Source of the DNA: Bacillota bacterium
GTDB lineage: Bacteria; Bacillota; Proteinivoracia; UBA4975
Direction: 5' to 3'
Length of the DNA: 64,000 bases
Assembly: GCA_012523545.1 (NCBI GenBank)
Contig: JAAYIH010000036.1
Span: 37,978 to 101,977, forward strand
The first letter of the stretch is position 1. Each line of letters opens with the position of its first letter. The position numbers and the translations under genes were made by a program. Below are positions 1 through 64,000 of the stretch, one piece after another. The notes beneath the pieces were generated by a model. It was given only the letters and a program-made list of their open reading frames with translations. It did not search any database and was not told the DNA's origin.

Positions 1-2
1 AT

Positions 3-257
3 GTGGTCTCCATCCTGGGAAAAATGCGCCAGCCTTTACAGGCTTTGGAAATACAAGTGGTCGGCGAGAGGCAGGAGGAGCATCCGCGCTATTTTCGCAC
101 CATTACCATCAAGTACCTGTTAAAAGGCAATCTGGACCCGGAAAAAGTAAAGCACGCCATTGAGTTGTCCCTGAACAAATACTGTTCGGTGACCAATGGC
201 CTGGCCCCCAAAGCCAGGATAACCTATGCTTTTGAAATCAGCGGCGGCAATGAGTAG
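3..257 (+). CDS. OsmC/YhfA-family protein, 5'-truncated by the window edge
   Basis: C-terminal half with 'AIELSLNKYCSV' (the second conserved OsmC Cys); the real start lies upstream of the window. Confidence 0.75.
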   Translation: MVSILGKMRQPLQALEIQVVGERQEEHPRYFRTITIKYLLKGNLDPEKVKHAIELSLNKYCSVTNGLAPKARITYAFEISGGNE

Positions 258-324
258 CAGTGTTTGCGCGTAATGCCATGCCTGGTGAGTCCGGGCAATA
301 AACCAGGAAGGAGGGCTGTTCCGG

Positions 325-531
325 ATGAGCAAACTGACCATAAAAATCGAAGGAATGTCCTGCCAGCACTGCAAAATGGCGTTGGAAAAAGCCATCGGCC
401 AGCTGGAAGGGGTAAATTCGGTGGAAGTGGATTTGGAGGCGGGCACTGCTTCCATTGAGGTGGCCAATGCCGACCTGCAGGACAAAATTATCGAGACCAT
501 TAAAGAAGCCGGTTATACGCCGGTTCAATAG
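325..531 (+). CDS. copZ: Copper chaperone, single HMA domain
   Basis: 68 aa, GMSCQHC metal-binding motif, C-terminal AGY; RBS GAAGGAGG upstream. Confidence 0.9.
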   Translation: MSKLTIKIEGMSCQHCKMALEKAIGQLEGVNSVEVDLEAGTASIEVANADLQDKIIETIKEAGYTPVQ

Positions 532-534
532 GAC

Positions 535-563
535 TTGACCACGGCACAGGAAAGCGCTATAAT
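535..563 (+). promoter_or_regulatory. sigmaA-type promoter for ccdA-tlpA
   Basis: TTGACC (535-540), 17-nt spacer, TATAAT (558-563). Confidence 0.75.
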
Positions 564-570
564 GTATTCC

Positions 571-593
571 AATATACCTGTAGGGGGTATATT
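571..593. promoter_or_regulatory. CsoR/CstR-family operator overlapping the ccdA RBS
   Basis: AATATACC-TGTAGGG-GGTATATT: perfect 8-bp inverted repeat around a 7-nt G-tract spacer, the TACC-N7-GGTA architecture of CsoR-family operators; copZ is adjacent. Confidence 0.7.
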
Positions 594-1253
594 ATGTCGA
601 TTCCTGTGGCCTTTGCGGCAGGTGTTGCCGCCTTTTTTTCTCCTTGCGTACTGCCTTTGCTGCCGGTGTGGCTGGCTTTCCTGAGCGGCAGCAGGGCGGA
701 GTCCAAAGGCAGCCTGGCCGTCAACCTGCTCTTTTTCGCCGCCGGGTTCGCCGTCGTTTTCACGGCCATGGGCGCCACCGCCACTGCCCTGGGTACGTGG
801 TTAGGCGCAAACCGGACCCTGCTGAGCAGGGTGGGGGGCGCAGTGTTGTTAATCTTCGGTTTACAGATGACGGGGTGGTGGCAGGTTCCTCTTTTGCAGC
901 GCAAGCTGGGAATATCTTTCCGCCCCCGGCAGAGCAGAGCGGGCTATTTTCTCTTCGGTGTAGTGCTGGCTTTGGGCTGGACTCCCTGCGTGGGAATCTG
1001 GCTGGCATCGATCCTCATGCTGGCCGGCAGCCAGGAAACGGTGTGGCAGGGGATGCTCCTCCTCTTTGTCTTTTCCCTGGGCTTTGCCCTGCCCTTTTTT
1101 GCCGCAGGTTTGTTCATTGACGCAGTTGCCCTGGGCAAAGTATCCCGCCGCATATCCCGCGCTTTGCAATGGGGGGCGGGCCTGGTTCTGATTGTCATGG
1201 GGTTGCTCTTAATTTTTAACCGCTGGCATTGGATACAAAATTTCTTTACCTAA
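594..1253 (+). CDS. ccdA: Cytochrome c biogenesis / thiol-disulfide transporter CcdA (DsbD-beta)
   Basis: FFSPCVLPL and GWTPCVG motifs, about 6 TM segments. Confidence 0.9.
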   Translation: MSIPVAFAAGVAAFFSPCVLPLLPVWLAFLSGSRAESKGSLAVNLLFFAAGFAVVFTAMGATATALGTWLGANRTLLSRVGGAVLLIFGLQMTGWWQVPLLQRKLGISFRPRQSRAGYFLFGVVLALGWTPCVGIWLASILMLAGSQETVWQGMLLLFVFSLGFALPFFAAGLFIDAVALGKVSRRISRALQWGAGLVLIVMGLLLIFNRWHWIQNFFT

Positions 1254-1269
1254 GGAAGGAGAAGACCGA

Positions 1270-1776
1270 ATGCGTAAATTGCTCGTGTTGCTGGTTGTCA
1301 CTGTCCTGGGGCTTGCCGGTTGTTTCGCGCGGACGCCGGCCCTTCCCGAGCCCCCGGAACCCAATGACGATGAAAACCAGGCCGTTGCTGCGCCGGACTT
1401 TGAGTTGCAGGACCTGGACGGCGGCGTGTGGCGTTTGCGGGATCTCAGGGGCGATGTAGTTATTTTGTATTTTTGGCACGGTAATTGTCCCACCTGCGTG
1501 GCCAAACTGCCCGACCTGGCCGGGCTGGAGCAAAGGCTTCCGGAAGACGTGCACCTGTTGCTCCTCAACGGCGGGGATTCCCGGGAAAAGGTGGAAAAAT
1601 TGCTGGCCGATTATCCCAATTTGACGGTGCTGCTCGATTCTGAACAGGCATTCAGGGCATATGCCATTACCCATGTCCCCACCACAGTGTTTGTGGATCG
1701 GGCGGGCAACGTGTATCGGGGTTACATCGGGCCGCTGCCCAATGATTATATCCTGAGCATTGTCAATGGTCTTTGA
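1270..1776 (+). CDS. TlpA/ResA-like thioredoxin lipoprotein
   Basis: Lipobox LAGC, APDFELQDLDG, CPTC active site, VPTTVFVDRAG (cis-Pro loop). Confidence 0.85.
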   Translation: MRKLLVLLVVTVLGLAGCFARTPALPEPPEPNDDENQAVAAPDFELQDLDGGVWRLRDLRGDVVILYFWHGNCPTCVAKLPDLAGLEQRLPEDVHLLLLNGGDSREKVEKLLADYPNLTVLLDSEQAFRAYAITHVPTTVFVDRAGNVYRGYIGPLPNDYILSIVNGL

Positions 1777-1780
1777 CCAG

Positions 1781-1808
1781 CAGGGAGCCGGAAGGCTCCC
1801 TGTTTTAT
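1781..1808 (+). terminator. Intrinsic terminator after tlpA
   Basis: CAGGGAGCC-GGAA-GGCTCCCTG followed by TTTTATT. Confidence 0.85.
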
Positions 1809-1886
1809 TGGACTGACTTGACGGGCGCAGGCCTGTTCTATTTCCCTCTGCGGCGAAATAAATATTGCACTGGGAGGGAATGGCTG

Positions 1887-2756
1887 ATGACCAAAAAAAG
1901 TTTAAAGTTTTTGGTAGTCTTTTTCAGCAAAAACCGGAAACTGTTTTTGTCCATTGCCACTTTGGCGGCCATTGTGGCTGCCGTTTGGCTGATTGCCTCG
2001 GTTACCAACTGGCTGGCTGCCGTCGACCGGGAAAAATCAGTGCCCTGGACTGTGGTGACAGAAGACAGGGACTGGCAGGGCACAGCTGCTCAGGCTTCGC
2101 TGCCCAGGTTTTTTGTGGCCGGGGGCTTGACCTATGACAAGAAAATTCTCGTCGAAGGCTGGGGAATGTCCGAGGACCTGTTGCAGCCTGTGGATTACAT
2201 GGAAGAGCTGGGCATACATTTAATTTGCGGCGATGTGGAAAAAATTATATATGCCGACCGCAAATTAAGCGTGTTTGTTGCTGAGCGGGATGCAGGCTAC
2301 AAGCTGATCACAGTGTCCAAAGCCCATTTGGAGGAAGGCGATCTGCAGATAGTGTTCCTCGATGCCAAGGGTTCTCCCCTGGGTTATGAAGAGGAGTACG
2401 TCTATTCCATTCCCATGGCCTACACCGTGGTGGACTCAGGGCAGGCCGAAAGCAAGTCGACGGCAATGTTTATGGAGATCCTGGATTCTGAGACTTTGCC
2501 GGTGCTGACGGGCCTGGATGCCTCTCTGTTGCTGAAATATCCCGATTCAGTGTTCTTTTATATTCAAGGCGGGAAAGTGTCCACCGTTCAGCGCAGCAAT
2601 AACACCGTGCGGGTGTATGTCGAGCCCGGGCAGTTTTACCAGGTGGTAACGGTGCCTGCTGCGCTCTTTAAACCGGGACAAAACACCATTCGCCTCATCG
2701 ACAATTCAGACCTCAGCGTCAAAGGGCAAATTATTTTCCTGCACCCGGGAACATGA
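1887..2756 (+). CDS. Hypothetical membrane-anchored protein with an apparent tandem beta-rich domain duplication
   Basis: RBS GGAGGG at 1873-1878 supports ATG 1887 rather than the ORF-track start 1773; N-terminal TM helix; two similar halves. Confidence 0.7.
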   Translation: MTKKSLKFLVVFFSKNRKLFLSIATLAAIVAAVWLIASVTNWLAAVDREKSVPWTVVTEDRDWQGTAAQASLPRFFVAGGLTYDKKILVEGWGMSEDLLQPVDYMEELGIHLICGDVEKIIYADRKLSVFVAERDAGYKLITVSKAHLEEGDLQIVFLDAKGSPLGYEEEYVYSIPMAYTVVDSGQAESKSTAMFMEILDSETLPVLTGLDASLLLKYPDSVFFYIQGGKVSTVQRSNNTVRVYVEPGQFYQVVTVPAALFKPGQNTIRLIDNSDLSVKGQIIFLHPGT

Positions 2757-2774
2757 AAGGATTTTTGGCTGCAA

Positions 2775-2975
2775 ATGGAGAAACTAAATACGACAAAATA
2801 CCTAAAGGGGCTGGTTGCGCTGGACACGGCAGTGTACGTCGAGTTCGTCTGTCTGACCTGCGGACTGCAGGGAGCCTTCACCGGGCAAGGCGGTGCAAAG
2901 GAGAGTTGCCCCAAATGCGGGGAAAAGGTGATTTCCCGGATTCAGCCCGATAACCAGGTGCACGCATTGGTTTGA
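2775..2975 (+). CDS. Small zinc-ribbon protein (CxxC...CxxC)
   Basis: 66 aa with CLTC and CPKC; AAAGGA about 12 nt upstream; followed by a terminator. Confidence 0.55.
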   Translation: MEKLNTTKYLKGLVALDTAVYVEFVCLTCGLQGAFTGQGGAKESCPKCGEKVISRIQPDNQVHALV

Positions 2976-3006
2976 CGACTTGGTGAGAAAAAATTTTTGA
3001 GCAAAT

Positions 3007-3027
3007 TCGGCGCGAGCCGGTTTTTTT
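3007..3027 (+). terminator. Intrinsic terminator
   Basis: TCGGC-GCGA-GCCGG (GNRA loop) plus T7. Confidence 0.6.
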
Positions 3028-3046
3028 ATTTTTTTTTTTGCGCAAA

Positions 3047-3074
3047 GCAGGAATTTGGAGGGGGAGGGGAGAAT
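3047..3074 (+). promoter_or_regulatory. sigmaH-type promoter upstream of mraZ
   Basis: GCAGGAATT-N12-GGAGAAT, matching the RNAGGAWWW-N11/12-RNNGAAT consensus. Confidence 0.6.
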
Positions 3075-3084
3075 AAGAAGGTAA

Positions 3085-3110
3085 AAGTGGTGCCAAGTGG
3101 GGGAAAGTGG
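3085..3110 (+). promoter_or_regulatory. MraZ binding repeats
   Basis: Three AAGTGG direct repeats at 10-bp periodicity (3085, 3095, 3105) just upstream of mraZ. Confidence 0.8.
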
Positions 3111-3123
3111 AGGAGGGGGGCAG

Positions 3124-3549
3124 ATGTTCTTAGGCGAGTACCAGCACAGCATAGATGATAAGGGCCGCGTCATTATGCCTGCCCGCTTCCGGGAACAATT
3201 GGGCGATTCCTTCATTATTACCCGGGGCCTGGACGGGTGCCTCTTCGTTTATCCCCAGGAAGAATGGGCCAAACTAGCCAAAGAGGTGCAGAGTTTGCCC
3301 CTGGCCAAAAGGGATGCCCGGGCTTTTAGCCGTCTGCTCTTTTCCGGCGCCGCCGAACTGGAGTGCGACAAGCAGGGCAGGGTATCCATTCCCTCCCTGC
3401 TGAGGGAATATGCGCAAATCAATAAAGATGTAGTCATCGTTGGCGTGTCCGAGCGCCTGGAAATCTGGGCCGCCGAGCGGTGGGCGGAAATCAGCCGGGA
3501 CATCCTGGACAGATTTGAAGAGTTGGCGGAAAAGCTGGAGGGGTTTTAA
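3124..3549 (+). CDS. mraZ: Division/cell wall cluster repressor MraZ
   Basis: MFLGEYQHSIDDKGRV and DKQGRV repeats; start re-picked to ATG 3124. Confidence 0.97.
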   Translation: MFLGEYQHSIDDKGRVIMPARFREQLGDSFIITRGLDGCLFVYPQEEWAKLAKEVQSLPLAKRDARAFSRLLFSGAAELECDKQGRVSIPSLLREYAQINKDVVIVGVSERLEIWAAERWAEISRDILDRFEELAEKLEGF

Positions 3550-3552
3550 CCC

Positions 3553-4500
3553 GTGGAATATTACCATAAGCCGGTTTTGCTTAAGGAAGTTCTGGAGATC
3601 CTGCAACCCGCAGGCAAGACTACCATCGTCGATTGCACGGTGGGCGGAGGCGGGCACGCTCTGGCTTTGCGTCGTCTGCTGCCTCCCCGCGGGTGGCTGA
3701 TTGGCATTGACCAGGACGAAGACGCTTTGCAGGCAGCGGAAAAACGCCTGGCGGGCTGGGACAACGTTCGCCTTCTCAAAGGCAACTTCAGTCAGCTTCG
3801 CCAGCTTCTGTCTCAATGGGAACTGCCCATTGACGGATTTCTCTTTGATTTGGGCGTTTCTTCCTGGCAGCTGGACAATCCCGAGCGCGGGTTTTCCTAT
3901 CAGCACAATGCGCCGCTGGACATGCGCATGGACCAGTCCCGCAGTCTGACGGCGAAAGCAATAATCAACACGTGGCCCCAAAGGGAGCTTGCCTTTATTT
4001 TTCGCGCATACGGGGAAGAAAAGTGGGCATCCCGCATTGCCCAGTTCATCGTTCGGCAGCGGGAGTCCGCGCCCATTGAAACCACCGGCAGGCTGGTGGA
4101 GATTATCAAGGCTGCGATACCCGCTGCGGCCCGGCGAGAAGGCGGGCATCCCGGACGGCGGGTGTTCCAGGCCCTGCGCATCGCCGTTAATTCCGAGCTA
4201 GACAGCCTGCGCCAGGGATTAACGGCGGCAATGGATTTGTGTGCTCCGGGCGGGGTTGTAGCAGTAATATCCTACCACTCTCTGGAAGACAGGATTGTCA
4301 AACAACTGATGCGGGACAGAGCCAGAGAGTGCATTTGTCCGCCGGAGGCTCCGGTTTGCCGCTGCGACTGCAGCCCGCAGGTAAAAATATTAACCCGCAA
4401 ACCAGTGGCGCCCAGCGCAGAAGAAATACGGGAAAATCCCCGTTCCCGCAGCGCCAAGCTCAGAGCCTGCGCAGTTCTAAAGCAATTTGGGGGTGAATAG
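3553..4500 (+). CDS. rsmH: 16S rRNA C1402 N4-methyltransferase
   Basis: HKPVLL, DCTVGGGGH, DLGVSSWQLD, FQALRIAVN, HSLEDRIVK, NPRSRSAKLR. Confidence 0.97.
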   Translation: MEYYHKPVLLKEVLEILQPAGKTTIVDCTVGGGGHALALRRLLPPRGWLIGIDQDEDALQAAEKRLAGWDNVRLLKGNFSQLRQLLSQWELPIDGFLFDLGVSSWQLDNPERGFSYQHNAPLDMRMDQSRSLTAKAIINTWPQRELAFIFRAYGEEKWASRIAQFIVRQRESAPIETTGRLVEIIKAAIPAAARREGGHPGRRVFQALRIAVNSELDSLRQGLTAAMDLCAPGGVVAVISYHSLEDRIVKQLMRDRARECICPPEAPVCRCDCSPQVKILTRKPVAPSAEEIRENPRSRSAKLRACAVLKQFGGE

Positions 4501-4501
4501 C

Positions 4502-4906
4502 ATGGTAGTAGCCAACAATGCCCAAGTTCGAATTCCCAAAGTATACGACTATCCCAGCCAGCGTTCCCAAACGGTCAGCAGACCCCGAATTAAAACCAGG
4601 CTCCGCGTCAATTCCCGCCTGGCGGCGAGGGTGATGGCGGGAGTGTTGATTGTGGCCATGGCCTTACTGGTTGTTTACCGGTACGGACAGATTAACCAGC
4701 TCAACATGGAGATTCGAAAGGACACCAATACCCTTAAGGCTTTGGCTGACGAAAAAAAACATCTGGAAATAACTTATTCTCAACTGACAGCCTTAGACCG
4801 CCTGGAGGAGATCGCCATAAAAGAGCTGGGTTTGCAACATCCGCATTCCGAGCAGGTAAGGTTTGTTGGCGAAATTCCGGAAAGAAGGGATGGGGATGGG
4901 GAGTAG
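4502..4906 (+). CDS. ftsL: FtsL-like / septum formation initiator protein
   Basis: Basic N-terminus, one TM, coiled coil ending 'LDRLEEIAIKELGL'; position after rsmH. Confidence 0.8.
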   Translation: MVVANNAQVRIPKVYDYPSQRSQTVSRPRIKTRLRVNSRLAARVMAGVLIVAMALLVVYRYGQINQLNMEIRKDTNTLKALADEKKHLEITYSQLTALDRLEEIAIKELGLQHPHSEQVRFVGEIPERRDGDGE

Positions 4907-6992
4907 AGTTTCATATGTGCTGGTTCGTCGAAGGCTGCTGGTTACGCTTGCAGTCTTTGCTTTTTTTATGGTTTACTTGGTGGGGCGGCTGGCCTGGATT
5001 CAATTCGTGCAGGGAGAAGAGCTGCAGCAGAAGGCTTTGGCCCAATGGAATCGGCGTTTGACGGTACAGCCCCAGCGGGGCTCCATCTACAGCCGCAACG
5101 GCGCATTGCTGGCGGGCAGCGCTACCGCCGAATCCATCGTTGCCATTCCCTCCGAGGTTAAGGATCCCGCCGGCTATGCGCAAATACTGGCGCCGATTCT
5201 GGAAATGGACGCCGATGTGTTGCAGGAACGTATGGAGCGCAACATGTTTGAAGTTTTTCTTAAACGCAAGGTCGATGACGATGTCGCCCGCGCCGTCAAG
5301 GAGCTTAACCTGCCGGGGATTCGCACCACCATCGAAAGCAAGCGCTTTTACCCGCACGGCAACCTGGCCAGCCATGTGCTGGGCTTTGTGGGGATCGATG
5401 AAGGCCTGGAAGGAATCGAATACTATTATGAAAAAGACCTGAAAGGGAAGGAAGGCTACATTGTCTATGAGGCCGACGCGCTGGGCCGGGAATTGCCCGA
5501 CGCCATTCAGGCGTATTTGCCTCCCATTAACGGGTATGATTTAATCCTGACCATTGATGAAGTCATCCAGCATATCGTGGAACGGGAACTGGATAAAGCC
5601 ATGGAAGAATTTGCCCCGGAAGCGGCGGGAGTGATTGCCGTAGACCCAAAAACCGGCGAGGTTTTGGCCCTGGCCGCCCGGCCTGACTTCTATCCCCAGA
5701 AGTACAGCGAGTATCCTGCCAGTGTTTGGCGCAACCCGCTGATTTCCAATTCTTTTGAGCCCGGATCCACCTTTAAACTGGTGACAATTTCCGCTGCCCT
5801 GGAAGAAGGGGTGGTAAGCTTTCACGACGGGTTTTTCTGCCCCGGGTATTTTACGGCGGGTGGCCGCAACGTAAAGTGCTGGAGCGCCGGGCACGGCCCC
5901 CAGAGCATTAAAGAAGTGCTGTGGAATTCGTGCAACCCCGGGTTTATGTCCATGGGGACCCGGCTGGGCAGCAAAAAGCTCTTTGATTACATATACGCTT
6001 TCGGCTTTGGCAGCAAAACGGGCATTGACCTCCCCGGCGAGCATACGGGGATCCTGTTTAACGTCGAAACCATGACGGCTCTGGATTTGGCGGTGACATC
6101 TTTTGGCCAGGGCAATGCTGTAACGCCCATACAGCAGGTAATGACCGCCGCCGCCATTGCCAATGGCGGAAAACTGATGAAACCCATGATCGTAAAGGAA
6201 ATTCGCAATGAAGAGGGCGAAATCGTCAAGAAGTTTGAGCCCCAGCCCATCCGCCAGGTTATTACCCCGGAAACGGCCCGGGAACTTTCCGAAGTTTTGG
6301 CAGACGGCGTCGAGCGGGGTTCCGGCGTCTTTGCCATGGTGGAGGGATACCGTATCGCCGGCAAGACGGGTACCGCCCAGAAGATTGCCCCCGGCGGGGG
6401 GTATCTCAACAACTTGTTTATCCTTTCTTACGTAGGCTTCGGTCCGGTGGATGACCCTCAGATTGCAATTTACGTGTTTGTCGACGGGGCCACCAGGGGA
6501 TCCAACTGGGGCGGCCAGGTGGCAGGACCGGTGTTCAAGAACATCATGACCGAGGTCATGCGCTACTGGAATATCCCTCCCAGTACCGATGTCGTGTTGC
6601 CCCGCTTGCCCGAGGAAATCGAGGTGCCCAACCTGGTTAACCTCACCGTCACTCAGGCTATAGATCAGGCGGAGGCCGGAGGGTTTGGCCTGCGCATCGT
6701 GGGGCAGGGCGAAGTCATTCTGGCCCAGACTCCCAAACCCGGGGCCATGGTGCCCCATGGCGCCACTTTGATTGTGCACACCGGCGAGGGAGAAGGGCTG
6801 GAGGAAGAGGTTACTGTGCCCGACTTGCAGGGGTTGTCCCTGCGTGAGGCCGGCGATCTCCTGGCCATGGTGGGTTTGCGGCTCAATGCCCGGGGCAGCG
6901 GCATAGCGGTGGCTCAAAACCCGCCGGCAGGGACCAAGGTAAAGGCCGGCAGCGCCATTACCGTGGAGTTTTCTGTACCTGGCAATGACTAG
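4896..6992 (+). CDS. spoVD: Class B PBP with two PASTA domains (SpoVD/FtsI)
   Basis: RGSIY dimerisation domain; STFK, SCN and KTG catalytic motifs; two C-terminal PASTA repeats. Confidence 0.9.
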   Translation: MGSRVSYVLVRRRLLVTLAVFAFFMVYLVGRLAWIQFVQGEELQQKALAQWNRRLTVQPQRGSIYSRNGALLAGSATAESIVAIPSEVKDPAGYAQILAPILEMDADVLQERMERNMFEVFLKRKVDDDVARAVKELNLPGIRTTIESKRFYPHGNLASHVLGFVGIDEGLEGIEYYYEKDLKGKEGYIVYEADALGRELPDAIQAYLPPINGYDLILTIDEVIQHIVERELDKAMEEFAPEAAGVIAVDPKTGEVLALAARPDFYPQKYSEYPASVWRNPLISNSFEPGSTFKLVTISAALEEGVVSFHDGFFCPGYFTAGGRNVKCWSAGHGPQSIKEVLWNSCNPGFMSMGTRLGSKKLFDYIYAFGFGSKTGIDLPGEHTGILFNVETMTALDLAVTSFGQGNAVTPIQQVMTAAAIANGGKLMKPMIVKEIRNEEGEIVKKFEPQPIRQVITPETARELSEVLADGVERGSGVFAMVEGYRIAGKTGTAQKIAPGGGYLNNLFILSYVGFGPVDDPQIAIYVFVDGATRGSNWGGQVAGPVFKNIMTEVMRYWNIPPSTDVVLPRLPEEIEVPNLVNLTVTQAIDQAEAGGFGLRIVGQGEVILAQTPKPGAMVPHGATLIVHTGEGEGLEEEVTVPDLQGLSLREAGDLLAMVGLRLNARGSGIAVAQNPPAGTKVKAGSAITVEFSVPGND

Positions 6993-7002
6993 GCATTGTG
7001 GT

Positions 7003-7025
7003 TTATAATTAGTAAAGTTAATTGG
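7003..7025 (+). promoter_or_regulatory. AT-rich promoter (-10 TATAAT) for murF with a FapR-like 17-mer
   Basis: TATAAT at 7004-7009; no clear -35; TTAGTA-N6-ATTGG at 7009-7025. Confidence 0.4.
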
Positions 7026-7041
7026 CTAAGGGTGGGTAGAA

Positions 7042-8424
7042 ATGCGAATTAAACTGGCGGAAATCATTGCTGCAACCGGAGGTGCTCCGTCGCCCGGCGA
7101 TTACAGTCAAACGGTGAACAATGTCGTCATCGACAGCAGGGAAGCGGGGCCGGGCAGTTTGTTTGTGGCTTTTGCCGGCGCGCGGGCCGACGGCCATGAT
7201 TTTGTTGCCGACAGCGCCCGGGCCGGCGCCGTAGCCGCTTTGGTGCAAAGGGATGTGGAGGCGCCGCCGGGGTTTGTAACCGTGCGGGTGCCCGATACGC
7301 TCCTTGCACTGCAAAGGCTTGCAGGGTGGTACCGCGCCAAGTTTGCCGGCCTGCAGGTTATCGGCATTACGGGCAGCAGCGGCAAAACCACAACCAAGGA
7401 GCTGGTGGCCGGAGTGCTTGAGCAAAAGCACGTCGTGCTCAAATCTCTGGGCAATCATAACAATGAAATCGGATTGCCGCTGACGTTGTTTGCGCTTGAG
7501 GAGCACCACCGGTGGGCGGTTTTGGAGATGGGCATGTCTGCTCCCGGCGAAATCCGCCAGTTGTGTTCCATAAGCAAACCGGGCCTGGGCATCATTACCA
7601 ATATCGGCGAAGCTCATATGGAATACCTTGGCTCCCGGCAAGCGATAGCAGACGCCAAATTTGAGCTGGCCGAACAGCTGGCGCCGCCGGCGGTGATGAT
7701 TCTCAACGGCGACGATCCCTGGCAGCGCCGCCGGGCGCAGGCTGGTTTGCCGGGGGTAAAAAAGATAATCTTTTATGGGTTGCGGCAGGGTGATGTGACG
7801 GCGGCCAACATCGACCGCGACATTCACGGGAGCAGGTTTGATGTGCGCTGGCAGGGAAAAAGCATTGGCGTAACGTTGCCCCTGCCGGGGGAGCACAATA
7901 TCAGCAATGCGCTGGCGGCCTTTGCCGCCGGACTGGTGGCAGAAGTTCCGCCCCAGGCCATTGTGCAGGGGCTGGCCGCGGCCAGGGGAGAAGCCCGGCG
8001 GCTGCAGGCCTTTGATGTCAACGGGTTTACCGTTATTGACGATTCCTACAACGCCAATCCCGATTCCACCCTGCGTGCCCTGGAACTCCTGGGCAGTTAC
8101 CCTTCCGGGCGGCGCAAAGTCGCCTTCCTGGGCAGCATGCTGGAGTTGGGCGCCATTGCCCGGGAAAAGCATCGCCTGATCGGCGCTGCGGCAGTGGAAA
8201 ACAAAGTGAGCCTCCTGGTGGCGGTGGGGGAATTCGCCGAAGATATAAGGCTGGGCGCCATTGAAGCCGGCCTGGCGCCTGAAGCCGCCACTGCCTGGCC
8301 CGACAGCCGGGCCGCCCTGGCGGCAACAGAGAATATTCGCGCCAACGACGTGGTGTTGGTCAAAGGTTCACAGGGTGTACAAATGGACGTAATTGTGAAG
8401 TTCCTCAAGAGGGGGAGGCAGTAA
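7042..8424 (+). CDS. murF: UDP-MurNAc-tripeptide--D-Ala-D-Ala ligase
   Basis: GITGSSGKTTTKE, NHNNEIGLPLT, LEMGM, DDSYNANPDS, GSMLELG, LVKGS. Confidence 0.95.
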   Translation: MRIKLAEIIAATGGAPSPGDYSQTVNNVVIDSREAGPGSLFVAFAGARADGHDFVADSARAGAVAALVQRDVEAPPGFVTVRVPDTLLALQRLAGWYRAKFAGLQVIGITGSSGKTTTKELVAGVLEQKHVVLKSLGNHNNEIGLPLTLFALEEHHRWAVLEMGMSAPGEIRQLCSISKPGLGIITNIGEAHMEYLGSRQAIADAKFELAEQLAPPAVMILNGDDPWQRRRAQAGLPGVKKIIFYGLRQGDVTAANIDRDIHGSRFDVRWQGKSIGVTLPLPGEHNISNALAAFAAGLVAEVPPQAIVQGLAAARGEARRLQAFDVNGFTVIDDSYNANPDSTLRALELLGSYPSGRRKVAFLGSMLELGAIAREKHRLIGAAAVENKVSLLVAVGEFAEDIRLGAIEAGLAPEAATAWPDSRAALAATENIRANDVVLVKGSQGVQMDVIVKFLKRGRQ

Positions 8425-8426
8425 TC

Positions 8427-9383
8427 GTGCTTGTCTACGCAGGAGTTTTGCTCATTTCCTTTGTCTTTGCCGTGGCTCTGGGCTGGTTTATGATTCCCTT
8501 CCTGCAACGCCGGCGCATTGGCCAGAGTATCAGGGATGTGGGACCGCAGACCCATCTGAGCAAGGCGGGGACCCCGACCATGGGCGGACTGATCTTTATT
8601 ATCGCCGGGCTGGCGGCATCGGTGGTGTTTATGCCCCGGAATGCAGAGGGATACCTGACCTTGTTTTTGGCTCTGGCCTTTGGCAGCATCGGTTTCGCCG
8701 ACGATTATCTCAAAGTGGTTTTAAAACGCTCTTTGGGGCTGAAGGCCAGGCAAAAACTGCTGGGCCAGTTTACGGCGGCTTTCCTGTTTTACCTGGCGCT
8801 GAGATGGATGAATGTCCAGCATACCCTTGCGGTTCCCTGGCTGGGTTCGGTGTCTCTGGGGTGGCTATATCCCGTATTTGTCGCGGTTTTTTTGGTGGGG
8901 ACCACCAATGCAGTAAATTTGAGCGACGGGGTTGACGGCTTGGCCGGAGGGCTGGCTGTCATTACCCTGCTGGCCCAGGCTCTCATAGGATGGTTTGCCG
9001 GCTTGCCGGGCGTGGTGTATGTGGCCGTGGCTGTGGCAGGCGGGGTGCTGGGCTACCTGGTCTACAATCTTCACCCCGCCCGAATAATCATGGGAGACAC
9101 CGGTTCCCTGGCTTTGGGCGGCGCCATCGGCGCCATGGCGGTGTTGACAAAAACGGAGTTGTTGTTTCTGTTTTTTATGGGCATAGTATTTGTGCTGGAG
9201 ACGGCTTCGGTTATCATCCAGGTCCTGTATTTTCGCCTTACCGGGCGCAGGGTATTTTTGATGGCCCCCATTCATCACCATTTTGAACTCAAAGGTTGGA
9301 GCGAATGGAAAGTATGCCGTCGCTTCTGGCTGGTGCAAGCCATTGGCGCAGCGGCGGCAGTTGCAATCTGGCTGTCGGCATAA
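8427..9383 (+). CDS. mraY: Phospho-MurNAc-pentapeptide transferase
   Basis: KAGTPTMGG, GFADDYLK, NAVNLSDGVDGL, MGDTGSLALG, MAPIHHHFEL. Confidence 0.97.
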   Translation: MLVYAGVLLISFVFAVALGWFMIPFLQRRRIGQSIRDVGPQTHLSKAGTPTMGGLIFIIAGLAASVVFMPRNAEGYLTLFLALAFGSIGFADDYLKVVLKRSLGLKARQKLLGQFTAAFLFYLALRWMNVQHTLAVPWLGSVSLGWLYPVFVAVFLVGTTNAVNLSDGVDGLAGGLAVITLLAQALIGWFAGLPGVVYVAVAVAGGVLGYLVYNLHPARIIMGDTGSLALGGAIGAMAVLTKTELLFLFFMGIVFVLETASVIIQVLYFRLTGRRVFLMAPIHHHFELKGWSEWKVCRRFWLVQAIGAAAAVAIWLSA

Positions 9384-9395
9384 GGAGGGATGGGA

Positions 9396-10745
9396 ATGTT
9401 TAAGGGCAAGAGGGTCGTGGTTTTGGGCGCCGCCAGGAGCGGCATTGCCGCGGCTCAGGTATTGCTCGCTTCGGGCGCCGAGGTTATCCTCACCGACATT
9501 ACCCCATTGCATCAGATGCCGGAGGCAGAGCGCGTTGCCCTGCAAAACATGAATATTCGCCTGGTCACCGGCAGCCATCCGCCCGCCCTTTTGCAGGGGA
9601 CGGACCTGATTGTCAAGAACCCCGGCATTTCTCCCAATATTGAGTTCCTGGCGGCGGCCAGGGCCATGAATATCAAGTGGATCAGCGAACTGGAACTGGC
9701 CTGGCTGGTAACCGAGGCCGAACTGGTGGCTGTAACCGGTACCAACGGCAAGACAACCACCACGGCGTTGCTGGGTGAGATATTCTCCTGCGGCCCGCGG
9801 CCGTCGGCTGTGGGCGGCAACATCGGCGTGCCCCTGACGGAAGTCAGTTTTGGCAAGAGCCGGGAATGGATATTAATTGCCGAAGTCAGCAGCTTTCAGC
9901 TGGAAGACTGCTATCAATTGCATCCCCGTGTGGCGGTTTTCACCAACATAACTCCCGACCACTTGGACCGCCACGGGACCATGGAAAACTATATTGCGGC
10001 TAAATTGCGGCTGGTGCAAAACCAGACGGAAGCCGACTATGTCGTGGTCAATATGGACGATCCGGTTCTTTCTGCTCTGAATTTGGGCCGGGGGAAACGG
10101 GTCGGATACAGTCTCAGTCCTTCCGCCGGCGCCGATTGTTATGCGGATGAAGACTGGTTTTACTGGCGGGGGGAAAAAATCGCACCGGTGGCCGAGTTAA
10201 AAATTCCCGGCAGGCACAACCGGCAAAATGCCCTGGCCGCCGTAGCTGCTGCCAAAGTTATGGATTTGCCGGCGGAAACCATTCGCCGGGGCCTGGCGGC
10301 CTTTGCCGGCGTCGAACACCGCCTGGAATTCGTAGGCGAGTATCGCGGCATAAGATTTTACAATGATTCCAAGGCAACCAATCCCGAGTCCACCAGGATT
10401 GCCCTGAACTCATTTGCCAGGAAAGTGGTGCTGCTGGCCGGCGGCTACGACAAGGGCGCGGATTTCCGCGCGCTTGCCGGCCTGTTCAGGGACAAAGTCC
10501 GGTTGTTGGTGGCCTATGGCGCAACGGGTGAGAAGATGGTGCGGCAACTGGCGCAAGGCGGTTTTACCGAGGCAGTTCTGGCAGAGGACCTGGCCGGGGC
10601 TTTTTCCCAGGCCACGGAGCGGGCGCGGCCCGGGGACATCGTTCTTCTGTCGCCGGCGTGCGCCAGCTGGGATCAGTACAAAAATTTTGAAGAGCGCGGC
10701 CGGCACTTTAAGTCTCTGGTCGCCGGTTGGAGGGATAAAGTGTGA
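9396..10745 (+). CDS. murD: UDP-MurNAc-L-Ala--D-Glu ligase
   Basis: GAARSG, VTGTNGKTTTT, GGNIG, EVSSFQL, NDSKATN, LSPACASWDQYKNFEERG. Confidence 0.97.
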   Translation: MFKGKRVVVLGAARSGIAAAQVLLASGAEVILTDITPLHQMPEAERVALQNMNIRLVTGSHPPALLQGTDLIVKNPGISPNIEFLAAARAMNIKWISELELAWLVTEAELVAVTGTNGKTTTTALLGEIFSCGPRPSAVGGNIGVPLTEVSFGKSREWILIAEVSSFQLEDCYQLHPRVAVFTNITPDHLDRHGTMENYIAAKLRLVQNQTEADYVVVNMDDPVLSALNLGRGKRVGYSLSPSAGADCYADEDWFYWRGEKIAPVAELKIPGRHNRQNALAAVAAAKVMDLPAETIRRGLAAFAGVEHRLEFVGEYRGIRFYNDSKATNPESTRIALNSFARKVVLLAGGYDKGADFRALAGLFRDKVRLLVAYGATGEKMVRQLAQGGFTEAVLAEDLAGAFSQATERARPGDIVLLSPACASWDQYKNFEERGRHFKSLVAGWRDKV

Positions 10746-11836
10746 AGAGCCGACAACCTCCGGATACTCTGCTTTTGCTGGCGACATTTCTGCTGCTGGG
10801 AATTGGCCTGGTCATGGTCTACAGCGCCAGCTCCGTCGTGTCCCTGTACCGTTACAACATCAGCTACTATTTTTTGCGCAGGCAGGGGATATTTGCCGCT
10901 TTGGGCCTAGCTGTCATGTTTATCTGCATGCGCTTTAATTACTGGAACTGGCGCCGCTTTCTCAAGCCGGCGTTTGTACTTAATTTCGTCTTTCTGATTA
11001 TAGTCCTTATTCCCGGTCTGGGCGTCGAGCGCAGCGAGGCCAGGCGCTGGATTGATCTGGGCTTTACCCACTTCCAGCCCTCCGATTTTTCCAAATTGGC
11101 CCTGGTCTTGTTTACAGCCAATTACCTGGTGGTCAACAAAGACCGGATTGCCAACTTTTCCAGAGGCCTGTTGCCGGTTCTCGCGGTTACCGGGCTGACC
11201 TTTGGCCTGATCATGCTTCAGCCCGATTTGGGAACCGGGGTGACGATTCTGATGACCATTTATATCATGTTGTTTGGCGGCGGCGCCCGGATTCTCCACC
11301 TGCTGGGCCTGGCTTCGGCTGCCATACCCGCCATTGTGGGCCTGATTTTCCTGGCGCCATATCGACTGGCCCGCCTGATGTCATTCCTCAATCCCTGGGC
11401 TGATCCCCGCAACACCGGGTTTCAAATTATCCAGTCGCTGTTGGCCATAGGTTCCGGCAGCCTGGCCGGGGTGGGTCTGGGCGGCAGCCGCCAGAAATTT
11501 CTGTACCTGCCCCATCCCTGGACAGATTTTATATACTCAATCATTTGTGAAGAGCTGGGGTTCATCGGCGGCGCCGCGGTTATCATCCTCTTTTTGATTT
11601 TGATTTGGCGCGGTTTACGCATTGCCATGGCTGCCCCGGACCTGTTTGGCAAATACCTGGCCCTGGGTTTGACGGCCATGATTGCCGTGCAGGTCTGCAT
11701 AAATCTCGGCGTTGCATTGGGCACGCTGCCGGTAACGGGCATAGCGTTGCCCCTGATCAGCTACGGCGGCACATCGCTGCTCTTGACTTTGGGCAGCATA
11801 GGCATACTGCTTAATATTTCCCGTTACGCCATGTAA
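10742..11836 (+). CDS. spoVE: SEDS-family PG polymerase SpoVE/FtsW
   Basis: ARRWIDLG, FQPSDFSK, LQPDLGT, LPHPWTDFI, GIALPLISYGGTS. Confidence 0.92.
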   Translation: MKSRQPPDTLLLLATFLLLGIGLVMVYSASSVVSLYRYNISYYFLRRQGIFAALGLAVMFICMRFNYWNWRRFLKPAFVLNFVFLIIVLIPGLGVERSEARRWIDLGFTHFQPSDFSKLALVLFTANYLVVNKDRIANFSRGLLPVLAVTGLTFGLIMLQPDLGTGVTILMTIYIMLFGGGARILHLLGLASAAIPAIVGLIFLAPYRLARLMSFLNPWADPRNTGFQIIQSLLAIGSGSLAGVGLGGSRQKFLYLPHPWTDFIYSIICEELGFIGGAAVIILFLILIWRGLRIAMAAPDLFGKYLALGLTAMIAVQVCINLGVALGTLPVTGIALPLISYGGTSLLLTLGSIGILLNISRYAM

Positions 11837-11845
11837 GGACAAAAA

Positions 11846-11874
11846 CACAGCTTTCCCCGGGATTGCATACAATG
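11846..11874 (+). promoter_or_regulatory. Mother-cell (sigmaK/sigmaE)-like promoter before murA
   Basis: CACA-N16-CATACAAT; the -10 is a perfect CATACAAT. Confidence 0.45.
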
Positions 11875-11915
11875 ATTTAGCACGCTAAGCACGCTGGTTG
11901 GAGAGGGGAAAGACT

Positions 11916-13187
11916 GTGGGACGATATATCATTCGCGGGGGCAGAGCAATTTCAGGGACCTTGTCTGTTCAGGGCGCCAAAAATTCCGCCTTGCCCATCA
12001 TGGCAGCCTGCATTCTCAGCACCGGAAAGTCTGTTTTGGACAATGTGCCCCGCCTGACAGACGTCCAGGTGATGGCAGAGATTATGCAGATGGCAGGGGC
12101 CAAAGTGGCATGGACCGGAAACTCAACCCTTTCCATTGACTGCACTGATGTCGACAACGGGGATGTGCCTGAGCACCTCATGCGCCGCATGCGTTCATCA
12201 TTTATTGTCGTCGGACCGTTGCTGGGCCGGCTGGGCAGAGTTCGGGTCACTTATCCCGGTGGTTGCGCCATTGGCACACGCGCCATCGATTTGCACCTGA
12301 TGGGTTTGAGCAAGCTGGGCGCCAGGATTACGCCGACCAATTCCGGATACATTGAATTCCAGGCCGAAAAGCTGCGGGGAACCCAGATCGACCTGGACAT
12401 CCCCAGCGTCGGCGCCACTGAAAATATCATGATGGCTGCCGTCACTGCGCAAGGTACTACGGTAATCAGCAATCCCGCCCGCGAGCCGGAGATTGTCGAC
12501 CTGCAGTGTTTTCTGAACAAGTTGGGGGCCAAGGTTTCCGGCGCCGGCAGCGATGTCATTGTCATTGAAGGCGTTGAAAGCCTTGGCGCAGCCCGCCACA
12601 GCATCATTCCCGACCGGATTGCGGCGGGAACGTTGCTGGTCGCCGCTGCCGTCACCGGCGGCGATGTAACATTGACCGATGTCGTGCCCGGGCACCTGTC
12701 GGTGGTAATAGCCAAACTCCGGGAGATGGGAGCAGAAATTGAAACCCAGGCCAATTCAATCCGCATCGTTTCCCGGGGAAAATTGCAATCGGTCAATAAA
12801 ATAGTTACTGCTCCGTACCCGGGGTTCCCCACCGATATGCAGCCCCAGTTTATGGCGGCCTTGGCCACCGCCCGCGGAGTCAGCGTCTTGACGGAAAAAA
12901 TATTTGACGGCCGTTTTAAGCATATCGACGAGCTTCGCCGCATGGGAGCCAACATCAGCGTAGATAACAGAACGGCCATCATTCGGGGCGTGGAGACCCT
13001 TTACGGAACCAATGTGGTGGCGACGGATTTGCGGGCCGGCGCCGCGTTGGTCATTGCTGCTTTGGGCGCCCAGGGGGTTACGGTGGTAGAAGGCGTAAGC
13101 CATATCGATAGGGGCTACGTGGCTCTGGAGCAGCAGTTATTGACTTTGGGAGCTGATATCACCAGGAGAGAGGGGGAATGGGCTTGA
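11916..13187 (+). CDS. murA: UDP-GlcNAc 1-carboxyvinyltransferase
   Basis: GAKNSALP, PGGCAIG (catalytic Cys loop), SVGATEN, PGFPTDMQ, TDLRAGAALV; GTG 11916 follows RBS GAGAGGGG. Confidence 0.95.
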   Translation: MGRYIIRGGRAISGTLSVQGAKNSALPIMAACILSTGKSVLDNVPRLTDVQVMAEIMQMAGAKVAWTGNSTLSIDCTDVDNGDVPEHLMRRMRSSFIVVGPLLGRLGRVRVTYPGGCAIGTRAIDLHLMGLSKLGARITPTNSGYIEFQAEKLRGTQIDLDIPSVGATENIMMAAVTAQGTTVISNPAREPEIVDLQCFLNKLGAKVSGAGSDVIVIEGVESLGAARHSIIPDRIAAGTLLVAAAVTGGDVTLTDVVPGHLSVVIAKLREMGAEIETQANSIRIVSRGKLQSVNKIVTAPYPGFPTDMQPQFMAALATARGVSVLTEKIFDGRFKHIDELRRMGANISVDNRTAIIRGVETLYGTNVVATDLRAGAALVIAALGAQGVTVVEGVSHIDRGYVALEQQLLTLGADITRREGEWA

Positions 13188-13951
13188 ACCGGGACAATGT
13201 CGTATTGTATCCCCGCCGCAAACGCAGGAGAGCAGTCAGTTCCTGGTTTTGGTTGCTCCTCTCCTCCTTTTTCCTGGCGGTACTTATAGTGCTCTACCTG
13301 GCTTCTCCCCTGGCCTTGGTGGCCGGGATTACGGTGGTGGGGGCGGAGAGACTGAGCGCCGAGGAGATATTGTCCGTCGCCAATCTGGAACCGGGCATGT
13401 CTTTATGGCGTTTTAGCGTTAGCCAATGCGGGGACAAGCTTTCGGCCCATCCCTGGATCGCCGAAGCCAGGGTAAAAAGGGTTTTCCCCAATTCTCTTGT
13501 CGTGACGGTGCAGGAACGCAGGGCAATGGCCGTGCTGGCGGGAACAGAGGAAAATTGGCTGGTGGCCGGGGATGGCATGGTCCTGGGCAGTTATGACGGC
13601 CTGTCGTTGCCCTGGCTGACGGGTCTTGATGTCGGTCCGCTGGAGCCGGGCGCCCTGGTGCGGGAGGAGGCGGCCCTGTGCGGTTTAGGCTGGCTTGAGG
13701 CCATGAGCTTCATTGACGCGCAAATTTCCGAGATCAATGTGTCCGCCTATCCTGTTTCTGTCATGATCTTTACCAACGATGGCTACCAGGTCTATTTTGC
13801 CGCTGCCGACGACTGTGCCCGGAGGGCAGCGGATCTGCACTTGTTGCTGGGGGAGTTGCGGAGCCAGGGGCAAAAGGGAGTCATTGATTTTCGCACGGGC
13901 AAGGGCAAGGCTGTATTTAAGCCCTGGCCCGATCAGGAGGCCGAAGAGTAG
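13178..13951 (+). CDS. divIB: Cell division protein DivIB/FtsQ
   Basis: N-terminal TM, POTRA domain (HPWIAEARVKRVFPNSLVVTVQER), C-terminal IDFR. Confidence 0.85.
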   Translation: MGLNRDNVVLYPRRKRRRAVSSWFWLLLSSFFLAVLIVLYLASPLALVAGITVVGAERLSAEEILSVANLEPGMSLWRFSVSQCGDKLSAHPWIAEARVKRVFPNSLVVTVQERRAMAVLAGTEENWLVAGDGMVLGSYDGLSLPWLTGLDVGPLEPGALVREEAALCGLGWLEAMSFIDAQISEINVSAYPVSVMIFTNDGYQVYFAAADDCARRAADLHLLLGELRSQGQKGVIDFRTGKGKAVFKPWPDQEAEE

Positions 13952-13972
13952 CGCAACTTTTTCCGGCCAAAA

Positions 13973-13999
13973 AAAGGGAAACGCCACACGGTGTGGAAT
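13973..13999 (+). promoter_or_regulatory. sigmaH-like promoter for ftsAZ
   Basis: AAAGGGAAA-N11-GTGGAAT; analogous to B. subtilis ftsA P2. Confidence 0.5.
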
Positions 14000-14034
14000 T
14001 TAATATATTAGGAAAAGGGCGGGGGTGTACATAA

Positions 14035-15252
14035 TTGGCCAAGAATCCGTTGATCTGCAGTCTAGATATTGGGACATCAAATACCCGCGCAATTGTTGGA
14101 GAAATTGACCGGGACGGCAATGTCAATATTATCGGCATTGGACAGTGCCAGTCCACGGGTTTAAAAAAAGGGATTATTATAGATATTGATGCAACTGTGC
14201 GGGGGATAGCCGACGCAATCAGCCAGGCCGAACGCATGATAGGCGAGGCTATCACCAGTGTTTTTGTGGCCATCGGCGGTCCCCAAACCAACCTGCTTAA
14301 AAACAGGGGAGTCGTGGCCGTTCACGGCGACGACAGGGAAGTAACCGAAGCAGATGTGGACAGGGTTATTCAGGCTGCCCGGGTGCTGGCCATTCCCCCG
14401 GAACGCGAGATCATAAACGTCAGTCCGATTTCTTACATAGTGGACGGGTATGAAGGCATAAAGGATCCGGTGGGCATGATCGGCGTGCGCCTGGAAGTGG
14501 ATGCGCTGATTGTAACCGGACAGGCCACATATTTGCAAAACATTCGCCGCTGTGTCGAGCGGGCCGGCCTTGAGGTGTCGGGCTTGATTTTTAAGGGCTT
14601 GTCTTCGGGATTCATGGCCTTGTCCCGGGATGAAAGGGAATTGGGGTGCGCCCTTGTCGATATCGGCGGCGGCGTCTCAGAAATCGCCATCTATAAACAC
14701 GACAACTTAATCAGCTTTGCGTCCATTCCCCAGGGCGGCGATCTCATTACCCAGGATTTGGCCCACGGCCTGCGCGTTTCTATGGCCCAGGCGGAGCAGA
14801 TAAAGCAGGTATACGGTGCCGCTACATTCGAGAGTGCCGGCAGCGATGTCATCAGAGTAGAGAGTGTGGGTTCCGCAGCGCCCTATGAAGTGGAATCTGT
14901 TCAGCTGGTTGATTACATCCAACCCCGGGTGGAGGAGATTTTTGATTATATCCGTAACGAGTTGATTCGCGCCGGGTTCAATGAACCTCCGGGCGGCGGG
15001 GTTGTGCTGACAGGGGGAACCTGCCAGTTGCCCGGCCTGCCCGACGTGGCAGCCAGGAAATTGGGCACCAATGTGCGCATTTTTCGCCCTAAACAAATTG
15101 GCGTAACCGATCCCTCGTTTACGGCCAGTACAGCTGTTCTTCAATTCATTGCCCGCCATGACCCGCTGATTTTGCTAAAACCGCAAACCAGGCGTAAGAG
15201 TTCTGCTTGGGGCGACAAAATCAAAGCGCTGATGCGGGATTTGTTTGGCTAG
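14035..15252 (+). CDS. ftsA: Cell division ATPase FtsA
   Basis: LDIGTS, DPVGMIGVRLE, VDIGGG, VVLTGG actin-fold motifs. Confidence 0.95.
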   Translation: MAKNPLICSLDIGTSNTRAIVGEIDRDGNVNIIGIGQCQSTGLKKGIIIDIDATVRGIADAISQAERMIGEAITSVFVAIGGPQTNLLKNRGVVAVHGDDREVTEADVDRVIQAARVLAIPPEREIINVSPISYIVDGYEGIKDPVGMIGVRLEVDALIVTGQATYLQNIRRCVERAGLEVSGLIFKGLSSGFMALSRDERELGCALVDIGGGVSEIAIYKHDNLISFASIPQGGDLITQDLAHGLRVSMAQAEQIKQVYGAATFESAGSDVIRVESVGSAAPYEVESVQLVDYIQPRVEEIFDYIRNELIRAGFNEPPGGGVVLTGGTCQLPGLPDVAARKLGTNVRIFRPKQIGVTDPSFTASTAVLQFIARHDPLILLKPQTRRKSSAWGDKIKALMRDLFG

Positions 15253-15267
15253 GGAGGAGGTGCCCGC

Positions 15268-16317
15268 GTGGCAGATTATTTCGATGTGGATATAGAACAG
15301 TATGCACACATTAAGGTCATCGGTGTCGGCGGCGGCGGCAGCAATGCCGTGAACAGAATGGTGGAAGCCGGCGTCAAGGGCGTCGAGTTTATTGCGGTCA
15401 ATACCGATGCCCAGGCGTTGCACATGTCCTGTGCGGACGTGAAAGTGCAAATCGGCGCCAAGCTTACCAAGGGCCTGGGCGCCGGCGCCAACCCCGAAGT
15501 GGGACGCAAGGCCGCCGAGGAAAGTATCGAAGAACTCAGGAAAAACATCGTCGGGGCCGACATGGTCTTTGTCACTGCAGGAATGGGGGGCGGAACCGGT
15601 ACGGGGGCAGCTCCCATTATTGCCGAACTGGCCAAGGAAGCAGGGGCTCTTACCGTCGGAGTTGTCACCAAGCCCTTTTCCTTTGAAGGGCGGCGACGGG
15701 CGCTGTACGCCGAAAAAGGCATTGAATTGCTGAAATCCAAGGTGGATACCCTCATTGTCATTCCCAACGACCGCTTGTACAAAGTGGTGGATGAACGCAC
15801 TCCCATTGTCGAAGCCTTCCGCATCGCAGATGATGTTTTGCGTCAAGGCGTTCAGGGGCTCTCCGATTTAATCACCACCTCGGGCCTCATCAACCTGGAC
15901 TTTGCCGACGTCAAGACCATCATGCAGGAGACGGGTGCAGCCCTAATGGGCATAGGCAGAGCCAAAGGGGAGTCCAGGGCAGCCGACGCTGCGCGCCAGG
16001 CCATTACCAGCCCGCTGCTGGAGACCTCCATTGACGGGGCCAAAGGAGTGATCCTGAACATTACCGGCGGCGACAACCTCACCATCTATGAGGCCGGTGA
16101 GGCGGCCCGCGTAATTAAAGAGCATGCCGACAAAGACGTCAACCTGATTTACGGACTGGTCATCAATTCCCAGATGCAGGATGAAGTCAGTGTAACGGTG
16201 ATTGCCACCGGTATCGACAGTCCGGCTGAACGCCGGGCGTCAGCCGAGGGCTGGGAACCCACCGAGGAAAATCAGGAGGATATCGACATCCCCGCCTATT
16301 TGCGCAGAAAAAAGTAG
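15268..16317 (+). CDS. ftsZ: Cell division protein FtsZ
   Basis: [26 protein letters not shown]-terminal [11 protein letters not shown]. Confidence 0.99.
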
Positions 16318-16345
16318 CAGACCATACGGTCTGCTGCTTTTTTTT
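16316..16345 (+). terminator. Intrinsic terminator after ftsZ
   Basis: AGCAGACC-ATAC-GGTCTGCT plus GC and T8. Confidence 0.85.
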
Positions 16346-16376
16346 GACAAATTTCGCCGGGGCGAAGTGCTAAACT
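16344..16376 (+). promoter_or_regulatory. spoIIG-type Spo0A-activated sigmaA promoter (overlong spacer)
   Basis: TTGACA (16344-16349), 21-nt spacer, TAAACT (16371-16376); 0A-box-like TGACAAA and GGGCGAA overlap it. Confidence 0.55.
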
Positions 16377-16393
16377 ATAGCCGGGGTGTTTCT

Positions 16394-17260
16394 GTGGCGG
16401 TTTACCTCGACCTCCTGCTGTTGGTTAATTTTGCCTTTAATTTTGTCCTCCTGGTTATTGCGGGATGGATGGGGCTCTGCAAATTCAGCTTAAAACGCTA
16501 TGGCCTGGCTGCGCTGGCGGGCGCAATAATTTGGCTCATATTTTTTTTTCATTCCCAATACATATTTATAGATTTGCTGTGCCGCATCGGCGGCGGGCTG
16601 GTTATGGTTGGTCTGGCCTGGCGCCCGGCGACATTCAAAGCTTTGCTTACAAATACTGCATTGGTGGTAATTGCAGGGCAGTTGCTGGGCGGGGGCATTT
16701 TCAGCCTGGCTTTGGCGGTGGAGACATCCCCCTTGGGCCGCACCTCATCCCAGCTGCCGGTGACGGTGGCGGTTGCCGGAGCCGCAGTGATGCTGGGCAT
16801 TGCCGCCTGGTGGTCGGGCAAGGTGCACACCGCCAGGCAAATGCGCTCCTTTCTGGCCGAGGCCACCATTACTTTCCAGGGCAGGACCCTCACCGTAGAA
16901 GCATTGCTGGATTCCGGGAACACCCTGCGCCATCCCGTTTCAGGCTGGCCGGTCCTCATTTTAGAGCGGAAAGAGGCCCGCCGGCTCTTTGCCGAGGATT
17001 TGCTTTGCTGGCTGGACTCGCCCCAGGACTTGCCCCCTGAGGGCCTGGAAAAGCGCATAGCGCTTATTCCCTACCAATCAGTGGGCGGTTGCGGACTGTT
17101 GGCAGCGGTAAAACTGGACAGACTGGACATAAAAGGCGCACCGGGCAAAAGCAGCTTAACTCAGGTCTATGCCGCGGTGCGGCCAAAAAACCAGAGCCCT
17201 TTGTCCCATCAAGCACTGGCTTTTCCCGTGGATAATTGGAAGGAAGGTGAGACTGGATGA
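16394..17260 (+). CDS. spoIIGA: Pro-sigmaE processing aspartic protease
   Basis: Starts '[13 protein letters not shown]', five TMs, ALLDSGN catalytic motif, IPYQSVG; directly upstream of sigE. Confidence 0.92.
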
Positions 17261-17979
17261 AGAATTGGCGGGTGAGGCTGCGCTGGTCTTGTACATTATT
17301 TTTTTACAAGTTGCTGGGTCGGTTGGGCCTGCACCGGGAGATTTTGTTTGTGGGCAGCCACGAGGCACTGCCTCCGCCCCTTTCGGTGGAAGAAGAAGCC
17401 TATTTGATAAAAAAGCTGGCCCAGGGGGATTACGCCGTCAAAAGAATTCTCATCGAACGCAATTTGCGGCTGGTGGTTTACATTGCCCGGAAATTTGAAA
17501 ATACCGGGATAGGTTTGGAAGATCTGGCTTCCATCGGGACCATTGGCCTGATCAAAGCGGTTAACACCTTTGACCCGGGAAAAAAAATTAAGCTGGCCAC
17601 TTACGCGTCCAAGTGTATCGAGAATGAAATTCTCATGTATCTGCGCCGCAGCAACAAACTCAGGGCAGAAGTATCCTTCGACGAGCCCCTCAATGTCGAC
17701 TGGGACGGCAACGAGCTCCTGCTCTCCGATGTCCTGGGCACCGAGCCCGATGTCATTTACAAAGACCTGGAGCACCAGGTCAACAAAAAATTGTTGCTGT
17801 GCGCCCTGGAAAAACTGTCTGCCCGGGAGCGCAAAATTATGGAACTGCGCTTCGGTTTGGGTGACGGCAAGGAAAGGACCCAGAAGCAGGTGGCAGAACA
17901 TTTGGGCATATCCCAGTCGTATATTTCCCGGCTGGAGAAGAAAATCATCCTGCGCCTGAAAAAGGAGATGGCAAAATAA
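17257..17979 (+). CDS. sigE: Pro-sigmaE RNA polymerase sigma factor
   Basis: Pro-sequence, then [51 protein letters not shown]. Confidence 0.97.
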
Positions 17980-17994
17980 GGCTGAAACCGGTTC

Positions 17995-18023
17995 GCATAT
18001 TTTCAAAGGGCGAGGAGATACTT
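17995..18023 (+). promoter_or_regulatory. sigmaF/sigmaG promoter of sigG
   Basis: GCATA-N14 (T-rich)-GGAGATACTT, essentially the B. subtilis PsigG architecture. Confidence 0.75.
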
Positions 18024-18060
18024 ATTGCTGAAACTGGCATCAACCGGGGAGGCAGCCACA

Positions 18061-18843
18061 GTGATCAACAAAGTTGAAATATGCGGGGTAAACACTGCGA
18101 AGTTGCCGGTGTTGAAAAACTCCCAGATGCGCAAGCTCTTTGCCGCCATGCAAAACGGCGATTACCCAGCCAGGCAGGAGTTGATCACCGGCAATTTGCG
18201 TTTGGTTCTCAGTGTTATACAGCGTTTCAACAATCGGGGAGAATGTGTTGATGACCTGTTTCAGGTTGGTTGCATCGGTTTGATGAAAGCCATTGACAAT
18301 TTTGACCTCAGCCAAAATGTCAAGTTTTCCACTTATGCCGTACCCATGATAATCGGGGAAATTCGCCGTTATCTGCGCGATAACAATCCCATCCGGGTCA
18401 GCCGCTCTCTGCGCGATGTGGCCTACAAGGCGCTGCAGGTAAGAGACGAGTTGATTAGTAAGAACTCCCGGGAGCCGTCAATATCCGAGATTGCCGATGC
18501 CCTCAAAGTAAAGCGGGAAGAAGTCGTTTTCGCCCTGGACGCTATTCAGGAGCCGGTCTCTCTTTTCGAGCCCATTTACCACGACGGCGGCGACCCCATA
18601 TTTGTCATGGACCAGATTGGGGACTCCAGGGAAAATGACCGCGTCTGGCTGGAGGAAATTGCCTTGAAAGAGGCCATGCAACGTCTTAATGCCCGGGAAA
18701 AATCCATTCTCAGCCTGCGCTTTTTTGCCGGGAAAACCCAGATGGAGGTTGCCGATGAAATCGGCATATCCCAGGCCCAGGTCTCCCGCCTGGAAAAAGC
18801 CGCCTTAAAGACCCTGCGCAAGTACATTCGCGAAGATGCCTGA
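18061..18843 (+). CDS. sigG: Forespore sigma factor sigmaG
   Basis: NKVEICGVNTAKLPVL, FSTYAVPMIIGEIRRYLRDN, SQAQVSRLEK; GTG start after GGGGAGG. Confidence 0.97.
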   Translation: MINKVEICGVNTAKLPVLKNSQMRKLFAAMQNGDYPARQELITGNLRLVLSVIQRFNNRGECVDDLFQVGCIGLMKAIDNFDLSQNVKFSTYAVPMIIGEIRRYLRDNNPIRVSRSLRDVAYKALQVRDELISKNSREPSISEIADALKVKREEVVFALDAIQEPVSLFEPIYHDGGDPIFVMDQIGDSRENDRVWLEEIALKEAMQRLNAREKSILSLRFFAGKTQMEVADEIGISQAQVSRLEKAALKTLRKYIREDA

Positions 18844-18845
18844 AC

Positions 18846-18872
18846 AAAAGCCCTTCGGGGCTTTTTTGTTTT
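18846..18872 (+). terminator. Intrinsic terminator after sigG
   Basis: AAAAGCCC-TTCG-GGGCTTTT plus a T tract. Confidence 0.9.
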
Positions 18873-18919
18873 GAACCTGCACCGGAAAACATAAGTATAG
18901 AACGGGAGGGGGGACAGAG

Positions 18920-19171
18920 GTGAAGATTTCCGATTTAAAAAATATGCGCGTGGTCAACCTGGCCAACGGCAAATTCCTGGGCAAAATAACCGACTTGATA
19001 ATGGATGTGGACGGCGGCTACATTAAGGCCATCATTTTGCCCGGGGGAAGCAAGTGGCCGGCGTTCTTTGGCGACAGCAGAGAAATGGAAGTGCCATGGA
19101 AGAACATCATGAAAATTGGCCAGGACGTCATCATCGTTGACGTTCCCGAAGTTTGGACGCAAAAAGAATAA
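18920..19171 (+). CDS. ylmC: YlmC/YmxH PRC-barrel sporulation protein
   Basis: MKISDL..VVNL..G..LG..D, VPWKNIMKIGQDVIIV; position after sigG. Confidence 0.9.
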   Translation: MKISDLKNMRVVNLANGKFLGKITDLIMDVDGGYIKAIILPGGSKWPAFFGDSREMEVPWKNIMKIGQDVIIVDVPEVWTQKE

Positions 19172-19186
19172 GGGACAAATCCCCAG

Positions 19187-19215
19187 GTCAGAGGCCGCCA
19201 TCGCGTCATATAGTA
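19187..19215 (+). promoter_or_regulatory. sigmaK-like promoter for the M23 peptidase gene
   Basis: GTCA-N16-CATATAGTA (the -10 fits CATAnnnTA exactly). Confidence 0.45.
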
Positions 19216-19237
19216 TTGTGAAGCGAGGTGGATTGAG

Positions 19238-19933
19238 ATGCCTGCACAACCAGGATTTGTCACCCGTTTTTATACTGCCCGGGGGTTTCGGGTTACCTCT
19301 CCCTTTGGGCCAAGGCCCGATCCTTTCAAGCCGGGGGAAACGGAGTTCCATACCGGCATTGACTTTGGGGGCAAGCCCCAGGGGACTCCTGTGGAAACCC
19401 CTGCCCAGGGGACGGTATTCGCCGCCAGAAGCTACACGGGATGGGGGAACCTGGTGGCAATAACGGATTTTCGGGGTTACATTCATCTCCACGCCCACCT
19501 GGACAGCATCAAAGTCTATCCGGGACAGAAGGTGGCCAGGGGAGATGTCATCGGCACCCTGGGCAGAACGGGAACGGCCACAGGCGTGCACCTGCACTAC
19601 CAGATTAACCGTCCCGGGACAGATGTGCGCGGCGACGGGTACTTTGGCAATCCCGATGAGTATATTTTTGACGAGGTGATGGATGTGGAAAGAGCAATTG
19701 TCCTGGGCAGCGACGCCGATTACTTCAACGCCGCTCCGCTCAGAGACAAACTGAACTGCCCTGTATTTTCCCGTTCCGCCCTGGGCCAATTGAAGGCAGT
19801 GAAGACTGTATACATCTGCGGCGGCGGGGTGGAAGAAGTGGTCAAGGCCGCGCCCAACGCAGAGTTGGTCAACCTCTCGGGCAACAACCGGTATGAGACA
19901 GCCAGAAAAATCCAGGAATTCCTGAAGATGTAA
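19238..19933 (+). CDS. M23 peptidoglycan endopeptidase with a CWB2-like / CTP1L-type C-terminal cell-binding domain; no signal peptide
   Basis: TSPFGPR, HTGID and HLH zinc motifs; C-terminal ..AAPLRDKLNCP..VKTVYICGG..LSGNNRYETA. Confidence 0.88.
   Translation: MPAQPGFVTRFYTARGFRVTSPFGPRPDPFKPGETEFHTGIDFGGKPQGTPVETPAQGTVFAARSYTGWGNLVAITDFRGYIHLHAHLDSIKVYPGQKVARGDVIGTLGRTGTATGVHLHYQINRPGTDVRGDGYFGNPDEYIFDEVMDVERAIVLGSDADYFNAAPLRDKLNCPVFSRSALGQLKAVKTVYICGGGVEEVVKAAPNAELVNLSGNNRYETARKIQEFLKM
19673..19687 (+). promoter_or_regulatory. Internal SD and in-frame GTG (Val150): candidate secondary translation start for the C-terminal domain
   Basis: GAGGTG at 19673-19678, 6-nt spacer, GTG at 19685, exactly at the domain boundary; the same SD hexamer precedes the main ATG. 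Confidence 0.6.
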
Positions 19934-19953
19934 CCCGCCGCCAGCGGGTTTTT
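19932..19953 (+). terminator. Intrinsic terminator after the M23 gene
   Basis: AACCCGC-CGCCA-GCGGGTT plus TTT. Confidence 0.7.
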
Positions 19954-19981
19954 CCTTGCTTGCGAACCGGCCGGCCAGATG

Positions 19982-19990
19982 TGGTATAAT
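19982..19990 (+). promoter_or_regulatory. Extended -10 sigmaA promoter for the HlyD-like/yggS operon
   Basis: TG-G-TATAAT. Confidence 0.55.
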
Positions 19991-20014
19991 TGGTGGCAGG
20001 CAGAGGTGGGGAGA

Positions 20015-20956
20015 TTGAGAAAGCATAAGTTGAAGGTGATTAAAGGAGGCAGGACCCGACGCAACAGAATACCCCTGCTGTTGTTTGCGCTGGCCATGGT
20101 GATTATATCGGTCAGTTTGTTTTGGAACAGTTTGGGGCAATTGACGATTGCTCTGGCGCAGCATACTGTGGTGCGCCGCGAACGCGTCGACCTGGGAACT
20201 GCTGTCACCTGTGTGGTGGTGCGCGCGGAGCAGCCGCTCCTTGCCCCCGACGACGGCATGTACATTCCCGTTGCAGAGAATGGCAGCCGGGTCAAAGTGG
20301 GCCAGGTCTTTGCCCGTATCGAGGGGGCAGACGGCTCCAGAGACCTGAAAGCGCCCTGTTCCGGGTTAATCAATCATTATCCCGACGGGTGGGAAGCGGT
20401 GTTTGTCCCGGGCATGCTGGATAACGACGCCGTGCAGGCCGCAGCTGTGCTGGGGGAAATCTCTGTGCCACCGGACCTCCGGAAAAGGGTGGCCAAAGGT
20501 CAGGTTGTCGCGACAATTGTGGATAATACCGGCTTCCAACTGCTGACCGGTCTGGACGCCTATTGGGAAGGCAAAACGCATACTTTGCTGATTGAGAGTG
20601 ACGGGCGGGAATACGGATTTACGGTTTCGCCGATAGAAACAGTGCATCGTGAGGACCGGATCTGGGTGCTGTGGCGGGTTTCTCCTGCCCGGGACTTATT
20701 GGCCACTGTGCGGCTGGTCCGGGGTGAACTGATTACGGCCCAGGTGGAGGTTGCCAGGGTGCCTGCCGGGGCCCTGACTTCAGTCAACGGTGAAGAAGGA
20801 GTGTATGTCTGGCAGAGGGGCAAAACGGTTTTTTGCCCTGTGGAAGTGGTGTATGCCCGCGGCCAGGAAGCCGGAGTGCAGGGCCTCAAAGATGGACAGG
20901 TAGTATTGTCGTTGCCCCGGTGGGCAAGTTTTATAAAACGGTGGTGGAAAAAGTGA
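20015..20956 (+). CDS. HlyD/membrane-fusion-like protein (the type usually found upstream of yggS in Clostridia)
   Basis: N-terminal TM; lipoyl-like halves 'APDDG...ENGSRVKVGQ' and 'LKAPCSG'; C-terminal 'VPAGAL...GVYV...V.V...GL..GQVV'; TTG after GAGGTGGG. Confidence 0.7.
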   Translation: MRKHKLKVIKGGRTRRNRIPLLLFALAMVIISVSLFWNSLGQLTIALAQHTVVRRERVDLGTAVTCVVVRAEQPLLAPDDGMYIPVAENGSRVKVGQVFARIEGADGSRDLKAPCSGLINHYPDGWEAVFVPGMLDNDAVQAAAVLGEISVPPDLRKRVAKGQVVATIVDNTGFQLLTGLDAYWEGKTHTLLIESDGREYGFTVSPIETVHREDRIWVLWRVSPARDLLATVRLVRGELITAQVEVARVPAGALTSVNGEEGVYVWQRGKTVFCPVEVVYARGQEAGVQGLKDGQVVLSLPRWASFIKRWWKK

Positions 20957-21651
20957 CAGCAGATGTGGTTGGGAATCTCTGCAAAGTCAAGCAGAAGATT
21001 GCCCGTGCGGCCGTTGCCGCAGGCAGGAAGCCTGAAGACATCACCCTGGTGGCGGTAAGCAAGAACGCTTCGGCGGATGCCGTTGCCCGCCTGGTTGCAG
21101 CAGGGCACCGTGACTTTGGCGAAAACAGAGTGCAGGAAGGTCTGCGCAAAATGGAGCGCATAGCCAGGCCCGATGTCAACTGGCACCTGATTGGACGAGT
21201 GCAGACCAATAAGGTCAAATACATAGGTTCGTTTCATTTGCTCCATTCCCTGGACCGCTGGCGGCTGGCGGTGAAGCTTTCGGAATATGCCCTGCGCACA
21301 GGCCAGATCTTTCGGTGTCTTGTTCAGGTCAATGTTTCTGAAGATCCCGCCAAAGCCGGCATCGAAATCACCCAGGTGGACCAGTTCCTGCATGCAGTTG
21401 CCGGTTTGGGAGGCATTTCAATCCACGGGTTGATGACCATAACTGCCGTGAACGCAGAACCGGGCCAAACTTTTCAGTGGTTTAAGGCGCTGGCGGATAA
21501 ATTTGCGCAGCTCAGGGAAGGAAAGCTGCCGGCCGGCGCAGAGATGAAGTGGCTGTCCATGGGAATGTCTGCCGACTTCGAATTGGCCATTGCCGCCGGG
21601 GCCAACATGGTCCGGGTCGGCAGTGCCATCTTTGCAGAGGAAGGAGAATAA
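20953..21651 (+). CDS. yggS: PLP homeostasis protein YggS/YlmE
   Basis: LVAVSK, FGENRVQE, WHLIG..QTNKVK, GLMT, LSMGMSADF, MVRVGSAIF. Confidence 0.95.
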   Translation: MTADVVGNLCKVKQKIARAAVAAGRKPEDITLVAVSKNASADAVARLVAAGHRDFGENRVQEGLRKMERIARPDVNWHLIGRVQTNKVKYIGSFHLLHSLDRWRLAVKLSEYALRTGQIFRCLVQVNVSEDPAKAGIEITQVDQFLHAVAGLGGISIHGLMTITAVNAEPGQTFQWFKALADKFAQLREGKLPAGAEMKWLSMGMSADFELAIAAGANMVRVGSAIFAEEGE

Positions 21652-21652
21652 A

Positions 21653-21919
21653 ATGCCGGACAACATACGCATTGTAATCAATTCCCTGCTCAATGTCTTT
21701 TACCTCCTCTTGCTGGCCAGGATAATTTTGTCCTGGTTTCCCTTGCGTCCGGGCGGAGTAATGGCCGACATCTTTGATGTCCTGCACGCCATGACCGAGC
21801 CCCTGCTGGCGCCCATCCGAAAACTGTTGCCGCCCATCCCCGTGGGCATGGGGTACTTGGATTTGTCACCCTGGCTGCTCATGTTCTTGCTCGGCATAGT
21901 CAGGAGGATGTTGTTGTGA
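21653..21919 (+). CDS. ylmG: YggT/YlmG membrane protein
   Basis: LLARIILSWF, TEPLLAPIR, LDLSPWL. Confidence 0.9.
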   Translation: MPDNIRIVINSLLNVFYLLLLARIILSWFPLRPGGVMADIFDVLHAMTEPLLAPIRKLLPPIPVGMGYLDLSPWLLMFLLGIVRRMLL

Positions 21920-22692
21920 CCAGCAAGCTGACCAATTTGCCTGCCGGGATGGACAAACAATTGGTGGCGCAGGTGATGGATAGTTGCAAGATTGCCGCCG
22001 AGCGCCAGGTAATCAGGTATACCGATTTTTTGGACCCCTTCCATTTGGGGTATGTCTTGCCCATGGTGAGTTCCTTCTTCGGCGTGGGTTATCGGGAAGA
22101 CGGTGGCTACGCCGGCGCAGAAAGGAAGCGGCTGGCAATATTCCCCGATTACTATCGTCCCGAGGACGTAGAGGTGCCGCTGGCGGTGCTGGAAATTTCC
22201 CTGTCCGATTCCTCCCGGGTCCTTTCCCACCGGGATTACTTGGGGGCCCTGACGGCCTTGGGCCTAAGGCGTTCCCTGCTGGGCGACATCATTGCCTTTG
22301 CCGGAGGAGCCCAGGCCATTGTGGCCGGGGAGGCGGCCGATGCCGTCCTGTCTTTGCAGGAGGTTAACAAATTTAAGGTCTCAGTACGGGAAATTCCCCC
22401 TTACCAACTGCGGGTTGAGGAGCAACCCCAGCGCACGCTGACAGGTACTGTGGCTTCCCTGCGTCTCGACGCAGTGCTCAGCGCCGGTTTGGGCGTCGGC
22501 CGCAGCAAAGCCGCCGCGCTGGTCAAGGAAGAAAAGATCAGGGTCAATTGGCGCAAGATAGTGCAGCCGGGATTTCAACTGGATGCCGGCGATGTCATCT
22601 CCATCCGGGGCAGGGGCAGGCTGGAGCTGGCCGAAATCGGGCCCGTAACCCGGAAGGGCAGAGTGCGCATCACTCTGAAAAAGTTCAGCTGA
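21916..22692 (+). CDS. ylmH: YlmH/Sll1252 S4-domain RNA-binding protein
   Basis: TDFLDP, GGY.GAER, HRDYLGAL, VASLRLDAV, GDVISIRGRGR, TRKGR. Confidence 0.92.
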   Translation: MTSKLTNLPAGMDKQLVAQVMDSCKIAAERQVIRYTDFLDPFHLGYVLPMVSSFFGVGYREDGGYAGAERKRLAIFPDYYRPEDVEVPLAVLEISLSDSSRVLSHRDYLGALTALGLRRSLLGDIIAFAGGAQAIVAGEAADAVLSLQEVNKFKVSVREIPPYQLRVEEQPQRTLTGTVASLRLDAVLSAGLGVGRSKAAALVKEEKIRVNWRKIVQPGFQLDAGDVISIRGRGRLELAEIGPVTRKGRVRITLKKFS

Positions 22693-22695
22693 GTT

Positions 22696-22723
22696 GAAGG
22701 AAATTACCTGCTGGTTGTCGAAA
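22696..22723 (+). promoter_or_regulatory. sigmaH-like promoter before divIVA
   Basis: GAAGGAAAT-N12-GTCGAAA (one mismatch in the -10). Confidence 0.4.
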
Positions 22724-22760
22724 GTCACTGAGAAAGTAAATACTGATAGGGGGCGTCATG

Positions 22761-23261
22761 ATGCCTTTGACTCCGATGGATATACACAACAAAGAATTTA
22801 CCAAGGCCTTCAGAGGCTATGATGAGGACGAAGTCAACGAGTTTCTGGATAGGATCGTCAAGGATTACGAAGCGCTCATAAAAGAAAACGAAGCCATGAA
22901 GCAAAAAATTCAGGAACTCTCTGATAAATTAGAGCACTATGCCAAAATAGAGGAAACTCTGCACAACGCCATTATCGTGGCCCAGCAGACAGCCAAGGAA
23001 GTGAAAGAGGCGGCCCTGGGCGAAGCCGACCTGATTCGCAAGGAAGCCGAACGGGAGTCCAGGCGCGAAATCGAAGAAAGCATGGCCAGGGCCCGCAAAG
23101 TCCAACGGGAAATTGAAGAGCTGGTCAAGCAGGCCCACATCTTTCGGAGCAGGTTCCGCAGCTTGCTGGAAGCGCAACTGGAGATAATCAACAGCGATGA
23201 TTGGGCCGAGATAGAACGCTTCGGCCAGCTGGCTGCTTCGGTGGGGGAAGAACTTTTATAG
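22761..23261 (+). CDS. divIVA: DivIVA
   Basis: MPLTPMDIHNKEF..AFRGYDEDEVNEFLD, coiled coil. Confidence 0.96.
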   Translation: MPLTPMDIHNKEFTKAFRGYDEDEVNEFLDRIVKDYEALIKENEAMKQKIQELSDKLEHYAKIEETLHNAIIVAQQTAKEVKEAALGEADLIRKEAERESRREIEESMARARKVQREIEELVKQAHIFRSRFRSLLEAQLEIINSDDWAEIERFGQLAASVGEELL

Positions 23262-23275
23262 TTGCAGACGGGAGT

Positions 23276-23298
23276 GGGGCGCTTGAGCCCCTTTTTTT
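23276..23298 (+). terminator. Intrinsic terminator after divIVA
   Basis: GGGGC-GCTTGA-GCCCC plus T7. Confidence 0.7.
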
Positions 23299-23399
23299 CT
23301 CGTCGGCAATGACCCGGACGCGCTTCCCTTGCCAGGTCTGCCGCACCCGTGGGCAAAATTTGCTATAATACAAGCATCTGCGGAAGGGGTGGGTGCTCA

Positions 23400-24074
23400 A
23401 TGGCAAAAACCATCGGCATATTGGGCGGTATGGGTCCGGCAGCGACCATCGACATGCTGAATAAAATTTACGCCCATTCCCCGGGGGGGCGCGAACAGGA
23501 GCACGTACGGGTGCTGGCGGATATAGACCCAACTGTACCCGATCGCACCGAAGCAGTGTTGCACGACCGGGGAGATGAAGTAGTTGCCCGGCTGGCGGCC
23601 AATGCCCGCGGTCTTGTCGCAGCCGGCGCCCAACTGCTGGCCATTGCCTGCAACACCGCCCATGCGTTTTGGGAAGATCTGGCGGCACAAGTGGATGTCC
23701 CCCTGATCAGCATGATCGACGTGACTGTGGCCGATATCCTGTCCAGGGGCCTGAGACGCGTGGGGCTAATGGCCACCGACGGCGCCCTGGCGGCTGGCCT
23801 TTACGTGCGCGCCCTGGAAGCCTGGGGTGTTGAGGTCTTGACGCCGGACAAAGCCGGGCAGTCTGCTGTGATGCAGGCAATTTACGCCTATAAAGGCGGG
23901 CAAAAGCCGGATAATGAAAGCCTGCTGTCGGTATTCAACGCCTTAAAGGCCGCCGGCGCCCAACAGGTAATCGCTGCTTGTACAGAACTGCCCATTCTCC
24001 TGGCTGGGCAAGAATTTGTCGACCCCACCGACATCCTGGCACGGGAACTGGTCCGGCTGGCTAAATCGCCGTGA
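23400..24074 (+). CDS. Aspartate/amino-acid racemase (RacD/RacX family)
   Basis: IGILGGMGP, ACNTAH and ACTEL (both catalytic Cys present); extended -10 TGCTATAAT at 23361-23369. Confidence 0.9.
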   Translation: MAKTIGILGGMGPAATIDMLNKIYAHSPGGREQEHVRVLADIDPTVPDRTEAVLHDRGDEVVARLAANARGLVAAGAQLLAIACNTAHAFWEDLAAQVDVPLISMIDVTVADILSRGLRRVGLMATDGALAAGLYVRALEAWGVEVLTPDKAGQSAVMQAIYAYKGGQKPDNESLLSVFNALKAAGAQQVIAACTELPILLAGQEFVDPTDILARELVRLAKSP

Positions 24075-24103
24075 ACTGGGAATAGTATTCTGGGGGGGTA
24101 TCG

Positions 24104-24394
24104 ATGGACAAAGAAATGCTGGCTAAAGTCTCCCAGCAGTTGCAACGCCTTGCAGAGCAAATGGAAAAGTTTAACCTGGCCGAGTACATGGAAATGCTCA
24201 ATAATCCGCGGCGCTACCTGATGATAAATTTCATCGCCGGGTTGTCCCGGGGACTGGGCATTGCCATTGGCTTTACCGTTCTGGGCGCAATAACGCTAAT
24301 GCTTTTGAAGCGCCTGGTGGTCCTGAACCTCCCCATTATCGGAGATTTCATCGCAGATATCGTTGTCATAGTCCAGGAAAATTTGAAACCATGA
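24104..24394 (+). CDS. DUF5665-like small membrane protein
   Basis: EYMEMLNNPRRYLMINFIAGLSRGLGIAIGFT pattern; GGGAATAGTA upstream resembles a forespore-sigma -10 (weak -35). Confidence 0.7.
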   Translation: MDKEMLAKVSQQLQRLAEQMEKFNLAEYMEMLNNPRRYLMINFIAGLSRGLGIAIGFTVLGAITLMLLKRLVVLNLPIIGDFIADIVVIVQENLKP

Positions 24395-24410
24395 ACCAGG
24401 AGGAAAATTC

Positions 24411-24869
24411 ATGGATTTGCAGGTGCAGCGCCAACGCCTGTTGGAATTGTTGCAGCAAGTGCGGGAAACTGATGGGGCCGATACCGGCAGCAGCTTGCGG
24501 GATTACCAGCATGAGCTTTCGGTGTTTGACAACCATCCCGCCGATTTTGCCAGTGAGGACTATCAGCGTACACTGGATGCTGCTCTTAGAGCAAACGATG
24601 CCCGCATCGCGACCATGATCGAAAATGCCCTGTCCAGGATAGAGCGGGGCGAATACCAGTATTGCGTCAACTGCGGCGGAAAAATTGCTGCTGCCCGCTT
24701 GGAAGCGTTGCCCTATGCCGATACCTGCGCCGATTGTGCCGAAGAAGGACAGGAATTGGGCGGGCTGGGCAAGGAACCCACCGAGCCCGTAAATGACGGC
24801 GATCCCACCTGGCCGATGTTTAACCGTTACGGCACTTCTGATGGACAGCAGGATCAACCCGGCAAGTGA
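24411..24869 (+). CDS. YteA-family TraR/DksA C4 zinc-finger protein
   Basis: ELSVFDNHPAD, ALSRIERGEYQYCVNCG...RLEALPYADTCADC. Confidence 0.88.
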   Translation: MDLQVQRQRLLELLQQVRETDGADTGSSLRDYQHELSVFDNHPADFASEDYQRTLDAALRANDARIATMIENALSRIERGEYQYCVNCGGKIAAARLEALPYADTCADCAEEGQELGGLGKEPTEPVNDGDPTWPMFNRYGTSDGQQDQPGK

Positions 24870-24918
24870 GGAACGGCGCCTGGCGCAAGCAGCACAGGGA
24901 GGACTGGAGGAAGCAAAA

Positions 24919-25377
24919 ATGAAGATCTTTTTCCTGCTTTGCTTGGGAGTCTTGCTCCTGGACCGGGCCAGCAAATTCCTGATCTGCAACATGCTGGAAG
25001 TTGGACAAACTGTACCCATTATCGATGATGTACTGCACCTTACATACATGCAAAACACCGGCGCCGCTTTTGGAATCCTGCAAGGCCGCCGCTGGTTTTT
25101 AATTGCGGTGGCGGCGGCGGTGGCCGTTGTGATTTTGCTCTATGTTCGCCGGTTACAGGACAATAAACTGCTGCAGGTTGCCTTTGCCCTCCAGTTGGGC
25201 GGGGCGCTGGGCAATCTTTACGACAGGATTTTTTACAGTTGGGTGGTGGATTTCATCGATTTTCGCCTGATTAACTTTGCCATCTTCAATATTGCCGATT
25301 CAGCCCTGGTCGTCGGCGTCATACTGTTTGCCCTGGATGTTATCAGGGAATGGAAGATTGAGCGCCGTGAAGCATGA
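24919..25377 (+). CDS. lspA: Lipoprotein signal peptidase II
   Basis: DRASK, NTGAAFG, GGALGNLYDR, VVDFI, FNIADS. Confidence 0.95.
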   Translation: MKIFFLLCLGVLLLDRASKFLICNMLEVGQTVPIIDDVLHLTYMQNTGAAFGILQGRRWFLIAVAAAVAVVILLYVRRLQDNKLLQVAFALQLGGALGNLYDRIFYSWVVDFIDFRLINFAIFNIADSALVVGVILFALDVIREWKIERREA

Positions 25378-26284
25378 GTTTGTCGTTGCCGAAGGCGAAG
25401 GAATGCGTCTGGACGCCTTCCTGACCAGGCGCCTGTCCGGGCTCAGCCGCAGCGAGATTCAGGAAAATATTTCTGCCGGCCGGGCCAGGGTCAACGGGAT
25501 CGCGGTGAGCAAAAAAGGGTTTAGGCTGTCTCCGGGGGATGCGGTGGAGATAGAAATTGTGCCCCGGCCGCCCATAGCGGGGGCCAAAGAAGACATTCCC
25601 CTGGACATCCGGTATGAGGACCGGTGGCTGCTGGTGGTAAACAAGCCTGCAGGCATGGTGGTTCATCCCGCCCCGGGCCATTACAGCGGCACCCTGGTCA
25701 ATGCCCTTTTGGGTTACGGCGCCAGCCTTTCCGACGTTGGCGGAGAGTTCCGCCCGGGCATTGTCCACCGCCTGGATAAGGAGACCTCGGGGCTGCTGTT
25801 GGTGGCCAAATCCAACGCCTGCCACCTGCGCCTGGCGGAAATGCTCAGGGCCAGGGAAATAAAACGGACCTACTTGGCTCTGGTCACCGGCCTGGTTGAG
25901 CCTGCCAGCGCCATAATCACAGGGCCCATCGGCAGGCACCCACGGTATCGCCACAAGATGGCCGTTGTGGCCCACGGCAAAGAGGCCGTGACTGAATACC
26001 GGGTGCTCCGGTATTTCCGGCGCCATACCCTGGTCCAGGTTAATTTGCACACCGGCCGTACCCATCAGATCCGCGTGCATTTTGCCCACCTGGGCCGCCC
26101 TGTTGTCGGCGACGAAGTATATGGTCCCAAGACCCAGGGCATAAAATATTCCGGGCACATGTTGCATGCCCGGACATTGGAATTTATGCACCCTTTCGGG
26201 AAAGGCAAGCTTTCAATTACCGCCGAACCGTCCCGGGAATTTCTGGAGATTCTGCGCCGGTTGACGGAAGACGGGGCTCAATGA
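25367..26284 (+). CDS. rluD: RluA/RluD-family pseudouridine synthase with S4 domain
   Basis: RLDAFL, VNKPAGMVVHP, GIVHRLDKETSG, TGRTHQIRVH. Confidence 0.93.
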   Translation: MKHEFVVAEGEGMRLDAFLTRRLSGLSRSEIQENISAGRARVNGIAVSKKGFRLSPGDAVEIEIVPRPPIAGAKEDIPLDIRYEDRWLLVVNKPAGMVVHPAPGHYSGTLVNALLGYGASLSDVGGEFRPGIVHRLDKETSGLLLVAKSNACHLRLAEMLRAREIKRTYLALVTGLVEPASAIITGPIGRHPRYRHKMAVVAHGKEAVTEYRVLRYFRRHTLVQVNLHTGRTHQIRVHFAHLGRPVVGDEVYGPKTQGIKYSGHMLHARTLEFMHPFGKGKLSITAEPSREFLEILRRLTEDGAQ

Positions 26285-27935
26285 AAGCCGATTTGTACTG
26301 GGAATACTGCACCATCCCCGGCCTGGCGCCGGGTATTTTTTTTACGTTTTTAACCTGGGTCCAGACCACTTCCACTTTGGGGGAGTTTCTCGCTTTGCTG
26401 TGCCAGGCTGCCACGGCGGCGGCAAATTCCAGCTCGGCGTCGCCGGGCGCATCGGTGCAGAGAATGACGTGGCTGCCGGGAGAATGGCGGGCGTGCAGCC
26501 AATAATGGGATTTGTCCGCCTTCTTCAAGGTGAGGATTTCGTTCTGGCGATTATTTTTGCCTACCAACACTTTATGGCCGTGGGGAGACAGGTAGCTTAA
26601 GAAAGCTTGCTCGTCGCCTGGTGTCCGGCTTCGGGCAGAACCGCGGCGCAACAGGCCCTGTTCCTCCATTTCCGCCCGGATTTCCTGCAGCTCGGCGGGA
26701 GTTTCCGCTGCTTCAGCGGCATACTCCAGGGTTGCCATATAGGCCAGCTGCTCCCTGTTCTTGTGTATCTGGGCGTTGACCTGGGCCAAAGCCGTTTTGT
26801 ACTTGTTGTACAGCTTATAGTAATGAGAAGCATTGCCGCTGGCAGTCTTCCCGGGATCCAGGTCGATGCGCACGGGTTCCCCGGTGTGCACATTGGTCAA
26901 CACTGCCTCCGCGGCACCCCGGGGGATGTTATGGGCCGCAGCCAGCAAAGTATCGGCAATTTGCCGAAAATATTCCGCTTGCAGTGCCCGTTGTTTTTCC
27001 GCCTGTTGCTTGGCGATGGTCCTGTCCAGTTTTATTATGCGCGCTCTGATGGCAGCCAGCAGCTGTTTTTTCCCTGCGTCGAAACTCTGGCTGGTGCGCA
27101 GCCGGGTGCTCCAGCTTTCCAGAATCGCGCTTAGACTGGCGCCAGGCCTGGGTGCAGTTCCCAGGGAAAGCAGTTCGGTCCAATAAGGTCCCTGGGGGTA
27201 CAGGGACGGTTTGGTCTTCCCCTGGAGGCTGGCCTGGGCCAGGGTTTGTATTTCCCTGTGCATTAAGTGAATGTCGGCATCGCACAAAGCCTGTACATTT
27301 TTTTCGGCGATGTTGCAGCGCCAACAGATTTCCCTGGCCAGGTGGGGGCTCATGCCCAAAAGAGAGCGTACCAGAACGGCATCGGGGGCCGAGGAGCCGG
27401 CATTGTGCAGCAGCATTTTCAGCACCTCAGGTGTCAGATTCTGGGGCGGCATTTTCCCCGGCGGCGGAGGCGGAGCATACCGGTCGCCGGGCTGGAGATT
27501 GCGGGTTCCTTCCCGGTGCGGGGGGCGTGTGCTGACCAGAATCGTATCCCCCCGGCAAAGGATTATGTCGTTGTTTCTGCCCATTATTTCAACGTGGAGA
27601 AAAAAGTCAGCGCTGCCGGAGGGAGCGGGAGCGAAGGCCAGTGTCGTCTTCCTTTCAAAGGGCGGGTTGTCCAGGGCTGTGCAAAACAAACCCCTGAGGT
27701 GTTTTTTTACAGTCTGGTCAAAGGCGGTGGCTGTTTTGTCACCACGTTCGCGGGTCAGGTACAATCCGTAGGGGTGTGTGTGCACTGAAATGGCCAGGCG
27801 CTGGGTCCGCCCCGGGGCCCGCAACTGGATAACCAGGTTATTGTCCTGGGTATAAACGTCTTCCACACGGCTGCCGGCTACAGCTTTATTCAATTCAGCC
27901 GTCAAAGCGTTGACAAAAAATCCGTCCAGATGCAT
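26217..27935 (-). CDS. rqcH: NFACT / ribosome quality control protein RqcH (FbpA/YloA)
   Basis: MHLDG, EIMGRNN, VGKNNRQNE, WLHARHSPGSHV, KKIPGARPGMV; ATG 27935 follows GGAGG. Confidence 0.92.
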   Translation of the reverse strand: MHLDGFFVNALTAELNKAVAGSRVEDVYTQDNNLVIQLRAPGRTQRLAISVHTHPYGLYLTRERGDKTATAFDQTVKKHLRGLFCTALDNPPFERKTTLAFAPAPSGSADFFLHVEIMGRNNDIILCRGDTILVSTRPPHREGTRNLQPGDRYAPPPPPGKMPPQNLTPEVLKMLLHNAGSSAPDAVLVRSLLGMSPHLAREICWRCNIAEKNVQALCDADIHLMHREIQTLAQASLQGKTKPSLYPQGPYWTELLSLGTAPRPGASLSAILESWSTRLRTSQSFDAGKKQLLAAIRARIIKLDRTIAKQQAEKQRALQAEYFRQIADTLLAAAHNIPRGAAEAVLTNVHTGEPVRIDLDPGKTASGNASHYYKLYNKYKTALAQVNAQIHKNREQLAYMATLEYAAEAAETPAELQEIRAEMEEQGLLRRGSARSRTPGDEQAFLSYLSPHGHKVLVGKNNRQNEILTLKKADKSHYWLHARHSPGSHVILCTDAPGDAELEFAAAVAAWHSKARNSPKVEVVWTQVKNVKKIPGARPGMVQYSQYKSAFIEPRLPSTGAESPEIPGTVRR

Positions 27936-28020
27936 CGCTTTTCCTCCTTCCATTCAAGTATACCGGCAGCAAATCCGAAATACAATTAAAGGACACAGCT
28001 TTTGGGCGGGAGGAGGAAGT

Positions 28021-30612
28021 ATGGAGCTCACCGAGCTTGCCGGCAGGCTGAAGACCGATCTCCAACGGGGTCTGCCGGAAAGAGAAAGGGCGGCACGGCT
28101 GCAAAAATGGGGTTGCAACAAGCTGGAAACGAAGAGATCCGACAAGGCCTTCATGCTGTTTTTGAGCCAGTTTGCCGATACCATGGTGCTCATGTTGTTG
28201 GGCGCCACTCTGGTTTCGGCCGTTCTGGGCGAGTACGCCGACGCGCTCACCATCATGATAATTGTCGTCATCAACGCTGTTTTGGGCTTTGTCCAGGAAT
28301 ACAAGGCGGAACGCTCACTGGAGGCCTTGCAAAAGCTCAGTTCTCCCAAGGCAAGGGTTATCAGCGACGGAGAAATTAAAGTCGTTGCCGGCGAAGAACT
28401 GGTGCCCGGAGATATTGTTTTGATCAAGGCTGGGGACAGGGTGCCGGCGGACTTGTTTCTCTTTGATTGTTACAACCTGGAGATAGAAGAATCCCCTTTG
28501 ACCGGGGAAAGCGTGCCGGTGGCCAAGTCGGAGGACGGCGACAACCTGGCCTACATGGGTTGTCTGGTCACCCGCGGTCAAAGCCGCGGAGTCGTAGCTG
28601 CCACGGCCATGAACACCAAAATGGGCAGCATTGCCGGTATGATTCGCCAGGCCGAGCAGCCGCCCACACCGCTTCAGCAAAGACTGAGCCGCCTGGGCAA
28701 TGTACTGGTGGCAATTTGCCTGGCAATATGCATTTTTGTCGTGGCGGCGGGGGTGCTGCGGGGCGAGCCGGTTTACAAAATGTTTATGGCCGGAGTGAGT
28801 TTGGCGGTGGCGGCCATTCCTGAAGGTTTGCCGGCTGTGGTTACTTTATGCCTGGCCATCGGTTTGCAAAAAATGCTGAAGCGCAAGGCCATCGCCCGCA
28901 AACTTCCGGCGGTGGAAACCCTGGGTTCAGCCACCGTCATTTGCTCGGATAAAACGGGGACTTTGACTGAGAATAAGATGACGGCGGAAAAGATTTACAG
29001 CGGCGGCCGGTTGTGGACGGTGACGGGGCAGGGCACCCAACTGGAGGGCGAGATACTGGGTCCGCCGAAGCCTCCCCACTTGCAGTGGCTGCTCACCGTC
29101 GGCGCGGTTTGCAACGGGGCAGAATTGAAGCAGCGGCAGTCGGGGGCGGAAATAATCGGCGACCCTACCGACGGCGCCCTGCTAATCCTGGCGGTCAAGG
29201 CCGGCCTGTCGCCCCGGCAGCTCAAGAACCAATTTGAGGTGCTCAGGGAGTTTCCCTTTGATTCCAGAAAAAAGATGATGTCCATGGTGGTGCGGGATCG
29301 CCGGGGCAGAGAATACTACCTGGTCAAAGGAGCACCCGAAGCGGTGCTGGCGCGGTGCAGTTACCTGCCCGGCAGAGAAGGGCTGTCCATGGGCCGTGAG
29401 GAGTTCAGGGGAATAAACGCCGTCATGGGGGAATGGGCTGCCCAGGCCTACCGCCTCATTGCCGTGGCCTGGAAAGAGGTAACTGCCGCCAGGCCGGCAG
29501 AAGCCGGGCTGGTGTTTGGCGGGATCATTGCCCTCAGCGATCCGCCGCGGCCCGAAGTTCCTGAAGCAGTGCGCCGCTGCCTGCGCGCCGGCATCAAACC
29601 GGTGATGATCACCGGCGACCACCGGGATACCGCCGTGGCAATTGCCCGGCGCATCGGATTGCCTGTCCGCGGGCAGGAAGTGGTTACCGGCGAGCAGCTG
29701 GAGCAAATGGACGACAGCCAGCTGGAGGCGAGGATTGAAAATATCTCCGTTTGCGCCCGGGTATATCCTGAGCACAAAATGAGTATTGTGCGCGCCCTGA
29801 AAAAAAGAGGGCATGTGGTGGCCATGACCGGGGACGGCGTCAACGACGCTCCGGCTCTCAAAGAAGCCAATATCGGCATAGCCATGGGCATTGCCGGGAC
29901 AGAAGTGACCAAAGAGGCAGCCGGATTAATTCTGATGGACGACAATTTCGCCACCATCGTGGCGGCAGTGGAGGAAGGCCGGGTAATTTACAATAATATC
30001 CGCAAATTCATTCGCTTTTTGCTGTCCTGCAACACCGGCGAGGTCTTTACCATGTTCCTGGCCATCCTCCTAGGATTTCCCCTGCCCCTGAAGGCCATTC
30101 AGATCCTGTGGGTTAATCTGGTTACCGACGGGCTTCCGGCTTTGGCCCTGAGCATGGAGCCGGCGAATCCCGCCATCATGGAACGGCCGCCCCGTCCCCC
30201 GGAGGAGAGCATACTGGCCGGCGGGCTGGGGGCCAGCATATTTGCAACCGGGCTGACCTTTGGCGTGTTGACGCTGCTGGTCTTTGCCCTTGCCCTCAGC
30301 CAGGGTTCGCTGGAGTATGCCAGAACCATGGCCCTGGCCACTTTGATAATGGTTCAGTTGATATTTGCCCTGGAATGCCGCAGAGATTACGGCGGCCGGG
30401 CGGCGCCGTTGCGGTCCAACCTGTGGATTGTGGGGGCGTTGCTGACATCACTAGCACTGACGGGCCTGGTGCTGTATGTTCCTCTGCTGCGGGCGGTCTT
30501 TGCCACTGTGGTCTTGTCTCCCCGGGACTGGTTGATGGTCACGGCGGCAGCGCTGGTTCCGGTTGCATTGCGCCAGGTGTCGGTTTTGCTTCGGCGGGCG
30601 CTGGGCTTGTAA
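28021..30612 (+). CDS. yloB: P-type Ca2+-transporting ATPase (YloB)
   Basis: [55 protein letters not shown]. Confidence 0.93.
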
Positions 30613-30635
30613 TCCATTGTCCGTTCCGATACAAT
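30607..30635 (+). promoter_or_regulatory. sigmaA promoter for yloC-remA-rpoZ
   Basis: TTGTAA-N17-TACAAT. Confidence 0.55.
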
Positions 30636-30659
30636 ATATGCCGTGAAGGGGGCGGTGCA

Positions 30660-31520
30660 GTGGTTGCCAGCATGACCGGTTTTGCCCGCACAAGTTTTTC
30701 CCTGGCGGGAATGACATATACTGTTGAAATCAGGACGTTAAACCACAAATATTTGGATATACATTGCCGGTTGCCTGAAACTTTGACAGCTGCGGAGATG
30801 CCCTTGCGCAATTTGCTCAAGGAGTATATCAGCCGTGGTCGGGTTGACCTCCGCATTACCGCCGAATACCAGGAGACAGAAAGCGCCCTGGAGCTTAACG
30901 AGGCTGTCTACCAGGCCTACCTTCGGATCATTGCCCAAATGACCGGCGACTGCCGGCCCCAGGCCCTGGACCCGGTGGCCATGCTTGCGTTGCCCAACAT
31001 GTTGCGCAGCCCGGTCCAGGATCCCGGTGTCCTGCTGGAACCTTTGCTGGACAACTTGCGTCCGGTTTTGCAAAGGTTGCGGGAAGACCGGGAGCGGGAA
31101 GGGTCTGTGCTGTGGCGGGACATCTCGGCTAGGCTGGACGGTATCGGCAGACTGGTTGAGGAACTGGAGGCCCTGGCCCGACAGCAGCAGGAGGAAGTAG
31201 CGCAACGGCTTAAAGAAAGGCTGGGGCGCCTGGGCGAAGAACTGGACGACGCCAGAATAATAACCGAGATCGCCATTCTGGCTGATAAGGCCGACATCAA
31301 TGAAGAACTGGTGCGGCTCAAGGCGCACATTCAGGAGTTTGGCATTTCCGGTCGGGAGGAGGGACCGGTCGGCCGGCGCCTGGAGTTTATTGGCCAGGAA
31401 ATGCTTCGGGAAATCAACACTATAGCTGCCAAAAGCGCCGTGTACCAAATTTCCAAGTATGCCGTGGACATAAAGACGGAACTGGAAAAAATCAGGGAGC
31501 AAGTTCAAAATATAGAATAG
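30660..31520 (+). CDS. yloC: YicC/YloC endoribonuclease
   Basis: SMTGF, NHKYLD, SRGRVD, DINEELVRLKAH, GRRLEFIGQEMLREINTIAAK, EKIREQVQNIE. Confidence 0.93.
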   Translation: MVASMTGFARTSFSLAGMTYTVEIRTLNHKYLDIHCRLPETLTAAEMPLRNLLKEYISRGRVDLRITAEYQETESALELNEAVYQAYLRIIAQMTGDCRPQALDPVAMLALPNMLRSPVQDPGVLLEPLLDNLRPVLQRLREDREREGSVLWRDISARLDGIGRLVEELEALARQQQEEVAQRLKERLGRLGEELDDARIITEIAILADKADINEELVRLKAHIQEFGISGREEGPVGRRLEFIGQEMLREINTIAAKSAVYQISKYAVDIKTELEKIREQVQNIE

Positions 31521-31532
31521 AGGTGTCGGGGA

Positions 31533-31787
31533 ATGAAACTGATCAATATTGGGTTTGGAAACATCGTGGCTGCAGAGAGGATTATTGCCATCGTAAGTCC
31601 CGAAAGCGCGCCCATCAAGCGAATAATTCAGGAGGCCAGAGAGCGCGGCAACCTCATCGATGCAACCTATGGGCGCAGAACCCGTGCAGTGGTGATAATG
31701 GACAGCGACCATGTCATTTTGTCATCGGTGCAACCGGAGACAGTTGCCCACCGCTTGACGGGAAAATCCTCGGAGCAGGCTGACTAG
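31533..31787 (+). CDS. remA: RemA/YlzA (DUF370) regulator
   Basis: [39 protein letters not shown]. Confidence 0.95.
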
Positions 31788-31799
31788 GAGGGATTCTCT

Positions 31800-32012
31800 T
31801 TGCTCAAACCGTCCATCGATGACCTGTTGCAAAAAGTGGACAGCAAGTATACTTTGGTGGTAGCGGCCGCCCGCCGGGCCAGAAACATCCAGGCCCGGAT
31901 GAGCAAGGATAATGTGAAAAACCGCGCAATGAAGCCGGTCACCATTGCTTTGCATGAAATCCTCAATGACCAGCTGGAGTACCAGCGCACTAAACAAGGG
32001 GATCTTAAATAA
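31800..32012 (+). CDS. rpoZ: RNA polymerase omega subunit
   Basis: MLKPSIDDLLQKVDSKYTLVVAAARRAR, KPVTIALHEI. Confidence 0.95.
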   Translation: MLKPSIDDLLQKVDSKYTLVVAAARRARNIQARMSKDNVKNRAMKPVTIALHEILNDQLEYQRTKQGDLK

Positions 32013-32036
32013 ACGTCGCCCGACGTTTATTTTTTT
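32011..32036 (+). terminator. Intrinsic terminator after rpoZ
   Basis: AAACGTC-GCCC-GACGTTT plus AT7. Confidence 0.75.
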
Positions 32037-32056
32037 AAAGTTTATTTTTTCACTTT

Positions 32057-32084
32057 GCAGGATTAAAGCAACTCCCGGGAGAAA
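32057..32084 (+). promoter_or_regulatory. sigmaH-like promoter for the 33-aa ORF
   Basis: GCAGGATTA-N12-GGAGAAA (one mismatch versus the mraZ sigmaH-like promoter). Confidence 0.4.
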
Positions 32085-32139
32085 AAATAATACCAATAAG
32101 TACCACTGCGTGCTGGATTCTGTTATCGGGAGGTATGTC

Positions 32140-32241
32140 ATGTCTTCTTTGGTTGTGCGCAATGCCCTGTTACGGGTTGTCCTTTTGGTCATAATGCTGT
32201 TCGGGATCTACAAGTTTGTGCAATGGTTTGTGGCGGTTTAA
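32140..32241 (+). CDS. Unannotated 33-aa single-pass membrane protein (MSSLVVRNALLRVVLLVIMLFGIYKFVQWFVAV)
   Basis: GGAGGT 5 nt before the ATG; hydrophobic helix; terminators on both sides. Confidence 0.65.
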   Translation: MSSLVVRNALLRVVLLVIMLFGIYKFVQWFVAV

Positions 32242-32254
32242 CCGCTTTTTTTTT
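32233..32254 (+). terminator. Intrinsic terminator overlapping the stop of the 33-aa ORF
   Basis: GCGGT-TTA-ACCGC plus T9. Confidence 0.65.
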
Positions 32255-32284
32255 ATGCTATAATAGGCGGGGGGAGGGGAAAGG

Positions 32285-34423
32285 ATGCGCGTGGCAAAGG
32301 TTGTAATCTTTAACAAGTATGCTGACCTGGACGGCACGCTGGATTACCGTATCCCTCCGCATGTAAACGCTCCGGTGGGGGCTATTGTCAAGGTTCCCTT
32401 GCAGGCGCGGGTGGTTGAGGGCATTGTCTTCGCCCACAGTGAGGATACTGCTGTGGCGGAGCTCAGGGATATTATTGCAGCCGGACCCTGCCTGCCCCGG
32501 GAACTGGTGGAGCTGGCGGACTGGCTGGCGGTCAGGGCCGGTTGTTCCGTTGCCGCGGCTGTAACCGCCATGTTGCCTCCGCGCTTCCACGGCAATCCCC
32601 CTGTTCGCTGGCGGGTTGATGAAAAAGCCCTGGCTGTTGCCGAGCTCACAGAAAAGCAGAGACAGGCGGCGGATTTTTTGCGGCGCCGCCGTCCCATGCT
32701 TAAGGCGGAGCTGAGTCGCGCTCTGGGGATTTCCAAAGGCGTCATTGACAAATTAGTGGAGAAGGGCGTTTTAATTCCGGCCGTTGCCGATGACCCCTGG
32801 GACCTGGAAGAGGTTGTCGCCCTTACTGCCGCGCAGCAGGCGGCAATTTCCAGTATTGAAGCCAAAACCAATGGCCTGCGGCAGGGGGGCGAGTTTTTGC
32901 TTTACGGAGTCACCGGCAGCGGCAAAACCCAGGTGTACATCAATCTGGCCCGCAAGGTTTTGCAGGCGGGCAGGCAGGCGCTGGTACTGGTGCCCGAAAT
33001 TGCCCTGACTTCCCAACTGGTAGCCAGGTTTCGCATGGAGTTCGGTGCTGCGGACATTGTCCTCCTGCACAGCGGTTTGAGCGCCAGCGTGCGCGCCGAA
33101 GACTGGCAAAAAATTGTCCGGGGGCAGGCTTCCATCGTCATCGGCACCCGCTCCGCCGTATTTGCCCCCCTTTCCAATTTGGGTCTGATTGTCGTTGACG
33201 AGGAACACGAACCGGCCTATAAACAGGAGGAAGTGCCGCGTTATCATGCCCGGGATGTGGCATTGTTCAGGGCCAGATGGCACAAGGGCATCCTCGTTCT
33301 GGGCAGCGCAACTCCTTCCCTGGAGTCTTATACCCGGGCAATGAGGGGGCGCTACCATCTGATTGCCATGCCCCAACGGGTCAGCGGGCATACACCTGTC
33401 ACTGCAGAAATCGTGGATATGCGAGCCGAATTGCGGCAGGGAAACCGGGACATATTCAGCCGCGCACTGCGCCAGGCTTTGGAAGAGACCCTGGCCCGCA
33501 ACGAACAGGCCCTGCTGTTCTTGAACAGGAGGGGCGTTGCGCCCACGGTGTTGTGCCGCAACTGCGGTTTTAAATATTCCTGCCCCAATTGTTCCACAGC
33601 CCTGACCCTGCACGGCGACGGAAAATTGCTGTGCCACCATTGCGGCGCCCGGGCGTTATTGGCTCAAAACTGTCCCCAGTGCGGAAGCAAGTACTTGCGC
33701 CAGCTGGGGCTGGGCACCGAAAAGCTGGAAGCCCGCCTCAAGGAGATTTTCCCCCATACTGCGGTGTGCAGGCTGGACCGGGATACCGCGGCCAGCGCCG
33801 CCGACAAAGAGCGGTACCTGTCGGGATTTTACCGGCAGGAATCCGGGATACTATTGGGGACGCAGATGATTGCCAAGGGTCTGGATTTCCCGCGGGTAAC
33901 GCTGGTGGGCATTGTCCTGGCCGACTTGAGTCTGGGCATGCCGGATTTTCGCGCCGGCGAGCGCACTTTCCAGCTTATTACCCAGGCTGCCGGCCGCACC
34001 GGCAGGAGCAAGCGCAACGGGCGGGTTATCGTTCAGACTTATCAGCCGGAGCATTACAGCATAAGATTTGCCCTGGACGGAGATTATGAAGGTTTTTACA
34101 GATATGAGCTCCGGCAGCGCAAAGCGGCAGGGATGCCGCCCTTTTCAGCCCTTACGCGGATTTTGGTCAGTTCCCCCGAACAGGAAAACCTTCTCGCCCA
34201 TGTCCGCCGCATTAACGACCTGTTGGCCGGCAGCAATCTGGAGTTGCTTTATTCGGGGCCGCCGCCCCTGGAAAAACTTAAGGGCAGGTACCGTTGGCAC
34301 TACCTGTTCCGCCATTCCGGTTCCAGAGCCGATTGGCTGGCAGTCCATGCCCTGCATCGTGAGATAAGCACTGACAGGCAGTGCCGGGTGGTTATTGACA
34401 ACAATCCGTACAACTTTATGTGA
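32285..34423 (+). CDS. priA: Primosomal protein N'
   Basis: GVTGSGKT, LVPEIALT, GTRSAVF, VDEEHE, YHARDVA, LNRRG, Zn-finger CxxC pairs, TQMIAKGLDF; extended -10 TGCTATAAT at 32256-32264. Confidence 0.96.
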   Translation: MRVAKVVIFNKYADLDGTLDYRIPPHVNAPVGAIVKVPLQARVVEGIVFAHSEDTAVAELRDIIAAGPCLPRELVELADWLAVRAGCSVAAAVTAMLPPRFHGNPPVRWRVDEKALAVAELTEKQRQAADFLRRRRPMLKAELSRALGISKGVIDKLVEKGVLIPAVADDPWDLEEVVALTAAQQAAISSIEAKTNGLRQGGEFLLYGVTGSGKTQVYINLARKVLQAGRQALVLVPEIALTSQLVARFRMEFGAADIVLLHSGLSASVRAEDWQKIVRGQASIVIGTRSAVFAPLSNLGLIVVDEEHEPAYKQEEVPRYHARDVALFRARWHKGILVLGSATPSLESYTRAMRGRYHLIAMPQRVSGHTPVTAEIVDMRAELRQGNRDIFSRALRQALEETLARNEQALLFLNRRGVAPTVLCRNCGFKYSCPNCSTALTLHGDGKLLCHHCGARALLAQNCPQCGSKYLRQLGLGTEKLEARLKEIFPHTAVCRLDRDTAASAADKERYLSGFYRQESGILLGTQMIAKGLDFPRVTLVGIVLADLSLGMPDFRAGERTFQLITQAAGRTGRSKRNGRVIVQTYQPEHYSIRFALDGDYEGFYRYELRQRKAAGMPPFSALTRILVSSPEQENLLAHVRRINDLLAGSNLELLYSGPPPLEKLKGRYRWHYLFRHSGSRADWLAVHALHREISTDRQCRVVIDNNPYNFM

Positions 34424-34436
34424 GTAGGTGAAGCCA

Positions 34437-34901
34437 ATGACTGTGCGCAACATAAGGAAACTGGGTGATCCAGTTTTGCGCGCCAAAGCAAAAGAGGTTA
34501 CCGAGTTCGATGAAAAAATCCACGGCTATTTGCAAGACATGGCCGAGACCATGGCCCATTATTCCGGGGTTGGTCTGGCAGCCCCGCAAATTGGCCTGGA
34601 TTTGGCAATGGTTGTTATCAAACTGGGGGAAGATTTTCCTTTGCTGGAATTAATCAATCCACGCATTGTCGAAAGTTCCGGCGAGGACATAGCTGTGGAA
34701 GGCTGCCTCAGCATACCCGGAGTGCACGGCGAGGTCAAGCGCAGCGCCGAAGTGGAGGTGCAGTTTCAGGATCGCATGGGGCGAAAAAAGACCATGCGCG
34801 CTTCCGGTTTCCTGGCCAGGGCTGTTCAACATGAGTTGGACCATCTCCAGGGGGTGCTGTTTATAGACAAGGTCATCCGGTATGTAACCGAGGAGGATTG
34901 A
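34437..34901 (+). CDS. def: Peptide deformylase
   Basis: GVGLAAPQIG, EGCLS, QHELDHL. Confidence 0.97.
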   Translation: MTVRNIRKLGDPVLRAKAKEVTEFDEKIHGYLQDMAETMAHYSGVGLAAPQIGLDLAMVVIKLGEDFPLLELINPRIVESSGEDIAVEGCLSIPGVHGEVKRSAEVEVQFQDRMGRKKTMRASGFLARAVQHELDHLQGVLFIDKVIRYVTEED

Positions 34902-34903
34902 CC

Positions 34904-35824
34904 ATGACGCTGGTCTTTATGGGAACTTCAGATTTTGCCTGCCATTGCCTTGCCGGCCTTAGGGACGGCGGGTTTATGCCCGACCTGGTGATAACCCGGC
35001 CCGACCGCTATGCCGGCCGCAACCGGCGCCTGTCCAGCCCCCCGGTAAAAAAATGGGCGCTGCAACACGGCGTCGAGGTATGGCAGCCGGAAAATATTAA
35101 CTCCGGCGCCAGCGTGGCCAGGCTGGAAGCCTTGAAGCCGGACCTCTTTGTAGTGGCTGCATACGGCAAGATTCTTTCCCCAAAAGTTTTGGCAGTGCCA
35201 AGGCTGGGTGCTGTCAATGTCCATGCTTCCCTGCTCCCCGATTTGCGGGGCGCCGCCCCCATTGAGTGGGCTATAATTTTGGGGTATACTGAAACCGGCA
35301 TCACCACCATGTTTATGGATGCCGGCCTCGACACCGGCGACATAATCCTCCAGCAGCCGGTGGCCATATATCCCGAAGATAACGGCGCCACGTTGCGGGA
35401 GCGCCTGGGCAAAGCTGCCCAAATCCTGTTGCCCGAAACAGTGCGCCTGGTTCTGGACGGCAAGGCGCCGCGCATTCCTCAACCTCCGGGAGAATATACT
35501 TATGCGCCGGCCCTGAGCGAAGGGCTGGAAAAAATTGACTGGCAAAAACCGGCCAGGGATATTGCCAACCTGGTTCGCGCTTTGGCCCCCAAACCGGGAT
35601 GTTACTGTATTTTTCGGCAAAAGAGGCTGAAAATATTGAGGGCTGCCCTTCATTCCGGCCAGGCTTCTCCCGGTCTGGCGATTATCGAAAACAAAAAACT
35701 GCTGGCAGGAACGGGCCGGGATCTGCTGCATCTGCTGGAAGTGCAGCCCGAAGGCAAGAGGCCTATGTCGGCTCAGGATTTTATCAACGGATACAGGCTG
35801 CAGGAGGGAGAAATATTTCAGTAA
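34904..35824 (+). CDS. fmt: Methionyl-tRNA formyltransferase
   Basis: VFMGTSDF, VITRPDR, VVAAYG, NVHASLLP, RGAAPI, MDAGLDTG, VQPEGKRPM. Confidence 0.96.
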   Translation: MTLVFMGTSDFACHCLAGLRDGGFMPDLVITRPDRYAGRNRRLSSPPVKKWALQHGVEVWQPENINSGASVARLEALKPDLFVVAAYGKILSPKVLAVPRLGAVNVHASLLPDLRGAAPIEWAIILGYTETGITTMFMDAGLDTGDIILQQPVAIYPEDNGATLRERLGKAAQILLPETVRLVLDGKAPRIPQPPGEYTYAPALSEGLEKIDWQKPARDIANLVRALAPKPGCYCIFRQKRLKILRAALHSGQASPGLAIIENKKLLAGTGRDLLHLLEVQPEGKRPMSAQDFINGYRLQEGEIFQ

Positions 35825-36528
35825 GTACCGCTGCACAGTTTTTTGTCCGGTTACGGTACCGGTTGTTGCGGCTGACGCTTGCCTCGGCAGTGCTGGCGGT
35901 GCTGGCGTTGCTTGCGGCCGGGTTGGTTTGGAATACGTCGCCATTGTTGGGCTTGTCCCTTTTGCTTGCGGCGTTGTTGGCGGCATATTTTCACCTGCCC
36001 ATGCTCCTGCTGCTCAGGGGTGTCGCCTTGTTCCCCCGCCCTTTTCCGCCCTGGACGCTGCGGTTTTGGCTGGCTGTTTTCGCGGCGTTAAATTTGCCCA
36101 AAGGGGCGCTGATCCGGCTTAACAACCTTGTGACCGGCAATATGACTGTCCGGCGGGAAGAGGCTCATATACTGGTTGCCCGATGTCTGCAAAGGTCGCA
36201 ATGCTCTCATCCGGTTACTGCCGACATCAGTCACTGCAGGGAGTGCGGGCGATGCAAGATCGGGGCCGTCAAGGCCATTGCCAGGACCCTGGGTGTTTCC
36301 GGCACCGTAGAGGGCGGAGGCACTTCGGCCCGGCAGCGCCTGCAGAGCAGAAAGCCTCGCCTGGTCGTGGCCGTCGCCTGCGAAAGGGAGTTGCTGGCGG
36401 GCATCATCGACGCGCGGCTTCCCGTGGTCGGCATCGCCATCACACCCGGTCCGCGGCCTTGTGCCGACAGCGATGTGTCCATCGCTGAATTGCGTCAAAC
36501 GCTAAAACGAATCATCGAGGAGGTATGA
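35815..36528 (+). CDS. DUF116-family membrane protein; start uncertain (ATT 35815 after a strong SD, or TTG 35863)
   Basis: Two N-terminal TMs; RCLQ..C, CRECGRC, GGTSAR, VAVACERELLAG, RPC. Confidence 0.75.
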   Translation: MSVSTAAQFFVRLRYRLLRLTLASAVLAVLALLAAGLVWNTSPLLGLSLLLAALLAAYFHLPMLLLLRGVALFPRPFPPWTLRFWLAVFAALNLPKGALIRLNNLVTGNMTVRREEAHILVARCLQRSQCSHPVTADISHCRECGRCKIGAVKAIARTLGVSGTVEGGGTSARQRLQSRKPRLVVAVACERELLAGIIDARLPVVGIAITPGPRPCADSDVSIAELRQTLKRIIEEV

Positions 36529-36530
36529 AA

Positions 36531-37229
36531 ATGCCCTTTTTCCTGGCCATGGATACTACTGTATTATTGGTGATTCCGGCCATGCTTTTTGCCCTGTATG
36601 CCCAGAGCAAAGTCAGAAGCACGTATGCCAGGTTTTCCCGGGTCCCGTCTTTCCGGGGGCTGAGGGGCGCCGATGTGGCGCGAACCTTGCTGGATCGCGC
36701 CGGGTTGCACGGGGTGCGTGTGGAAATGGCGCCTGGCCACCTCACCGATCACTACGATCCCCGGGAGCAGGTAGTGCGCTTGTCCCAGCCCGTTTACGCA
36801 GGCAGCTCGCTGGCTGCCCTGGGCATAGCCGCCCATGAAACGGGCCATGCCGTCCAGCATGCCTCCGGTTACTTTGCCCTCAATTTGCGCAACAGCTTTT
36901 TCCCGCTGGCGCAACTGGGCTCCAGCATGGCCATGCCCCTGTTCCTTTTGGGTTTTCTTTTTGCCGGGACCATGGGGGTCCTGATGGACATCGGCATTTT
37001 GCTTTTTCTCTTTGCCGTTTTGTTCCAGGTCATCACGTTGCCGGTGGAATATAATGCCAGCTCCCGGGCGGTGCAGCTGCTGGCAGAGAACGGCCTGATT
37101 GTCCGGGACGAGGAAGCCGGTGTGCGCAGCGTGCTCAGCGCCGCCGCATTGACCTACGTGGCAGCCACCGCCGTTGCTGTCAGCTCTCTCTTGCGTCTTC
37201 TGCTTTTGCGGGGGAGCAGGCGGCAATGA
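36531..37229 (+). CDS. Neutral zinc metallopeptidase (YugP/Zn_peptidase_2 family)
   Basis: LTDHYDP, AAHETGHAVQH, TLPVEYNASSRA, AAALTYVAA. Confidence 0.9.
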   Translation: MPFFLAMDTTVLLVIPAMLFALYAQSKVRSTYARFSRVPSFRGLRGADVARTLLDRAGLHGVRVEMAPGHLTDHYDPREQVVRLSQPVYAGSSLAALGIAAHETGHAVQHASGYFALNLRNSFFPLAQLGSSMAMPLFLLGFLFAGTMGVLMDIGILLFLFAVLFQVITLPVEYNASSRAVQLLAENGLIVRDEEAGVRSVLSAAALTYVAATAVAVSSLLRLLLLRGSRRQ

Positions 37230-38560
37230 AAAGTGATATTTCTGCCGCCAGGGAAGTGGCCCTGGCGGTTTTACTCAATGTAGAAAAGAATAAAGCATAT
37301 TCCGGCTTAAGCCTGGCTGCGGAGATCCCGCGCCATTCCCTGAAGGAGCAGGATGAGCGCCTGGTCCGGCGCCTGGTCTATGGAGTGGTTTCCCAGCGCC
37401 TGCGCCTGGATTATGTACTCAACCAGTTTTGCCGGCGGGAAGTAGGTACACTTTCGCCCAGCTTGCGCAACATACTGCGGCTGGGCTGTTACCAGTTGCT
37501 GGACATGGACCGAATTCCCCAATTTGCTGCCGTCAGTGAAGCCGTCGCCCAGGCGCGGCGGGTAGCCGGGCAGCGCATGGCGGGATTTGTCAACGGTGTG
37601 TTGCGCAACATAATCCGCAACCGGGACCACTTGTTTCAAGACCTCAAACCCGGAACAGTTGAAGCCGTTTCCATTGCCCAATCCCATCCCCGCTGGCTGG
37701 TGGAAGAATGGACTGGGCAGTGGGGCCTAGATTTTACCGCCGCGTTGTGCGCAGCAAATAACGAGCTCAAACCGCTGGCCATCCGGGTAAATACCTGCAA
37801 AATCGGGGTGGATGAGTACCTTGCCGCTGCCGCCGCACAAGGCCTCACCGGCGCACGCAGCCGCTTTGCTCCCCAGGGCGTGGTTTTTCCTGCGGACACT
37901 CCTTTTGCCCGCCTGCCCGGGTACGCCGAAGGATGGTTTATTGTTCAGGGCGAAGCCTCCATGCTGCCCGCCCTTTGTCTGGGAGTGGAGCCGGGCCAGG
38001 CTGTCCTGGACATGTGCAGCGCCCCCGGGGGCAAGGCGACGCAGCTGGCGGCCATGAATCCCCGGGGATATGTAACTGCCTGTGATATATCTGCTGCTCG
38101 TCTGAATTTGGTCCGCCAAAACGCTGCCCGGCTGGGCCTGAACAACCTGGAATATGTCGAGGCCGATGCCGCCCGGCTGGACCGGGTGCTTGCCCGGCGT
38201 TTTTCCAGAATCCTGGTGGATGCTCCCTGTTCGGGGCTGGGGGTCATTGCCCAAAAGCCGGAAATTAAGTGGCTGCGAAAGCCCGCGGACATTGGCAGAC
38301 TGGCGGAGCTGCAACTGCAGATTCTCCACGCCGGGTGTAATTTGCTGGAACCCCGGGGTATTCTGGTATACTCTACATGTACGTTGCTAGAGGACGAGAA
38401 TCAGCAAGTGATTCGCACCCTGTTGGCGCAACGCAGGGATGTGGTTGTTGTCGATCCCGGCATGCCTGAACTGACCAATGAAGAAGGATTTATCCAGACT
38501 TTCCCCCACATCCACGGTCTCGACGGTTTTTTCATTGCCAAACTGATGAAGGTGGAATAA
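37226..38560 (+). CDS. rsmB: 16S rRNA m5C967 methyltransferase (Sun) with NusB-like domain
   Basis: LRLGCYQL, VNGVLR, SHPRWL, LDMCSAPGGKA, LVDAPCSGLG, VYSTCT, DGFFIA. Confidence 0.95.
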   Translation: MKSDISAAREVALAVLLNVEKNKAYSGLSLAAEIPRHSLKEQDERLVRRLVYGVVSQRLRLDYVLNQFCRREVGTLSPSLRNILRLGCYQLLDMDRIPQFAAVSEAVAQARRVAGQRMAGFVNGVLRNIIRNRDHLFQDLKPGTVEAVSIAQSHPRWLVEEWTGQWGLDFTAALCAANNELKPLAIRVNTCKIGVDEYLAAAAAQGLTGARSRFAPQGVVFPADTPFARLPGYAEGWFIVQGEASMLPALCLGVEPGQAVLDMCSAPGGKATQLAAMNPRGYVTACDISAARLNLVRQNAARLGLNNLEYVEADAARLDRVLARRFSRILVDAPCSGLGVIAQKPEIKWLRKPADIGRLAELQLQILHAGCNLLEPRGILVYSTCTLLEDENQQVIRTLLAQRRDVVVVDPGMPELTNEEGFIQTFPHIHGLDGFFIAKLMKVE

Positions 38561-38562
38561 CC

Positions 38563-39585
38563 ATGTTTGCATTGGATACAGATGACTTTGCGCATATTGT
38601 CCGGGAATATGACCTGGCGCCTTTTCGTCTCAAACAGATCCGGGAATGGATATTTGGCAAATACGCCGATGATTTCAGGCAAATGACCAATTTGCCCGGC
38701 GCGCTGAGAACAGAGCTGGCGGCCAGGTACCAGGTGACTGAATCCAGGATTGCCGCCCACCGTAAAACGAGAGACGGGACGGTCAAGCTGCTTGTCCGCT
38801 ATCCCGACGGTGCCGCGGTGGAAGCTGTGCTCATGGAATACCGAAACTGGACCAGCGCTTGTTTGTCAACGCAAGTGGGGTGTGCCATGGGGTGCACGTT
38901 TTGCGCCACCGGTCCCCTGGGGTTTGTCCGCAATTTGTCCTGGCCGGAGCTGGCGGAAGAGTTGTGGCATTGCCATTGGTTTGCGGCCAGGCACGGCCTC
39001 AAACCCCTGCGTAACATGGTGCTGATGGGGATAGGGGAACCTCTGGCCAATTTGGACAACGTCGTCAAACTGGTGGAGACTGCTTCGTCTCCGGAATTCT
39101 TTAACATGGGCCAGCGGCGGATAGCCATATCCACCGTTGGACTGATTCCTGAAATTTATAAACTTGCCCGTTGCAAACTGGCCATAACCCTGGCGGTTTC
39201 ACTGCACGCTCCCAACGATGCACTGCGCAACAAGCTGATGCCAGTTACTGCCAGGTACCCGTTGCAGGATTTATTGGATGCATGTAGAAACTATACAGTT
39301 ATGACCGGCCGCCGCATCACCTTTGAATACTTGCTCATAGACGGCGTCAACGATTCTTCGGAACACGCCCGGGAATTGGCCGATTTGCTCAAGGGCTTCA
39401 ATTGCCTGGTCAATTTAATTCAGCTCAACAGAGTACCCGGCACCGCATGGCGCCCCAGCACCCGAACCGACGTTTTTAAAAAGGAACTGGAGCAACGGGG
39501 TATAAATGTCACTGTGCGCCGCAGTCTTGGCGCAGAGATAGATGCCGCCTGCGGTCAATTGCGCCGCGGCACTTTGCAAGCGTAG
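38563..39585 (+). CDS. rlmN: Dual-specificity radical-SAM RNA methyltransferase
   Basis: STQVGCAMGCTFC, MGIGEP, ISTVG, SLHAPND, FEYLLI, IDAACGQL. Confidence 0.95.
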   Translation: MFALDTDDFAHIVREYDLAPFRLKQIREWIFGKYADDFRQMTNLPGALRTELAARYQVTESRIAAHRKTRDGTVKLLVRYPDGAAVEAVLMEYRNWTSACLSTQVGCAMGCTFCATGPLGFVRNLSWPELAEELWHCHWFAARHGLKPLRNMVLMGIGEPLANLDNVVKLVETASSPEFFNMGQRRIAISTVGLIPEIYKLARCKLAITLAVSLHAPNDALRNKLMPVTARYPLQDLLDACRNYTVMTGRRITFEYLLIDGVNDSSEHARELADLLKGFNCLVNLIQLNRVPGTAWRPSTRTDVFKKELEQRGINVTVRRSLGAEIDAACGQLRRGTLQA

Positions 39586-39597
39586 GGAGGAGTTAAA

Positions 39598-40299
39598 ATG
39601 AAGGCGTACGGCGTTTCCCGCCGGGGGTTGCTGCGGACCAACAATGAAGACTGTTTTTATGCCGACGAGAGCCGCGGCATTTTCATAGTTGCCGACGGCA
39701 TGGGCGGCCATGCCGGCGGGGAGGTCGCCAGCCGCCTGGCTGTGGAAACGGTGAAGGAGGGACTGGCCGATTTTCACCGCGACCCCGAGCGGGCGGTGGA
39801 AACGGCAATCATGTCTGCCAACGCAGCCGTCTTGACCAAGGCCGCAGCAGTTCCTGCCCTGGCGGGGATGGGTACCACCCTGACCATGGCTGTAGTGCTG
39901 CCTGGTTTTCTGGTCACCGGTCATATCGGCGACAGCCAGGCCTACCTCATAGGCTCCGAAGGAAGATGTCTTACCAGCGACCATTCGGTGAGCGGGATGT
40001 TGCTGGCCGCCGGTAAAATTACGGCTGCAGAAGCCCGCTTGCATCCGCAGCGCCACATCTTGACCAGGGCTTTGGGTATAGATGAGCATGCCGAAGTCGA
40101 AGTCTTGCGTCATTCCTGGAGCCCGGGGCAGCGGCTTTTGCTATGTACCGACGGGCTTACCGAGGTGGTGACGGCAAGGGAAATTTTCTCGGTGGTTCGG
40201 GAAGCCGGCGCCATAAAAAATGCCGTCGACGCTTTGGTTGACATGGTATACCAGCGAGGAGCGCCGGACAATGTTACCGTTATTTTGGCTGAGTTATAA
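39598..40299 (+). CDS. prpC: PP2C Ser/Thr phosphatase (Stp/PrpC)
   Basis: NNED, VADGMGGHAGGEVAS, GMGTT, HIGDS, LLCTDGL, PDNVT. Confidence 0.95.
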   Translation: MKAYGVSRRGLLRTNNEDCFYADESRGIFIVADGMGGHAGGEVASRLAVETVKEGLADFHRDPERAVETAIMSANAAVLTKAAAVPALAGMGTTLTMAVVLPGFLVTGHIGDSQAYLIGSEGRCLTSDHSVSGMLLAAGKITAAEARLHPQRHILTRALGIDEHAEVEVLRHSWSPGQRLLLCTDGLTEVVTAREIFSVVREAGAIKNAVDALVDMVYQRGAPDNVTVILAEL

Positions 40300-40316
40300 T
40301 CGAAAGGGGTGACAGA

Positions 40317-42167
40317 GTGATCGGCAACAAACTGGTAGACAGATACGAAATACTGGAACGCATTGGTGGCGGCGGCATGGCCGTCGTTTACAAAGCCCGT
40401 TGCACCTTGCTCAATCGCATCGTAGCCATCAAGGTGCTCAGGCAACAATTTGCCGTGGACGAAGACTTTGTCCGGCGGTTTCGCAGAGAAGCTCAGGCCG
40501 CAGCCAGTTTGTCCCACCCCAATATTGTCAGCATCTTTGATGTTGGCCAGGACAACGACACCTATTTCATTGTGATGGAATACGTCGAGGGCGAAACTCT
40601 CAAAGATTTAATTCAGCGGGAGGCTCCGCTGGAGCCGGCCCGGGCTGTGGGCATAGCGCGGCAAATTGCCAACGCCCTGCATCACGCTCATATCAACAAG
40701 ATAATTCACCGGGACATCAAACCCCACAATGTCCTTATCTCCAAGGACGGGCGCATCAAGGTCACCGATTTCGGCATAGCCAGGGCTGTTACCGCCACTA
40801 CCCAGACTTTTTCGCCCCACTCCATCATGGGCTCGGTGCACTACTTTTCGCCGGAACAGGCCAAAGGCAAATTGGCCAGCGAACAGTCGGACATCTATTC
40901 TCTGGGCATCGTCCTGTACGAAATGCTGACCAGGCAGCTGCCCTTTGACGGGGACAGTCCCATCAGTATTGCCCTTAAGCACCTGCAACAGGACATTCCG
41001 CCGGCCAGGAATTACAACCTTAATGTAACCGACAAACTGCAGGACATTCTGGACAGGATGCTGGAAAAGGATCCCGCTTTGCGCTATCAGAATGTCGCCG
41101 AGCTCCAGGCCGATTTGCGGGCATGGAACAGCCAGGATGACAAGGACATGGTCTCTGCGCAATCAGATGAGGATCTGGAAGCGGATATTGCGGAGCATAC
41201 CCGGGTCTTTGCGCCCGTGCCGCAGCAACGCGATAAGAAAAAAGAGTTGCGCGCCAGACTGATCAAATGGGGAGCCATTTGCGGCGCACTTTTCCTGGCG
41301 GTTTATATAAGCATACTCGGGGTGCGTGCTTTAAGCGACATGTTGCGGGTGGAAGAAGTCTATGTGCCCGACGTCACCGGAATGTCTCTGGAGGAGGCCG
41401 CAGCCAGGCTGGAGGAAGCAGGGCTCAGGAATTACCATGTGGCTGCCGAGGTATTCCACGATACAATTCCCGAAAACCACGTGGTAAACCAAAAACCGGC
41501 AGCCCATCAAAAGGTCAAGGAAAACCGGCTCATCGAGCTGACCGTCAGCAAAGGGCCCGACATGGTTGCCGTCCCTTCTTTGGAAGGAAAGGATTTCCGG
41601 GAAGCGGAAAGTGAGCTCATCGCGTTGGGTTTGGAAGCGGAGATTGAGTTTGAATTCAGCGAACGCTATGAATACGGCATTGTGATGCGCCAGGACCCTG
41701 CCACGGGCAAATTGCCCCGTTCCGGCAAAGTGCGTTTGACGGTCAGCAATGGCACACGCCCGATTATTATGGAGGACCTGGTGGGCAAGACCCTGGATGA
41801 GGCTTTAACTATCATTCACCAGTTGATGCTAAGTGAAAGGGTGGTGCGCTGGGAGTCACCCCAGGGTTCTTCGCCGGGAGGTATTGTCACCCGCCATGTT
41901 CCCGAGGCCGGGGAGGAGGTGCGGCCGGGGGACCAGGTCGACCTGTGGGTGCGGCCCTTTAACAGGATCAGCCTCAATGTAGAGCTCAAGGAACTTAAAC
42001 CTGACAGCCAAGTCAGAATCGAAGTCTGGGATATAGCGGCGGACGCCAGGGTGGTTTTTAACGACCGTGTCGGAGATGAAGAGTTCTCCATGACTGTCAG
42101 CGGTTGGGAAAAGGGCAAAATAGTGGTCTATGTCAATGGCGCCAAAATAAAGGAGATTCCCTTCTGA
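40317..42167 (+). CDS. prkC: PASTA-domain Ser/Thr kinase PrkC/PknB
   Basis: IGGGGMAVVY, VAIK, HRDIKPHN, DFGIA, GSVHYFSPEQ, TM, three PASTA repeats. Confidence 0.96.
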   Translation: MIGNKLVDRYEILERIGGGGMAVVYKARCTLLNRIVAIKVLRQQFAVDEDFVRRFRREAQAAASLSHPNIVSIFDVGQDNDTYFIVMEYVEGETLKDLIQREAPLEPARAVGIARQIANALHHAHINKIIHRDIKPHNVLISKDGRIKVTDFGIARAVTATTQTFSPHSIMGSVHYFSPEQAKGKLASEQSDIYSLGIVLYEMLTRQLPFDGDSPISIALKHLQQDIPPARNYNLNVTDKLQDILDRMLEKDPALRYQNVAELQADLRAWNSQDDKDMVSAQSDEDLEADIAEHTRVFAPVPQQRDKKKELRARLIKWGAICGALFLAVYISILGVRALSDMLRVEEVYVPDVTGMSLEEAAARLEEAGLRNYHVAAEVFHDTIPENHVVNQKPAAHQKVKENRLIELTVSKGPDMVAVPSLEGKDFREAESELIALGLEAEIEFEFSERYEYGIVMRQDPATGKLPRSGKVRLTVSNGTRPIIMEDLVGKTLDEALTIIHQLMLSERVVRWESPQGSSPGGIVTRHVPEAGEEVRPGDQVDLWVRPFNRISLNVELKELKPDSQVRIEVWDIAADARVVFNDRVGDEEFSMTVSGWEKGKIVVYVNGAKIKEIPF

Positions 42168-42180
42168 TGCAGGTGATGGG

Positions 42181-43071
42181 ATGAAGGAAGCCACGGGAAT
42201 TGTTGTCAGCGTTGTGGCTGGATACTATTTTGTAGAGCACGGCGACAAGGTTTACCTGTGCCGGGGCAGGGGCCGGCTGCGCCGGGCCGGCGCCAGCCCG
42301 CTGGCCGGGGACATTGTCCGCTTTAATTTTGACAAAGGAGCGGAAACCGGCGTAATCGAGGCCGTTGAACCGCGGCGCAATCAGTTGCAACGGCCGGCGG
42401 TGGCCAACGTCGATGCTGTCGTCGTCGTCCTTGCCCCCCGAAGTCCCCAGCCGGATTTGTACACCGCCGATAAATTGTTGGCCCATCTGTCTTTCCAGGG
42501 TATCCCCGCTGTTGTCTGCGTTAATAAAAGTGACCTGGACCCCGGCGGGGCAGCGAGGTATGCCGAATTGTACCGGAAGGCCGGATACCCTGCTTTGTCC
42601 TGTTCGGCCGAAACGGGGCAAGGTCTGGAACAGCTCAGCGCCTTGCTGGGCGCCCGGACGGTGGTGCTGGCCGGGCAGTCGGGAGTCGGCAAAAGCAAAA
42701 TTACCTCCGCCCTGGCAGTGGGAGAATTGGCTGTTCCCTTGCAAGTCGGCCAGCTCAGTGCCAAAATTGAACGGGGCAGGCAGACTACCCGCCAGGTTTC
42801 TCTGTTGCCCCTTGCTGGCGGCGGCAAAATTGCCGATACGCCCGGTTTCAGCGTATTTGAGCTGGATATGGACAGCCGCGAACTGCACAGGATGTACCCG
42901 GAATTTTTGCGCCATGCTGCCGGCTGCAAGTTTTCCTCTTGCCTGCACATTCATGAACCGGATTGCGCCGTCAAAGAGTATGTGCGCCTGGGAGAAATAG
43001 CTCCCGGCCGGTATAACAATTACCTGCGTATTTATCAGGAATTAAGAGAAAGGGAGGCCCAGCGTTATTAA
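42181..43071 (+). CDS. rsgA: Ribosome small subunit-dependent GTPase RsgA/CpgA
   Basis: RPAVANVD, NKSDL, GQSGVGKS, RQTTR, DTPG, CKFSSCLHIHEPDC. Confidence 0.95.
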   Translation: MKEATGIVVSVVAGYYFVEHGDKVYLCRGRGRLRRAGASPLAGDIVRFNFDKGAETGVIEAVEPRRNQLQRPAVANVDAVVVVLAPRSPQPDLYTADKLLAHLSFQGIPAVVCVNKSDLDPGGAARYAELYRKAGYPALSCSAETGQGLEQLSALLGARTVVLAGQSGVGKSKITSALAVGELAVPLQVGQLSAKIERGRQTTRQVSLLPLAGGGKIADTPGFSVFELDMDSRELHRMYPEFLRHAAGCKFSSCLHIHEPDCAVKEYVRLGEIAPGRYNNYLRIYQELREREAQRY

Positions 43072-43723
43072 ACCACTAGTTTCTGCTTCTGTCCTTGCTG
43101 CCGACCCCCTGCATTTGGGTCGGGATGTGGACTTTATATTGTCTTGTGGGGCTGATTGGCTGCACATTGACGTCATGGACGGCTGTTATGTGCCCAACAT
43201 TACCTTCGGTCCCGACCTGGTCAGGGCCTTGCGCCAAAGGACTGAGGCGCCGTTGGACGTTCATCTCATGATCTGCGAACCTGACCGCTACATACAGACT
43301 TTTGCTCAGGCCGGTGCTGATTATCTTACCGTCCATCCCGAAACGTGCCCTCACCTCCACCGCACTTTGGCCGGCATCCGGCAAGCCGGTTGCAAGGCGG
43401 GAGTGGCCCTCAACCCGGCAACTTCACCCCATGTGCTGGAGTACGTCTGGGATCAGGTGGATTTGGTGCTTCTGATGTCGGTAAATCCGGGTTTTGGCGG
43501 CCAACAGTTTATCGACAGCACCTTGACAAAGTTGAAAGTACTGGCCGAGCGCACAAACCGTTTGCCCGGCCAAGTGTTGCTGGCCATAGATGGAGGGGTC
43601 AATGCAGAGAACAGCCCCGCCCTCGTTGAGGCCGGCATCGACGTGTTGGTGGCCGGCAGCGCAATTTTCCGGAGCCAGGATCCGGCGGCAGTTATCCGTA
43701 CAATGAAGGGGACCGCACTTTAA
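43067..43723 (+). CDS. rpe: Ribulose-phosphate 3-epimerase; apparent non-canonical start (ATT 43067 or GTT 43064)
   Basis: In-frame IKPLVSASVLAAD lies upstream of the first TTG; HIDVMDG..VPNITFG, DVHLMI, MSVNPGFGGQ, IDGGV, VAGSAIF. Confidence 0.92.
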   Translation: MKPLVSASVLAADPLHLGRDVDFILSCGADWLHIDVMDGCYVPNITFGPDLVRALRQRTEAPLDVHLMICEPDRYIQTFAQAGADYLTVHPETCPHLHRTLAGIRQAGCKAGVALNPATSPHVLEYVWDQVDLVLLMSVNPGFGGQQFIDSTLTKLKVLAERTNRLPGQVLLAIDGGVNAENSPALVEAGIDVLVAGSAIFRSQDPAAVIRTMKGTAL

Positions 43724-43752
43724 GTGCGGTCCTTATTCCAAGGGGGATGGCA

Positions 43753-44409
43753 ATGGTTACCCTGGTACTGAACAGTCCCAGCATCGACCGGGCCATGCTG
43801 CGCAAGCTGGCCGCGCGGTCTGTGCTCATAGGAGTTGACGGCGGCCTAAATGCCATTAGGGAAGCGGGCCTCGTTCCCCACTGGGCTGTGGGCGATTTTG
43901 ACTCGGTCCGGCCCGAGTTGCTGGCGCAATTGCCCGGGCGGACCCGCCTGGTGCGGTGCCCGGTGGAAAAGGACTTCACCGACCTGGAGCTGGCGCTGAA
44001 GCTGGCCCTGGCCTGCCGGCCAAAGGAGATATACGTGCTTGGCCTGGGCGGGGGCGTGCGCTTTGACCACCAGGTGGTCAACACCCTAATGCTCGCTGCT
44101 GTCGCTGCAGCGGGATGCAAAATAACTGCCTGGCATGGGGCGCAAAAGCTGGTATTTACCGATTCTGCCGTTTTGCTCCGGGCAAAGCATGGGCGGATGT
44201 TTTCTGTATTTTCCCTGGAGGGAGCAGTTTGCGTAAACATATACGGCGCCAAATATTCCGGCGCCGACATAGTGCTCCGGCCGGGCAGCGGTTACGGCCT
44301 GGGCAACGAAATCAAGGGTTCCCGGGCTGCTGTGGCTGTCAAACGCGGCGTGGCAGTGATTTGCCAATGGGGAACACATTCCGGGCTTTTGCATAGTATG
44401 GAAGCGTAA
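43753..44409 (+). CDS. thiN: Thiamine pyrophosphokinase
   Basis: IGVDGG, VGDFDS, EKDFTDLELAL, RFDH, GLGNE. Confidence 0.92.
   Translation: MVTLVLNSPSIDRAMLRKLAARSVLIGVDGGLNAIREAGLVPHWAVGDFDSVRPELLAQLPGRTRLVRCPVEKDFTDLELALKLALACRPKEIYVLGLGGGVRFDHQVVNTLMLAAVAAAGCKITAWHGAQKLVFTDSAVLLRAKHGRMFSVFSLEGAVCVNIYGAKYSGADIVLRPGSGYGLGNEIKGSRAAVAVKRGVAVICQWGTHSGLLHSMEA
44392..44399 (+). promoter_or_regulatory. Mother-cell sigma (E/K)-like -10 for the small gene-spoVM pair
   Basis: CATAGTAT fits CATAnnnT; the -35 is weak. Confidence 0.35.
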
Positions 44410-44421
44410 GGGGTGATGGCA

Positions 44422-44595
44422 ATGTTGCGCGCCGGGCTGAAGGGGGGAAGGAGGAGCCTGCCCAGGAAGGTTGCCGGCATTGTCCTGGCGGTGGCGGGCA
44501 TTGCTTTAATTGTCAACAATTTGCCGCCGTTTCTGTGGTGGGTATGCCTGGGAACCGCCCTGGTTTTCGCCGGCTGGAGACTATTTACGGTGTGA
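44422..44595 (+). CDS. Small two-TM membrane protein directly upstream of spoVM
   Basis: About 57 aa, basic N-terminus and a helical hairpin (RKVAGIVLAVAGIALIVNNLPPFLWWVCLGTALVFAGW); RBS AAGGGGTG. Confidence 0.65.
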   Translation: MLRAGLKGGRRSLPRKVAGIVLAVAGIALIVNNLPPFLWWVCLGTALVFAGWRLFTV

Positions 44596-44609
44596 GGAGG
44601 TAATGACCT

Positions 44610-44690
44610 GTGAAAATCCGGGCCGTAAAACTGCCCCCTGTTATTTCCGCCCTGGTCAGGGTGTTCTTCCGCAAAGCTGTTTTAAAATAA
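44610..44690 (+). CDS. spoVM: Stage V sporulation protein M (26 aa, MKIRAVKLPPVISALVRVFFRKAVLK), below the ORF-track cutoff
   Basis: GGAGGT 8 nt before GTG; MK...KLP9 amphipathic helix; canonical position between thiN and rpmB. Confidence 0.85.
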   Translation: MKIRAVKLPPVISALVRVFFRKAVLK

Positions 44691-44711
44691 AAAAGCGCAT
44701 TTGCGCTTTTT
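44690..44711. terminator. Bidirectional terminator between spoVM and rpmB
   Basis: AAAAAGCGC-ATTT-GCGCTTTTT. Confidence 0.85.
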
Positions 44712-44713
44712 GT

Positions 44714-44905
44714 CTATATAGCCCGCTTTACCTTGCCCGATTTAAGACAACGGGTGCAAACCCTGATCCGCCTGACAGTACCGTCCAAATCGGCCTTAAC
44801 GCGTTGCAGGTTGGGCGCCCATTTTCTCTTGGTGCGGATATGGGAGTGGCTGACCTGGAATCCGCTGCGGACGCTTTTTGCACAAATGGCGCATTGCCTG
44901 GCCAT
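44714..44905 (-). CDS. rpmB: 50S ribosomal protein L28
   Basis: MARQCAICAK, VSHSHIRTKRKWAPNLQ, VCTRCLKSGKV. Confidence 0.97.
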   Translation of the reverse strand: MARQCAICAKSVRSGFQVSHSHIRTKRKWAPNLQRVKADLDGTVRRIRVCTRCLKSGKVKRAI

Positions 44906-44932
44906 GTTTACACCTCCTTGTTCACAAAGAGT

Positions 44933-44961
44933 ATTCTAGCATACGGTGCAGGAATTGGCAA
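44933..44961 (-). promoter_or_regulatory. sigmaA promoter of rpmB
   Basis: Minus strand TTGCCA-N17-TAGAAT with an extended TG. Confidence 0.7.
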
Positions 44962-45035
44962 GGCAAAGGCGGCAGGCTTTTTTTTTGCCTGGATTTATAG
45001 TACAATTAGACTTATGCAAAGGAGGTGTCGAGTGC

Positions 45036-45395
45036 ATGCGTATGGAGACGGAACTGGGGACCATTGAAATTTCCAGCGATGCCATCGCAACTATAGCCGG
45101 AATTGCCGCGGTGGAGTGCTATGGCCTTGTGGGCATGGCTTCGCGCAAGCAACTGAAGGACGGACTGGTGGAGTTGCTGGGGCGGGAAAACTTGAGCCGA
45201 GGCGTCGAAGTCAGGGAGGCTAATGGAGAGCTGATTATCGATTTATATATTATAGTGGGATATGGCACCCGGATTAATGAGGTTGCCAACAATGTCATAT
45301 CCACTGTGAAATATTCCGTTGAAAAGTATACCGGCCTCAGAGTGGGAGAAATCAATGTCAATGTGCAGGGAGTTCGGGTTACCAACGGCAAGTAG
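45036..45395 (+). CDS. yloU: Asp23/Gls24-family protein YloU
   Basis: IATIAGIAAVECYGLVGM, ENLSRGV, IIVGYGT, NVNVQGVRV. Confidence 0.92.
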   Translation: MRMETELGTIEISSDAIATIAGIAAVECYGLVGMASRKQLKDGLVELLGRENLSRGVEVREANGELIIDLYIIVGYGTRINEVANNVISTVKYSVEKYTGLRVGEINVNVQGVRVTNGK

Positions 45396-45409
45396 AGGAG
45401 GAACATATC

Positions 45410-47023
45410 TTGAAGTATACCGCCTTAAATGCTGAACAGTTAAAGGGTATGTTGATGGCCGGTGCCGCATCCCTGGCACGTCACAAAGAGGAAATCAACA
45501 GCCTGAACGTCTTTCCTGTTCCCGACGGAGATACCGGAACCAACATGAACCTAACCATGGAAGCAGCCAACCGGGAAATGAACAAGGATGGAGTCACCAC
45601 CATCAAGGACGTGACTGATGCTCTGTCCATGGGTTCTCTGATGGGAGCGCGGGGAAATTCCGGCGTCATTCTTTCCCAGATATTCCGCGGTTTTGCCAAA
45701 GGTCTTTCTGAAGCCAGGAGCATTACCCCTGCCGTATTTGCCAACGCACTGCAGACAGGCGTGGAAACTGCCTATAAAGCGGTGATCAAGCCGGTGGAGG
45801 GAACCATTTTGACCGTCGCCAAAAGTTCGGCCCGGGCGGCGGTTCGCTACGCCCGCAGCGGCGATTTTGCCGTCATGATGGGGCATGTCCTGGAAGAAGC
45901 CAACCGCGCCCTGGCCAATACTCCCAACATGTTGCCGGTCTTAAAGGAAGCGGGAGTAGTGGATGCCGGCGGCAAGGGCCTGTGCTATATCCTGCAGGGT
46001 TGGCTGGATTACCTGGAAGGCCGGGTATCGGAACAGGCTGAACTGGTTGTTGACTCCCGGCGGATTCCGGAAACCAGGGTTGATTCTGATCTGGAATACG
46101 TTTACTGCACCGAGTTCATCGTTACCGGTGACAATCTCAGCGAGGAAGTCTTCAGGAATCATTTGGCGCCGTTGGGTGATTCCTTATTGGTGGTTGGCGC
46201 CAGCGGATTAATAAAAGTTCATATTCATACTAATAACCCGGGTTCAGTTTTGGAATTCGCTCTTTCCCAGGGGAAAGAGCTTCAGGATATAAAGATTGAC
46301 AATATGCGGTTCCAACATAATGAAGTTATGTCTGCTCCGGCAGAGGAAGAGGTTCAGGAACCGAGCCAAAACGGCGTCATCGCCGTGGCGGCGGGTTCCG
46401 GCCTGGCGGAAATATTCAAGAGTATGGGCGCGGATTACGTGGTCATGGGCGGCCAGACCATGAATCCCAGTACCGAAGATTTTTTGCAGGCCATTGACAA
46501 AGTCAGGGCCAGGCAGATTATCATTTTGCCCAATAACGGCAATGTGATAATGGCCGCCCAGCAAGCTGCAGAAGTGGCTTCCCTGCCCGTTGCCGTCGTG
46601 CCTTCCAAAACTATTCCCCAGGGCTTTGCTGCACTGCTCAACTACTCTCCTGACGAGCAAGACCTGGCGAAGGTTGCCGCCGATATGGAAGCCGGGATGA
46701 GCGGCGTCAAGACGGGGCAGGTTACTTTTGCCGTCAGGGATTCTGTCTTTGAAGGCAAGCCCATTGCCGAAGGCAATATTCTGGGCATTGCCGACGGCAA
46801 AATTGTCACGGTAGAGGACAATGTCTTTGCCACCACCGTAAATCTGGTCAATCTGATGAAAGATGAGGATACGGAAGTTATCACGCTGTTTTACGGGGAA
46901 AACGTCGACCAGGATGAAGCGGAAAAAATTGCCAGCCATCTTGCCGAGGCTCACCCCGATTGTGAAATCGAACTGCATTATGGCGGTCAGCCCCTGTATT
47001 TCTTTATAGTTGCTGTCGAGTAA
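45410..47023 (+). CDS. fakA: DAK2-domain fatty acid kinase subunit A (YloV/FakA)
   Basis: INSLNVFPVPDGDTGTNM, GARGNSGVILSQ, PVEGTILTV, VDAGG, YCTEF, KVHIHT, GGQTMNPS, GGQPLY. Confidence 0.95.
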   Translation: MKYTALNAEQLKGMLMAGAASLARHKEEINSLNVFPVPDGDTGTNMNLTMEAANREMNKDGVTTIKDVTDALSMGSLMGARGNSGVILSQIFRGFAKGLSEARSITPAVFANALQTGVETAYKAVIKPVEGTILTVAKSSARAAVRYARSGDFAVMMGHVLEEANRALANTPNMLPVLKEAGVVDAGGKGLCYILQGWLDYLEGRVSEQAELVVDSRRIPETRVDSDLEYVYCTEFIVTGDNLSEEVFRNHLAPLGDSLLVVGASGLIKVHIHTNNPGSVLEFALSQGKELQDIKIDNMRFQHNEVMSAPAEEEVQEPSQNGVIAVAAGSGLAEIFKSMGADYVVMGGQTMNPSTEDFLQAIDKVRARQIIILPNNGNVIMAAQQAAEVASLPVAVVPSKTIPQGFAALLNYSPDEQDLAKVAADMEAGMSGVKTGQVTFAVRDSVFEGKPIAEGNILGIADGKIVTVEDNVFATTVNLVNLMKDEDTEVITLFYGENVDQDEAEKIASHLAEAHPDCEIELHYGGQPLYFFIVAVE

Positions 47024-47046
47024 AACCAGGCGCCTGCCTGGTTTTT
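47022..47046 (+). terminator. Intrinsic terminator after fakA
   Basis: AAAACCAGGC-GCCT-GCCTGGTTTT. Confidence 0.8.
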
Positions 47047-47061
47047 TAGGGGGGAAAATGC

Positions 47062-49059
47062 GTGAGCACAGCTGTTCAGTATCTAAAAGGCGTAGGTCCC
47101 GCCCGGGCCAAACGTTTGGCCAAACTGAACTTATATACAGTCGCTGATTTGGTTCACCACTATCCCCGCTCTTACCAGGTCCGCCGCCGGGCAAAAATCG
47201 GCGATTTGCCTGCCCACTCAGGGGAAACGGTGTTGGTGCGCGGCACAATTGCGGGTACGCCGGAAGTGAGGCTGAGCAGGGTTCCCCTGTTGCTTGCCGT
47301 CATTGCCGATGAAACCGGTTCAGTTCGCTGCACCTGGTTCAATCAAAACTACCTTAAGTCCCGGCTGAAGCCGGGCATGCACATTACCGTTGCCGGCAAG
47401 TATTCCGGCGAGTACAGAAATATAGTGGTGGAGCAGTACGCCCTGGAGCAGGATTTGCCGGAAATCCTGCCCCTGTATAATCTGACCCAGGGCATTTCCA
47501 ATGCTGTAATGGGGCAAATCATTGCCGCGGCTATGCGGGAGCACCGGGAAACGGAACTTTTCCCGGCGGATTTTCGGCAAAAATACCGGCTGTTGCCGGC
47601 ACAAAAAGCGCTGGAGGTCATTCACTTTCCCGCGGCCCAGGGAGAATTGGAGCAGGCGCAGTACACCATAAAATTTACAGAGCTTTTTGTGTACCAGCTG
47701 AGTTTTTTGTACTGGCGCAAAATCAAGCAACAGCTGCGCGGTTATTGTCTTCAGCCCTGTCCGGATTTATTGACTCGCCTGGAAACCGCCTATGGCTTCA
47801 GGTTTACTCCCGATCAGGCTCGGGCGATGAAGGAAATAGAGGACGACCTCAGCAGGCCGGTACCCATGAACCGGTTATTGCAGGGCGATGTGGGCAGCGG
47901 CAAGACGGCAGTAGCCAGCTACGGACTGTTTACCTGTGCTCTCAACGGCTACAAAGCCGTTATGATGGTCCCCACCGAGATAGTTGCCCGGCAGCACTAT
48001 GCCACCCTGAAGCAGGTGGCAGCTTCCTTTGGCATTCCAGTGTTCCTCCTGACGGGGGCTGCAAAAAAATCGGAAAGGGAGATGGTCCAGGCCGAATTAA
48101 ACAAGAACCAGGGGCTGGTGCTGGTGGGAACCCATGCCTTGTTTCAGGAAGGAGTTAGCATCCCCGGGCTGGCATTGGTGGTTACCGACGAGCAGCACCG
48201 CTTTGGCGTGCAACAGCGCTTTGCCCTGACTGAGAAGGGCGAAAACCCTCATGTTTTGGCGATGTCCGCCACCCCGATTCCCCGCACCCTGGCCATGACC
48301 ATTTACGGCGACCTGGACATCTCGGCGCTCAGAATGAAGCCCGGCGGGCGCAAAAAAATAATAACCCGCGTCCTCCACAGCAGCAGGAGGCAGCAGGTTT
48401 TTGACTTTATCAGCGGAGAAATAGCCAAGGGCAATGTGGGGTACATTGTGTGTCCCCTCATTGAAGACTCGGAAAAAGTGGATGCCCTGTCCCTGGAAAA
48501 ATACCAGGCTCTGTTGAAGCGCGGCTTGCCCCAGTGGTGCAAATTTGGCGTCCTCCACGGCAGAATGAGCGGCGAGGAAAAGGAACAGATTGTCGCCGCG
48601 CTAAAAAAGAGAGAGGTGCACATCCTGCTGGCCACTACGGTGGTGGAGGTGGGGGTGGATGTGGCCGACGCGACTTTTATGGTCGTTGAAAACAGTGAAC
48701 GCTACGGTCTGGCCCAGCTCCACCAACTCAGAGGGCGCGTAGGCCGCCGGGACCGGCAAAGTTACTGCTTTTTGCTCACCGACGGCCAAGACCGGGAAAG
48801 GCTGAAGATCCTGGAGGAAACTGACGACGGCCTGGCGGTGTCCATGGCCGATCTGCAGATTCGGGGCAGCGGCCAGTTATTGGGGCTCAGGCAGCATGGG
48901 GTCAACGAGTTTGTGCTGGCCGACGTCGTCAGGGACGGTGATATCGCCCGGGTTTCCCGGGCGGCGGCCCGGGAAACGGTACCTGTCCTGGATACTGCAC
49001 CGGAGTGGCAACAGGTTTGGGAAGTTGTGCAGGAAAAAATTAGAAACTTAAAAAGCTAG
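47062..49059 (+). CDS. recG: ATP-dependent DNA helicase RecG
   Basis: YLKGVGP, LLQGDVGSGKT, DEQHRFGV, MSATPIPRTL, TTVVEVGVDV, GLAQLHQLRGRVGR. Confidence 0.97.
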   Translation: MSTAVQYLKGVGPARAKRLAKLNLYTVADLVHHYPRSYQVRRRAKIGDLPAHSGETVLVRGTIAGTPEVRLSRVPLLLAVIADETGSVRCTWFNQNYLKSRLKPGMHITVAGKYSGEYRNIVVEQYALEQDLPEILPLYNLTQGISNAVMGQIIAAAMREHRETELFPADFRQKYRLLPAQKALEVIHFPAAQGELEQAQYTIKFTELFVYQLSFLYWRKIKQQLRGYCLQPCPDLLTRLETAYGFRFTPDQARAMKEIEDDLSRPVPMNRLLQGDVGSGKTAVASYGLFTCALNGYKAVMMVPTEIVARQHYATLKQVAASFGIPVFLLTGAAKKSEREMVQAELNKNQGLVLVGTHALFQEGVSIPGLALVVTDEQHRFGVQQRFALTEKGENPHVLAMSATPIPRTLAMTIYGDLDISALRMKPGGRKKIITRVLHSSRRQQVFDFISGEIAKGNVGYIVCPLIEDSEKVDALSLEKYQALLKRGLPQWCKFGVLHGRMSGEEKEQIVAALKKREVHILLATTVVEVGVDVADATFMVVENSERYGLAQLHQLRGRVGRRDRQSYCFLLTDGQDRERLKILEETDDGLAVSMADLQIRGSGQLLGLRQHGVNEFVLADVVRDGDIARVSRAAARETVPVLDTAPEWQQVWEVVQEKIRNLKS

Positions 49060-49090
49060 AACAAAATAATTCTAGCTTTCTCTTTTTTTT
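49052..49090 (+). terminator. Terminator after recG
   Basis: AAAGCTAGAA-N8-TTCTAGCTTT plus CTC and T8. Confidence 0.7.
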
Positions 49091-49108
49091 ACTAGGAAAT
49101 GAATACTA

Positions 49109-49137
49109 GTATACAAAATTTCTCCTCTGCAATAATA
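49109..49137 (+). promoter_or_regulatory. sigmaG-type promoter for the SASP genes
   Basis: GTATA-N17-AATAATA. Confidence 0.6.
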
Positions 49138-49166
49138 AAAGTAGACCAACGAAGGAGGTGAGGAGA

Positions 49167-49391
49167 TTGGCACGTCGTCGCAGACGCAGAACTGTTGTGC
49201 CTGGTGCAGAACAGGTTCTGGACCGCTTTAAGTATGAAGTTGCCAACGAACTGGGGATTGCCAACCAGATTCAATCCCAGGGTTGGGAAAATATGACTAC
49301 CAGAGAAGTCGGTACTGTCGGGGGCATGATGGTCAAGAGAATGCTTCAGGAAGCTGAAAGGACACTGGCCAGCCGCGGCCAACTTCGGTAG
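49167..49391 (+). CDS. alpha/beta-type small acid-soluble spore protein (Arg-rich N-terminus)
   Basis: VPGAEQVLDRFKYEVANELG...GTVGGMMVKRM; SD AAGGAGGTG. Confidence 0.9.
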   Translation: MARRRRRRTVVPGAEQVLDRFKYEVANELGIANQIQSQGWENMTTREVGTVGGMMVKRMLQEAERTLASRGQLR

Positions 49392-49428
49392 CTGAAAATA
49401 TAAATACAGACCTGTGGAGGTGAAATCG

Positions 49429-49674
49429 ATGCAATATCAACCCGAAAGGAATCAGGGTTACGAAACCAAGCGCATTCTTGTGCCAGAAGCTGAACAGGCT
49501 ATGGAAAACTTCAAGAATGAAATCGCCTCCGAACTGGGGCTCAGCCAAAGAATCCAAACCGTCGGCTTTCCCAACATGACTCCCAGGGAAACCGGTCAAA
49601 TTGGCGGGCAAATGGTTCGCAGGATGATAGAAATGGTTGAAAGCAGCATGTCCGGCGGCACAACCAGCCGGTAA
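49429..49674 (+). CDS. Second alpha/beta-type SASP
   Basis: LVPEAEQAMENFKNEIASELG (GPR site EIASE)...TPRETGQIGGQMVRRMI. Confidence 0.9.
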   Translation: MQYQPERNQGYETKRILVPEAEQAMENFKNEIASELGLSQRIQTVGFPNMTPRETGQIGGQMVRRMIEMVESSMSGGTTSR

Positions 49675-49678
49675 GTTT

Positions 49679-49702
49679 AAACGGGGCATTTGCCCCGTTT
49701 TA
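49679..49702 (+). terminator. Terminator after the SASP pair
   Basis: AAACGGGGC-ATTT-GCCCCGTTT plus T. Confidence 0.85.
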
Positions 49703-49709
49703 TTGTACT

Positions 49710-49911
49710 TGGTTACTGGCGACCCGGGGGAGGATCGCCAGCCTGGGAGAGGAGAAACCGGAGGAGAAAGGGTAGTCTGGAATTTTTCCGGGAATAATCT
49801 TCATCCTTTGGAAAAATTCCCTTGACTCCGGCTCACTACTAGTTTGGTTTTTTATCTGCAGTTTATTCATTCCCGGTAAAAAAATTTTATTTTATTTGCC
49901 GGGATTTTTTT
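49710..49911 (+). ncRNA. Candidate structured non-coding RNA (unclassified), GGA-rich
   Basis: No credible ORF; hairpins 49716-49741 and 49779-49820 (perfect 11 bp), outer pairing 49758-63/49826-31, terminator-like 49871-49911; nine GGA in 84 nt; no clear promoter. Confidence 0.3.
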
Positions 49912-49925
49912 ATTTGTGGTATCAT
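49896..49925 (+). promoter_or_regulatory. sigmaA promoter for rsmD-coaD
   Basis: TTGCCG-N18-TATCAT with an extended TG. Confidence 0.5.
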
Positions 49926-49942
49926 AGGGGCGGTGAACGGCA

Positions 49943-50497
49943 ATGCGCGTTATCGCTGGAGAATTCAAGGGCAGAACCCTGCATACTTTGCCGGGGGAAC
50001 GCTCGCGGCCCACTACGGGCAAGGTGCGGGAAGCTGTATTTAGCCGCATCCAACATCTTGTTCCGGGCAGCACCTGGCTGGATTTATGTGCAGGCCACGG
50101 AGGCATGGGTATCGAGGCTTTGAGCAGGGGCGCAAAGTTCTGCTGGTTTGTGGACAATTATCCCCCGGCCTGTCGGGTAATTGCCAGAAACCTGGCGCTT
50201 TTGTCTCTTGATGCCAGGGCCGGAATCATCTGTGCCGATGCAGGGAAAGCCTGTCGCCGCCTGGCCAAAAGCTGCGGCCGCTGCATCGATATTGTATATC
50301 TGGATCCGCCTTACCGCCAACACGATGTATATGCCGATGCCATACGCAACCTGCCTTTGCTGCTGGTTCCCGGCGGTCTGTTGATAGTGGAACACAGTGC
50401 CGATTACCTGCCGCAGGTGGAATTTGCCCGGCAGGCGGTGACCAGAACATACGGTTCTACTGTGATCAGCTATTTTGAAATGGGGGAAAGCCGATGA
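49943..50497 (+). CDS. rsmD: 16S rRNA m2G966 methyltransferase
   Basis: MRVIAGEFKGR, RPTTGKVREAVF, LDLCAGHGGMGIEALSRGA, LDPPY. Confidence 0.95.
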   Translation: MRVIAGEFKGRTLHTLPGERSRPTTGKVREAVFSRIQHLVPGSTWLDLCAGHGGMGIEALSRGAKFCWFVDNYPPACRVIARNLALLSLDARAGIICADAGKACRRLAKSCGRCIDIVYLDPPYRQHDVYADAIRNLPLLLVPGGLLIVEHSADYLPQVEFARQAVTRTYGSTVISYFEMGESR

Positions 50498-50973
50498 CTA
50501 CAGCCATCTATCCCGGCAGTTTCGACCCTGTTACCATGGGGCATTTGGATATTATTCGCCGATCGGCGCGGATTTTTAGCCATGTATACGTCGCCGTTGC
50601 CCAAAATCCCCATAAGAAGCCGGATTTTTCTTTGGAGCAGCGCCGGGACTATTTGCTCAAGGTTACCAGGGACCTGGACAATGTGGAGGTCATAACCATC
50701 GACGGGCTGTTGGTGGAAGCGGCGCAAAAAAGAAATGCCCGCATTATCATCAAAGGGTTGCGGGCGATGACTGATTTTGAATATGAATTTCAAATGGCCT
50801 TGATGAACAAGAAATTGGGCAATGATGTGGAAACGCTGTTTATGGCCACCAGCACCAAGTATTCTTTTCTCAGCTCCAGTTTGGTTAAGGAAGTGGCCAG
50901 GCTGGGCGGGTGTATCGACGGTTTGGTCCCCGAGGAAGTGCGCGAAGATATTTTGGCTCAGTTGCGGCGCTGA
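50494..50973 (+). CDS. coaD: Phosphopantetheine adenylyltransferase
   Basis: AIYPGSFDPVTMGH, KGLRAMTDFEYE, SSSLVKEVA. Confidence 0.97.
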   Translation: MTTAIYPGSFDPVTMGHLDIIRRSARIFSHVYVAVAQNPHKKPDFSLEQRRDYLLKVTRDLDNVEVITIDGLLVEAAQKRNARIIIKGLRAMTDFEYEFQMALMNKKLGNDVETLFMATSTKYSFLSSSLVKEVARLGGCIDGLVPEEVREDILAQLRR

Positions 50974-52175
50974 TGGACGCGGAAAGCGGCCAGTTTGCAA
51001 TTGGCGCAGAAGGAGAAAATGAGGAGGAGCAGGCCTGCCCCGGCCCATATTAGCAGGGCCGAACACATATTTTGAGCGGCCAGCCAGTAACGGGTTGCCA
51101 GGCCGGCGCCGGAATATTGCACAACCCAGGCCGGGAGGGAAGGAACCCAGCCCAGTTTAAAGAGGAGGGCTGTATACAATGCCGCCAGGGCGGCGTGCAC
51201 AATACGGGCAAAGACATAGGGCCTGATGGACATGTCGGTTTTGCTGATAAATGCGGCCACCTGGCCGTGGACCGACAGGCCGCTCCAGGCAATGATGGCG
51301 CTCATGGCTATTATTTTGCCGCTCATGGGCAGAGCAGAGTGGGCCGCCTGCTGGCAGCCGATGGTAATTTCCAGCAGGCCGTTGACCGCCAGCAACACTG
51401 CTTGGGAGGACAACGCCAGGGCCGACTCCAGGTAACCCAAAAGGCCCGACGCGTTCAGCATTTCAATGGCCACCGAGAAACTTATTATAAAGCCGCCGAT
51501 GATCATCAGGGATTGCATGGACTTGCCGATGGCATCGCCCAGCAATTTTATCAGCGTCCGGCCGTCTTGTTGCCGGGTTCTGAGCAAAGCGCGGGCAGCC
51601 CGGGCCAGGATAAATTCTTTGTCTTCGGGGGCGCGTTGTGACGGAATTGCCCCGGGCTTGTGGAAGCGCATAATTATCCCGGTGGTCAGGCAGGAAAGGT
51701 AATGAGCTGCTACTAAAATCATGCCCGCTTGCGGCCAGCCCAGCATTCCCACTGCTACAGCTCCGGACATGAACAGGGGGTCGGCGGTATTGGCAAAGGA
51801 CATCAGGCGTTCCCCCTCTTCTTTGCTGAGATCGTTGCGTTCCCGGTATTCGGCGGTCAACATTGCCCCAATGGGGTATCCTGATGCCAACCCGACAGCA
51901 AGAACGAAGGCCCCGATGCCGGGGACCCGGAACAACGGCCGCATCAGGGGTTCCAGCAACGTACCCACAAAGTGCACCACTCCCAGCCCCGTCAATACCT
52001 CGGCGACGATAAAAAAGGGGAGCAGGGCGGGGAACACGATGTTCCACCAGACGTCGAAGCCGCGTACCGAAGCCAGAAAGGCCTGTTCGGGAAAGGCAAT
52101 CAGGGCTGCTGCAATTAAAAAACCGCCCAAGGCAAGCATATAGTATTTTATTTTTGTCCTTTTCTGGATTTGCAC
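50958..52175 (-). CDS. ylbJ: Sporulation integral membrane protein YlbJ (SpoVV)
   Basis: VWWNIVFPALLPFF, GLASGYPIGA, NTADPLFMSGAVAVG, GLLEITIG, WSGLSVHGQV; sigmaE-like AATACAAT -10 upstream on the minus strand (52196-52203). Confidence 0.9.
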   Translation of the reverse strand: MQIQKRTKIKYYMLALGGFLIAAALIAFPEQAFLASVRGFDVWWNIVFPALLPFFIVAEVLTGLGVVHFVGTLLEPLMRPLFRVPGIGAFVLAVGLASGYPIGAMLTAEYRERNDLSKEEGERLMSFANTADPLFMSGAVAVGMLGWPQAGMILVAAHYLSCLTTGIIMRFHKPGAIPSQRAPEDKEFILARAARALLRTRQQDGRTLIKLLGDAIGKSMQSLMIIGGFIISFSVAIEMLNASGLLGYLESALALSSQAVLLAVNGLLEITIGCQQAAHSALPMSGKIIAMSAIIAWSGLSVHGQVAAFISKTDMSIRPYVFARIVHAALAALYTALLFKLGWVPSLPAWVVQYSGAGLATRYWLAAQNMCSALLIWAGAGLLLLIFSFCANCKLAAFRVHQRRN

Positions 52176-52240
52176 ACCCATTCCCTCCACTAAACATTGT
52201 ATTAGAGGGAAAAAAATATATAACCGGGGAGGCGAAAAAT

Positions 52241-53065
52241 ATGGCGACGCGTCCCAAGATCGGTTTGGCCCTGGGGGCGGGGGCGGCCAGGGGGCTGGCC
52301 CACCTGGGCGTGCTCAAGGTCCTGGAAAAATATAAAATCCCCGTCGACTTTGTCGCCGGGTCCAGTATGGGCGCCTTGGTGGGGGCGCTGTATTGCGCCG
52401 GCCTCGAGGCGGATTTCCTTATCAAGTTTGCCAGGGAACTGCCGTCCAGATCCTGGGTAGATTTGGCTCTGCCCAGAAGCGGTCTGATCAGCGGCAAAAA
52501 AGTGGAGACGATGTTGCAAATGCTGACGCGCAACCGGGATTTTTCCCAACTGAAAATTCCCTTTGCGGCAGTAGCCACAGATATTGAACGGGGGGAAGCG
52601 GTGGTCCTCAAAGAGGGCAATGTGGCGGCGGCGGTCAGGGCCAGCATCAGCATCCCCGTCGTTTTTAAGCCGGTGCGCCTCGGTCAGCGCCTCCTTGTGG
52701 ACGGCGGCGTGGTCGACCGCGTGCCGGTTTCGGTGGTGAGGGAAATGGGCGCGGATGTGGTTATCGCCGTGGACGTCAACAAATTTGTCAGTTATCAGCC
52801 GGTAAAAAACATAATCGATGTCATGCTGCAAACCCTGGACATAATGGAAAGGAAAATCCTGGATGCCCGGGTTCTGGACACCGAAGTGCTGATTCGCCCC
52901 AAAGTTGGGCATATCAGCCCGGCTCATTTTCACCGGGTGGACGAACTGGTGCAGGCGGGAGTGGAAGCGACGGAGGCGGCCATCAGCAAGATTGGTTACG
53001 TTTTGCGCTGCAGGCTCCCGGCTCCGGCCGCTGAAGGCGGGGCTAAATCCGGGCAGGAGTCCTGA
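52241..53065 (+). CDS. Patatin-like phospholipase (YlbK)
   Basis: LALGAGAARGLAHLGV, GSSMG (GxSxG), VRASISIP, LVDGGV. Confidence 0.92.
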   Translation: MATRPKIGLALGAGAARGLAHLGVLKVLEKYKIPVDFVAGSSMGALVGALYCAGLEADFLIKFARELPSRSWVDLALPRSGLISGKKVETMLQMLTRNRDFSQLKIPFAAVATDIERGEAVVLKEGNVAAAVRASISIPVVFKPVRLGQRLLVDGGVVDRVPVSVVREMGADVVIAVDVNKFVSYQPVKNIIDVMLQTLDIMERKILDARVLDTEVLIRPKVGHISPAHFHRVDELVQAGVEATEAAISKIGYVLRCRLPAPAAEGGAKSGQES

Positions 53066-54230
53066 GCAAATCGGGAAGGTCCCGGCGTGCGCGGGGCAGC
53101 TGGTAGACTGCGGCGGCCCTTTGGTCCAAGGCCAGCAGTTTGCGGGCCCTGCTGTTCAGGCGGACCACATCCCTGGCCGAGTACAGCAGGGGAGGCTTGC
53201 CGGCTTTGGCCAGAGCCGGCAACAGTTGTTTGCCTCTGGCTGAACAGGCCAGGATGCGCAGGTAGGGAATTGCGGCGCCGCGGCAGGACACCCGGTGAAA
53301 CTGCAGCAGGGCCTGCATCAGCAGGCGTTGCAACCGGGTGCGGTGGTACCTTTTGGTCTTTACCGCTTCCAGCAGGCTTTCGATGTCGCTGCTTGCCCGC
53401 AACGCATTTTTGAGCCTGTTTTCCAGGCCTTCGGAACAGGCCGGCAGGGCGCCGATTTCTTCGGTGGTCATGGTGGTCAGCGCATAAAACAGCGCCTGGG
53501 CAAAATCGTGCAAAAAAACGGGTTTTTGTTGCAGGGCTGCGGCAAGAAGCGGATGCAGGGGGGCGGGTATGTAATTCATTATTTCGTCGGCCCTTCCCCC
53601 AGCCAGCATTTTCCTCAGGTGCGAGGCACTGGCGTAGGCGCCCTTGTCCAGGGCGTGATTGGCGGCAATGCGCTTTATGGGGTGGGCTTTGATATGGGGA
53701 GCGCAGGCGGCTATTGCCCGGAGGTATTCGATGGCCAGGATGTCGTTGGCGCCGGTTAACACCGCCGCCAACCTGTCCAGCCCCGGCACGCTTTCCACAG
53801 CACTCTGCACCGCTGCAGCATAGCTGATGCCCCGGCGCAGTTGCACTTTGATTTGATGTTGGGCCTGTTTCGTACTTAACCAGGCGGCCAGTTCCTTGAG
53901 CGGGCCGATATTGCCGGTTTCACTGCCAAAGCTGAGGTGAGTGACGCCGCAATGGTTGAGGAGGGCGACACCCGCCCGGGCGAATCCTTCGGCGCTTTGC
54001 AACACAAACCAGGTGGGGATTTCCACAACCAGATCTGCCCCTGCCGCCAAAGCCAACCGGGCCCGCGTCCATTTATCAAATACCGCCGGTTCCCCTCTTT
54101 GCACGAAATTGCCGCTCATGGCAATGACTGTATACGCGCAGCCTGTCTCTTCTTTGGCCTTTTGCAGGTGGTAGTAATGGCCCAGGTGGAAGGGGTTGTA
54201 CTCTGCGATGATGCCCAGAGTGCCCTGCAC
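53043..54230 (-). CDS. tmcAL: tRNA(Met) cytidine acetate ligase (YlbM)
   Basis: GIIAEYNPFHLGH, MSGNFVQRGEP, LAAGADLVVE, SFGSE, NDILAIEY, TKRY; start re-picked to GTG 54230. Confidence 0.9.
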   Translation of the reverse strand: MQGTLGIIAEYNPFHLGHYYHLQKAKEETGCAYTVIAMSGNFVQRGEPAVFDKWTRARLALAAGADLVVEIPTWFVLQSAEGFARAGVALLNHCGVTHLSFGSETGNIGPLKELAAWLSTKQAQHQIKVQLRRGISYAAAVQSAVESVPGLDRLAAVLTGANDILAIEYLRAIAACAPHIKAHPIKRIAANHALDKGAYASASHLRKMLAGGRADEIMNYIPAPLHPLLAAALQQKPVFLHDFAQALFYALTTMTTEEIGALPACSEGLENRLKNALRASSDIESLLEAVKTKRYHRTRLQRLLMQALLQFHRVSCRGAAIPYLRILACSARGKQLLPALAKAGKPPLLYSARDVVRLNSRARKLLALDQRAAAVYQLPRARRDLPDLLRTPARI

Positions 54231-54312
54231 AGCAAACCACTCCCTGTCATTGACTTCCCCAAACATATTGGTAACATTAACTATAGCACTATAATAATAC
54301 GGAGGTAAAGTT

Positions 54313-55512
54313 GTGAAAGTATTGGTCATCAATTGCGGCAGCTCGTCTTTGAAGTACCAACTTTTTAACATGGAGACCGAGTCGGTGCTGGCCAAAGGGC
54401 TGGTGGAACGCATTGGACTGGACGGCTCGGCCTTGATTCATACCGTAACCGGCAAGGAAAAGGTCAGGTTGGAACGGGATTTGGACAACCATAAGCAGGC
54501 CATTGCGCTGGTTTTGGAGGCGCTTACAGACCCTGAGCACGGAGTGATCAGCAGTTTTGCTGACATCGAGGCTATTGGGCACCGGGTTGTCCACGGCGGG
54601 GAAACCTTCTCAGGTTCGGTTAAAATTGACCGGGAGGTAATGGCAGCCCTGCGAAGCAACATCGATTTGGCCCCGCTACACAACCCGCCTAACATAATGG
54701 GTATAGAGGCATGTACTGAAATATTGCCCAATGCGGTGCAAGTGGGGGTATTTGATACCGCCTTCCATCAGACCATGCCCGATTATGCTTTTATCTACGG
54801 GCTTCCCTATGAACTGTACAAAAAACACGGCATCCGCAGGTACGGGTTCCACGGCACTTCCCATCAGTATGTGGCGCAAAGGGCGGCAAGTCTGTGCGGC
54901 AAGTCTTTGGACGAGGTCAAGATAATTACCTGCCACCTGGGCAACGGCGCCAGCATTACCGCGGTAGACCGGGGCAAATCTGTGGACACCAGTATGGGCT
55001 TTACCCCCCTGGAAGGCCTTATCATGGGCACGCGTTCCGGAGATATTGACCCGGCCATTCCCTTTTACCTCATGAAGCAACTGAACATGTCTTACGATGA
55101 AGTCAACGATCTCCTGAACAAGCGGTCGGGAGTACTGGGTATTTCGGGGGTAAGCAGTGATTTTCGCGATATCGAAGAGGCCGCCGACAGGGGCGACCAA
55201 CGGGCACAATTGGCCCTCCGGGCTTTTTGTTACCGGGTGATCAAGTATATCGGCGCTTATGCCGCTGCCATGAACGGAGTGGACATCATCGCCTTCACGG
55301 CCGGCCTTGGCGAAAACTCTCCCCCGGCCAGGGCGGAAATATGCAAAAGTCTTACCTTTTTGGGAGCGGAGATCGACGAGCAAAAGAACAATATCCGCGG
55401 CAAGGAAGCCGATATCAGCGCAGACACCTCCCGTGTGCGCATTCTGCTGATTCCCACCAATGAAGAGCTGATGATTGCCCGGGAGACAAAAGCCATCGCA
55501 GCCAATGCTTGA
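54313..55512 (+). CDS. ackA: Acetate kinase
   Basis: [66 protein letters not shown]. Confidence 0.97.
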
Positions 55513-55538
55513 CAAACTGTCCCGGTTTGTAATAACAT
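55509..55538 (+). promoter_or_regulatory. sigmaA promoter for yceD-rpmF
   Basis: TTGACA-N18-TAACAT. Confidence 0.5.
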
Positions 55539-55568
55539 CAGTATTGGCTTCGGCGCGGGAGTGTTGTT

Positions 55569-56069
55569 ATGGGCCTGAAAATCCACATCCACGATCTTAA
55601 AGTTCAGAAATGTGCCGAACTCAAAGGCAGCGTCGTTATTATGCCTTCGGAACTGGAACTCCCTGAAATGCGCGGAGTGGAATGGCATCCCTGGTCTTTG
55701 GAGTATCGGCTGACAAAAGCAGGAAATCTTTTTCTCCTCAGCGGAGAGTTAAAGGCTCCGGTATCCCTGGAATGCAGCCGTTGTCTCAAGCCAACGGACA
55801 CCGAACTGAATATTGAAGTTAACGAGCAGTTCAGCAACCAGGAGCTGGAAGATGACGAAATCCATGTTTTTCGGGGCGATGATCTGGATTTGACCGGAGT
55901 GCTGCGGGACAGCATACTCCTCAGCCTGCCCGAAAAACCTCTATGCTCTCCGGAATGTCGAGGGTTATGCCCCTATTGTGGGACCGACCGCAATCTGCAT
56001 AATTGTACTTGCGCTCCGCGGGAAACTGACCCGCGTCTGGCAGTGCTGGAAAAACTCATCCGCAAGTAG
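55569..56069 (+). CDS. yceD: YceD/YlbN (DUF177) ribosome-biogenesis protein
   Basis: CSRCL, LCSPECRGLCPYCG, DPRLAVL; upstream of rpmF. Confidence 0.92.
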   Translation: MGLKIHIHDLKVQKCAELKGSVVIMPSELELPEMRGVEWHPWSLEYRLTKAGNLFLLSGELKAPVSLECSRCLKPTDTELNIEVNEQFSNQELEDDEIHVFRGDDLDLTGVLRDSILLSLPEKPLCSPECRGLCPYCGTDRNLHNCTCAPRETDPRLAVLEKLIRK

Positions 56070-56085
56070 TTAGGAGGTGCAAACC

Positions 56086-56262
56086 ATGGCAGTTCCAAAG
56101 CGCAAGCATTCCAAGGCCCGGCAGGCCAAGAGACGGGCAAACTGGAAGCTGACAGGCCCCAACCTGATCCATTGCCCTCAGTGTCACGAACTGAAATTGT
56201 CCCATCGTATTTGCCCAAGTTGCGGTTACTATAAGGATAAGGTGGTACTCAGCCAGGAATAG
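56086..56262 (+). CDS. rpmF: 50S ribosomal protein L32
   Basis: MAVPKRKHSKARQAKRRA, CPQC...HRICPSCGYY. Confidence 0.97.
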   Translation: MAVPKRKHSKARQAKRRANWKLTGPNLIHCPQCHELKLSHRICPSCGYYKDKVVLSQE

Positions 56263-56291
56263 GAAGTTTTCACTTCCTTTTCCTTTTTTTT
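56261..56291 (+). terminator. Terminator after rpmF
   Basis: AGGAAGT-TTTC-ACTTCCT plus a T-rich tail. Confidence 0.7.
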
Positions 56292-56292
56292 A

Positions 56293-56350
56293 TTGCCAAA
56301 AATGCCGGCAACGGTTATAATTAGTACTAGGTGTTAGCATCTAGTATTGG
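56293..56350 (+). promoter_or_regulatory. fapR promoter with tandem FapR-operator-like boxes
   Basis: TTGCCA-N17-TATAAT (56293-56321); TTAGTACTAGGTGTTAG (56321-56337) and TTAGCATCTAGTATTGG (56334-56350), degenerate TTAGTA-N5-TACTAA boxes. Confidence 0.65.
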
Positions 56351-56367
56351 TTGTTGGGGGGAAGACA

Positions 56368-56943
56368 GTGCGTGCCAAAAAGCAAGCGAGGCAGTCGGAA
56401 CTGCAAAGAGTCCTGGACAGCAATCCCTTTTTGACCGATGAAGCCCTGGCGGCACAGTTTGGGGTCAGTGTGCAGACCATCAGGCTGGACAGGATGGAAC
56501 TGGGTATTCCCGAACTGCGGGAGCGGGTAAAACTTGTGGCTCACGAGTCCTACGCGCAAATCAGATCTCTTAGCGAGCAGGAGCTCATCGGGCAGTTGTG
56601 GGAACTGGAGCTGGGGGTCAAGGGGGTTTCGGTCCTGGATGTAACCATGGACATGATTTTTGCCAAGACGAAAATAATGCGGGGTCACCACCTCTTTGCC
56701 CAGGCCAATTCTTTGGCCGTCGCTCTGGTGGATGCGCCTGTGGCTTTGACGGCCGGCGCTGAAGTCAAATTCATCCGTCCGGTTTACCCTGGAGAACGAC
56801 TTGTCTGCACTGCCGAGGTCAAGGAGAAAACTGAATCCCGGGTTTATGTCGAAGCCGTGACCACCAGCGCCGGCAATGTAGTTTTTACCGGCAAGTTTAC
56901 CATTGCCGTTGTTGAGCAAAATAACAAGGAGGGTGAAGCATGA
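56368..56943 (+). CDS. fapR: Fatty-acid biosynthesis repressor FapR
   Basis: NPFLTDEALA..FGVSVQTIRLDR..LGIPELRER, RGHHLFAQANSLA. Confidence 0.95.
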   Translation: MRAKKQARQSELQRVLDSNPFLTDEALAAQFGVSVQTIRLDRMELGIPELRERVKLVAHESYAQIRSLSEQELIGQLWELELGVKGVSVLDVTMDMIFAKTKIMRGHHLFAQANSLAVALVDAPVALTAGAEVKFIRPVYPGERLVCTAEVKEKTESRVYVEAVTTSAGNVVFTGKFTIAVVEQNNKEGEA

Positions 56944-57926
56944 GAATTGCCGTAGATGCCATGGGTGGTGACAACGCCCCCGAGCAAATCGTTGCCGGGG
57001 CAATTGCCGCTGCCGCCTGCTGTGAGGACCTGGACCTGGTATTGGTTGGCCAGGAAGACAAAATTCGCGCAGTGTGTACGATGCCGGATAACGTTGAGAT
57101 CGTTGCCGCGTCGCAGGTCATTGAGAACGACGACAAGCCTTTGCTGGCTTTGCGCCGCAAAAGGGATTCTTCCCTGGCCGTCGCCCTGCAAATGCTGAAA
57201 GACGGCCAGGCGGATGCAGTGGTAAGCGCCGGCAATACCGGGGCACTGATGGCGGGCGCCAGTCTGTTGGTGGGCAGAATTCCCGGGGTCACCAAGCCCG
57301 CGCTGGCGCCGATATTGCCGACCCAGGACGGCCAGGGCGTTGTGGCGGTGGACATCGGGGCCACTATGGATCCCCGGCCCGAAAACCTGTATCAATTTGC
57401 CGTCATGGGGAATTTGTATGCGCAGACTATCTTTGGTTTGGACCGGCCCAGGGTGGGCCTGCTCAACGTGGGGGTGGAGCCGGAGAAGGGCAACGAGCTG
57501 GCCAAGCAAACTTACAAGCTTCTTTCCGAATCCCCGTTGAACTTTGTCGGCAACGTCGAAGCCCGCGACATCATGCAGGGAGTATGCGACGTGCTCGTCT
57601 GTGACGGTTTTGTGGGCAATGTGCTGCTAAAATCCATGGAGGGGGTGGCGCTGACGCTGTTTGCTGAGATTAAACATGCAATTATAGCGGGGGGTGTTAA
57701 AGCGAAACTGGGTGCAGTGTTGCTGAAGGACACGTTGAAGGGCCTGAAAAGCAAACTGGATTACGCGGAATACGGCGGTTCGCCGCTGCTGGGCATCAAC
57801 GGCGTTTGCATTAAATGTCACGGCTCCGCCGATGCCGTCACTGTTAAGAACGCCATTCTCAAGCAAGCCTGCCTGCTGGTGAAAAACAAGACCATTGAGG
57901 GAATGGCAAAAACACTGGAGGTATAA
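56940..57926 (+). CDS. plsX: Phosphate acyltransferase PlsX
   Basis: IAVDAMGGDNAP, SAGNTGA, DIGAT, LLNVGVEPEKGN, GNVE, VCDGFVGN, YGGSPLLG, HGS. Confidence 0.97.
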   Translation: MRIAVDAMGGDNAPEQIVAGAIAAAACCEDLDLVLVGQEDKIRAVCTMPDNVEIVAASQVIENDDKPLLALRRKRDSSLAVALQMLKDGQADAVVSAGNTGALMAGASLLVGRIPGVTKPALAPILPTQDGQGVVAVDIGATMDPRPENLYQFAVMGNLYAQTIFGLDRPRVGLLNVGVEPEKGNELAKQTYKLLSESPLNFVGNVEARDIMQGVCDVLVCDGFVGNVLLKSMEGVALTLFAEIKHAIIAGGVKAKLGAVLLKDTLKGLKSKLDYAEYGGSPLLGINGVCIKCHGSADAVTVKNAILKQACLLVKNKTIEGMAKTLEV

Positions 57927-57930
57927 GATC

Positions 57931-58845
57931 TTGAGCAAAATCGCCATTGTCACCGACAGCACTGCAGATTTGAATGCCGAAATGATTCAGCACCATAATA
58001 TTACTGTGGTTCCCCTCAATGTCCATTTTGACGAAGAGGTCTATAAAGACGGCGTAGACCTGACGCCGGATGAGTTCTTCGTAAAGCTGGAAGGCAGCCC
58101 CGTTCCTCCCCGCACTTCGCAGCCGTCTCCCGGGGACTTTCACCAGGTGTACAATACTCTGCTCAGCCAGGGCTATACCGGAATCATATCTATCCATATT
58201 TCCAAGGAGCTGAGCGGAACCTGGCAATCTGCATGTATTGCCAGGGACATGTTGCCGCAGGCAGATATACAGATTGTCGATTCCAAATCGGCGTCGCTGG
58301 GAGTGGGGTTGATTGTCCTCAATACGGCGAAGCTCATCCAGAAGGGCGCTTCTCTGGACGAGGCTGCAAATTACGCCCGGCGCCTTGTCCACTCGCAGAA
58401 AGTTATGTTTGGCGTCGCCACTCTGGAATACCTGCACCGCAACGGCCGAATCGGCCGTGCAGCCAAGCTCATGGGCGAACTGTTAAATGTCAAACCCATT
58501 CTGCACATCGATGAAGACGGTTTTGTCGCGGCCCTGGGCAAAATCCGCGGCAAAAACAAATTCGTTCCCTACCTGATGGAACAGGCGGAAAAGTACCTGG
58601 CGGGTTATGACCGGCCGGTGGACGCAGCCGTGGCCCACGCCCAGGACCCGGAACTGGCTGCCCAGCTGGCAGACAACATCAGGTCACGGTTGAACGTGCG
58701 CAATCTCTACATTTCCGAGCTAGGTACGGTAATCTGTACCCATACCGGCCCGGGGACGGTGGGCATGATTATTCAAAAATTCGACTTGCCAATGCCGGGA
58801 AATCTTAGTAAAATAGCTGCGAAGGGAGGGTTGGAAAATGAGTGA
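57931..58845 (+). CDS. DegV/FakB fatty-acid-binding protein
   Basis: IVTDSTAD, TSQPSP, HISKELSGT, DSKSASLG, LEYLHRNGRI, LNVKPIL, HTGPG; about 20-aa C-terminal extension overlaps acpP. Confidence 0.92.
   Translation: MSKIAIVTDSTADLNAEMIQHHNITVVPLNVHFDEEVYKDGVDLTPDEFFVKLEGSPVPPRTSQPSPGDFHQVYNTLLSQGYTGIISIHISKELSGTWQSACIARDMLPQADIQIVDSKSASLGVGLIVLNTAKLIQKGASLDEAANYARRLVHSQKVMFGVATLEYLHRNGRIGRAAKLMGELLNVKPILHIDEDGFVAALGKIRGKNKFVPYLMEQAEKYLAGYDRPVDAAVAHAQDPELAAQLADNIRSRLNVRNLYISELGTVICTHTGPGTVGMIIQKFDLPMPGNLSKIAAKGGLENE
58786..58814 (+). promoter_or_regulatory. Internal sigmaA promoter for acpP inside the degV 3' extension
   Basis: TTGCCA-N17-TAAAAT; TTAGTA half-site overlaps the -10. Confidence 0.55.
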
Positions 58846-59074
58846 AGCACTCAAAGATAAGATTATTAAGCTTATTGCCGACCAGGCTGGTGTTCCGGTT
58901 GAGGACATCGACGGTGAGACCAGTCTCCAAGGCGATTTGGAATTGGATTCCCTGGACATCATGGATTTGCTCCTGGTGCTGGAAGAGGAATTTGATATTC
59001 AGATTCCCGATGAGGAGCTGAGTAAGATCCAGACCGTCAATGACGTGATCAACTACATCGGGAAGCTGGAATAA
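58838..59074 (+). CDS. acpP: Acyl carrier protein
   Basis: DLELDSLD (pantetheine Ser), LEEEFDIQIPDEE, IQTVNDVI. Confidence 0.95.
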   Translation: MSEALKDKIIKLIADQAGVPVEDIDGETSLQGDLELDSLDIMDLLLVLEEEFDIQIPDEELSKIQTVNDVINYIGKLE

Positions 59075-59123
59075 AGTTGCAAAGGCCCCCCTGGGGCCTT
59101 GCTTGATATTGGAGGTGTTTTTT

Positions 59124-59792
59124 TTGGACGCAGTTCAATTTTCGTTGCGGGACATCAAGCCCCCGCTGCTCCGCCAGGCTCTGACCCATCCCTCCACTGA
59201 GGAAGAAAGCAACAACCAGCGCCTGGAATTTTTGGGCGACGCGGTGCTGAGCCTGGTCATCACTGATTGGCTCTATGGCCACGAGGAGGGTTTTGCCGAA
59301 GGCAAAATGTCCCAGATCAGGGCTGCAGTGGTCAAAGAGGAAACTTTGGCTGCGGTGGCTCGCAAGCTTGGTCTGGGCGAAATTGTACGCCTGGGAAAGG
59401 GAGAAGAAAAAACCGGCGGCCGAACCAGGGCGTCGTTGCTTGCAGACGCCTTGGAGGCAGTTATTGCTGCTTATTATCTCTCGGCAGGATGGGAGCAGAC
59501 CCGGGCGGCGGTACTCGCGCTGTTTGTGCCGTATTTGCAAAAGGTTTGTTCCGCCAGCTTCATCGGCGATTATAAATCCCAGGTTCAGGAAAAATTTCAG
59601 GCGGCGGGATTAAACGACATCAAGTACACGGTGATAAAAGACTGCGGCCCCGACCACGACAAGACCTTTTGGGTTCAGCTTTCGGTGGGGGGCAAAGCCC
59701 TGGCAACGGGCACGGGTAAGACCAAGAAACAGGCCGAGCAGGATGCCGCCCGCAAAGCCCTGGCAATCGACTTTGAAAATCGCCCGTGTTAA
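59124..59792 (+). CDS. rnc: Ribonuclease III
   Basis: ALTHPS, NQRLEFLGDAVL, LADALEAVI, dsRBD DYKSQVQE..GPDHDKTF..GKTKKQAEQDAA. Confidence 0.96.
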   Translation: MDAVQFSLRDIKPPLLRQALTHPSTEEESNNQRLEFLGDAVLSLVITDWLYGHEEGFAEGKMSQIRAAVVKEETLAAVARKLGLGEIVRLGKGEEKTGGRTRASLLADALEAVIAAYYLSAGWEQTRAAVLALFVPYLQKVCSASFIGDYKSQVQEKFQAAGLNDIKYTVIKDCGPDHDKTFWVQLSVGGKALATGTGKTKKQAEQDAARKALAIDFENRPC

Positions 59793-59813
59793 AATGACCT
59801 GGGAGGAATGTCA

Positions 59814-62800
59814 ATGCAGCTGCTCCGACTGGAGATCTACGGTTTTAAATCCTTTGCCAACAGGACTGAGCTCACCTTTTCCCCGGGGATTACCGCCATT
59901 GTAGGTCCCAACGGCTGCGGAAAGAGCAATGTGGTGGACGCCGTCCGCTGGGTGCTGGGCGAACAAAACCCGCGGAATTTGCGGGCAAATAAAATGGAAG
60001 ATCTGATTTACGCCGGCAGTGAAAACAGTGCGCACAAAAACTTTGCCGAAGTAAGCATAGTTCTGGACAACAGCGACAAGGTAATTCCCCTGGATTATGA
60101 AGAAATAACCATTACCAGGCGCTACTACCGTTCCGGCGACAGCGAATACTTTCTCAATCGCGTCCCGTGCCGCCTCAAGGACATCCATGAGGTACTGGCC
60201 TCTTCTCCTTTGGGAAAGGGTACATATGCCATCATCAGCCAGGGGCAGGTGGAAGAAGTTATAAACAGCCGCCCCGAAGAGCGCCGTCTCATGTTTGAAG
60301 ACGCGGCGGGCATTGCACTGTACAAGGTGCGCAAACAGGAAGCTTTGAAAAAGCTGTCCGACACCAGGGCCCATTTGACCAGGATTGAGGACATCATACA
60401 CGAGCTGCAAAGCCAGGAAGAGGAAATCAGGGAAAGTGCCGCCCGGGCCCGGGAATACCTGGATTTCAAACAGCAGGCCGACGCCATTGAGATATCCCTC
60501 TGGGCCGGCAAGTACCACGAACTGCAGAATCGCCTGGAAAAGCTGGAAGCGCGCCGGCAAGAGCTGGAAAGGAGCAGGGAAAACTGCAGGGCGCAGCTCC
60601 AGGCTGCTGAGGCCGCGCTGGCGGTTGCGGCGGGAAAATTGCAGGAATGCAGCGATTGCATCGCTGCGCTGGAGAAAAACAAAGCCCAGCTGGCCGGGCG
60701 CAAGACCGAGCTCGAGTACGATATGCAACTGGCGAGACAGCGCCAAGCCGATTATCAGAGCATGATTTTTGACGCCCAGCAGCAAGTGTCCCGCCTCACT
60801 GCTCAGCTGGAGGAGGCCAGGGGCGGAATCGCCCGCCTGGATGCCGAACTGGCTGCCTGCGGGGAAAAAACTGCTGTGCTCAGGGACCTGGTCCAGAGGC
60901 GCAATGCCGGTTTACGCATGTTGCGCCGCTTGTTGGCTGCCGCTGAAAGATACCGCTCCAATGCGGACAGCCGAATTCTTGCCGTCGCTGTTCAAAGCAA
61001 AGAATTTGCAGCCCAACGGGAAAAGGCCGCGGCTACGGAGGCGGAGCTGGCGGAGCAGATAGATTCCGCGCGCCGGGAATTGCAGACCCGGGAACAGGAG
61101 TTGGCCCAGTCCAAGGCCGAAATTGCCCGGTTGGAAGAGGGGCGCGAGCGGGTCCGGGGGCAACTGCAAAGCCTGGCTGAGCGGGAAGCGCAATTGGCCA
61201 AGGATGTCAGCCTGGCAGCCAAGCTTAGGTACGATGAGGCCAACGCCCTGGTTCGGGCCCGCGGGGCGCTCCAGGTATTGACACAAAAACTGGAAATGCT
61301 CCAGACCATGGAGGAAGAACTCCAGGGATTTTCCGCCGGCGTGCGGGCCATCCTCCGGGCCGGCGGGGAGGGGAAACTGGAGGGCATCCTGGGGGCGGTG
61401 TCCCAACTGATCCAGGTGCCCAATCCCGCTCACGCCCTGGCGGTGGAGACGGCCCTGGGCGGCGCCCTGCAATATGTAATTTGCCTTGACGACGAGCATT
61501 GCCGCCTGGCTATTGAAATGCTAAAAAGAACGGGGCAGGGCCGGGCCACCTTGGTGCCGGTTAGTGCAGCGCGGATGCGGTCCTGGGGAGCAAGGCCGGA
61601 AAGATTTGCCCAGCCCATTGTCGGCTGGGGCGACCAGCTCGTCCGCTGTTCGGAACAGATCAGGCCGGTTGTCTCCATGCTGCTGGGCAACGTACTGGTG
61701 GCAGAAAACTTGAGCATCGCTGCCAAACTGGCGACGGAAACCAAGTACCGGTATAAAATTGTTACTCTGGAAGGGGACGTGGTCAGCCGCGGTCTCTACA
61801 CCGGCGGCTCCGTCCCCAAGGGACAGCCGGGCTTGATGCGCCGCAAGGCAGAGCTGGATGACTTAAGCCGGCGTTGCCGGGAAAAGGAGCAGGAAATCGA
61901 AGCGTTCAGCAAGCGCTGCCGGGCGGCAGAGCAAGACCTCGCAGAACTGGAGAGAAAAAGGCAGCAAACCGCTTCCCTGCGGGAAGATGCCGAGCGGGAG
62001 CTGTACCAGCTGGAGGCGAAAATCGAACAGGCGCGAATGCGCTGTGCGCAAGCCAGGGAAAGGGCGGAGGATTGCCGCCGGCGCCTGGCAGAGCAACAAC
62101 AAAAACTGGCTGACATTCGCTCGGTTTTGGCCGGCGTCACGTCCCGGCTCCGCGACGATGAACAAGACCTGGAACTTTTGCAGGGCCTCAGAAATGATTT
62201 GCTCAACCTGGCTGAAAAATGCAAGGAAATGGATTCTCTGTGGACTTCCCGGCAAAACAGCCTGCAGCTGACCCTTTATTCCCTGCAAAACCAAGCCGAG
62301 GAACAGGGCAGGCAGCGCCAGTACCTGGACCGCCAGGCCCGGGAAATACAGGAACAACTGGAGGCTGCCCGGAACGAAGTTGCGGCAAAGCAGGAGCAGC
62401 TGGCGCAGATGCAGGCCAAAATGGAGCAAAGCCACCATGCCCTGGCTGAACTGGTCCAAGGGCTTGAGTCAGTAGCCGCCAGCCTCGACGGGCAGATGAA
62501 CATCAGGGCGGGTTTACAATCTGATATTGCCGACATCAACAAGCGCATTACCGCTCTCAAAGAGGAATTGGAGGCAACCAACGCGGCCTGGCATGAAACG
62601 GATTTGCGTTTCACCCGCTGGCAAACGGAAGCTGAGGCCATGGTCCGGGAATTGGCTGCCCAGTTCGGGAAAACGCCGGAAGAAGGGCTGGCCAGTCTGG
62701 ACAGCCGCTATTCCCTTGGCGAATTGTCTTCGCGCCTGAAAAAATTGCGGGGAAGGATGGAAGAGCTGGGCGAAGTTAATCTGGCAGCTATTGCTCAGCA

Positions 62801-63368
62801 CCAGAAACTGGTGCAACGCCTGCAGTTTCTGACGGAGCAAAAACAGGACCTGTTGCAGGCCGAAGGAGATATCATGCACCTGGTGGAGGAACTGGACAGC
62901 ACCATCCGCACTTTATTTATGGAAACCTTTGAAGAGGTGCAGGGCCATTTCCGCCGGATTTTCCAGACCCTGTTTGAGGGCGGCAGTGCCTACCTTGCCC
63001 TCGAATCCGGTGCGGATTTACTGGAAACGGGGATTGAGATATTTGCCCGCCCCCCCGGCAAGAAAACCCAGGCCTTGTCCCTGCTTTCCGGCGGCGAAAA
63101 GTCTATGACTGCCATAGCCTTGCTCTTTGCCCTGCAATCGGCGAGGCCGTCTCCCTTTTGTATACTGGATGAAGTCGAGGCGGCGCTGGATGACGTCAAC
63201 ATCCTCAGATTTAACAAATACTTGCAGGAGCTGGCTCAAACCATGCAATTTATCCTCATTACCCACCGGCGGGAGACTATGGAGCATGCTGATTCTCTGT
63301 ACGGCATCACCATTTCCGGCCAAGGCTGGTCGCAACCTGTTTCTCTGGCCCTGAAAAAAGAGGCGTGA
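59814..63368 (+). CDS. smc: Chromosome segregation protein SMC
   Basis: GFKSF, GPNGCGKSN, hinge domain, long coiled coils, LSGGEK, LDEVEAALD. Confidence 0.97.
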   Translation: MQLLRLEIYGFKSFANRTELTFSPGITAIVGPNGCGKSNVVDAVRWVLGEQNPRNLRANKMEDLIYAGSENSAHKNFAEVSIVLDNSDKVIPLDYEEITITRRYYRSGDSEYFLNRVPCRLKDIHEVLASSPLGKGTYAIISQGQVEEVINSRPEERRLMFEDAAGIALYKVRKQEALKKLSDTRAHLTRIEDIIHELQSQEEEIRESAARAREYLDFKQQADAIEISLWAGKYHELQNRLEKLEARRQELERSRENCRAQLQAAEAALAVAAGKLQECSDCIAALEKNKAQLAGRKTELEYDMQLARQRQADYQSMIFDAQQQVSRLTAQLEEARGGIARLDAELAACGEKTAVLRDLVQRRNAGLRMLRRLLAAAERYRSNADSRILAVAVQSKEFAAQREKAAATEAELAEQIDSARRELQTREQELAQSKAEIARLEEGRERVRGQLQSLAEREAQLAKDVSLAAKLRYDEANALVRARGALQVLTQKLEMLQTMEEELQGFSAGVRAILRAGGEGKLEGILGAVSQLIQVPNPAHALAVETALGGALQYVICLDDEHCRLAIEMLKRTGQGRATLVPVSAARMRSWGARPERFAQPIVGWGDQLVRCSEQIRPVVSMLLGNVLVAENLSIAAKLATETKYRYKIVTLEGDVVSRGLYTGGSVPKGQPGLMRRKAELDDLSRRCREKEQEIEAFSKRCRAAEQDLAELERKRQQTASLREDAERELYQLEAKIEQARMRCAQARERAEDCRRRLAEQQQKLADIRSVLAGVTSRLRDDEQDLELLQGLRNDLLNLAEKCKEMDSLWTSRQNSLQLTLYSLQNQAEEQGRQRQYLDRQAREIQEQLEAARNEVAAKQEQLAQMQAKMEQSHHALAELVQGLESVAASLDGQMNIRAGLQSDIADINKRITALKEELEATNAAWHETDLRFTRWQTEAEAMVRELAAQFGKTPEEGLASLDSRYSLGELSSRLKKLRGRMEELGEVNLAAIAQHQKLVQRLQFLTEQKQDLLQAEGDIMHLVEELDSTIRTLFMETFEEVQGHFRRIFQTLFEGGSAYLALESGADLLETGIEIFARPPGKKTQALSLLSGGEKSMTAIALLFALQSARPSPFCILDEVEAALDDVNILRFNKYLQELAQTMQFILITHRRETMEHADSLYGITISGQGWSQPVSLALKKEA

Positions 63369-63379
63369 GGTTGAAGCCC

Positions 63380-64000
63380 ATGAACTTGATTGAGAAGCTG
63401 TCCAAGGGACTGAGCAAAACCCGGGAAAGAATGGCCGCGACTTTCGCTACGGTATTTGGCGGCGGGGCCGAAGCGGCCCGGGAGCTGGAATTGATGGAAG
63501 AATACTTGCTGCTGGCCGATGTCGGCCCTGTCGCCACCGCAAAGATACTGGCGGCAGCGGCAGAGAACCGGCGCACCGTTGGACTGTTGCCGGCGGTGCG
63601 AAATGAGCTGTTGCGCCTGTTGAGTTTTAATGTCCGGGATGACAAAAAGGTCAAAATTTTTGCCGGTGTAAACGGAACCGGCAAAACAACCACGGTGGGA
63701 AAGCTGGCCCATTTTTTCCGGCAACAGGGCAAGAATGTCTTTGTCATTGGCGCCGATACTTTCCGGGCGGCAGCCGATCAGCAACTGGAAGAGTGGTGCC
63801 GCAGGACCAATACGCCGGTTTTTGCGGGCAAGCCTGGTAGCGACCCTGCTTCGGTGGTTTTCGACGGGCTACATTCCAACCTGGCCCGCACCGCCGATTA
63901 TGTATTGTGCGACACGGCAGGCCGTTTGCATGTCAACAAGAACCTGATGCAGGAACTGGCCAAGCTGGTGCGGGTCGCCGGCAAAGCGTGCCCGGATCAA
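63380..64000 (+). CDS. ftsY: SRP receptor FtsY, 3'-truncated by the window edge (absent from the ORF track)
   Basis: Manual translation from ATG 63380: KGLSKTR, LLLADVG, GVNGTGKTTTVGKLA, ADTFRAAA, DPASV, DTAGRLH. Confidence 0.95.
   Translation, partial: MNLIEKLSKGLSKTRERMAATFATVFGGGAEAARELELMEEYLLLADVGPVATAKILAAAAENRRTVGLLPAVRNELLRLLSFNVRDDKKVKIFAGVNGTGKTTTVGKLAHFFRQQGKNVFVIGADTFRAAADQQLEEWCRRTNTPVFAGKPGSDPASVVFDGLHSNLARTADYVLCDTAGRLHVNKNLMQELAKLVRVAGKACPDQ

Follow-up and report, generated by a model that had tools for sequence, protein, structure and literature searches.

The window, i.e., the whole 64-kb stretch of DNA analyzed here, contains a group of cell-division and sporulation genes that follow each other in the order ftsA, ftsZ, spoIIGA, sigE, sigG, ylmC/ymxH, an M23 peptidase gene, a membrane-fusion-like gene, yggS, yggT, ylmH, and divIVA. 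The M23 gene lies in the ylmC-yggS interval, where the initial annotation had placed it, with ylmC/ymxH upstream and the membrane-fusion-like gene and then yggS downstream. It also forms, as had been proposed, a one-gene unit with a promoter-like string and a terminator, both of which were located in the sequence. The features of the locus, with masses predicted by computation from the sequence, are as follows:

19171..19184, forward strand: inverted repeat AGGGACAAATCCCC, with GGGCAwwTCCCC as the consensus in the family; the -10-like element follows about 22 nt downstream
19207..19215, forward strand: -10-like element CATATAGTA, which fits the shared sigmaE/sigmaK -10 (CATA---TA or CATAnAnT)
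19225..19230, forward strand: Shine-Dalgarno (SD) sequence GAGGTG of the main start, read from the sequence, with a 7-nt spacer to the ATG at 19238
19238..19933, forward strand: full-length gene (231 aa, 25.2 kDa), encoding a signal-less M23 peptidase with a CTP1L-type wall-binding domain
19346..19624, forward strand: M23 (LytM) catalytic domain, residues 37-129, with HxxxD (H38, D42), H87, and HxH (H118, H120)
19673..19678, forward strand: internal SD GAGGTG, in frame, codons Glu146-Val147, in the inter-domain linker
19685..19933, forward strand: internal in-frame ORF that opens at GTG (Val150, translated as Met) and shares the stop of the full-length gene; the predicted product is a free domain of 82 aa and 9.0 kDa
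19932..19957, forward strand: intrinsic terminator, stem AACCCGC...GCGGGTT (19932-19950) followed by a T-run, closing the one-gene unit

The main and internal starts use one and the same SD hexamer, GAGGTG at 19225-19230 and at 19673-19678, in agreement with the earlier reading; in the orthologs, the main-start SD position reads AGGTGGTGA. The GC content of the gene (0.55-0.57) is the same as that of its surroundings.

We analyzed the catalytic domain by profile, alignment, and structure. Residues 37-129 matched PF01551 in Pfam with 89.3 bits against a cut-off of 28.7 (E = 2e-25), and H38, D42, H87, H118, and H120 were unchanged across an alignment of 29 homologs. This complete set of catalytic and zinc-binding residues argues that the M23 domain is not a degenerate LytM of the SpoIIQ/EnvC kind. 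When the AF2 model of the full-length protein (pLDDT 90) was searched with Foldseek, EnpA was matched at E = 1e-10 with a TMt of 0.83 and LytM with a TMt of 0.76-0.80, the range over EnpA, LytM, and lysostaphin being 0.76-0.83; only M23 folds occurred among the matches listed, and the wall-binding fold needed a domain-only model. EnpA (an Enterococcus faecalis prophage M23 enzyme, 6SMK), LytM, and lysostaphin are the closest solved catalytic folds and carry the full active-site set, as here, whereas their wall-binding domains are different or absent, and the enzymes themselves are secreted or encoded by prophages. Judged by its conserved residues, the enzyme is an active-type M23 endopeptidase. 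No export signal was found in the first 40 aa, where the highest Kyte-Doolittle 15-residue mean was 0.06 and an N-terminal Cys was absent. Together, these results uphold the initial description of a signal-less M23 protein without a lipobox, in which an M23 domain with a complete active site takes the place of the GH25 or amidase domains of the phage enzymes.

The C-terminal domain had been assigned to the pattern of the endolysins CTP1L and CD27L and described as a single CWB2-like repeat. Searched with phmmer as a single sequence, it matched CTP1L, from Clostridium tyrobutyricum phage phiCTP1 (5a6s_B), at E = 3e-4, and the family profile matched the same protein over its full length at E = 6e-8 (positions 4-85 against residues 1-78). 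CS74L, from C. sporogenes phage phi8074-B1, was matched with 35% identity (E = 1e-4), and CD27L, the more distant case, with E values of 0.03 (single sequence) and 0.011. For a domain-only model (pLDDT 91), the best four PDB matches in Foldseek were 5a6s_A/B, 4cu2, and 4cu5 (TM 0.72-0.85, rmsd 1.7-2.9 A), and the CTP1L structures were aligned with TM 0.79-0.85 at 1.7-1.8 A rmsd. The domain is thus homologous, by sequence and by fold, to the wall-binding domains of CTP1L, CS74L, and CD27L.

The relationship to CWB2 of Clostridioides difficile Cwp/SlpA (PF04122; Cwp8, 5J6Q; Cwp6, 5J72) is remote. The motifs DAL/AAPL...aPi...vyivGG...lsG.nRyeTa are held in common, the family profile matched a Cwp8 CWB2 repeat (5j6q) at E = 9e-9 and the SlpA repeats at about 1e-4, and in an exhaustive search of representatives it also picked up many three-repeat proteins. 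The PF04122 model itself scored 16.4 bits with the full-length protein and 19.9 bits with the domain alone, against a gathering score of 24.9, and covered residues 213-227 only. Of the two resemblances suggested earlier for residues 150-231, the CTP1L/CD27L fold was therefore recovered, whereas the match to PF04122 stayed below the Pfam gathering score. The single copy was confirmed: while CWB2 comprises three tandem repeats that form a pseudo-trimer, the protein here holds one shorter unit without the CWB2 insertions. On sequence comparison, the wall-binding domain is more distantly related to CWB2 than to the endolysin domains.

At the domain boundary, the in-frame SD GAGGTG, a 6-nt spacer (ATGGAT), and the GTG of Val150 (19685-19687) can all be read in the sequence, as initially annotated. 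Strand beta1 starts at residue 150 in the structure model, and Val150 aligns with Met-195 of CTP1L, which is residue 1 of the crystallized secondary product (5a6s_B). We then examined conservation in the orthologs, all of which come from metagenome-assembled genomes, with no cultured organism among them. Codon 150 was GTG in 11, ATG in 4, and TTG in 4, i.e., NTG in all 19 orthologs with DNA, and an SD-like purine run (GAG GTG, GGAGG, GGGGTG, or AAGGTG) stood at the same distance in every one of the 19. The codon of Val147 was GTG in 16 of 17 sequences. Elsewhere in these genes, GTG accounts for 35% of Val codons and TTG for 21% of Leu codons, and an always-NTG codon 150 has a probability of ~2e-8 if the orthologs are treated as independent. 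Synonymous identity in the 5-codon window at the internal start was 0.88-0.90, the maximum of the gene, compared to a mean of 0.43, and the internal site was the best in-frame combination of SD and start in 16 of the 19 genes. Since dS between orthologs ranges from 0.9 to >3, synonymous sites outside the internal start have been randomized, and the synonymous-site conservation seen in every ortholog examined indicates that the internal SD and start are beyond chance. In one ortholog, the gene caller had, independently, begun a protein of 89 aa at this very codon. The initial expectation that the internal SD and start would be kept in orthologs is thereby borne out, and one gene should yield, through its internal start, a free wall-binding protein besides the enzyme.

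A contrary reading is that only a single product is made and that GAGGTG...NTG reflects RNA structure, ribosome pausing for folding, or a combined amino-acid and codon constraint. Val, Met, and Leu are indeed conservative exchanges at a buried beta-strand position, predictors of internal starts are prone to false-positive calls, as in 15% of portal genes (PMC9430671), and the second product is here a prediction from sequence. We nevertheless consider a single product very unlikely, given that start codons alone occur at this position in 19 of 19 orthologs against the 35% and 21% background, that the SD spacing is fixed, and that the strongest synonymous constraint of the gene falls here while dS is saturated elsewhere. 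Distant lysins whose catalytic domains are of other types show the arrangement as well, and the position is homologous to the experimentally verified starts of CTP1L and CS74L.

The family picture rests on an exhaustive search of representatives, a profile search of a word-indexed protein database having given two proteins. In Amidase_2, Amidase_3, VanY, and M23 lysins with this wall-binding domain, the motif KEE[DE]xM stands just ahead of the domain, and at the DNA level it reads AAGGAGG, 6-8 nt, and ATG or GTG. The nearest relatives of the same architecture (33-47% identity) are encoded in phage lysis cassettes, and their genes have the internal start. It is present in P0029, P0036, and the L118 gene, which lie on phage contigs behind tail genes and adjacent to genes for small membrane proteins, and an internal SD and NTG are found in the phage homologs L116, L117, and L118, all in a lysis-cassette context. 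L118 was found by a full-length alignment against viral contigs, while an alignment of the wall-binding domain alone gave no match there, its patterns being too family-specific. Two LysM-M23 proteins, L006 and P0030, were considered as orthologs and set aside because their genomic context differs. Since its nearest same-architecture relatives sit in phage lysis cassettes, the gene looks like one of phage origin.

The present-day locus is, in contrast, a host locus. The order ylmC-(inserts)-M23-membrane-fusion-like gene-yggS was found at every orthologous locus with long enough flanks, and the gene family is confined to genomes with spoIIGA-sigE-sigG immediately upstream. The neighbors of the M23 gene are host genes, with no phage genes near it, and homologs of the phage-side holin-like proteins were absent from the window; the usual phage lysis cassette with a holin is thus a feature of L116-L118 and is missing at the window gene. 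With dN/dS at 0.04-0.14 for both the M23 and the wall-binding domains, the gene is under purifying selection, and it is vertically inherited at a fixed chromosomal position, which supports the earlier view of a chromosomal, non-prophage version. The membrane-fusion-like gene was considered as an export partner, and no evidence of a functional link was found: it carries its own sigmaA-type extended -10 (TGnTATAAT, as also seen downstream in L112), and a terminator stands between the two genes, although their linkage is conserved.

We next turn to the promoter region. The promoter-like string in the window reads GTCA (19187-19190), N16, CATATAGTA, and had been taken for a sigmaK-like promoter. 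This assignment holds in part. The -10-like element CATATAGTR is conserved: [C/A]ATATAGT[A/G] is kept 24-38 nt ahead of the start in nearly all orthologs, and CATATAGTR occurs 2 times in the 64-kb window against 0.21 expected. The GTCA -35, on the other hand, is specific to this window, where the position reads CA, not AC, and neither the sigmaK 'AC' nor the sigmaE 'ATA' -35 was conserved 14-18 nt upstream of the -10 in the 18 anchored promoters. CATATAGTA matches the sigmaK -10 CATA---TA perfectly, with its first C and last A varying in orthologs; the first base of CATA was C in 9, A in 7, and G in 2 in the automatically anchored alignment, in which three anchors (L107, L109, and L113) were misplaced and those promoters read by eye. 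Between sigmaE and sigmaK, the -10 elements hardly differ, the distinction lying in the -35 (PMC3789822). The -10-like element fits a putative mother-cell sigmaE or sigmaK promoter, the promoter being the weak part of the earlier reading; TATAGT, one mismatch from the sigmaA -10, could also be an activator-dependent sigmaA -10. A second CATATAGTA, at 52137, is not informative, since it lacks the repeat and lies within a gene on the opposite strand.

The inverted repeat is kept in most orthologs irrespective of the upstream gene, and a search of the window for the repeat combined with the -10-like pattern gave one occurrence (0 expected). Centered near -42, the repeat is a candidate regulator site. 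Sites for SpoIIID (consensus GGACAAG), GerE, LexA, sigmaI (ACCCCC...CGAA), and sigmaH were tried and did not fit across orthologs. An Rfam scan of the whole window found no RNA family, and hence no known riboswitch or leader.

These features bear on a reading in which the gene encodes a vegetative or stress autolysin, serving programmed lysis, fratricide, or cell separation, driven by sigmaA with an activator at the repeat, the sporulation neighbors being incidental. The conserved TATAGT, one mismatch off the sigmaA -10, the repeat near -42 as a typical class-II activator position, the lack of a conserved sigmaE/sigmaK -35, and the location within a cell-division cluster near divIVA, ylmH, and ftsZ are all in keeping with it. 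However, a plain sigmaA -10 does not account for the conservation of the CA at the front of CATATAGT or of the G that departs from the consensus, and the family occurs only where spoIIGA-sigE-sigG lie immediately upstream. Moreover, for a lysin without a signal to act in growing cells, a release system is required, and the surroundings of the gene showed none. We therefore regard an autolysin of this kind as unlikely.

A further reading keeps the two products and makes the enzyme a spore-associated, CwlJ-like hydrolase, made in the mother cell and deposited on the spore for cortex maturation or germination. Precedents are known in Bacillus subtilis, where the cortex enzyme LytH is an M23 peptidase that depends on sigmaK and where CwlJ, which has no signal peptide, is located in the coat. 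The protein here has no signal peptide, the -10 of its gene would suit a mother-cell promoter, and the gene adjoins the sporulation gene ylmC/ymxH. In several orthologs, genes of the YheC/D-type ATP-grasp family, which we take to be coat-associated in B. subtilis, lie directly upstream. Against this, the domain derives from endolysins of the vegetative wall and is kin to CWB2, a binder of secondary wall polymers, whereas cortex peptidoglycan is without such polymers. In NCBIfam, no model reached its equivalog cut-off, the best being generic M23 families with at most 79 bits against cut-offs of at least 180, and the 15 families at E <=0.01 included no LytH, CwlC, CwlH, or CwlJ model, which leaves orthology to LytH or CwlJ unsupported, not refuted. 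Overall, a spore-deposited hydrolase seems quite improbable.

As the best explanation of the whole, we consider it likely that a phage endolysin has been turned into a fixed host gene with two products and a probable role in timed self-lysis. A phage endolysin would have become fixed in one uncultured, spore-forming lineage of Bacillota. One mRNA would then yield both the 25-kDa M23 and wall-binding enzyme and, from GAGGTG-N6-GTG, the free 9-kDa domain. If CTP1L, CS74L, and CD27L are taken as a guide, the full-length enzyme may be bound by the free domain, giving a hetero-oligomer with several wall-binding modules and tuned activity. Without an export signal, and with no holin encoded nearby, the enzyme would accumulate in the cytoplasm. 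Expression would be driven by a mother-cell-type promoter together with a putative regulator at the upstream inverted repeat. The likeliest use would be timed self-lysis, and we favor release of the mature spore via lysis of the mother-cell wall. The second product, its oligomerization, the timing of expression, and the target of lysis are what we infer in this scheme. Possible, but doubtful in our estimate, is its most specific form, namely that here, for the first time, a two-isoform lysin would belong to a host and be inherited vertically, wired into sporulation as a holin-independent device for spore release, with a dedicated regulator that binds GGGCAwwTCCCC.

Functional analogs may be found in CwlC and CwlH of B. 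subtilis, the former of which lacks a signal peptide; we know of no internal start in either. Their catalytic domains (Amidase_3 and Amidase_2, respectively) are unrelated to M23, and their wall-binding modules differ. Both are phage-lysin-related, sigmaK-dependent mother-cell lysins that act at the end of sporulation (PMC6403190). CTP1L and CS74L, in turn, share with the present protein the wall-binding fold, the linker RBS with GTG or ATG at the homologous codon, and the lack of a signal, whereas their catalytic domains are GH25 (CTP1L) and Amidase_3 (CS74L, and likewise CD27L). Unlike these phage genes, the gene here is chromosomal, vertically inherited, and without a holin, and it stands with its own predicted promoter and a terminator in a sporulation/division cluster, its second product and oligomer being predictions. 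Other two-polypeptide endolysins (Pinto et al. 2022, PMC9430671; Lys170; LysP7951) have in-frame overlapping frames for an enzyme and a C-terminal isoform, as here, but are phage genes, while the arrangement here has been kept in a host gene past synonymous saturation. An M23-bearing case is known in the M23-amidase-SH3b endolysin of phage 2638A (PMC12203907), whose short isoform comprises amidase and SH3b rather than a bare wall-binding domain.

The necessity of the free isoform is debated, as published work found that removal of the internal RBS reduced lysis for CTP1L and had no effect for CD27L, so the free domain is not always required for activity. The internal start, kept under clear nucleotide-level selection in a host lineage long after the departure from the phage, is evidence from nature for a functional importance of the second product. 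Two-polypeptide endolysins from a single gene have, to our knowledge, been described in phages only; in the most specific form of the reading given above, retention of the internal start past synonymous saturation would show the free subunit to be an obligatory part of the enzyme, beyond an economy of phage genomes. The predicted 25-kDa enzyme and 9-kDa subunit would extend the two-isoform lysins by an M23 scaffold and may provide a small, tractable model of avidity gained through the oligomerization of single CWB2-like modules. Expression in the mother cell, if it occurs, would pose the problem of how the enzyme gets across the membrane without a holin, and it would represent a second independent recruitment of phage lysins for spore release, after CwlC/CwlH.

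The gene under study encodes a signal-less M23 peptidase joined to a C-terminal wall-binding domain, and the sequence elements listed for it in the initial annotation (ORF, M23 domain, lack of a signal, Shine-Dalgarno [SD] hexamers, GTG, terminator, and neighbors) were each confirmed.

Features of the M23 gene (window positions)
19225-30, plus strand: GAGGTG, SD of the main ATG, the same hexamer as at the internal site
19238..19933, plus strand: ORF of the M23 gene, 231 aa
Residues 37-129: Peptidase_M23 domain (Pfam E 2e-25; 89 bits against a cut-off of 28.7)
19673-78, plus strand: internal SD GAGGTG, followed after 6 nt by the in-frame GTG at 19685 (Val150)
19932-19950, plus strand: intrinsic terminator with T-run, 3' of the stop codon

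The zinc-binding and catalytic residues H38, D42, H87, H118, and H120 were invariant in the 29 homologs compared. Within the first 40 residues there was neither a hydrophobic segment (highest 15-residue Kyte-Doolittle mean, 0.06) nor a Cys for a lipobox. Foldseek placed the catalytic domain nearest to prophage EnpA, LytM, and lysostaphin, and the full-length AlphaFold2 model (pLDDT 90) was soft only in the linker, residues 141-150. In the NCBIfam comparison, no equivalog fitted the gene.

When residues 148-231 were used as the query, only four PDB sequences matched, all of them C-terminal domains of clostridial phage endolysins; as a single sequence, the query matched CTP1L over the whole domain (5A6S chain B and 4CU2; E 3e-4) and CD27L (4CU5) with E 0.03. 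With a 28-member family profile the CTP1L score improved to 6e-8, and the same profile also retrieved the CWB2 repeats of Cwp8 (9e-9), Cwp6, and SlpA, while the domain scored below threshold against the Pfam CW_binding_2 model. Since the profile matches both CTP1L and CWB2 repeats, the domain is, judged from its sequence, a CTP1L-type wall-binding domain and a single compact relative of CWB2. The domain-only AlphaFold2 model (pLDDT 91), in which strand beta1 starts at residue 150, agrees with the initial assignment to the CTP1L/CD27L type: its best four Foldseek matches were 5A6S_A, 4CU2, 5A6S_B, and 4CU5, with TM-scores of 0.72-0.85 and rmsd of 1.7-2.9 A (1.7-1.8 A for the three CTP1L chains), followed only by generic Rossmann-like folds. 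Among sequenced phages, CS74L of Clostridium phage phi8074-B1 was 35% identical to the domain.

Dunne et al. reported that CTP1L, CS74L, and CD27L each yield a free wall-binding domain through an internal ribosome-binding site and a GTG or ATG, that Val-195 of CTP1L is translated as Met-195, and that lysis is modulated by the free domain, which associates with the full-length enzyme (PMC4777826). In both sequence and profile alignments, Val150 fell on residue 1 of 5A6S chain B, i.e., on Met-195 of CTP1L. We compared the DNA of 19 non-redundant orthologs, in which the equivalent codon was GTG (11/19), ATG (4/19), or TTG (4/19) and no other, always with an SD-like run (GAGGTG, GGAGG, GGGGTG, or AAGGTG) 6 nt upstream, so that the initially described site is kept in all 19. 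Elsewhere in these genes GTG makes up 35% of Val codons and TTG 21% of Leu codons, and the chance of the all-NTG pattern is ~2e-8 if the orthologs are taken as independent. Synonymous-codon identity in 5-codon windows peaked at codons 147-151 (0.88-0.90 vs. a gene mean of 0.43), and with dS among orthologs of 0.9 to >3, synonymous sites are otherwise randomized. When every in-frame internal ATG, GTG, or TTG codon was ranked by anti-SD pairing, the Val150 site came first in 16 genes and second or third in the other 3. An 89-aa NCBI gene call, P0120, has the same sequence as the C-terminal portion of ortholog P0009 and begins as Met at the Val150-equivalent codon. Together, these comparisons indicate that the internal start corresponds by homology to a proven start and is maintained by selection.

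In an exhaustive profile search, 1,502 representative proteins had the wall-binding domain. One group were CWB2 proteins with several repeats, a second measured 220-310 aa and carried one copy at the C-terminus, and a third, small group comprised "proteins" of 76-89 aa starting at the domain. In 56 single-copy representatives the catalytic domains were Amidase_3 (22), Amidase_2 (15), Peptidase_M23 (10), and VanY/M15 (3), with lysozyme and GH25 as single cases each. Most single-copy representatives have K-E-E-[DE]-x-M directly before the domain, encoded, where DNA was available, by AAGGAGG, 6-8 nt, and then ATG or GTG; the equivalent site in CS74L reads CAAGGGGGTAATAAA GTG. This recurrence marks the internal SD and start as a trait of the domain family. 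The least likely reading is therefore that the gene has one product and that the conserved site does not serve as a start, because the site is under selection across the 19 orthologs and common to the domain family. Further stand-alone copies of 76-88 aa are P0127, P0136, P0153, P0159, P0162, and P0203. A metagenomic Amidase_2-type lysin (L088, 689-1768) carries two tandem wall-binding domains with no internal SD or start 5' of either copy, which may be another way of supplying more than one binding module when no free subunit is made.

The same M23-plus-domain architecture occurs in database proteins P0029 (47% identity) and P0036 (33%) and in an IMG/VR gene in locus L118 (36%). All three genes have an internal SD and start, and all lie downstream of tape-measure, tail, or virion genes and adjoin small single-pass membrane proteins, which is a lysis-cassette layout. 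The L118 phage contig also encodes, at 670-1764 and just 5' of the lysis region, a 364-aa protein that resembles a reverse transcriptase, judged from translation alone; downstream, on the opposite strand, is a large intein-containing ribonucleotide-reductase-like ORF.

The neighbors of the window gene are ftsA, ftsZ, spoIIGA, sigE, sigG, ylmC/ymxH (TIGR02888), [M23], an HlyD_2/TIGR02828-like membrane-fusion protein, yggS, yggT, ylmH, and divIVA. Its orthologs (65-79% identical) all come from digester and fermentation metagenome-assembled genomes labeled Bacillota, Firmicutes, or Eubacteriales, and carry no annotation beyond generic M23 or hypothetical protein. The order ylmC/ymxH, M23 gene, membrane-fusion-like gene, yggS held in every orthologous locus fetched with sufficient flank, some of which have an insertion between ylmC and the M23 gene, either of YheC/D-type ATP-grasp genes (one or two) or of an ABC transporter encoded by three genes; in these, the promoter elements remain with the M23 gene.

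Insertions between ylmC and the M23 gene (locus positions)
L106: 3186-3908
L107: 1282-3329
L113: 1909-3916
L111: 333-3870

Both domains are under strong purifying selection (dN/dS 0.04-0.14), and the GC content of the gene equals that of adjacent DNA. The phage-side holin-like proteins had no homologs within the 64-kb window, which, with the retained host gene order, upholds the original view of a chromosomal, non-prophage M23 lysin. In the window, yggS (ylmE) runs directly into yggT (ylmG) with overlapping ORFs (20833-21919); sepF (ylmF) is absent between them, as is ylmD/pgeF between ylmC and yggS, and the B. subtilis ylm operon differs in having both genes at these places.

Nearly all orthologs keep [C/A]ATATAGT[A/G] 24-38 nt 5' of the start codon, an element that fits the -10 common to mother-cell sigma factors. 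The sigmaE and sigmaK -10 boxes of C. difficile and B. subtilis are very similar, and it is the -35 that differs (ATA vs. AC, respectively; PMC3789822). Of the sigmaK-like promoter first proposed, the mother-cell-compatible -10-like element was thus conserved, but the GTCA -35 was not, and the aligned ortholog promoters showed no conserved AC or ATA 16-18 nt 5' of the -10-like element. Since TATAGT differs from the sigmaA -10 by one mismatch, more than one sigma factor is possible. Two further features adjoin the gene.

19171-19184: inverted repeat GGGCAwwTCCCC, ~22 nt 5' of CATA and centered near -42, conserved whichever gene is upstream
19979-20956: membrane-fusion-like gene (HlyD_2, BSH_RND_rel, weak TIGR02828) with one N-terminal membrane helix

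The repeat, found at the same position in L001, L002, L003, L005, L081, L106, L108-L111, L114, and L115, matched no known regulator consensus and looks like a candidate regulator binding site, placed like a class-II activator site. In a rival reading, the gene would be transcribed by sigmaA with an activator and encode an autolysin that is vegetative or induced by stress. The membrane-fusion-like gene, found 3' of the M23 gene wherever a fetched orthologous locus reaches that far, has its own TGnTATAAT extended -10 (TGGTATAAT at 19983-19991, seen also in L112), which supports the M23 gene as a one-gene unit. Because this element falls inside the longest ORF, the annotated ATG probably lies 5' of the real start, which would be a TTG near 20015. 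The only other copy of CATATAGTA in the window (52137-52145, plus strand) lies within the 5' end of a minus-strand gene for a 410-aa membrane protein, ~100 nt 5' of a patatin-like ORF (ATG 52241), without an upstream repeat, and is probably due to chance.

We consider it likely that this is a host-fixed, phage-derived lysin gene making a 25.2-kDa full-length M23 enzyme and a 9.0-kDa free wall-binding domain, which would assemble as in CTP1L. Mother-cell lysis, as first suggested, would be the best-fitting role because the protein is signal-less, its domain targets the vegetative wall, and the gene lies beside sporulation sigma genes with a mother-cell-compatible -10; it would parallel CwlC and CwlH, the rival within sporulation being an enzyme akin to CwlJ or LytH that is placed on the spore.

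Among sporulation lysins, relatives of phage enzymes are already known. Two-isoform endolysins are equally familiar, an internal start being predicted in about half of Gram-positive phage endolysin genes (PMC9430671), and one bearing M23 is on record from phage 2638A (PMC12203907). Full-text literature searches turned up no description of a lysin that is chromosomal, inherited vertically, and still equipped with the internal start. The main interest of the gene is that it would be evidence from nature of a need for the free wall-binding subunit in function, and that it is a tractable system.

Follow-up and report, generated by a model that had tools for sequence, protein, structure and literature searches.

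A Probable AUU Start Codon for rpe, Overlapping the rsgA Stop Codon, in a Clade of Uncultured Bacillota

The rsgA-rpe Junction and Its Gene Neighborhood

The window (the whole 64-kb stretch of DNA that was analyzed) contains a co-directional series of genes in which rsgA, whose product matched TIGR00157 with 188.9 bits (cutoff 100), is preceded by prkC and followed by rpe and thiN (Table 1). The order prkC-rsgA-rpe-(thiN)-sORF/rpmB-asp23-fakA was also found in relatives, and the prpC-prkC-cpgA neighborhood, with rpe and thiN alongside, is distributed throughout the Firmicutes (PMC6449344). An Rfam scan of the whole window returned no match, and thus neither an rRNA nor a known leader element.

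The rpe reading frame lacks a conventional start codon at its expected 5′ end. Since an in-frame TAA closes this frame at 43043-45, any start farther upstream is excluded; from there the frame reads GAG AAA GGG AGG CCC AGC GTT ATT AAA CCA CTA GTT TCT GCT TCT GTC CTT GCT GCC GAC, and the earliest ATG, GTG or TTG is the TTG at 43115 (+16 relative to ATT). The ribosome-binding site of rpe is embedded in the last rsgA codons; its GGGAGG at 43052-57 lies 6 nt before GTT 43064 and 9 nt before ATT 43067, and a start at this ATT results in a 5-nt overlap (ATTAA) of rsgA and rpe. These features of the junction (the closed frame, no canonical codon before 43115, the GGGAGG spacings, and the ATTAA overlap) had been described in an earlier note on this DNA, and every detail proved correct on re-reading.

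Table 1. Features of the rsgA-rpe junction, its neighboring genes, and other elements discussed in the text
Feature	Position	Strand	Remarks
Minus-strand ORF	15178-15867	-	ATC near-cognate start; no family match
prkC (PASTA Ser/Thr kinase)	40317..42167	+	Upstream operon context
rsgA (cpgA) CDS	42181..43071	+	296 aa, C-terminus ...REREAQRY*; PF03193, PF16745, TIGR00157
In-frame TAA closing the rpe frame	43043..43045	+	8 codons 5′ of ATT
Extended Shine-Dalgarno AAAGGGAGG, core GGAGG 43053-57	43049..43057	+	Inside rsgA codons E-R-E
GTT, alternative start candidate	43064..43066	+	6 nt after GGGAGG; rejected
rsgA terminal Tyr codon TAT	43066..43068	+	Its AT forms bases 1-2 of the rpe ATT
ATT, proposed rpe initiation codon	43067..43069	+	ATT in 12/12 lineages
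rpe CDS as proposed, ribulose-phosphate 3-epimerase	43067..43723	+	218 aa; TIGR01163, PF00834
rsgA stop TAA	43069..43071	+	Its T forms base 3 of the rpe ATT
beta-1 motif codons, VSASVLAAD	43079..43105	+	Lost with any downstream start
TTG, first canonical in-frame start codon	43115..43117	+	Rejected as start
thiN (thiamine pyrophosphokinase)	43747..44409	+	PF04263, PF04265; downstream operon context
Predicted N-terminus of ATT-start Rpe			MKPLV..., peptide MKPLVSASVLAADPLHLGR
Predicted N-terminus of TTG-43115 Rpe			MGRDVDF..., peptide MGRDVDFILSCGADWLHIDVMDGCYVPNITFGPDLVR

A scan of the window for near-cognate starts preceded by a strong Shine-Dalgarno (SD) sequence retrieved rpe, two trivial cases with a canonical codon directly following, and one minus-strand ORF (Table 1). 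Apart from the rpe site, no near-cognate codon of the 64-kb window convincingly combined a strong SD with the lack of a canonical codon next to it, and the scan gave no sign that this genome uses near-cognate starts in general.

Authenticity of the Sequence

When a start codon is missing, the commonest reason a priori is that an original ATG or GTG has been altered by an error of sequencing or assembly or by a recent private mutation, and the earlier note had raised both (GTG to GTT, or ATG to ATT) against its own reading. All sampled 31-mers of the region were recovered from 20 public runs (at least 11 studies); the contigs of four independent metagenome runs, one of them at a depth of 78, were identical over 42950-43250; and a metatranscriptome contig spanning 43030-44000 read the same as the window at the ATT. 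A private mutation is ruled out by the twelve diverged lineages described below, all of which have ATT at this position instead of GTG or ATG. With both objections refuted, the probability left for an explanation of this kind is practically negligible.

The N-Terminus of Rpe and Possible Downstream Starts

Translated from ATT, the rpe product matched TIGR01163 with 270 bits (cutoff 212.6) over model positions 2-211 of 211, and PF00834 with 251.9 bits (cutoff 21.1) over positions 2-198 of 198; the complete (beta/alpha)8 barrel, N-terminal beta-1 strand included, is thereby covered. Solved Rpe structures in the PDB align from query residue 4-5, and the VSASVLAAD of the window pairs with their IAPSILSAD. 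In the clade alignment of Rpe the residues H33, D35, H66, and D175, which we take to be the metal ligands and catalytic residues, are invariant. The ATT is located at -7 codons from the Ser of the S-[IV]-L-x-A-D motif; a background of approximately 160 further rpe loci has canonical start codons (mostly ATG) at -3 to -15, with a mode at -6/-7, and none of these background loci was without a canonical start. The background consists of generic matches (at most 57% identity) from scans of genome and metagenome contigs with Rpe and the clade alignment; the scans yielded only such generic Rpe loci, their back-translated search patterns being too unspecific for close relatives to be retrieved.

Alternatively, translation could begin at TTG 43115, a legitimate start codon, or at another Met, Val or Leu codon downstream, producing an N-terminally truncated Rpe. 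This is the prediction of Prodigal-type gene callers, and most database entries of the clade have been called in this way (P0001, P0005, P0008, P0013-15, P0017, and P0019-29). Against it, the earlier note had argued that the beta-1 motif (VSASVLAAD in the window) would be lost with TTG 43115, and the profile comparison bears this out: with the shortened product, the TIGR01163 and Pfam (PF00834) matches reach back only to model position 15, compared to position 2 for the ATT product, so that 13 positions and the beta-1 strand S-[IV]-L-A-A-D are missing. Across the clade, the amino acid sequence encoded between ATT and TTG, beta-1 motif included, is conserved, whereas the first downstream canonical codon moves between lineages (offsets 4, 8, 9, 16, 17, and 24), and the best downstream canonical start has an SD duplex of only -8.4 kcal/mol. 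A downstream start is accordingly regarded as very improbable, with the remark that in one lineage, L169, a GTG located four codons downstream could be an alternative start.

The inconsistency of database annotation at this locus can be seen in the 30 protein clusters of the clade, approximately 28 of which have truncated or falsely extended N-termini. The ATT-start product of the window itself (MKPLVSAS..., 218 aa) is already present in NCBI/nr, and the NCBI record of the orthologue P0002 starts at the homologous ATT; the records for different clade members choose different non-canonical codons.

Conservation Across Related Lineages

Close relatives were gathered by protein search, followed by 11 exact-protein contig look-ups; no cultured member of the clade appeared among the top hits of the protein search. 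The resulting comparison set comprised 12 distinct related lineages, with Rpe 58-73% identical, RsgA 58-64% identical, and a GC content of 45-56%. In all 12, an ATT overlaps the rsgA stop codon and a GGAGG is located 9 nt upstream; the ATTAA-type overlap with the rsgA stop, which the earlier note had pointed out in the window, is thus real and also conserved. The RsgA C-terminus reads ...E(K/R)EAxRY* throughout, written as TAT-TAA (eight lineages) or TAT-TAG (four lineages), and the rpe frame is closed at -8 in L168, L169, and L171 as well.

Synonymous sites provide a test of whether this pattern goes beyond the demands of the overlapping gene. Among 126 amino-acid-invariant columns of rsgA plus rpe (42 two-fold columns ending in T/C, 12 two-fold columns ending in A/G, and 72 four-fold columns), one codon was kept in all lineages at just two: the terminal Tyr codon of rsgA, TAT in 12 of 12 and the sole codon-invariant column of its T/C class, and a GAG within the SD, the sole codon-invariant column among the 12 for E, K or Q. 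Other synonymous sites are saturated and scrambled across the clade. The Tyr codon bias (64% TAT) cannot explain a TAT in every lineage, since all other Tyr codons vary. The non-canonical codon therefore appears to be conserved beyond what the overlapping rsgA coding sequence requires, as judged from these alignments. As a caveat, the terminal Tyr of RsgA is also conserved at the amino acid level outside the clade (in L149), and part of the TAT conservation could stem from RsgA itself.

The same comparison separates the two start codons, ATT and GTT, between which the earlier note had left the choice. A start at GTT 43064, or at another nearby near-cognate codon, would be compatible with the 6-nt distance of this GTT from GGGAGG; some lineages have further ATC or ATT codons near the junction, and the NCBI records of some relatives use an ATC at -2 or +4. 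The GTT occurs in just 3 of the 12 lineages, and its equivalent is GCT in the other 9, an alternation that follows from the synonymous variation of the rsgA Arg codon between CGT and CGC; only the ATT at position 0 is both universal and codon-invariant. Furthermore, GUU is absent from the near-cognate codons with measurable activity in Escherichia coli, where AUA, AUC, AUU, and CUG reach 1-2% (10.1101/063800). GTT 43064 was consequently rejected for lack of conservation; we attach very little weight to this codon or its near-cognate neighbors, and ATT is retained.

A Strong Shine-Dalgarno Sequence and the Frameshift Alternative

The predicted duplex between the rpe SD and the anti-SD has an energy of -12.6 kcal/mol in the window and -12.4 to -17.0 kcal/mol in the 12 lineages, compared to a mean of -11.1 kcal/mol for neighboring genes; the anti-SD in these calculations is a general Bacillota sequence and not that of the host organism. 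By this model the rpe SD is predicted to be as strong as or stronger than the SDs of neighboring genes in all lineages. Its spacing to the ATT, 9 nt in 12 of 12 lineages, lies in the functional range.

A conserved internal SD upstream of a stop codon, with rpe in the +1 frame relative to rsgA and the stop codon at the potential shift site, is also what a programmed frameshift would look like; such a prfB-like event at the end of rsgA would yield an RsgA-Rpe fusion, with the SD acting as a frameshift stimulator. The prfB frameshift depends on a slippery P-site codon able to re-pair in the +1 frame and on an SD approximately 3 nt upstream. At the rsgA-rpe junction, a P-site UAU cannot re-pair with tRNA-Tyr in the +1 frame (AUU), and the SD ends 8 nt before UAU, compared to 3 nt in prfB; the 9-nt spacing to AUU is, on the contrary, the optimum for initiation. 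Only synonymous variation (CGC/CGT) occurs in the codon that precedes Tyr, and no fused RsgA-Rpe protein was found among the 120 homologs listed. The prfB-type fusion was rejected on these sequence grounds and retains a very low probability.

Taken together, the independent assemblies, the ATT in all 12 lineages, and the codon-invariant TAT support the earlier proposal of a real non-AUG start, and it is very probable that rpe is translated from the AUU at 43067-69. The arrangement is conserved in the whole group of uncultured anaerobic-digester bacteria from which these lineages come.

Proposed Initiation Mechanism and Mutational Lock-In

In the proposed mechanism, the strong extended SD (AAAGGGAGG), 9 nt upstream within the last rsgA codons, would place the 30S subunit on the AUU, and the initiator tRNA would read this near-cognate codon, so that the protein would start with Met-Lys-Pro-Leu-Val. 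The arrangement would date back to the common ancestor of a deep, still uncultured clade of Bacillota from anaerobic digesters, and selection would have kept it in place. From its analogs in other organisms, the initiation rate is expected to be lower than with AUG, to be partly offset by the strong SD, and to be IF3-sensitive; in E. coli reporters AUU reaches 1-2% of AUG activity, with a range of 0.02-3% (10.1101/063800), and IF3 sensitivity of AUU starts is to be expected (PMC2268962).

A change from ATT to ATG would remove the rsgA stop codon and extend RsgA by 3-90 codons; since the stop would be destroyed, the codon is probably locked in. The second part of this mutational lock would lie in the preceding codon, whose conversion to GUG would alter the conserved terminal Tyr of RsgA. 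As stop codons never have G as their first base, none of the starts ATG, GTG, and TTG could produce a 5-nt overlap in this frame relation.

Termination-reinitiation requires that the two genes overlap or lie very close together (PMC10666635), and the co-directional rsgA and rpe with their 5-nt overlap fit the spacing criterion for such pairs (an overlap, or a gap of at most approximately 10 nt). Ribosomes ending rsgA would be released directly on the rpe start, given the shared base in AUUAA, and some of the initiation is therefore probably termination-reinitiation. No promoter- or terminator-like site was found on the plus strand between rsgA and rpe, and RNA-seq contigs covering 42898-43054 and 43030-44000 overlap. 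Functional translational coupling from rsgA to rpe is plausible from this geometry. A search for conserved RNA structure at the junction retrieved just five invariant pairs (-3.7 kcal/mol) with no covariation, and the junction fold of the window was less stable than that of shuffled sequence (z = +1.4); with no conserved or stable structure, coupling enforced by RNA structure is rejected.

Beyond coupling as such, the AUU might be an adaptive regulatory device, in which Rpe levels are set by IF3 and 30S fidelity, or strictly by the ribosomes finishing RsgA, so that pentose-phosphate capacity is tied to ribosome biogenesis. AUU and AUA starts make infC, pcnB, and ccpN responsive to IF3 or growth medium; the RsgA/CpgA of Bacillus subtilis has a second function related to the pentose-phosphate pathway, the detoxification of a by-product (PMC6449344); and the AUU has persisted throughout a deep clade. 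This conservation is equally well explained by lock-in, however, and the adjacency of rsgA and rpe exists elsewhere with an ordinary start: in L149, the sole out-of-clade locus with an adjacent rsgA, a 24-nt spacer separates the two genes, and rpe begins with an ATG preceded by an SD of its own. The lack of a conserved RNA structure that could enforce coupling also argues against such a device, which we consider unlikely. The suggestion in the earlier note that adjacency to rsgA ties Rpe output to the initiation stringency of 30S subunits found no support, given the ATG-start counterpart in L149 and the Firmicutes-wide neighborhood. It is similarly doubtful that Rpe is made mainly by ribosomes that have just completed RsgA, or only under relaxed IF3 discrimination, and that the AUU is more than a frozen accident; if this were the case, synthesis of the 30S-assembly GTPase RsgA/CpgA would dictate how much of a pentose-phosphate enzyme is made, and the -5 ATTAA overlap would represent a distinct, selectable coupling geometry open only to start codons ending in T.

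Significance and Comparison with Known Systems

The rpe ATT start adds one more case to a known type of oddity, is already annotated at NCBI, and leaves the understanding of initiation unchanged. Its practical consequence is that gene callers restricted to ATG, GTG, and TTG mis-call rpe in essentially every clade member. Established natural AUU starts are very few; in the literature consulted they comprise infC and pcnB of E. coli and a small set that was recently mapped in Staphylococcus aureus. A literature search found no report of an ATT start for rpe. In comparative terms the present case is unusually clean: in rsgA and rpe, both otherwise saturated at synonymous sites across a deep clade, nothing but the AUU and the SD is invariant at the nucleotide level, and the overlap with the upstream stop codon gives a simple structural reason against reversion to AUG.

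The window and all relatives share the gene order of the prpC-prkC-cpgA(rsgA)-rpe-thiN neighborhood of Firmicutes, B. subtilis among them (PMC6449344). For infC and pcnB of E. coli, AUU starts are proven (10.1101/063800), and rpe resembles these genes as a natural gene that would start at an AUU read as Met by the initiator tRNA. Unlike infC with its demonstrated autoregulatory loop, and pcnB, where a toxic enzyme is limited, rpe encodes a housekeeping enzyme of the pentose-phosphate pathway, and its start is predicted from sequence; as a further difference, its AUU overlaps the upstream stop codon.

The conserved non-canonical starts of S. aureus, which belongs to the same phylum, include cvfC1 (AUU), ccpN (AUA, shared with B. 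subtilis), infC (AUA), and citZ (AUA); these AUU and AUA starts are always accompanied by an extended SD and reach approximately 10% of AUG output (PMC13009471). The conserved near-cognate AUH start and the strong, properly spaced extended SD of rpe follow this pattern, and ccpN likewise concerns central carbon metabolism. The S. aureus starts were located experimentally, with retapamulin ribosome profiling and reporter assays, whereas that of rpe is a prediction from sequence; overlap with an upstream stop codon is not described for the S. aureus set, and rpe is not among its members (PMC13009471). In this respect rpe resembles the coupled ATGA and TAATG gene pairs (PMC6728339, PMC10666635), which also lie on the same strand with an overlap of a few nucleotides, an SD inside the upstream gene, and termination on top of the next start. 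Such coupled overlaps are usually -4, -1 or -8; the overlap of rsgA and rpe is -5, possible only with a start codon ending in T.

The rsgA-rpe junction in DNA and RNA

The junction between rsgA (cpgA), encoding the 30S maturation GTPase, and the ribulose-phosphate 3-epimerase gene rpe directly downstream reads exactly as the earlier note described it, and no ATG, GTG or TTG precedes the conserved rpe N-terminus; the first canonical codon in frame is the TTG listed below. After the closing TAA, the rpe frame continues GAG AAA GGG AGG CCC AGC GTT ATT AAA CCA CTA GTT TCT GCT TCT GTC CTT GCT GCC GAC.

Features of the rsgA-rpe junction and other open reading frames in the window
Feature	Position	Strand	Remark
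rsgA	42181..43071	+	3' end CGT TAT TAA
TAA closing the rpe frame	43043-45	+	in-frame stop
GGGAGG (Shine-Dalgarno, SD)	43052-57	+	upstream of GTT and ATT
GTT	43064	+	alternative start candidate, rpe frame
ATT	43067	+	proposed rpe start; last T is first base of rsgA stop (ATTAA)
TTG	43115	+	first ATG/GTG/TTG in rpe frame after closing TAA
thiN-rpmB small ORF	44413-44595	+	about 57 aa
Asp23-family ORF	44946-45395	+	149 aa as listed, from GTG
Unassigned ORF	15178-15867	-	230 codons

A sequencing error or a private mutation as the cause of the missing canonical start is refuted by independent data and by the relatives, which share the ATT. Twenty public runs, drawn from at least 11 studies of compost, biogas, sludge and digester metagenomes, contain every sampled 31-mer of the junction region. 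Four independent runs, one of them at depth 78, yielded contigs with zero differences across 42950-43250. RNA-seq contigs from digester metatranscriptomes cover both genes; one (43030-44000) begins 37 nt before the ATT, is identical to the window and overlaps a second contig extending back into rsgA, so that AUU is read in RNA as well as DNA, and rsgA and rpe appear to lie on one transcript. No promoter- or terminator-like sites were found between the two genes on the plus strand. Within rsgA, single-base variants at 42211 (G>A), 42879 (C>G) and 43017 (C>T) appear in the metatranscriptome contigs of one digester study; these are strain-level polymorphisms, and all three leave the SD and ATT untouched.

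Conservation of the ATT codon

A protein search recovered about 30 clusters of 58-73% identity, every one of them originating from metagenomes or from MAGs of uncultured Bacillota. The window and DNA of 11 clusters gave 12 distinct lineages (Rpe 58-73% and RsgA 58-64% identical, GC 45-56%), and the ATT is common to all of them. The junction is identical throughout: RsgA ends E-[KR]-E-A-x-R-Y-stop, encoded by ...A[AG]GGAGGC....CG[CT] TAT TA[AG], and in 12/12 the ATT overlaps the rsgA stop at a spacer of exactly 9 nt from GGAGG. An in-frame stop 8 codons upstream, like that of the window, closes the rpe frame in four lineages. One relative (L171, 2432-2470) has an extra codon between the ATT and the beta-1 motif (INKFKLSASIL), so the N-terminal linker tolerates indels while ATT and SD stay fixed; if its native rsgA stop were lost, the next rsgA-frame stop would be only 3 codons on. 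Of two near-identical contigs, L166 (1900-2559) has an rsgA call of 219 aa without the N-terminal domain, against 294 aa in L167 (1675-2559), a difference that points to an assembly error or a frameshift in the rsgA of L166.

The AT of the rpe ATT is supplied by the terminal Tyr codon of RsgA; amino-acid conservation of this residue proves nothing by itself, because it is also kept outside the clade (locus L149 ends KRY*). Synonymous variation was therefore scored in every rsgA and rpe alignment column with one amino acid in all lineages. Only one of 42 T/C-ending two-fold columns is codon-invariant, the terminal Tyr (TAT in all 12), whereas both TAT and TAC occur in every other Tyr column; one of 12 E/K/Q columns is invariant, the GAG inside the SD, and none of 72 four-fold columns is. 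Synonymous sites in the clade are thus saturated (overall usage: TAT 64%, GAG 40%, AGG 22% of Arg codons), and the sole two nucleotide-level invariants are those that form the ATT and its ribosome-binding site. Judged from these alignments, the rpe ATT codon is selected. When the anti-SD generally known from Bacillota is assumed, SD:anti-SD duplexes are predicted at -12.4 to -17.0 kcal/mol in 12/12 lineages, which equals or exceeds in strength the duplexes of neighbouring genes (mean -11.1).

The earlier note had left the choice between ATT and GTT open; the conserved AUU start stands, and GTT is rejected. It occurs in only 3/12 lineages, the others having GCT, a difference that reflects nothing but the rsgA Arg codon (CGT or CGC).

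N-terminal requirements of Rpe

Translation from the downstream TTG is disfavoured; as the earlier note held, it would delete the beta-1 strand. The ATT-start product scores 270 bits against TIGR01163 (rpe equivalog; cutoff 212.6), where it spans model positions 2-211/211, and covers positions 2-198/198 of PF00834, while both matches of the TTG product begin only at position 15. In alignments with solved Rpe structures, the matched part of the ATT product opens at residue 4-5, with beta-1. The SD of the TTG is weak, and downstream canonical codons lie at non-conserved positions, with offsets of 4 to 24 varying by lineage. In about 160 unrelated rpe loci from two collection scans, a canonical start was sought up to 15 codons upstream of S-[IV]-L-x-A-D and found in every gene, in the great majority as an ATG at -6 or -7; the window ATT lies at -7. 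The only loci without a canonical start in this range were eight clade loci; the rest of the clade has only a non-conserved upstream TTG/ATG (L082-L084) or a downstream GTG (L169). With its strong conserved SD, 9-nt spacer, location where other Rpe proteins start, and lack of a usable alternative, the ATT is very probably the rpe initiation codon.

Annotation of rpe and of neighbouring reading frames

ATT is a permitted start in the bacterial genetic code table, and NCBI annotation already uses that of the window, since the exact 218-aa product (MKPLVSAS...) is present in NCBI/nr. Starts at the junction (in contig locus L167, for instance, at 2549-2570) disagree among NCBI records of the clade: they lie at the junction ATT (the window's own product and the relative's record P0002, whose protein begins MKPIVSASILAAD), at an ATC either two codons upstream (P0139) or four codons downstream (P0137), or, with the SD translated, at a far-upstream ATG (P0012). 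Prodigal-type calls give truncated proteins. The N-terminus is wrong in about 28/30 clade protein clusters; the majority begin too late, at an internal Met (MGRDV..., MLAADP..., MILEAGA...), and eight carry an upstream extension that includes K-[RG]-R-[PQ]-x-[AV]-I-[SK], the in-frame translation of the SD. The literature search found no published description of the rpe ATT start; AUU initiation itself is a known phenomenon, of which this is a further example, and what is new is the clade-wide comparative evidence and the lock-in by stop overlap.

The small ORF between thiN and the divergent rpmB recurs in eight relatives (e.g., L081 3862-4035, L165 3826-4002, L168 4366-4542) at 40-54% identity, with the pattern M-F-R-x-R...LPRKxAG...AVAGIA...P...WW..LG.GL...GWKLFT; it has no Pfam match, looks like a two-helix membrane hairpin, and in the window probably starts at the ATG that forms codon 4 of the listed ORF. 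The Asp23-family ORF has a very weak SD (-2.4) at its listed start, and relatives measure 119 aa; translation probably begins instead at an internal ATG about 30 codons further in (MRMETELG...). The minus-strand ORF, without Pfam or NCBIfam match, opens with ATC directly after its upstream stop, behind a strong SD (-12.7 kcal/mol); its first canonical start is a TTG 7 codons in with a weak SD (-6.6). It may represent a second non-canonical start, or not be a gene at all.

Initiation, possible coupling and persistence

Initiator tRNA would read the AUU, giving Rpe an N-terminal Met, and the stop/start overlap would release ribosomes terminating on rsgA onto the rpe start. Since termination-reinitiation requires genes that overlap or lie very close together (PMC10666635), some rsgA-to-rpe translational coupling is plausible from the overlap geometry; no conserved RNA structure sequestering the SD/ATT site was found at the junction. 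The rpe frame is +1 relative to rsgA, and a prfB-like +1 frameshift producing an RsgA-Rpe fusion was considered and rejected: UAU is unable to re-pair as AUU, the SD lies 8 nt from the shift site instead of 3 nt as in prfB, and no fused homologue was among the 120 matches listed in the protein search.

Short overlaps possible in the +1 frame are 2, 5 or 8 nt. In the 5-nt overlap, start and stop share one base, the third of the former and the first of the latter, so the start must end in T, and ATG, GTG and TTG cannot occupy it. ATT to ATG would convert TAA/TAG to GAA/GAG, abolishing the rsgA stop and lengthening RsgA by a lineage-dependent 3-90 codons, and GTG in place of the preceding codon would alter its terminal Tyr. 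Being both selected and hard to replace is enough to explain the age of the ATT without invoking regulation. The suggestion that an AUU placed after rsgA reports 30S initiation stringency found no support; rsgA and rpe are neighbours in Firmicutes generally (PMC6449344), and in L149 the pair has a normal ATG start. The link of CpgA/RsgA to pentose-phosphate metabolism through 4-phosphoerythronate detoxification (PMC6449344) makes co-expression of rsgA and rpe sensible; it is silent on the start codon.

In E. coli reporters AUU yields 1-2% (0.02-3%) of AUG, and the confirmed AUU starts of that species are those of infC and pcnB alone (10.1101/063800). Ribosome profiling in Staphylococcus aureus, of the same phylum, revealed conserved AUU/AUA starts in cvfC1, ccpN, infC and citZ, all with extended SDs and an output of about 10% (up to 30%) of AUG (PMC13009471); the window junction fits this pattern of an AUU/AUA start combined with an extended SD.
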